Assembly (NCBI GenBank): GCA_964106645.2
Contig: OZ067038.1
Strand: one strand, 5' to 3'
From: Podarcis pityusensis
Lineage: Eukaryota
DNA: 64,000 bases
Below the pieces are notes generated by a model, which did no database searches, was not told the DNA's origin, and saw only the letters and a list, made by a program, of their open reading frames with translations. Below are positions 1 to 64,000 of this stretch, one piece after another. Positions within the stretch are counted from its first letter, which is position 1; each line of letters starts with the position of its first letter. The position numbers and the translations under genes were made by a program.

Positions 1-201
1 CCCTCTCCTCCTCCCGTGTGCTGTTCTCGCAGTTCTCCTGACTCTCTGGAGCAGATCTGGAGAGGGCAGGGGGGCAGGAGAGAGGGGAAAGTCCTGTTGT
101 GCTGGATTCCACTAGGAGAGGAAGAGGTTTCAGCAAAAGCAAAGGGCATCACTCCCCACCTGCTGCCAGCAGTGGTATGTCACTACAAACAATAGAAATT
201 A

Positions 202-28235
<28,034 letters not shown>

Positions 28236-31200
28236 AGTGAACACTTTGAAAATGTCTTATCCGACCCCTACAAACAGGGAAAAAATAAACCGTATTCAGT
28301 AACACTTCAACAGTTTCCTAGTTTTTATGAAAAACCAAGTGTGACATTAAAACAACCAAGCACACCATTTTATTTTCATTCTGTCATTCACATCTTCAGT
28401 TTAGCTATAGTTCTTTTTCATAGCAACCTAACTGCTATCTCTCTTTGATCAAGTACTAAAGTAATGTTTCTGAGCACCAATGGTGGCCATTTAATCTTGG
28501 ACTGGAAGAAGGATACATTGAAGAACCGAAATACGTTGGATAAAATTCAAATTTTACTTGCACAAATGGTGCAATTTAATGACATTATTGTCATGAAAGG
28601 ATAGTTCTTTTGTAAAAACTACATTTTTATTAATCATTTTTCTTGCTATTTCAGATAAAAATCAAATCAAAGTTTTGATAAATTCAAGATAAAACCAGGA
28701 GCATGTCTTGACCACTACAGAAAACGATTGAGTTTTAAAGATTAAGCAGCATATGATGAATAAAATAGCAAATGCTGTATAGCAATGCCATCATACAGCA
28801 CATCAGTTTTTGTTCACATCCTAGTCATGTTAAAGTAGATATGTGCAAATATGTCTTCTACACTGTTTATTTAACCATGCTAGATATTCATACTAACAGA
28901 TATATTAGAAATATGTATAACTGCTTTGAGTAGTATATAACGGTAGGTATTTTTTTACAATTGAGTGGTATATAGCTTTATTAAATAAATAAATAAAATA
29001 AAATTAGGCATTTCAGGAAGCAGTAATGTAAGCCCAGTATTATTATTTTTTTTGGGGGGGGGAGAATCTCCTTCCTGGAATAAACTGTCTGAAGGTGAAA
29101 AGTCACATGGTGAATGCATAGGGCTTTGCAAACTAGGATGCAGCTGGTGAAATGTAAGAGCAATAGCTATGAGCCCCACTTTCTATGTCGGTTTTGGGCT
29201 CTTATTGGGGCATCTTAGGTTAATAGCCAGCCGCTACTGCTAATACAGGAATAACACTGCACTAACATACAAGTTTATTTTAAGAACTACTGAGATAATA
29301 GGTGGGATGTGATAACAATAAATACTTAATAGTATTCTGCTTAACGAGTATTAAACAGGAAGTCTCACTGGGCTAAACACAAGCTCTGGGGCTTGTGTTG
29401 CCTTCTCCTAACTGAAACAGACAATCCTACTATAGTAATATTATAGTATATTGAGAATACCAGACAACATGCACAGGTAGATTACAGGACATGACTGCAT
29501 GAAAGTATTTTTCGAGAAACATAGGTCGAGGGTCAATATTTAAAACACCCTTAATACAGTACGCAAACTGCTGCATAACAGCTACTATGTTAAGAGACTG
29601 CAGAATCTGCCATTATTAGAATGCACGCTTTCATCTTTCTTGTACCATTTGTACACACTGACTAGCAGTTACATGCAGGAGCTGCCGAAGGTTTTAACTC
29701 ACAGAAAAGAATGTTTCTGAAGTATAAAGCACAGTTTTAAGTAACTGAGGAAGAGCTCTTATGTAGAGAGAGTCATCAACAAACTACCCGGTAAAATTCT
29801 GTCAGGTACAGACATTTAAGGTTTTGTGTGTGTGTGTTTGTGTTATGCTGGAAAATGTCTCCCACTCCAAGCAGAAAACTTTAAAGCATCTATTGGGGGG
29901 GGGGCAGCCCAACCCTCAATAGCTGCGGCATAACTTTCATGACTCTAAGATGAAAAGAATGCCGTTCAAGATCACTGCAGTCAAGCGGCAAAATTATAAA
30001 ATCCCTTTAAACTTCTGAAGCTTACTTTAATGTGAAAAGGAACTTGCGAGTATTCTTAAAAGCAAGAGGTGCTAATCCTTATACGGAATATTGTGGATTT
30101 CCTTGTCGGCTATAACCTGCTCTCTGTGCCTAATATTCTATGTGAGCGTTGCTTTGTAGTTGATGAATTAATGCTCACTGTATGTTTAGCATATTGCTTA
30201 AAATTGGCTCAGTGTTTCTGGAATTTGTTGGGCAGAAGGGAAGCCAAATACTTAATAGGCACAGCAAGGTCACTAGAGTAGGCCCGGCTTTTAGAATCAG
30301 TTAGCACACTCCATTAAAGTGACTTTTACCAAGCGGATCTAAAATTACACCTGCTTTGGTGAATTAGAGTATCAGAGTAACTATACATGATCACAAGAGG
30401 AGTTTAAAAGGATTCCCGTCAGCTGCCCAATCAACTGCAGCCACTTATGAGAGAAGGCTAAAAATACTGGCGGAGGTCAGCTGCTATTGGCTGTCACTAT
30501 GGGAGGCAAGGGCAAGCTTCTTTCTGCAAAGGGACCGCTCAGACTGCACTCAAAGAGGCAACAGGTTCTGGTCTAGAATCAAGTTCTCAAGGGCTCTTTC
30601 ATGTCACCCAGGGAAGGTCACAGGAGGAATAAAATGCCTGTGAAGAAAAGAGGGGTGCAGCAGGGCCCACCTTGTTCTATTTGTGAGCCAGGTGACCTCA
30701 CGCATCCATTTACCTGGCAGGTATGACACTCCAACAGGAAGGCCTTGGGGATTTGTGCCACACCCACTTGGATACAGCAGGCAAAGCAAGGAAACTAAGG
30801 ACCATTTGGGCAATGGGAGCAGCACAGGGAGTGAGGATGGGCTGGTTCAAAAGAGGAACAAGAAATCTATGCAAAGAGGTGGCAGAACCCCAAGGCTCAG
30901 GCTTTCCTCCAATGAAAAAAGGGCAGCAGTTTCCTAGAGCAGAAGGCAAGAGTTCTCGGAGCAGATAAAGTGCTATGGGAGGCAATCCCTCAGGAATCCT
31001 GGGTCCAAGCCATTAGGGCTGTCCGGCCGCCTGGCCGGCCGGCCAAACCTTTTTCAGACCAACAGCCACATTCCTTCTGGGCAACCTTCCAGGAGCCACA
31101 TACCAGCGGCAGGTGAAGCCAGAGGCAAAAGTGGAAACAGCAACAAATGTAAATTTTGCCAAAAAAAAAAAAAAAAGATGGGGGAAAAAATGTAAATTTT

Positions 31201-32147
31201 GCCTTCATACAGTAACCGAGGTCCTAGACACCCTTTGAATCACCCATGGAGGGAAGCATTATCAGAATGGAAGGACACATTTCAGGTGGGCAAAAATACT
31301 CAAGGGGTTGCAAACAAGGCCAGTGAGAGGCGTGGTCTGGGAAGAGTTCTGAGGACCAGGTAGAGAGATTTGAAGGGCTGCATTTCGCCCACCCCTGCAT
31401 TAAGGGTTTAAAGGTAATCATCAGTAAGTTGAGCTGTGCCTTGGAGCAAACTGGCAGTTGGAACATACAGAACAGATATAACATGGTCCAATGGTTATGT
31501 GGCCACTAAAATTCTTGCTGCTGCATTCCAGATCAACTGCAGCTTCCAAAGGCTCTTCAAAGGTAGTCCCATGCATAACACATTGCCCTTCCCTATATAA
31601 TAAAAAATAAAACATTTATATCCCACCTTTCCTCCAAGGAACTCAAGATAGCCTACACAGTTCTTCCTCCCCACATTTTATCCTCCCAACCATCCTCTGA
31701 ACTATGTAAGTCAGGCTGAGAGACAGTGGCACTTCATGGCAGAGTAGGGATTTGAATCCAGGTCCCCCAGGCCCAAATCCAACACTCTAACCATTACACT
31801 ACACTGCTTATTCCAGGGACTGACCAGGACTTTGAGAGGATCACAGACTGAAGCAGTCGGAAACCCACCTAGGGCAGTCAGGAAACCTTTTGGCTCCACC
31901 TTGCTCCAAAGGCTGTCACCTTCTAACCTTTCAGAGGTTAGAAGCTTTTGTGAGTTGAAAAGGACCACATATTGCCCCTCCATACCCAGATCACCCTCCT
32001 CCTGTACAGAACAAAAAAACCAAGTCCAGAGTATTCTCCTGGACCTATGGTTGCCATGGAGGCAGAACCTCCAAACCTACCCCACAGCACTTTTTAGGAA
32101 GTAGTGAGTGGTGGACCCAGTCCAGTTTGGCATCCATCTGTCTAGAG

Positions 32148-32678
32148 CAGGGGTCGGCAATTTTTTTTGCCACAGGCCGGTCCACTATCCCTCAGACCTT
32201 GTGGCAGGCCAGAGAAGCGGCACCGGAGGGTGGGGGAGTTGGAAGAAGAGGTATGGGGGCAATTATTCCTCCCCACCCACCCCCAGCCGCTGCGCTTACC
32301 TTCCCTGGGGCTGCCACCGCCACTGCCACCACCGCTGCTTCTCATGGGCAGGCAGAGTGAGCTCGTCCGCTCCGCTCTCTGGCCCACAGGAGCACCAGGG
32401 CAGCGGTGGCGGTGGGAAGATGAGCGGCACGAAAGGGATGGCTCCAGAGAGGGGCTGCTTAAAATGGCACTCAGCCAGCCCCCTTCCTCCTCTAGGCAAG
32501 ACGGGGAGAAGCCAGAAGGAGGGAGGGAGGAGGCACCGCCACGGTGTGGGGGGCAGGAAAAAAATGGCACAGCCCGAACGAACAGAATCCCCATGCCGAT
32601 CCACAAACAGTTCACGGGCTGGATCCTGAAGGCAATTGGGCTTGATCCGGCCTGCGGGCCTTAGTTTGCCGACCCCTG
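32148..32678. mobile_element. Non-autonomous hAT (Charlie-like) transposon
   Basis: TIR CAGGGGTCGGCAA, perfect 8-bp TSD GTCTAGAG. Confidence 0.9.
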
Positions 32679-33125
32679 GTCTAGAGAGACAATGGAGTGT
32701 GCCTCCAGGGGCAAAGCCAAACTGCTGAAGAACCACAGTGCCTGCTACAAAGATTGGTAACTAGTAACTGCTGCCTCCCACACTGTTTTTGCTGTATTAT
32801 CACAGAAGTGACCTCTCCAGGGCACAAGCTTGGGCAGTGTGTATGGAGGTCCTGGCCTGCCCAGTTGACAAGACCCACCTCTCGGCCTCATTGATGTAGT
32901 CTAAAGGAAAGCAGAGAAATATGTTTAGCACCAGCTCGACGGCACTGTGGAAACATCGGTTCCATGAAGTTCACTGAGTGACCTCAGGCCGATCAGTCTG
33001 ACCTAGCTCACAGGGTTGTGACAAGGATGAAAGAGAGCGGTGGAACCACTTGGAGTGCCTCAGCAGAAAGGCAGGATATAAATGTAACAAACAAACTACA
33101 TAAGCAAATGTTCTGTTGTCTATTC

Positions 33126-33308
33126 CAGGCATGTCCAACGGGTAGATTGTGATCTAAAAAAAGCTCAGGCTCCACAACTTTGGCTTCCTAAAAAACCTCC
33201 ACAACTTTCAGTAGTAGATCACTGCCAGTCTTTTTACGACAATGGGTAAATCATTGCCAGTTTTTTAATACTGTGAGATCGCAGACTATTGGGAGTTGGA
33301 CTTCCCAG
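33126..33308. mobile_element. Older hAT-type MITE directly upstream of the 33318 element
   Basis: CAGGCATGTCCAAC ... GTTGGACTTCCCAG degenerate TIRs; flanks GTCTATTC / CTCTATTC. Confidence 0.6.
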
Positions 33309-33317
33309 ACTCTATTC

Positions 33318-33568
33318 CAGGGGTCAGCAAACTTTTTCAGCAGGGGGCCGGTCCACTGTCCCTCAGACCTTGTGGGGGGCTGGACTATATTTTGGAGGGG
33401 GGGGATGAACGAATTCCTATGCCCCACAAATAACCCAGAGATGCATTTTAAATAAAAGGACACATTCTACTCATGTAAAAACACGCTGATTCCTGGACCG
33501 TCCGCAGGCCAGACTGAGAAGGCGACTGGGCCGGATCCGGACCCTGGGCCTTAGTTTGCCTACCCATG
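33318..33568. mobile_element. Non-autonomous hAT transposon related to the 32.1-kb element
   Basis: TIR CAGGGGTCAGCAAAC, 8-bp TSD CTCTATTC. Confidence 0.88.
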
Positions 33569-35029
33569 CTCTATTCCAACCAGTACACCACCTAGAGGAG
33601 AAAACCAGCCATAATGCCCACTTCTGCAGCAGACCACAATACCAAATCACACACCACATAAGAACTCCTGTGCTACATTCAGAATTGCAATCTGCCCCTC
33701 CTAACTTCACTGGACAGTGTCAACCCAGAAGCTATTACCCAGCAAAATGGTCCAGACAGACCCATCCACCACGTTCTCCTGGGACTTGCTGCAGCAGCTC
33801 CAAATGAGAATCATTCTACACCACAGGAAACACCTGTGTCCACATCCTACCTGCAACTGCATGCTGGAAATAAGTAGCAGATTTGCTTCTCAAATAAGTA
33901 AGTTTGGCTGTGCCACAGATAAAAGATAAACTCTTCTCTTTCAAGGAAAGTGTTGTCCCATCAAATGCTTTCATGGCCTCAGTGGTGCAGAGTGTCTTCC
34001 ATCAGCTTCAGTTGGTGACCCAGCTATACTCTTCTGTAGACAGGGATAACCTAACTTCTGTTGTCTATGCTCTGGTAACTTTTAAAATATTTTATACAAG
34101 GGGCTACTTTTGAAGACAGTTCAGACGCTGTAGGTGCAGAATTCAGTGGCCAGGTCGCTCCCCAGGGAAAGATGGTCTGCGCACAGAACACCAATTCTGG
34201 CCTGACTGCACTGGCTACCAGATAGCTTCCGGGCCCAATTCAAAGTGCTGGATTTGACCTAAGAAGCTTTATGCAGCTCAGGACCCGAATGCCTCAGGGT
34301 CTGCCTTTCTCCAAATGAACCAACCCAGATGTTAAGACTCGATATCACAGTAACTCTTAAGTTTGGGTCATAATTGACAATTACCAGTTTCAGACTTGAA
34401 AACTACATATATACATATTAAATTGTACTAAGGGCTATTCTCATTTGTTGTTTGTGGACTGCATTCATATCTGTTACATCGGGCAACTCTTGAAAGACTT
34501 ACAAGTTACACAAACACTTTTTAGAATGATCCAAGAAAATGTGTCAAACAACATTATGGAAGTATTGAAAAAACTACACCTCTGAAGTATTCCCGAAAGT
34601 GCCCCAAAGTTTCCACACCACAGTTTAAGAAGCACTAGCAGATGTCGACGCACCCATTTGTAGCAGCATATTAAATAATATGCAAAACATATGCATTAAT
34701 GGTTAGCCTCTCCCTACTTTATAGGATGCTCCTAATTACAATGCTGTCTGCATGGTGCGTACAAGTTGTGAAAGCTATAATGCAAGAAAATTGATGTCTC
34801 CGATATCACGCCTCCCCCCCCCCCAACAAGGTTTCTAGGTTAAGCTTTTACTGCCACAAGTGGGGCTTTGTGTTAGTCCTCCAATGTGTGCTTCAAAAGT
34901 ACAAAATCTCGCGCAAAGGCTGCTTGCACGCTACCCTCCAGCCTTACGTGCTCGGAAGCCCTAACAACTTCATTTAAGATGGTTCCCCCGAACTGCCCCA
35001 TCCCACAAACAACCGTAGCTGTAGGTCTC

Positions 35030-35660
35030 GCATACTCGTGACCTACAGCCACCCCATCTACATTGCCGCCGTGCCTGCGCTTAATCTCAGCCTCTCCTCC
35101 TCCCCACGCACTGGAGAGCCAGGCACCGCCCGTCCACCTCTCAGTACTCACAGGTCGTACCCTCCTCACCCCGCTGCGTAGCCCAGGCCCATCGCCCAGC
35201 AAGATGGGCTGGCCACGGCCCCCTCCCTCCTCCGCCGCCTTCCCCGCTGCTGCTGCCGCCGCCTCCTCCTCCTACTCCGGACACTTGCCGACCCGAAAGA
35301 GACCCGCGCCACAACGCAGGAAGCGCCCCATCGATTCAGCCAATCGGAAAGCCCAGACCGTACGCGCCTTTGCATTCTGGGAAGAGTAGTTTTCGCGCCT
35401 CACAGAACCCGACTCGGCGGCGCTCTTTCCGACGGGAAACGACTCTTGCGAGAGAAAATTGTGGCCACGGCCATAGGGCGCGGGGCATTTCGGGAGTTGT
35501 AGTTTTGCTCCCGGAGGCGGCGGAACTTGGGCACTTTCTGTTGAATTCGATTGGCATTGCTTCCAGATGGCCGTGCGCGGGAGTGGGTTGTAAGGCATGG
35601 ATCCTTCGTTGGGACGAGGCCCTGCCGACGCGGTTCACAGTGGGGCGTCTTTCTAAGCTC
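35030..35660 (-). promoter_or_regulatory. ZNF106: CpG-island promoter and non-coding first exon of ZNF106
   Basis: CpG-rich; CCAAT boxes near 35340 and 35550; two ZNF143-type motifs (35371-35392, 35484-35505); candidate donors GTGAGT at 35151 or GTGAGG near 35169. Confidence 0.75.
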
Positions 35661-36559
35661 CCTGAAATGATGCAGGGATTAGACATTATGATTCTTGGAG
35701 ACGAAGCTTGTCATCCTCGAGAATTCAGCTATTAAACCTAAACTCAGCTGAATAAAAAAAACCTGCGTGCTCAGACAAACCTGAAAGCTAACGCACAATT
35801 TTATTTATTTATTTATTTATTTTGAGCAGACACAATACATATTTATTTTCTAAATTTATATCCCATTCACCGCAAAACAGCACGCAGGAAGGAGCACATG
35901 AATTGCATAAAAAAACTACATATAAAATACTTAAAACTAAAACATGTTCTTCCACCTGTCCTAAATGTCTTCAGTCAACGCACAAATCTTTATTAATTAC
36001 ACTTTAGTGGGAGAAAGTTGTAATGATTTGCTATTGCCCTTCCAGCCAGTACATGGGACTTTAAGGAGATTTCTTTATTCCTTGCTTAAGTCTGCTTATT
36101 ATCATATTGTTATGTTCAGAGAAGAATCTGGAAAATTCAGCTATGTCGATCGTAGAGGTAGACACACGTCTCAAAAACCTAAACGTAGATTAGCCTATAT
36201 ATCGAAAAGCAAGGACGTCTCCACCGCAGGTGTCAGACCTGATGCAACGATTGCCACCGACTTTAGCACTTTGAATCCATAACCAACTAACGGAGTGGAA
36301 AGGAGAGCGCCCGCAGAAACAACAACAACTCTCTAGATGAGCAGCCGTCTTAGTGTTTGGCAGCAAAATAGAGAGTCTTGTGACACCTGAGAGATCAACA
36401 AAGTTGTTATAGCACAAGTGTTTGCGGACTACTGTGCATTGCGTTAGATGCAAGAAGCGTTACCCAGAGTTATAGGTATGTGTGCACAAGTTTGGGAGGG
36501 GAGGTTATAGGAAGCGAGGCCAGATGGAAACCGAATGCAGAAAACCAAACAGTGATTAC

Positions 36560-37450
36560 TGGATTGGTGTTCTGGAAAGCGAAAGGAGGACGCGGAGTTT
36601 GACAGTCACTCGCTTTCGCCAATAACTCGAAGCGGAAGCGACTAATGCAATCCTGAGTGGGGGTTGCGGAGGAGGCGGGTGTTGTTGTCAAGGAGCGAGG
36701 AGGAGACACCTCGTCGGTCAAGAAGGAACTGGAGGGCGGAGGCTGTGAGGAAGTAGCCCGGGTGGGGCTTGGCCGAGCGAAGGGGCCCCCGCAGACTCGA
36801 GGCAGAGCGGAAGGCCCGAGCTCCCGGGTGCGGGGCTGGAGAGGAGGGCGAGGGCTGGTCGACTCCGAAGCCGTGTGGGTGAGCCTCGAAAGGGAAAGCA
36901 AGGAGCGGGCAGCCTGGGGCGGCGGCGGGGGGGAATCCGGGGATGGGGAGAAGCGGGCTCGCGGAGTACGTGTGAATGAGTGCAGCGGCGTGCAAAGGAA
37001 GCTGCGAGTGCGGGGTCTGCTCGGAGGGGAGGTCGGGCGAGGTGCCGGAGGGAGGTGGGGCGCTCGAGGTGCCCGGGAAAGGAAGGGGCCGGCTGGGCGT
37101 CTCTCGGCTTCATACACACATATATACAGGGTATATCTATGTCTATATAATGGTCGGCTGGGCTGGAGCTGAACCTGGGCGAGGATCTGCGGCGAGTGGC
37201 CCAGGAATGCGGGCGGATGAGGAGCCCTGCGGAAGGGAGGAAGGAAGGAGGAGAGAGGGAGAGGCGGATAGTGCAGGAAGCGGCGAGGAGGGAGGGAGAG
37301 GCAGAAGCGCCGCTCTCGCATCCCCGGCAGCGGAGGGAACTCGGCGGGCGAAGCTGCCCGGCCGCCCCTTCCCGGCTTCCGGGGTGCCTGCCTGCCTGCC
37401 TGCCTGGGACTGGCCCCGCTTGGTCTGGCGAGTTAGGGATTCGTGAAGGA
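36560..37450 (+). promoter_or_regulatory. SNAP23: CpG-island promoter and non-coding first exon of SNAP23
   Basis: GC/CpG-rich island upstream of SNAP23; candidate donor TGG|GTGAGC at 36878/36879. Confidence 0.7.
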
Positions 37451-38700
37451 AATGTGGCCAACTGGCTTCCTCTCCCCAGAGCTGCCCTATATTTCATGCT
37501 ATATCATTACTACATAAGGTGTGAATCCTTTTTCTGAGCCCTTAATTCCTGATGGTGGTTTAGAATGGAAAGGCACTTAAGGGAGAAGGTACGGTAACTT
37601 CTGTTTTGGGGCGTTCCCAGCAGAGGGTACATAAAACAAGTGAGTAGGCATTTCAGAGTAATAGCAGTAGCTGGTTTATGGAAAACAAGAGTTTAAGGCA
37701 TACTTTTATCCTTCACAGTATGCTCCACAATTGAAAGTTCACTCAGGAGTCAGTGCTGTAGGGCACCTGCAAAGGCCCACACCAAAGCAGGGTCTGCTGG
37801 TCTTTTTCCTCCTTGCTGTTACTGCTTTTTTATGTGCCCTCTCTAAGAAACGCCATTCATTTAAAACACATGACTTCTCCCAAAGAATCCTGGGAACTGT
37901 GGTACGTACACAGTCCAGGAGTATGGTCAAGGGCAAGGAGAGCAGCTTCCACTCATTCTCAACTTCAGGGCAGTGGTACGCATTACCCCAAGAAGCAAAA
38001 GGCAAATGACTGGGCAGTGTCAGAGTGGCTGGAAGAATATATTGTCCAAATCTGGACCCAACACTAGGTTGAAACCCTTTACATCTTCATAATGTTGAGA
38101 ACATGATATAACTTGAATCTTTGGTAAGGTACATGAAGTAGATTGGGCAATATGGAGCTGTTCATCTTATTTCCAATAATTCATTTTTCTCTATGCTTTC
38201 TACTCTTTTGCTATTTCCTGTTCTTCTATTCTCCCATATGGTTCCCCATTTTCCCTTCTACATGATCTTTTCTAACTCCTCCCACTTCTTTTTTTCTACT
38301 CTTCACCCCATGTCTTTTGTAAACATTCTCCTTCCTCCCTTGAATGCACAGTCCTATGCAGCAGCGTCTGATCAAAGAGCAGTCTCCCCTCATCCTCTAC
38401 CCAATCAGTACATTATAAACTATTCCAGGCTGTGTTGGCTATTCTCCATCTGGTTCATAGTCCTTCCGAGGACTATATTTGCCATCAGCTTTGGTATCTC
38501 ATGCAACAGCCAAACGGTTAGTGAAATATAGAGCACAGCTTTTTCAGAACCCTACAAAAGTTGCCTGCAGGAATCCCTGGTAATCACAGTTTCCAGGGAT
38601 GAGCAGGAAATTACAAGGCTGCCATAAGCTTGCCTTCTTGTATGACTTGAGGTCTTGTTCACACATAGTACTGGCCTCTCTTGCTACCATACACATTTAA

Positions 38701-38942
38701 CAGTGGTACCTCTGGTTACGTACTTAATTCGTTCTGGAGGTCCGTTCTTAACCTGAAACTGTTCTTAACCTGAAGCGCCACTTTAGCTAATGGTGCCTCC
38801 CACTACTGCTGCGTCGCCACCGCACGATTTCTGTTCTCATCCTGAAGCAAAGTTCTTAACCTGAGGTACTATTTCTGGGTTAGCAGCGTCTGTAACCTGA
38901 AGCGTATGTAACCTGAAGCGTATGTAACCTGAGGTACCACTG
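38701..38942. mobile_element. Tigger-like MITE, family copy 3
   Basis: Same TIR and body as 23975-24192. Confidence 0.85.
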
Positions 38943-41560
38943 TATCTCCTTAAGAGTTATGGTAGTCTGCAGGCCTACGCATCCAGCACTATCAGCTTAT
39001 TTCATATGTTAGCACCCCCACAACATTTGCCATTCCTGAGTTTTATTCCCTTGTTTCTTAAAGTAGTCATACTCTTAAGAATACTACAAATAGTACTCTA
39101 TACATTTTTAACTTAGATGCATACATACTCAGTTCTGTTTCATTTTGACGATTAGCACTGGGATCCAAAGAGCCCCTTGTGAATGTTGAAGGCAACTTTA
39201 TACATGCAAAGAGGATGCGGCAATTTTCCTTTCTAGCCACAACCCTTTCATTGGCACTGAGTGCCAAGCTCGAGAGTCTCCAGATTTACAGGCTAAGTGT
39301 TTTGAGGGAAGGTAATGGGCTGAGGGGAAAAGGGGAACTGAATAGCCTCAGTGCATTCAGCCTTTAAGACCCAGTTTAGAGAGGGAAAATGAACATCAGG
39401 AATAACTTGATGTTCCATGGCGCTGATTGTCGTATCCTACTTACAGTTTTAATATATATAAAATACTTGAGCCGTGAGGTCTGCCATGAGAATTGCATCA
39501 GTGTTCCAACTAACCTAAATAACCTTTCTATTAACTTTCTTTATATCTCACAATTGCTTCTATCATACACTTCAGAGTAAGTCACAAAGCCATAAAAGAT
39601 ATTTACTCAGGAAGTGTTCTATTTAAAGATATAGGCTGTGATGCAAATCACTATGTTCACATGTTTCCAATCCCCCTTTGCACAGTGCATGCTACCAAAG
39701 TTGGTGCTCTTTTTCTTTCTGCACAACAGTCGCTTGTGACTACTGAGTAACGTCTTAACAAAATTTGGGGAACTCAGGAGAGGATTAAAAGTGATGTGAA
39801 AGGGTGCATTTATAAATTAAAATTGGCAGTTATTCCCGTGCAAGTGGAAGTACTTATACTCTGGTGAGGAGCTGTTTCACTTCTGGCACCATGAATATCA
39901 ATACAAAAGATAGCTCTTTAGCAACAGAATGCTTGCTAATATCACAAGGGGAATTCATTGCTGGGGATTTTAGTAATTCCAGCATTGGCTGTCTTCTAGC
40001 ACTATTCCGCTGTTTCATTTTTGTTGACCAATAAGTTGAGAGAGAGCGCCTTACATTAACATGAAAGTATGCAGTCACTTGAGACAGCTTTATAAAAGAA
40101 GTTTCCTCCCTAAGAAGAAGCTGATTTGTGGGGAATTAGTTGTTCCACTACTAATTGTATTTTGGATTGTATTTTGGGTTATGGAGACCTGTTTGCTCAT
40201 GGAAGTTTCTCTTACATTCAGTGATCAAATCAAGTAACATACTTGCCTTTGTATAAATGCAGTCTCCAGAACTGCTTCTGTAACTTGGGTCTTTGGGTCT
40301 TTTCTAAGGTAGGTGCAGGTATTTGGAGTTCCTTTGCTGTAGAATGCATGAAAACTACCTCCAAGACAATGTTCATACCCACACATTCTTCTTTTCAAAT
40401 TATCTTTGAACGTGACAACTACTAAAGTTTTGAACAACAAAGCAGAAGCAAACTACAAAATGAAGTCAAAATTAAGTCAAATTTATACTGGTTTACCTAT
40501 TGTAGCTTTTCAAAAAAATATTCTGGGGAGGGTAGTTTGACAGCTGTGGAGGTTTTGATTTGTAGTGTAGATAGTAGATACTGCTGTTACTTAACTCTAG
40601 AAGGCCTTCCTATGTAGTATTTAGGCTGTTTCAAGTGTTAAACAAGCAAAGCAATCAACATTCTGTTCCTGTGCTATCTGAAAGAGCAGCAATAACACTA
40701 TTGTCCTTGTAGCATATTTAGGAAGCTGATAAAAAAGACAGGAAGAGATGTTGAGTGGTGTCTTTGTTTTCACATTTATTTACTTTTTAGTCAGTGTAAA
40801 GTAATAGGGAAATAACTTTTCTGCTGCAAAATAGTACTAGTACGAATGTTGTTGGTAGCTAATGTGTTGCAAAATTCTTGGATCCTTCAGGCTTCTGATG
40901 AGATTTAAGTGTACAACTTCAAAAAATCTCTGCTTGTGAAATTCTGCTAAATATTCCTGATGCTCCTCTTAGTTAAATTTGTATTGTTCAAGTCCCAGGC
41001 CATGTCAAATACATGCGGCAAGAGGTAGGGAACCTCCTCTAACCATTGTGAGCCATTTTGACAGATTGGTGGGTCTGCCCACCTGTCAAATCACTTGATG
41101 TCACCCTTTTAAAAAAATCTGAGTCATGAGAGCATAATGGAACAAAAAGTTTATTTTAAAAAGTTTAACATTCAATAGTCAACATGCATGTCTGGGGGAA
41201 GGTTTTAAATATGCCCAGACAACATATCAGGAGAGCTAAGACAAGCTAGGAAGAAATGATAGATTGTGAGGAGGAATGTAAAGGTAAAGGTGGAGAATGG
41301 AATCTTTTGTGTCAGGTTCAGGGGATGGGAGTGGAATGGTTTAAACTTTAAAGGAAAGAGCTGTGACAAAATGCTGTGGGCTGTGCACTACATGGAAATT
41401 AGCCAAATTTTAACTGATGTTATTTACTCATTAAAATTGCCTGCCACCCTGGAAGTAATACGCTAGGTATGGGTGGACATTTTCAGAGGAACCTATTGCT
41501 TCTGAGGAAAATATGACATTTTTTCTGAATTATTATTATTACTGTGGTCATTTTGTTTGT

Positions 41561-41940
41561 TGCGCTGTGGTCTAAACCACTGAGCCTCTTGGGCTTGCCG
41601 ATCGGAAGGTATGGGGTTCGAATCCGCATGATGGGGTGAGCTCCCATTGCTCTGTCCCAGCTTCTGCCAGCCTAGCAGTTCAAAAGCACACCAGTGCAAG
41701 TAGATAAATATTTACTGCTGTGGCGGGAAGGTAAACGGCGTTTCCCTGTGCTCTGGCACTTGTCACGGTGTTTCGTTGTGCCAGAAACAGTTTAGTCATG
41801 CTGGCCACATGACCAGGAAAGCTGTATGTGGACAAACGCCAGCTCCCTTGGCCTGAAGGAGAGATGAGCTCCACAACCCCATAGTCGCCTTTGACTGGAC
41901 TTAACCATCCAGGGATCCTTTACCTTACCTTTTTACCTTA
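41561..41940 (+). mobile_element. Sauria SINE (older copy)
   Basis: GGTTCGAATCC, shared body, TACCTT tail. Confidence 0.85.
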
Positions 41941-43282
41941 TTGTTGAAAGTTGTGATTGTGGCAACTTTTTAGGGAGGCCATAATGCTTTCTCTATGGGA
42001 AGTGCTAATGTAATTTTTTATATTCTGATTTGATTCCCTGTTGGTATTTTTCTATCTGAAGAACTAGAGGACCCTAAATCAACAAAATTATATCTTCTGA
42101 ATAAGATACTAACTGAAAAAGATAGCATTGCACAAAGGAATAGCCGTTCATTTTTTAGGATTACGGCAACAAAATTCAGCTTTAAATTTTGTTTAGCAAT
42201 TATAATGATTTATAAGAAAAAAAGAGGGAGTGGGGGTGTTTTTTGTTGAAGTCTTAACAACACAGTGCTAAAAATCAAGGGGGGAAACAGGGTGTTTTAA
42301 GAGCTGAAATCACTGTTGCCAGCAAGCCTCAAATTCCTAAGATAGTAAACAACTGAGGCAGAGTAACAATAATTAATACCTTCTGACTCCTAGGTGGAAG
42401 AACAAACTTGATTTTTGTTTGTGGTAGAAATTGGGAAACATCTTTTCTGCATGTGGGTAATTATGTCATTCTGCCTCTGCAAACTCCATATTCTCCATTC
42501 CCTCCTAGATTCACCCTTGTACTTTAACATAGCAATTTTGCCTCCTGTGCTTTCATTTCAACAGAAATGAAACCATTTAAAACAGTTAAATATTTGCCAT
42601 CCTCAGTTGTGCTGCCTTGGACTAGACTAGAGCAAAAAATCTGGAGGGCTCAGAATTAGAGAGGCTAAAAGTGAGGAGCAAAGAATTAGGGAGTGGATGA
42701 GGTGGGGGCTTTACAGGCTGCCATTTTCTTTGTTTGGTCCCAGCTGCTGCACTTGGTATATGATATAAGAATGTGTTTTGCTTTGGGGTGAATGGGTTAC
42801 ACTTGTTATCTGTGTCTTGCCTGATTCCAGCTATTATAGTTATCTTTCTTATCAGGTCACCAAAAAATGGGTCTGGGCTAAACTTGGTCTTTTCTCATTC
42901 CTTCATTTGACTAATCAAGTAAAAGTGCAAAACCTCATTTAAACTTCTTACTGACCGAGGTGCCTGTGTGAATGGACACTGCTTTTATTAAATTATACCT
43001 TTTAAGCAATCAACATATCTCCAATAGGGGCTATTTCATTATGGCTTTTCCCTGTATATTCCAGTCATTGATTGATATTGAAATTTTAAATTGTGTGTTC
43101 CTTGTCCTGAGACCTGAGAATTGAACTGAATGTAAATATAATAGGAACTGTGTTACCACATCTTTAGAGCACTTGTATCGTTTGACATTTATTAGAATTC
43201 TGCTTGTAAATGATGTATTCTTTGTTACAGAGGAAATACCATTGTTTGTGTATAGTCAGAGATAAGAAAATAAGTGTTAATC

Positions 43283-43339
43283 ATGGCTGAGCTGTCGCCT
43301 GATGAAATTCAACTGAGAGCCCATCAAGTTACAGATGAG
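43283..43339 (+). CDS. SNAP23: SNAP23 coding exon 1 ([19 protein letters not shown])
   Basis: atcATGg start, donor GAG|GTAATT. Confidence 0.95.
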
Positions 43340-46300
43340 GTAATTATATTAGATTATTCTCTTTCTCCTGTGCTTGTGTAGTGGAAAGCAGACCTCACAT
43401 TAAAGAAAGCTATTTAGGATGCACAAAGCCCTATCATAGTAAATGAGATTTGCTGTCCAAAATGGTTTCTGTACCACTGAAGAAAAAACCTCTCTCAATA
43501 CGTCAAGCTTTTAATTTAGAAAACAAAAATACTCTTTTCAGAATATTGCTATTTGAAATGAACAATATAACCTAGTAGGATCTATTTAGATTCAGGAATA
43601 TAACATCATGCTCAGTTACATGAAACTCTGTATATAGTGTGATTACTAAATGTCTTTATAAGTCCATATGGCTGAAGATAAATCTCTTTTTTGTTTTAGT
43701 CTTTGGAAAGCACAAGGAGAATTCTTGGCCTGGCCATTGAGGTAAGGAAAAGCTTTTGCGGGAGTGAGGGATGAGGAAGAACAAATCAAATTGTTTGAGA
43801 GCAGTTCATTCCTGCAGTTCTGTTCCCAGCTGTTGCTATTTTTAAAGCATGTGGGTGCCATTATGAGGCATGTGTAGATGATGACTATGGGTGGAACAGC
43901 TTTGAACTTTAAATATTTGCATTGCTGCTGTATTTAGGGTTCAAATTCAAATAAATTAGCTGTCAGGTACTTGCAACTGAATTGCTCATCTTCTGCAAGA
44001 TTCTGAACATACTTTTACAAAAAATGGACTTCCTTGAGGTTTACATGGTACTAATGCAAATAGTGTACTCTTCACTAGAAACTCTGTAGAATGGCCTGTT
44101 GTAGTACAAACATGTGTCCAATTCTAGCATTAGATTTTGCTGGTTTTGTATCTCCTATCATTTTTTTTCTTCCTTACAGTCCCAAGATACAGGAATCAAA
44201 ACCCTCACCATGCTAGATGAACAAGGGGGTGAGTTGTGCATGTGTAATAATAGATAGATAGATAGATAGATAGAGCGAGTGATGGCTCTTACATTGACTT
44301 GCTCAATACGATCTTTGTTGGTTTCAGCCTGGAATACAAAACATAGCGTAAGACTGCTACTAAACTAGAAAGATGGAAAAAAGCTGTTTATATCATGTTG
44401 TGAATCAACCATTTCTTCAAGAGCTGGATTAGAATAAGTTTGTTTGGTAGTATTATGGCTCGGGTTATCTAAAATATATTGCGTGCAGCATGCAGTATTT
44501 TTTTACTTCAGTTTTGAGACCTGAGGCACATGAATATTGTTTGTTTGTTTGTTTGTTTACCCGCCCTTCAACTTAAGATCCCGGGATGAGTTGCAACCTT
44601 AAAACACAACATTAAAAACAGTTTAAAACAAATTACAATAATAAAAAATAAGGTGCGTTCTAAAACTATGCACCTCAAGTGTCAAAAGCCAGGGTAAACA
44701 GGTGTGTCTTCAGCATCCTCCGGAAGCTGTATAATGAAGGTGCCAGATGCACCTCTGGGGAGGAAGTTCCACAGCTTAGGGGCCTCCACAGAGAATGCCC
44801 TCTCTTGCTCCCCCACCCCAAACCTCTGAGGGTGAAGGAACTACCGAGAGGGCCCCCTCTGCTGAACCCAGGATCCGAGAGTGTCTGTAGGGAAGAAGGC
44901 GGTCTTTCAGATATTTGGGGCCTGAGTCCACCCAGGTGTGGATACTAGTGTGATTCACTTGCATATTATTGGTATTCAAAAAAGTTTCTCTTGCAACTCC
45001 AAAATTACTTTTTAATGCATTTCCTCGGGTTTTTTCTTTTTTTTTTAAAGAAGCATTTTGAACACAAACCATTAAAGTTCTCATCTGAAGATCAAGCATC
45101 TTGTAGCATTTAAGTTCTCTAAAATTCCTTTTTCTTTATACTTTTCTTAGAACAGTTAACCCGTATAGAAGAAGGAATGGACCAGATAAACAAAGACATG
45201 AGAGAAGCTGAGAAGAACTTGACAGAGCTCAACAAGTGTTGTGGTCTCTGTGTCTGTCCTTGCAATAGGTCAGTTAAAGGCAGGTTGATGAATTCCAAAA
45301 TTCAAGGGGAAAAATTGAGGCCATTGAGAAATGCTCAGAATATCAAGATTGGGAGTTTTTTTTAACTGGTGTGCTTTAGACTATTTTCCCAAGTTTAAGT
45401 GGAAGTTCTAAATTTTTAAGTAGTACAAATTCCTTGAACCTGATTATGTGTAAGGGCAAAAGAAAAGGTAACAATAAACGCTTGGATGACCTTAGTTACC
45501 ACTATTGAATGTTTTGCGTATATATTGCTCAGTGCCAGTATTGTTTGTTACTGTTAAAATAATACCTGGTTGGTATGGTTAAGGTACAGATTTCACACAA
45601 ACACAGAGTAGGTTGACTAGAAGCAAGGAATATTTGGAAATGCTTTGAGAGCTTGGCAGGCAGGCGTATGATATACATTCTAAATACCTGTTTTCTTCTT
45701 CCTTTTGCTATCACATTCTAACTCCTTTTTCCTGGAGAGTGCTTAGCTTGTTTGAGGGCTTTTGTGATAGTTCTAAATATTCTTATTTTGATGTATGTAT
45801 ATTTGAGAGATCTTTATGGAATCTATTTCAGTTTGCTTAAGTAGAGGAAGAGGGACAATATAACCTTCTTCTAGTAATTTTGGGATGGTCTGGCCTTAAC
45901 ACAAGTAGTGAATACAGCACTCACAGAATTAAGTTTCAGTACTAACCCCACTTACATGGAAGTGACCCCCATTGAATTTAGTAGGATCTTCTTCTGAGTA
46001 GACGAGGGTTGCAGTCTTAATCGTTTTTTCCTTTTCCCTGTGTTAGGGTTAAGCTGCTTCCCCCCCTAAACACAAACGTAATCTCAGCTGTACTTTTGAA
46101 ATAGTTTGTTTGCTAACAACTATTTATCTGTTTGCTGGTCTTACTGCTCACTCTTTTCTCATTCTCTCTCCTAACCACCCACTTTTCCTTGCTTAATAAA
46201 ATGAAGATTTAGCAGCAGAGGTTGGATTCGCTTAACTGGTCAAAGTGGACTTTAGAAAAAGGTCAATCTTATGAAGCAGCCTGTACTGTTAACCAGCTGC

Positions 46301-49300
46301 CTGAAGGTGATGTTCTAACTGGGTGCATATATGCATGTGCATGCTGTCTTAACACGCAAGCTATTTTGTGATGGTCCGTAGTTGTGTTTGTATCTGTGCT
46401 ATGTTGCTTATAGATTGTGTTTAAACTATTTGGTCTGGCCTCATAAACCTGAAATAGTCTTCTAGGATGATACTGTTGGATTTTGGATTTTGTTTTGGGG
46501 AAAATGGAGGATTGTATACAGTGGGGAAAATGTTGGAGGAATATTGTGAAATGACACTAAAAGCTAACAGTGGGGGTTTTCTAGTCACCGTTAGCTCACT
46601 GCATTTGTTTTTAGAAATTATTTCCCATATATCTATACCAGGGACGGGGAACCTATAGCTCTCCAGATATTGTTGGACTCCAGTTCCTATCATGCTTGAG
46701 TGCTGACTGAGACTCATGGGAGTTGGGAGTCCAAGAACATCTGGAGGACCACAGGTTCCCAATCCCTCATGTAGTCTATTCCGTGAATCATGATCTTACA
46801 TACAACTTGTTAAAAACTCTAGTGATGATTTGAATTTGGTCATACAATATTAGAATTCTGAACTACTGATACTCTATTCATCTGTTCCAAAAATATAATG
46901 CTGGGAGATTGTACATTATTTCTTCTTAAACACGCATTGTAGTCCTATATCTTAGACTGTAATTTGGTTGATTTTCTTTAACATAGCAGCCATTAGTAGC
47001 AACAAGGAGGCTGAGGAGTAAGAAAACAGTTCGGATACCAAAGCAGTTCAAGATTTAAATATAACATACAAACTTTAGAAAAATAAAATGGTTGTGTTTA
47101 TTTTTGTATAAGGTTGCTTCCAGTGTGAAGTTATATGTCTTAAATTCACTTGCTATATGACATTTTTGGTGCACACACAAAGCTCAGTGCAAATGTAAAG
47201 AATGTGTATTTGAAAACATGAACACACATCAGGAAGTCAGGATTGGTTGGGTCTCGCTATGGCATTTTCTGTGGCAAACCTGGGGCTATTACTCTGTCAT
47301 GTATGAAACCGTCCTTTCTATTACTAGTTATATTGCACATTAGGTTTGTTAAAACTTTGTATCTTTGATCTAATAATGTGCGTTCTGACTTTTCTTGTAG
47401 AACAAAGAATTTTGAGACTAGCAGAGCTTACAAGACAACATGGGGTGATGGTATAGAGAATGATCGTGTAGTGTCTAAACAACCAGGGCGTGTTGCAAAC
47501 AATCTGCAACAAAATTCGGGAGGAACAGGATCTGGAGGCTACATAAAACGGTAAGATACTTCCCCTGCCCACTCCTGAATATTTATAGGACTAAATGCTT
47601 TTCTCTGCAATAGTAGTGACTGCATTTTGTAAGCTTAAGGACAAACCTTTTGGCCTGGTCCACACAATCAAATTTTTGCTTCATTAGCCAGGATATACAT
47701 AAGCTCCATGCAGTTGCACACAGCTGCCGTGCTCCCGATTCACTTTTCCCTTTGTGTGAGTGGGGGAAACAAGCCAAGAAGCCATAGTTAACCACAGCAT
47801 CTCATTACTTTTGAAGCAGGAACCAAGGTTAATGAATTCCAAACAATTCAGAATATGAAGTCATGTTTTAAAGCTGACTTGTGAATCCTGGCTTGACTGG
47901 AAGCCATTAATCACCCAATTTATAACTAGAAGCTGTGGTTAACTACCATTTCTGGAATCTTTTCTACTTTGCACCAAGGGGCTTTCCACAGGTTTACAGA
48001 GCTTCTGATTTGATCATTCAAACATGGCTATTCTGTGTAATTCATGAGATCATTCTCAGACACTTCTAGTAGATCTATAGTGTCTCTAGGTGATTATATC
48101 ACTTTCTGATTCAATTTTTCAAACAAACTTGCGTAGAAACCTCCATGGCAGAAAATACTTCTGAAAACTTGGGATGCGATAACATTCGGGAGACAGGAAC
48201 TTGGGATTTCTCAATGTTGGTTTCCCTTGATACTTTCAACAGGATAACAAATGATGACAGAGAAGATGAAATGGAAGAAAACCTAACTCAAGTTGGAAAC
48301 ATATTGGGGAACCTGAAAAATATGGCCGTGGAGATGGGCAACACAATTGATACACAAAACCAGCAGATAGATCAGATAAACATTAAGGTAAGAAACAAAG
48401 AATTCAACTATTGATGTCTTAATGTTGGTAAATCTAGTGTCCAGGTGGACAAGTTAATAAGTCTTCAAGGCCACAGTGCTAAGCTGTAGCCAGATACACT
48501 GTGTACTTTTGTTATATTTGTTGTTGTTTTAGTTTTCTACACACCACTTAAATATATTTTTATATATTGTGATAGAGAAGTGGTCTAAACAAAAACACAT
48601 TCCAATTTAGCAACAGGCTATAGCCATTTAGCATGCATGAGTTAATATCCTTGTACCCAGATGATGGGTCCTGCAGCTAGATAGGATTAAACCTGATCTC
48701 ATGGCAAACTCTCCTGGTTGTGGTCCTTACATATAGAAACAGTGATTATCTCAGAATTCTTGTCCCACTGTTCTGGATTCTTTTGTAGCACTCGGTGTAG
48801 AAAATTATGATAAACATTATATTGATAGGCTGAGATATAATATTCCACATGCCTTAGATTTTTAATCCCAATGTTAAGCAGCAACAAAAATAAGACAACT
48901 GAAAGCAAGGTACATTTTCGAGAAATCATGGAAAGGAACCTCTGTTCAACTCTGTGCTTGAATTGTTTTGGTTTGTTTTTTTACCAGTTTTTACATTAAT
49001 GAGAGATAAATGCACAAATCAGAGCTACCATAGTTATTTAGGAACATGATATAAGACCTGGAAAACCTTGATACAGATCTCCTGAGTTATGAATACAATT
49101 AAGTGACTGTGGTTTACACAAAAGAATACAGCACTATTTCCCTGCCTTGGCTTCTCCCATGCTCCCAGTAATAGGGGTGTGAGAATACTGGCCTACTTTA
49201 CTTAGCTGAAGATTGCTCTTTGTTATATATGTGTGCTACATATTTCCTAATAATTTGATTATATCACAATTACTGCCACTAAACAGTTAACTGAATAGGA

Positions 49301-49919
49301 AGGTTTAGCTGCTTTTGGAAAACACTCTGGCGTAGTTTGGGTTGGACTTCCTTGAAGCAGGGTGTGCCAAATATGGAGAGTGGTCCCAAGATTGTCTCCC
49401 ATCATGGTTTTGCTGTTCTTAACATACAACAGATCATGGAGAAGGAAGTTGGCTCAGATACGTAAGGCCCAACCCCTTTAGGTCTTCGCATTGATGAAAA
49501 TGAGTACATTGAATTTTGCTCTTCTAGAACACTTCTAGAAGCCAGCTTAAATCCTAAACTGCTGGTGTAATAGTCAGCCAGTGGCCAGTACACCCAGGAT
49601 CCAAAGCATTTCTTCCAGTACTTTAAGCATATCTTCATTGGTAGGTGGTATTTGCTCTAAATTCTGAATGAGTTGCAGGAGTGAAAGGCTTTTCTGCTCA
49701 GATGGCTTCAAGCACCACTTAACTACTGACTCACCATAATATCAATCTTATTCTGAGCCAGCTCCTGAAGAATTGGTTGAATCACAGTATGATATAGTTT
49801 GTTTTCATCTTTCTAGTTTAGTTAGCAGTCTTATGCTATATTTTGTATTCCAGGCTGAAACCAACAAAGATCGTATTGAGCAAGCCAATGTAAGAGCCAA
49901 AAAACTAATTGAAAATTAG
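43283..49919 (+). CDS. SNAP23: Synaptosomal-associated protein 23 (Qbc-SNARE), complete, 208 aa
   Basis: Exons 43283-43339, 43700-43741, 44180-44228, 45151-45268, 47401-47550, 48243-48387, 49854-49919 = 627 nt; [33 protein letters not shown]..., five-cysteine cluster [10 protein letters not shown] typical of SNAP23, ends RAKKLIEN*; synteny. Confidence 0.97.
43700..43741 (+). CDS. SNAP23: SNAP23 coding exon 2 ([14 protein letters not shown])
   Basis: AG/GT, 42 nt. Confidence 0.95.
44180..44228 (+). CDS. SNAP23: SNAP23 coding exon 3 ([16 protein letters not shown])
   Basis: AG/GT, 49 nt. Confidence 0.95.
44250..44273. repeat. (GATA)n microsatellite 22 nt into a SNAP23 intron
   Basis: Direct reading. 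Confidence 0.9.
44537..44935 (-). mobile_element. Degenerate L2 3' fragment (others near 6110-6360, 31410-31590, 34130-34340)
   Basis: Similarity to the 3' part of the 62.5-63.9 kb L2; microsatellite tail. Confidence 0.6.
45151..45268 (+). CDS. SNAP23: SNAP23 coding exon 4 (end of SNARE helix 1 and palmitoylated cysteine cluster)
   Basis: AG/GT, 118 nt, [10 protein letters not shown]. Confidence 0.96.
46207..46238 (+). other. SNAP23: Candidate SNAP23 alternative microexon (32 nt as assembled)
   Basis: CTAAC branch-like motif at 46171, pyrimidine-rich upstream, AAG acceptor, CTG|GTCAAA donor, tandem TGCATG at 46332-46343. Confidence 0.5.
47401..47550 (+). CDS. SNAP23: SNAP23 coding exon 5 (linker [17 protein letters not shown]...GGYIKR)
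   Basis: AG/GT, 150 nt. Confidence 0.95.
48243..48387 (+). CDS. SNAP23: SNAP23 coding exon 6 ([14 protein letters not shown]..., SNARE helix 2)
   Basis: Within ORF 48145..48414; AG/GT. Confidence 0.96.
49854..49919 (+). CDS. SNAP23: SNAP23 last coding exon ([21 protein letters not shown])
   Basis: TTCCAG acceptor, TAG at 49917-49919. Confidence 0.95.
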   Translation, partial: AETNKDRIEQANVRAKKLIEN

Positions 49920-52900
49920 CAGCCTGCTTCCAATTCTTTATCCAACTGAAGACGTCCATTTTAGTCTACAAACCTCAATTTCCAAAGAAGAAAGATGGCA
50001 GGATTCAGAAGAGGGGACAAAGCAGGACATGCATCATATGGCTTCTTTTGTTGCTTGTATACAGACTCGGTTTGAGAATCCAGGAAAATAGCACAACAGA
50101 GACTTGGCTTTCTTACTCTTTTTAATATATCCTCAGGGTTTCGTTTTCTGGCTTCAAATATTTCCATGGGTACCTTCTCCCCCTTTTGCAGTAAGATGTG
50201 TGAGTGTGAGGCAACTGAGCAAAGGCAGAAGAGGATGCATTCAGTGAATGTCATTACCTCACTCAATATTTCATGTCATCACTAAAACGGTGGATGAGTA
50301 ATTTTCATGAACTTTGTCTTAAAGCTGACCTTAGTTTACAAAACACATAGATTTCATGGTCAAACCATACATGATGGGGGGGGTGCATTTTATATTCTTA
50401 TAATTGGAATATGTGGTTCAGCAACTACTACTTTTGAGAATGGGGCTTTAAAACACATCATTGTTGGCATTCAAGATATATATATATATAGGAGAGAAGT
50501 ACATTTTCTGAGCCATAGCAATTCTCATTTGGATAACAAGGGGATGAGTAGTCCAGCTACACACAAAAACCCCTGTATAGTTGGACATGGGACTCTCACA
50601 AAACTTTTAGGAGTTTATCCCCCATTTTATTTCGGAAGAACTGGGTGTTTGTCACCAATCCTACTAGTTATTGCTCTACCCAGACATACTTTCTGGTGGC
50701 CAAAGGACCTAGGAGAGGTGAAAGGGCTTACACAGCACCTAATGATCAACTCAGGATTCCAAGCAAAACACTTCCAGGTGAAGAGCTCTGTTGCAGATTA
50801 TTGTATGAGTTGTCAGAAAACATCTTTTCCTTTTCTTGGTAAATGCTGCATATTTGGATGCTGGTACTGCTGAAAAGAGATTTTGATCTGCAAAATGTTC
50901 CATCAAAAAGCAACGTTTGGAAAGTTACACAGAGCTTAAGGTTGAGTGAAAACTATTTTGTAATGCTGTTTCCTAAATAAATTCATCCTTCCCTACACAA
51001 ACTATGAATCTAGTTGTGTACCAAAAAGTCAACATCTGGAGACCAGCATCTTGAGATATTTATTCGGAGCAAAACACTTACAGGATTTCTAGAGATACAT
51101 CCAAAGCAGGGCACAATCTAGTTTCCAATGAGAACAAAAGCTATGTTTGTTACAGTGAGTTCGCATCTGCTGTGGCTTGATAAAACTCCATTCTTTAAAT
51201 TGTTTTGAATTGACTACAGTTGTGTGCTCACTTGGTTTTCTTCAGCAACTCATTACAAAATAGTTGTCTCGTCTTTTAGTTGGAACCATATGCGTATTCA
51301 AGCTTCAAACCTGTACTGAAATACAGTATGTGAAAGACTGAAGTCAGTATTGAAACATAGCTTTGCTGCTTCTATCTTTCTTATCATGAGACTGAACTTG
51401 TGTTTATTTTACAAACTTTAAAGTTGTGGCTTGGCTGTAGGTTATGCCTGCTCTACAAATTGTGATCCCTCAAGCTTGAATGTACACCATCAACTATGTG
51501 TTGTGCCTTGCTAGGCCCTTGTGAACTAAGCCTTTTATGTAATCCTGAAGCAGGTAGCAAAGCTTGGAGCCCATGAGGAACTGCCATTCATGGCTTCTAG
51601 ACTACATTTAATTTGATGGGTTGCAAGTTGTGCAGGCCTTCTGTAGTGAGTACTTAGCATATAACCTTCAGTTCATTTCTGTTTCAGGATGAAGGTGCTT
51701 GATTTAGCTTTCTTATAGGACTGGTTCAATGAAAAATGTTACAATTCCAAGGATTCTCAAGAAAGTTTTAGTTCACTCTTCTAATTAAGAGTTCACCAAA
51801 CAGCATTGGAATCATTTTGTTTTCTAAAGAGATATGGATTTAGTGCTTTGTGCTGCTATATGTTTAAACTGAGTATTTTTTATCATATGTAAAAATTATA
51901 AACTGATCATAATTTGAGGGTAGAGCGTAGTTCGCAACCCTTCCATAGAAGAAAAAAAATAGTTCATGTAGACGGTTTCTGAGTGCTTTTTCTTTCTAAA
52001 AAGACTGCCCAGTAAATAGCAGTGCCTTGTGGTGGTTGCTGCAGTAGTCTTTTAAGTCTTCCCAGACAAGAGCTTAAAACAAATTGGCTCATTGTATTGT
52101 CACTTCCCATAGATGACAAGAGGATACCTCATTTTTCTGCCACTCTGCATATCAATTCCAACTGAGCCATAATTTTTTTATAATAAGACAAAGCTCAGTC
52201 TCCCATGTAACCTTCTGTCAATAAGGGCGAGGTGGTAATTCTAGCTGTGTAGGGTAGAAACTGCGCACATCACTGTCGGTTTGTTTACTTGTATTAGTAA
52301 TAGTGAAACATACAATCCTCAAAGCTGGAAATGGCAGTTCGCACACTAAACCTTACTAGTCTATGGAAATAAAACAGTGAACGTTCAAGTGCTATAATAA
52401 CTGTTACTGTTAATTTCAGATTTACCAGGCTACCATCACAGATGAAGTAAAAATGTGGCTGTCTAATGCACATGTGTTCACTAACCTCTGTGGAAACTCT
52501 ACAGCAGTGTGAAAAAGTACTTGGATGTGGATAGCATAATTTATTGTGTTATAATTCTTAAATAGCTTTTAACTGCATAGTGCTCTACATCAAACTATAC
52601 CTTATTTTCTGCTTTCTAGATTGCCCATTTTAAGCTGTAATTAAGCGAATGCCTCAGGTTTCTACTTGCTGGACTGAATAAATTAACTTATGGTTGCCTG
52701 CATTGCCTGTCTCCTTCAAAAACACATGTAATGCTAACTAGCATTGAAAATCGAACTTGGTACTACCTTGTTGCCTACTTTAGAGAGAATAAGCTACATG
52801 TGATTTTCTCATCTGAGAACTCATCAAAACTGACTTCCACTGAATGCTTTTTTGCTGCTGTTGTGGCAACCGTTTCTAAAAACAACCTATATTTTATGTG

Positions 52901-53678
52901 GCAGAAGAGGAAGTATAGATGCTTTCAAGTATTAGGAGAAACTCAAGCCTCAGATATTCTCCTTTCCATATATTTGTGTCGTAGCATAACCCCTGAAGTT
53001 TGTCAAGTTTCTGAGGAATTTCTAAGAATTTAGTGTCACACTGGCTGTGTACAATTCTTTAGTTTTGTGGGGGTGGCTTAATCTTGCCAGAACTCTCCCA
53101 AGTAGCTGTTCTTCCCAAAATGGAACAGTTGATCCATATAGTCTTGTTTAGTAAAATCTTTTCTCCTGCATACTTGTTTGATCCCTACTCCTCACTGGCT
53201 AGTAGAAGATAAACATGGTGGGGGAAGGGGGAGAATATACGCTTAATGTGCATAAAGGTTCTCAAATCAGGTTTTCTTAGCATTGCATAATAAGGGTGAG
53301 TGGTAAGGTACCTGATAAGGTTAGCCTTAACAAATACATCTGCCCAACTTTGCACTCAAATTTTGGTACATATGATAAGAGCACTCATCATCTGATTTTG
53401 CAGTCATTTTATATCACTTTCTAGATCTTTACAACAACTATGTGAAGTAGGTTAGCCGAGAGTTAGTGACTGACCCAAGGTAGGAAACAAAAACAATCAG
53501 TGAAGTGAGCTTAACATGTGAAACAGCACATTCTCAGAGTACTTTTGCAACACCACTTGGGTTTTCAAATGGCAACTTCCAAGTCACACGCATCTCCCTG
53601 AAATTTAGACTCAACAGATGTGTTTTTTGTACTACAGGGAACTGTATATGCAAGAACTGGGGATGGGAGGCAAGAGTA

Positions 53679-53876
53679 CAGTCATACCTTGGGTTGCAAA
53701 CATGATCTGTGCGGGAGGCACATTCGCAACCTGCAGCGCTGCGTCTGCGCACATGCATGATGTCATTTTGCGCTTCTGCGCATGCGTGAGCAACGAAACC
53801 TGGAAGTAACCCATTCCGGTACTTCCGGGTTCGGTACGGTCCGCAACCCAAAAACGCATAACCCAAGGTATGACTG
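53679..53876. mobile_element. Tigger-like MITE, CpG-rich
   Basis: TIR CAGTCATACCTTGGGTT, TA TSD. Confidence 0.85.
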
Positions 53877-53896
53877 TATATGGGTATAAGTATGAC

Positions 53897-53955
53897 TTAA
53901 AGACTTAACTCCTTCCCCAGCTATTAAAGACTTAACTCCTTCCCCAGCTATTAAA
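53897..53955. repeat. 27-bp tandem duplication
   Basis: TTAAAGACTTAACTCCTTCCCCAGCTA x2 plus TTAAA. Confidence 0.9.
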
Positions 53956-55111
53956 TCCAAGTTACAAAAAAAAAAAAGACTATATGTTGTTCCTTCAATC
54001 ACACCCAAAGCAGCCACCAGTAGCGACAGGCATGCATATTGATCTTCACAGCCACACACTATATAGAAAGATAAATTATACTGTACTGCTTTTTTTCCTA
54101 GGTATTTTATTTTAAATAGTTTATAAGGAGCAATGTATTTTACAGGAACAATTTTAGCTGTGCATATTTATTCTTTACTATTCAGATTACATGATGTGAA
54201 TTTATATATTAACTGAAGTTTGTCAAAAGGTGCCAAAAAGCTTAAGACAGTTGTGGATGCAATATCTTTTTAATAAAAATATACAAGTTATTCAATAAAG
54301 TTGCATATCTTAGGTCCTCCTGGGTGCTTTGTATAAGGCAGTAATAAGGTGATCATCCCCTTTAAGCAGTTGAGTTTGCTCCTGCCATGAACACAGAGTG
54401 CAAAGATGTCAGCTCCCTCCCCCCTCAAATACAGTGTAGACATTATGAACCTGTATTTCATTCGTTTAGCATGCTCAGGTGAACTAGAGGGCATTACACC
54501 ATCAAATGGAAGACAAGCCATTCAAGGGGAGGTGAGCATGAGATGAAGCTAGGACAACTATTTTTGATTAGACATATTGAGCTACTATCAGCCCAATTAC
54601 TTGTGCTTTCAAATGTACATGATTTTTATTTATTTTTAAAAAATATCAGTCTCCTCTACACTAAAACATTTAATGCAAAGAGATGACTTTGCATTCTAGA
54701 GTTAATCCTGTTACAGAACCTCAGTGTACTCCTTGGCAAATGTTCCCCTTAGTGTTATCTCCATGTACTCCGTACTTTATATAAGGCTGCCAACATCTGT
54801 CATAAAACCTCTGCAGCCCAAGTGAGTTCTACAACATTTTTCTTCTTACAACATAATGATCCCTGAAGATGGAGAATCACATAAGCAGAAGTGCCTTGTT
54901 AGCTGCAAAGGTGGAAAGCGTAACGTACAAGATAATTTCACCAATTCCTGGTTTCACTTTGTGGCCTTAAAAACAACATATTCAACCAGGTCAAAGTTCT
55001 CTTGCAGTTAAAGCCTTGAATTTCCTTCTCCTGAAAAGACTTAGCAGCATATAAGCTATGTGCATCACACCTCTTGTCTCTCCTTCATGAAATAAGACCG
55101 GTCGCAATCCA

Positions 55112-58852
<3,741 letters not shown>

Positions 58853-61019
58853 TCAGGTACTAACAAATGTGTGTAGCGCAAGTCCAGCTGAGTCACTTTC
58901 ATTCACGCCACATTAGGCAACATAAGTTTATGTTCTATTAAAAGGTAAATTTATAACACTTATGATACAGGATTATCAAAGTCACTTTTTCCCAGGAACG
59001 CAATCATTTTTACAAGAAAAGAAAAGCACTCGGGCCTATTTCTCTGGGGATAAGAAATCAAGCGTAAGTTGATGTGATCATCATGACATAGAGGTTGAGC
59101 TGGACAGTTAATGAAAAAGAACTATATGGAAATATGGGCATATGCAGTACGTAGCACAAAGATTTAGACAAAGACTGCAATACTGAATGTGTTTTAAGCT
59201 GTACTGAAAACAATTTGTTTCCAGGTCAGCATGCTGATGCTCGTAGTCCAAGAAGATTAAGGCTGCAATCCTACATGCACCTGTCTGGGAGTAAATCCCA
59301 CTAAACTCAATGGGATGTATTTCTGAGTAGACATGCCCAGGTTTTTACTGTAATTTATTCGGCCTTGTAGAAAAAGCTCTACTAAGTAGGTTATGTAATC
59401 AGGCAGGCAGGCAGGCCCATCCAGTAACAAGCTTTATAATGTTAGAAGCCATGAGAGCTTATTTATAGTCTACCCTAGGCTCAGCATATGCAAACTAGGG
59501 AATAAGTCACATTCACAGGGGCTTACTTCTTGAGTATTAGATTTATTCATTGTTATTCACAAGAAAATGTCTCAAAGCAACTTACAAATCCATTAAGAAC
59601 AAGACAGAATTGACAATTGTTAAAAAAAGCAAGTACACAGTAAAAAAACACAGTTTGGATATAGCTCAGGTTATCGAGGAGAAATCTTAACCACAAGTTT
59701 GGTTTTGGACAACATGTTAAGTCAAACTCTGGTTTAGCTAAGCAAAAAACCACTGGAGTAAAGTAGCTACAAGCTCCTCTCCCAGAGCCTGTGTGCTTGC
59801 ACAGTCCAGGTAAGTCATAGTTAGCTTACCCTGTCATGTGAACAGGGCCACAAAGAAATACCAGCAGTCATGTAGGATGGTGGAAAGGTACTTGCACAAC
59901 AGGTTCTAGCACATATCCCTCAACCAAGCTCACAAACTATTAAACTAATGAGCCAGCATAGAAAAATATTTCTTTGTAAACATAGTTTTGATATTTATTC
60001 CTGGAAATTCCAGATTATCAAGTGATGAGCAACAGAGATTAATATATTCACGTTCTTAAAGGATCAAAAGCATAGTTAGCAGAAGATACCATAAAATATT
60101 TAACCCCTCAATGGTTCCATTTTTTGCTTTCCTCAATCCCAACTAATCTACAGTACTGCAAACAAAGGCTGCAGATTTGAGCTCACATAATTGATTCAAG
60201 TTTAGGTTCCACGGCTATAGGAATCACAAAGGCCTATGGATTTTTAACTTCCCAGTGTCAACACTGTTTCTTTTCTGCACCACCCAAGTACCGGTATATG
60301 CATATAACAAAATCCTTATTCACTCAATAACAGTATTTAAACAATGTGTCTCAGTTCCCCTAAACCAGCTTTTGCCTGCTCTCCAAGCCGCCTCCTTACG
60401 CCTCTCAGTTGAAGCTGGGAAGAGAGGCTGTGGGTAGGTGAAGACAGTTCTGATCTAAATAAAGAGGACAAGATGAAACCCAGCTGCCCCATCTTCCTCC
60501 ATCTCAGCTGGTGGAATTGAAAACAACAACTCTCTGCCTAACTTTTCACTTCCACATATGGCTATCAAACAATATGCCATCTCTATCCAGCGAAGAGGCT
60601 GTATCCATCGCAGGCGATGCTCAGAGTTAGCCCACTGAAATTAATAGACATGACTAACACTAATTTCAATGGGTCTACTCTGAGTACTTGGATACAACCC
60701 AGGCGGACTATGGGTGAAGAGGGGGAAACAAAGCCGCATATTTATCTAAGATGGGCGTTGTCCAAGTTGTCCTACGTTAGAGGGAAAGAGCCCAAGTTTA
60801 TCTTTGCTCAGAGAAGTCAGCCACACTGAACTCAATGCGACTAGGCTGCAAGCTTCAGCATACTGGCTTGGGACAGGAACCATCGCATTCAAACAGGACT
60901 TACTTCCGAGTAAAAACGCATTGAAGTGGGCTGCCCAGATGCGCTGCCACACAGTTTAGCTGAGTTTTTACTTCCCAGCTGCAGCTACTTTTAGGTAAAG
61001 ATGCACAGGCTATAAACGG

Positions 61020-61860
61020 AGGGGTCTCATCCCTGCCGCCCTAGTCCGATTTCCCTCCGAGGAAGGAGGACGGGAACCAGGGGCTTTCTCGGGAGAATGA
61101 CCTAAGAGGAGGACAAGCACCTGAGCTTGTCTTACCTGTAACTACGGTCGCCGCCGCTTCGCATCCTAGCAACAAGCACACGCAGTACCAGAAACGCCAG
61201 CCGCACTGTTTTTAATCCCCCACGGCGAATCGCATGCCCCGGATGACAGCACAACCCCGTCGCCTAACGTGAATAATGGCGAAGCCTCTGCCCGGAATAA
61301 GCTTGAGGTGGAGGTTCTCCGGGGGTGGACATTACCCACACGGCCGGGTTCACTTCCGCCAACAATCAACATGGCGGAAAGGGCCACGAAGCCCAGGTGC
61401 CGTTGGGCTCCACAGGGTATTTGGTCTCGCCGCAGCCCGGTACCGCTATAAGTAGGCGCCAGGGAGGGCTGCGTCGGGGTTGCGCCTCCTATGTCGCGGG
61501 TCCCCTCATTCCCTGCTACAAATATATATATATAAGTAACCCCTCGTCTAATGTGCCGGTGAGCCGCTTGCCCGCACTCGAGATGGCGGCGCGAGTTTGA
61601 AAGGAAGCGCGAGGAGGCGCTTCGCATTCGAAGGCGAGGCGCGCGAGACAGTTTCCGCGCAGCGGCGGATGCTCGCCTCGCCATGGCTTCTTCGAATCCG
61701 TGGGCTCCTGTGCAGCCGTCGGCGGCTGGGCTGCTGCTGGCTGGCTGCCTGTCCGCGGGGGTGGTGTCCCAGGTGAGAGGGGCCGCGCTTTTTCTCCCTC
61801 CCCACGTTGTATAAATACACGTAACGCAAAACCATAGTCTGCAACGTGTTCGTTTCTGCC
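61020..61860. promoter_or_regulatory. Bidirectional CpG-island promoter LRRC57(-)/HAUS2(+), incl. LRRC57 non-coding exon 1 ending at 61136
   Basis: CpG-rich; donor CAG|GTAAGA on minus at 61135; ETS-type CACTTCCG 61351, YY1-type CAACATGGCGG 61367 and AGATGGCGGC 61581, CHR TTTGAA 61596. Confidence 0.8.
61683..61772 (+). CDS. HAUS2: HAUS augmin-like complex subunit 2, first coding exon (MASSNPWAPVQPSAAGLLLAGCLSAGVVSQ); rest outside window
   Basis: gccATGg Kozak, CAG|GTGAGA donor, NPW...AGL.L motif like the remembered human [20 protein letters not shown]; synteny with LRRC57. Confidence 0.88.
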
Positions 61861-62514
61861 CAAACTTTGGGAACGTGCTGCTGCTCAGTTTATTAGATTG
61901 CAATGGGATGGAAAAGGCGTATTTGAAGCTGCCTGCTGCTTTTAAAAGATGCTGCTAATATCGATATGTTCATAGGCCGCAAAGTATGTTATGTTCTGAC
62001 TGGCAGCATTTCTCCAAGAAGTCAAGGGAGGCCCTTTTTATAGCCTTCCTACCTGACACCTTTTGGAAACGTAGCTTTTTGTCCTTGTTCCTTTAGTCCG
62101 GCTGTAACAGTGCTGGTGTGCTTGTGGTGTGTTTACTTTTGCTTAAAAGTACATCCAGGTGGTGGGCTTACTGTGAAAGAAACATGCTCATGATGGTAAA
62201 AAATATTAACTTCCACCCTAGTTGTAGTTTTATAGTTGTCAGCTCTTGTAGCTCTCTGGACCACCTGGATTGGATTCTATTCCTAAATGGACACGAAATA
62301 TCTTCTTTTCCTTTCGTTTAGATCTTGCATCCTCAGGAAAACCCTGCATGGTTATTTAAATACTAAAAGGCTGATCCACTCCACTCTGCATAACTATGGA
62401 TGGAGAATTCCCATAAGTTCAGTAGGGGGAAATGGGGTCTGTGCATGTGTAACCCTCGTTTTTAATTCCATAGAAGTTACTTTTGTTCCAGAGCACAAGC
62501 TGCATTATACTGAG

Positions 62515-63870
62515 TAATAATATAATAATAATAATAATAATTTATTATTTATACCCCGCCCATCTGGCTGGGTTTCCCCAGCCACTCTGGGCGGCTTCCA
62601 AAAGAATATTAAAATACTATGATACATCAAACATTAAAAGCTTCCCTAAACAGGGCTGCCTTCAGATGTCTTCTAAAAGTCTGGTAGTTGTTGTTCTCTT
62701 TGACATCTGGTGGGAGGGCGTTCCACAGGGAGGGCGCCACTACCGAGAAGGCCCTCTGCCTGGTTCCCTGTAACTTGGCTTCTCGCAGTGAGGGAACCGC
62801 CAGAAGGCCCTCGGTGCTGGACCTCAGTGTCCGGGTAGGACGATGGAGGTGGAGACGCTCCTTCAGGTATACTGGACCGAGGCCGTTTAGGGCTTTAAAG
62901 GTCAGCACCAACACTTTGAATTGTGCTCGGAAACGTACTGGGAGCCAATGTAGGTCTTTCAAGACCGGTGTTATATGGTCTCGGTGGCTGTTCCCAGTCA
63001 CCAGTCTGGCTGCTGCATTCTGGATTAGTTGTAGTTTCCGGGTCACCTTCAAAGGTAGCCCCACGTAGAGCGCATTGCAGTAGTCCAAGCGGGAGATAAC
63101 CAGAGCATGCACCACTCTGGCGAGGCAGTCCGCGGGCAGATAGGGTCTCAACCTACGTACCAGATGGAGCTGGTACACAGCTGCCCTGGACACGGATTTA
63201 ACCTGTGCCTCCATGGACAGCTGTGAGTCCAAAATGACTCCCAGGCTGCGCACCTGGTCCTTCAGGGGCACGGTTACCCCATTCAGGACCAGGGAATCCC
63301 CCACACCTGCCCGCCTCCTGTCCCCCAGAAACAGTACTTCTGTCTTGTCAGGATTCAACCTCAATCCGTTTGCCGCCATCCATCCTCCAACCGCCTCCAG
63401 ACACTCACACAGGACCTTCACCGCCTTCACTGGTTCTGATTTAAAGGAGAGGTAGAGCTGGGTGTCATCTGCATACTGATGAACACCCAGTCCAAACCCC
63501 CTGATGATCTCTCCCAGCGGCTTCATATAGATATTAAAAAGCATGGGGGAGAGGACAGAACCCTGAGGCACCCCACAAGTGAGAGCCCAAGGGTCTGGAC
63601 ACTCATCCCCCACCACCACTTTCTGAACACGGCCCAGGAGGAAGGAGCGGAACCACTGTATGACAGTGCCCCCAGCTCCCAGCCCCTCAAGACGGTCCAG
63701 AAGGATGTTATGGTCGATGGTATCAAACGCCGCTGAGAGATCCAGCAGAACTAGGAAACAGCTCTCACCTTTGTCCCTAGCCCGCCGGAGATCATCAACC
63801 AGTGCGACCAAGGCAGTTTCAGTCCCGTGATGAGGCCTGAATCCCGATTGGAAGGGATCCAAATGGTCAA
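62515..63870 (-). mobile_element. 5'-truncated L2-clade LINE with open reverse-transcriptase frame
   Basis: ORF 62627..63862 (QSGFRPHHGTETAL, LLDLSAAFDT, GVPQGSVLSP, YADD, SRLDYCN); short 3' UTR and (TTA)n tail. Confidence 0.93.
62627..63862 (-). CDS. L2 LINE ORF2 fragment (RT domain and C-terminus), 411 aa, no endonuclease domain
   Basis: Uninterrupted ORF with non-LTR RT motifs. Confidence 0.85.
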   Translation of the reverse strand: MDPFQSGFRPHHGTETALVALVDDLRRARDKGESCFLVLLDLSAAFDTIDHNILLDRLEGLGAGGTVIQWFRSFLLGRVQKVVVGDECPDPWALTCGVPQGSVLSPMLFNIYMKPLGEIIRGFGLGVHQYADDTQLYLSFKSEPVKAVKVLCECLEAVGGWMAANGLRLNPDKTEVLFLGDRRRAGVGDSLVLNGVTVPLKDQVRSLGVILDSQLSMEAQVKSVSRAAVYQLHLVRRLRPYLPADCLARVVHALVISRLDYCNALYVGLPLKVTRKLQLIQNAAARLVTGNSHRDHITPVLKDLHWLPVRFRAQFKVLVLTFKALNGLGPVYLKERLHLHRPTRTLRSSTEGLLAVPSLREAKLQGTRQRAFSVVAPSLWNALPPDVKENNNYQTFRRHLKAALFREAFNV

Positions 63871-64000
63871 ATCATTTATGCATCTAGCTCAATATTGTCA
63901 TCGCTGTCAGTGCGTCTCCATAGTTTCAGTCTGGGCTCCCTCCCAGCACTGTCTGGAGATGACAGGGATTGAACGTGGCATCTTCTGGGTCCACGCGCAA

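Follow-up and report, generated by a model that had tools for sequence, protein, structure and literature searches.

A mammalian-type QKI/RBFOX block in a SNAP23 intron of a lizard and the candidate stop-codon exon within it

Background

The closest described system is that of mouse Snap23, in which a 33-nt striated-muscle microexon is accompanied by a block of MBNL, QKI and RBFOX2 motifs (Gentile et al. 2025; PMC12064062). This microexon has a weak GC donor, and both QKI motifs are located downstream of it, with none upstream; ACTAAC sites for QKI are present in the mouse region that corresponds to the lizard sequence discussed here (PMC12064062). The QKI and RBFOX motifs have been shown to act on the microexon, and the results of QKI motif deletion and of morpholino treatment disagree (PMC12064062). 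A different mouse Snap23 exon is described in hair cells: the passages devoted to it report a downstream alternative exon that creates a premature stop, is non-coding in NCBI and is called mutually exclusive with exon 5, and Table S10 of the same paper places it, with a length of 93 nt (mm39 chr2:120421302-120421395) and with junction counts, between exons of 118 and 156 nt (PMC12528612). Because the table calls this exon with exon 5 skipped, its premature stop may come from the skipping of exon 5. Furthermore, the passages of a knockdown study that concern Snap23 name it as one of three non-Qk transcripts that fall upon Qk knockdown in NSC-34 cells; Daam2, another of the three, falls through a cryptic exon that triggers nonsense-mediated decay (NMD), and in these passages the Snap23 drop is not attributed to any exon (PMC11406248). 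In the literature that we searched, mostly outside subscription journals, we found no account of reptile SNAP23 splicing or of a QKI/RBFOX-regulated Snap23 poison exon, and the supplements of PMC6197527, PMC11406248, PMC5577920 and PMC7532667 yielded no coordinates for the mouse microexon.

Materials and methods

The analysis concerns a 64,000-nt stretch of the Podarcis pityusensis genome (hereafter, the window). Chance levels for the tandem TGCATG and CTAAC motifs were taken from 3000 dinucleotide shuffles of the intron. Splice sites were scored as simple counts of agreement with the general splice-site consensus and not with a trained model. The lizard RNA comes from tissue that is not recorded and was obtained without a block of NMD; junctions were listed from three reads upwards. 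One data set (X19) had no coverage of the block.

Results

The sequence block at 46100-46350 lies within SNAP23 (table 1), downstream of an exon with a cysteine cluster that is exactly as long as its mouse counterpart in the rMATS row of Table S10 (PMC12528612). Judged by sequence, the block matches the intron segment located 3' of the mouse Snap23 muscle microexon and appears to be its counterpart. The mouse QKI#2 morpholino aligns to 46198-46216 (p=0.010) and the RBFOX morpholino to 46332-46349 (p=0.024); jointly, in this order and at most 300 nt apart, the two were matched as well in none of 1500 shuffles and in none of 59 real tiles of the window. In addition, AAAATGAAGAT is common to the lizard block and mouse. 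The mouse QKI#1 morpholino (p=0.34) and the donor primer (p=0.70) gave no significant match in the lizard. The motifs listed in the original prediction are all in place (CTAAC at 46113, 46171 and 46315; TGCATG at 46332 and 46338), and several of them exceed chance: the tandem TGCATGTGCATG is found once in the intron and in 0 of the 3000 shuffles, CTAAC occurs six times where 1.96 are expected (p=0.014), and YGCY is present in seven copies in the block as against 2.4 per equal length elsewhere in the intron. The block contains no strict QKI core (ACTAAY), of which the whole intron has one, at 45941; within the counterpart of QKI#2, the core reads AATAA. Searches of the lizard's own genome with 46020-46110 and 46075-46400, by a procedure that skips common words, returned only the queries themselves, and a metagenome scan for vertebrate copies yielded three matches, none of which aligned to the locus.

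Table 1 Features of the lizard SNAP23 region (window coordinates)
Feature	Position	Strand	Remarks
SNAP23 constitutive exon with cysteine cluster	45151..45268	+	118 nt; RNA depth
Second intronic acceptor (CTTAAT branch-like site, long pyrimidine tract, AG)	46016..46046	+	At predicted microexon slot
Predicted slot of the mammalian microexon	46047..46104	+	No intact in-frame exon; tested donors give stops
Likely counterpart of mouse QKI#1, GCTAAC for ACTAAC	46106..46118	+	By eye, against probe and primer tables
AAAATGAAG acceptor with branch point (CCTAAC) and pyrimidine tract	46170..46206	+	Counterpart of mouse QKI#2 region
32-nt exon of the original prediction	46207..46238	+	5' part of proposed poison exon; own donor weak
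Proposed 100-nt poison cassette exon	46207..46306	+	Inferred; alternative end 46261 (55 nt)
In-frame TAG in proposed exon	46253..46255	+	After 104 residues
Donor AAG, then GTGATG	46304..46312	+	7/9 consensus, equal to four real donors of the gene
Tandem RBFOX motif TGCATGTGCATG	46332..46343	+	Identical to mouse RBFOX2 #1+#2
SNAP23 constitutive downstream exon	47401..47550	+	150 nt; joined to 45268 in RNA

The segment 46207-46238 (ATTT...ACTG, flanked by AAG and GTCAAA), which lies in the intron that follows the cysteine-cluster exon, had been taken for the orthologue of the mammalian microexon, one base short. We consider that this reading can hardly be right. The QKI#2 alignment spans the acceptor and the first 10 bases of any exon that starts at 46207, so that such an exon begins inside the mouse downstream element; the stretch corresponds to downstream intron of mouse, the notion of a missing base finds no support, and the stretch is not situated upstream of both QKI and both RBFOX motifs. 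Its donor, CTG followed by GTCAAA instead of a GC site, scores 5/9, with 50 of the 139 intron GTs as good and 19 better, its acceptor contains 9 pyrimidines in 17 positions (63 of 128 intron AGs are as good), and the intron holds 71 pseudo-exons of 15-60 nt that are as good at both ends. An assembly indel does not account for the length, which is 32 nt in the window, in the DNA contig X1 and in the contig X15: X1, possibly from the source sample, aligns over 45100-46685 without a gap and with four substitutions, all outside the block, whereas X15, which carries another species label, shows 13 substitutions and 23 gap letters overall but is identical over 46207-46238. Two of the 16 differences between X15 and the window fall in the block, a lower divergence that is not significant (p=0.17). 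There is no stop-free in-frame option from 46207 with a GT or GC donor within 75 nt. In favour of the microexon reading, the 32-nt exon follows one of only four branch point-AG arrangements of the intron (two at the real acceptor, the others at 46046 and 46206), and its peptide tops 131 AG starts in comparison with the mammalian inserts (22/33 best-case identities) and ranks first among 2103 intron positions; the single-site p is 0.017. The mouse peptide begins with FS and ends with TR (FSVGDCFFETR), as given in the original prediction. However, the likeness to FS[DV]xxCF[YF]E[TI]R falls short of significance when the best match in the intron is considered (p=0.12-0.15 and 0.89), and no junction reads are listed for this exon. 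What stands of the proposed cassette shared among amniotes is the mammalian QKI/RBFOX/MBNL block, which is recognisable in the lizard, and not the orthology of the exon.

Given that both mouse QKI motifs are downstream of the microexon and that QKI#2 matches at 46198-46216, the microexon slot is expected upstream of approximately 46110. The acceptor at 46046 in this region is the most pyrimidine-rich among the intron AGs (15 of 17 positions; 1 of 128 is this good), with a branch point-AG distance of 26 nt; no use of it was seen in the lizard RNA runs and contigs. The coding 33-nt microexon is without an intact counterpart in this lizard. Since the slot contains no in-frame exon, either mammals gained the microexon upstream or reptiles lost it. 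The segment 46081-46104 resembles the mouse microexon by eye only: the best profile score in the zone is at 46081, yet 593 of 735 zones score as high, and we rejected it as a remnant. Also discarded were a 31-nt exon at 46047-46077, whose GT is lost in X20 (46078 G>A) and which has a 7-nt insertion in X15; a donor at 46244, the T of which is altered in X15 and X17; and the six stop-free in-frame options from AGs in 46040-46230, none of which has a top intron donor and none of which starts at 46207 or 46213. A 56-nt frame selected by eye gives a hairpin across the 46046 acceptor (z=-2.1) that does not appear in the 101-nt fold and was likewise rejected; other folds are unremarkable.

Protein records that span the SNAP23 junction contain no insert in squamates (0 of 36) or turtles (0 of 19), so an annotated coding exon does not account for the conserved elements. 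A 9-residue insert in swan (P0193, P0205) was evaluated as an avian microexon and rejected, because similar peptides arise in bird models that extend into the intron end, which in the lizard reads SDFSC; its peptides compare with the mammalian inserts at p=0.012 and 0.49, and it has no match anywhere in the lizard intron. Most likely, it results from the next exon beginning at an acceptor farther upstream.

Only 3 of the 139 intron GTs reach 7/9 of the donor consensus, and two of these, at 46261 and 46306, follow the acceptor at 46206. By simple consensus scoring, 46207-46306 thus combines a branch point, a pyrimidine tract, an AG and a consensus-like donor, and this donor (46306/07) precedes the tandem TGCATG by 25 nt. 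The GATGTT of the donor is 23 nt before the RBFOX pair, compared with 22 nt in mouse, a distance taken by eye from the primer table. Among 30 exon-like pairs in the window, two have TGCATG within 100 nt past the donor and both begin at 46207, under criteria chosen post hoc. In X1 and X15, no change affects the acceptor, the stop, either good donor or the RBFOX pair. Under the 50-nt rule, a premature stop leads to NMD if a later junction follows at a distance of over 50-55 nt, and the TAG at 46253 lies 201 nt before the junction 3' of exon 47401-47550. The earlier proposal of an off-switch accordingly stays plausible, because any exon from 46207 with a reasonable donor would have a premature stop. 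The flagged 32 bases likely begin a stop-codon exon of about 100 bases, and our preferred reading, to which we give about an even chance, is that a seldom used poison exon resides in the block, starting at 46207 and with its end at 46306 or 46261, and that it would lead to NMD.

In the lizard RNA, 64 reads join 45268 to 47401 (23, 21 and 18+2), and the intron is skipped whole in every listed junction. No joints into the block are listed at the threshold of three reads, and the junctions by which the 32-nt exon was to be checked, 45268>46207 and 46238>47401, have no counterpart in any run, in which neither 46207 nor 46238 is joined to anything listed. The raw reads of X22 and X23 give no depth on the block, the depth of X24 arithmetically fits one unspliced fragment extending past 46306, and the contigs of X15, X17 and X20 run through the block unbroken.

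The lack of inclusion in the three raw-read runs and three contig sets that cover the block would also be expected if the block were purely intronic, that is, an unspliced RBFOX/QKI enhancer of a decayed amniote microexon with a remnant at 46047-46104. The persistence of a strong acceptor at 46046 in the predicted slot, with the best profile match of the zone at 46081, and the action of the mouse motifs on the microexon (PMC12064062) are consistent with such an enhancer, which we nevertheless regard as unlikely. It leaves the exon-like anatomy of 46207-46306 unexplained, the match of the remnant is not significant (593/735 zones), and the coding insert is found in no reptile record (0/36 squamate, 0/19 turtle). 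Moreover, the exact 12-mer and 11-mer common to lizard and mouse would be hard to retain across the amniote divergence without present or recent selection. A regulated unproductive exon could alternatively start at 46047, with a stop after 107 residues, and end at 46103, 46261 or 46306, or form a last exon via the AATAAA at 46195. This acceptor has the best pyrimidine tract of the intron, a branch point at 26 nt and a position like that of the mammalian microexon, the single change listed for the tract, 46034 T>C in X20, replaces one pyrimidine with another, and the tested forms from it carry stops. However, X22-X24 have no depth at 46024-46191, the donors close to it are either weak or polymorphic, as with G>A at 46078 in X20, and no mouse oligo covers the acceptor, which makes this variant quite improbable in our view.

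Discussion

Under the preferred reading of a poison exon at 46207-46306 (or to 46261), the exon would be included in the mRNA of some tissue or state. RBFOX bound to the tandem UGCAUG 25 nt past the donor would promote it, whereas QKI on the CUAAC branch-like sites would repress it by competing with SF1; the in-frame stop would then expose SNAP23 mRNA to NMD, and the net effect would be control of the amount of SNAP23. The QKI step is weakened by the absence of strict ACTAAY from the lizard block: in place of the ACUAA(C) branch site that typifies exons repressed through competition with SF1, the lizard has CCTAAC and GCTAAC.

The proposed stop-codon exon of about 100 bases is probably common to lizard and mouse. 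Judging from the primer lengths, the corresponding exon of mouse can be no longer than 122 nt and would measure approximately 91 nt with the lizard spacing, and the 93-nt exon of mouse would be the same exon as lizard 46207-46306. The relative position in the intron is 0.53 for the 93-nt exon and 0.44 for the lizard candidate, and the former may lie elsewhere within the 8.5-kb mouse intron than the site that matches the lizard. More tentatively, it is conceivable that the QKI/RBFOX block in SNAP23 is a poison-exon switch as old as the amniotes that sets SNAP23 dose, that a coding microexon was later added in mammals some 130 nt upstream and reuses the sites, and that the lizard keeps the older, non-coding state. 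In mammals, QKI would then act twice, promoting the coding microexon and silencing the poison exon, and what has been published as a "microexon enhancer" would overlie another, hidden exon. If the poison exon is real, the reading of a published splicing switch changes: the QKI#2 and RBFOX2 #1+2 targets would be, respectively, the acceptor and a site just past the donor of an exon that triggers NMD, which might bear on the mismatch between QKI deletion and morpholino (PMC12064062) and on the decrease in Snap23 mRNA upon Qk knockdown described in the Snap23 passages of PMC11406248. The locus would also provide a case, open to test, in which a tissue-specific coding microexon arose beside an older element of unproductive splicing. 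If the poison exon is not real, the block is a splicing element conserved between lizard and mouse without its coding exon, a more modest result.

The lizard block resembles that of mouse Snap23 (PMC12064062) in belonging to the same gene and the same intron, in the order of the QKI#2 region followed by the tandem RBFOX2 motif, and in its many YGCY motifs; it differs in that the flagged stretch is the counterpart of downstream intron rather than of an exon, and in having no in-frame 33-nt exon, no GC donor and no strict QKI cores. The 93-nt mouse exon shares with the candidate the intron, a premature stop and a length near both the 100 nt of the lizard and the estimated 91 nt, and the passages that describe it name no QKI or RBFOX sites and no reptiles (PMC12528612). 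A parallel for the proposed regulation is Daam2 with its cryptic NMD exon, given that Snap23 mRNA is likewise reduced by Qk knockdown in the corresponding passages of PMC11406248. Another is exon 11 of RAI14, which is repressed by QKI and has ACUAA branch sites (PMC13004596); the lizard likewise has CUAAC branch-like sites before a silent acceptor, although these read CCTAAC and GCTAAC, not ACTAAC, and the repression in the lizard is a proposal. Finally, the candidate resembles the cryptic poison exons found in conserved intronic elements, a set described in a paper whose main text does not mention SNAP23 (PMC11632617): like them, it is unannotated, stop-bearing and exon-like, and like them it is poorly visible in ordinary RNA-seq. 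What sets the Snap23 block apart from these exons is that, in mammals, it doubles as an enhancer of a neighbouring coding microexon.

Sequence features of the SNAP23 intronic block

The host gene is lacertid SNAP23, its downstream exon being 98% identical to a Podarcis record, and the block considered here (46100-46350) lies in a 2132-nt intron. The bases that the original prediction had described in this block were confirmed at their places. The tandem TGCATGTGCATG is rare, being matched in none of 3000 shuffles of the intron; CTAAC is mildly enriched (6 observed vs 1.96 expected, p = 0.014, shuffle test), YGCY density is raised (7 vs 2.4 per 251 nt), and strict ACTAAY does not occur in the lizard block.

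Features mapped in the window around the SNAP23 intron, with side observations
Feature	Position	Remark
Run of N	6839-7038	200 bases
SNAP23 exon upstream of intron	45151-45268	mapped in window
Lower-copy repeat	45940-46023	depth raised in contig sets X1, X17 and X20; contains the sole ACTAAC of the intron
Short hairpin	46039-46074	stem over AG 46045-46, YGCY in loop; z = -2.1 in the narrow frame only
High-copy palindromic repeat in intron	46600-46770	X1 contig depth >10,000; opposite-strand joint in X20; presumably a small non-autonomous DNA transposon
SNAP23 exon downstream of intron	47401-47550	mapped in window
Linker residue codon	47528-47529	G in the window vs T in three Podarcis records; reads from other runs disagree with both bases

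The 32-nt exon (46207-46238) that had been proposed as the frame-shifting lizard orthologue of the mammalian striated-muscle microexon is ordinary by chance standards: its donor (5/9) is equalled by 50 of 139 GTs, and 71 pseudo-exons match its quality at both ends. Its length is not an assembly slip; the DNA contig set X1, possibly from the source sample, crosses the block without gap or change, and the 32 nt are the same in contig set X15, which carries a different species label.

Comparison with the mouse microexon

According to the passages of PMC12064062 considered, the mouse Snap23 microexon encodes FSVGDCFFETR and has a GC donor, and both QKI and both RBFOX2 motifs lie downstream of it, none upstream. 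When four oligos from that paper were aligned singly to the lizard intron, two found a match, QKI#2 at 46198-46216 (p = 0.010) and RBFOX2 #1+2 at 46332-46349 (p = 0.024); the QKI#1 morpholino (p = 0.34) and the donor primer (p = 0.70) had no significant match. None of 1500 shuffles and none of 59 other tiles from the window equalled the two matches taken jointly, in order and within 300 nt. By eye, GATGTT stands 22 nt before the RBFOX pair in the mouse primer table vs 23 nt in lizard, and in the same table a branch-like CTTAAT and a pyrimidine tract precede the QKI#2 core. Because the downstream mouse oligos match there, the 46206/07 acceptor and the first exon bases correspond to mouse intron 3' of the microexon, and the 32 nt are very probably not its orthologue. 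The conserved splicing block shared by lizard and mouse is real, but the wrong exon had been named in it.

An 11-residue insert was present in 37 of the first 186 proteins, 36 of them from named placental mammals and one unnamed, in a survey whose records covered placental mammals, squamates, turtles and birds. No insert of any length occurred in the 36 junction-spanning squamate records (of 37, one ending at the junction) or in the 19 turtle records. The 76 bird records, counted among the members listed (15 per large bird cluster), comprised 46 without insert, 17 with one extra residue, two that were four residues short, nine partial models lacking the upstream exon and two swans with nine extra residues. 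The coding microexon is absent from the reptiles examined. The swan insert (SNAP23 isoform X1; P0193, P0205), at the same junction, looks like a translation of the last part of the bird intron, so that it most likely arises when the next exon is spliced from an acceptor further upstream, and not from a microexon.

Exon-like anatomy and RNA evidence

The intron contains only four branch point-AG arrangements; two belong to the real acceptor, and the others are at 46046 and 46206. Donors at 7/9 consensus, the score of four real SNAP23 donors, are found at three of the 139 GTs, including 46261 and 46306; the tandem TGCATG starts 25 nt after the latter. Of 30 exon-like pairs on the two strands of the window, two are followed by TGCATG no more than 100 nt past the donor, and both begin at 46207, by criteria chosen after seeing the locus. 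TAG 46253 falls within both candidate exons from 46207, the 55-nt form ending at 46261 and the 100-nt form ending at 46306; it would leave a 104-residue product without the second SNARE helix, and stands 156 or 201 nt, respectively, before a later junction. Primer lengths put the mouse distance between the QKI#2 AG and the corresponding donor at no more than 122 nt, or at about 91 nt under lizard spacing.

In the 6-12% analysed of each of three raw-read RNA runs, of unrecorded tissue and under another species label, 45268 was joined to 47401 by 23, 21 and 18+2 reads; none of the listed joints entered the block, neither of the expected junctions 45268>46207 and 46238>47401 appearing. Block depth was nil in X22 and X23, and a single unspliced fragment some 122 nt long would account for that in X24. 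Of the four contig sets presumed to derive from RNA, X15 and X20 contain the skip joint. The block is spanned without a break in X15, X17 and X20 and is not covered in X19. In X15, the 5' part of the intron (45239-46467) forms one contig of depth 33 stopping at 46467, and depth is 12 over 46658-47427; contigs of X17 and X20 run on past that point. No use of a poison exon was seen in the lizard RNA of these runs and contig sets; an NMD target could escape detection if the tissues sampled were the wrong ones.

Competing readings and proposed mechanism

We give an even chance to the block being a poison cassette that is normally skipped. That it is an orphaned enhancer, its motifs outlasting their exon, appears rather unlikely. 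The predicted microexon slot (46047-46104) keeps the best pyrimidine tract of the intron, with no stable donor in the contig comparison and no significant microexon remnant by profile. An unproductive exon beginning at 46047 is less probable still. If a last exon began at 46047, AATAAA at 46195-46200 could provide its intronic poly(A) signal; no RNA end was seen there in the runs and contigs checked. Least credible, to the point of being nearly dismissed, is the original microexon orthologue. In its favour, the 46207 peptide is the top match to mammalian inserts in the intron (rank 1 of 131 AG starts and 1 of 2103; single-site p = 0.017), but its best-in-intron p is 0.12-0.15 and 0.89.

Under the poison cassette, RBFOX activity exceeding repression at the branch-like sites would lead to inclusion of 46207-46306, upon which the mRNA would be degraded and SNAP23 lowered. 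The QKI step would be the weakest in lizard, because strict ACTAAY is missing from the block. The best reading, given about an even chance, is a conserved poison exon of a known class, the mechanism class being supplied by PMC13004596 and PMC11632617; a bolder one, offered tentatively, is that in mammals the microexon co-opted an NMD switch that predates it. The passages considered of PMC13676984, PMC12721327, PMC10033318 and PMC7532667 contribute nothing further on the proposed exon.

Qk knockdown lowers Snap23, among three non-Qk transcripts, and a cryptic NMD exon is shown for Daam2 (PMC11406248); the section of that paper considered gives no explanation of the Snap23 drop. In contrast to mouse Snap23, the QKI#2 position in lizard holds AATAAA (46195-46200) instead of the mouse QKI#2 core. 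We infer that the 93-nt mouse exon in the same intron, described as non-coding (PMC12528612), is identical with the lizard element.
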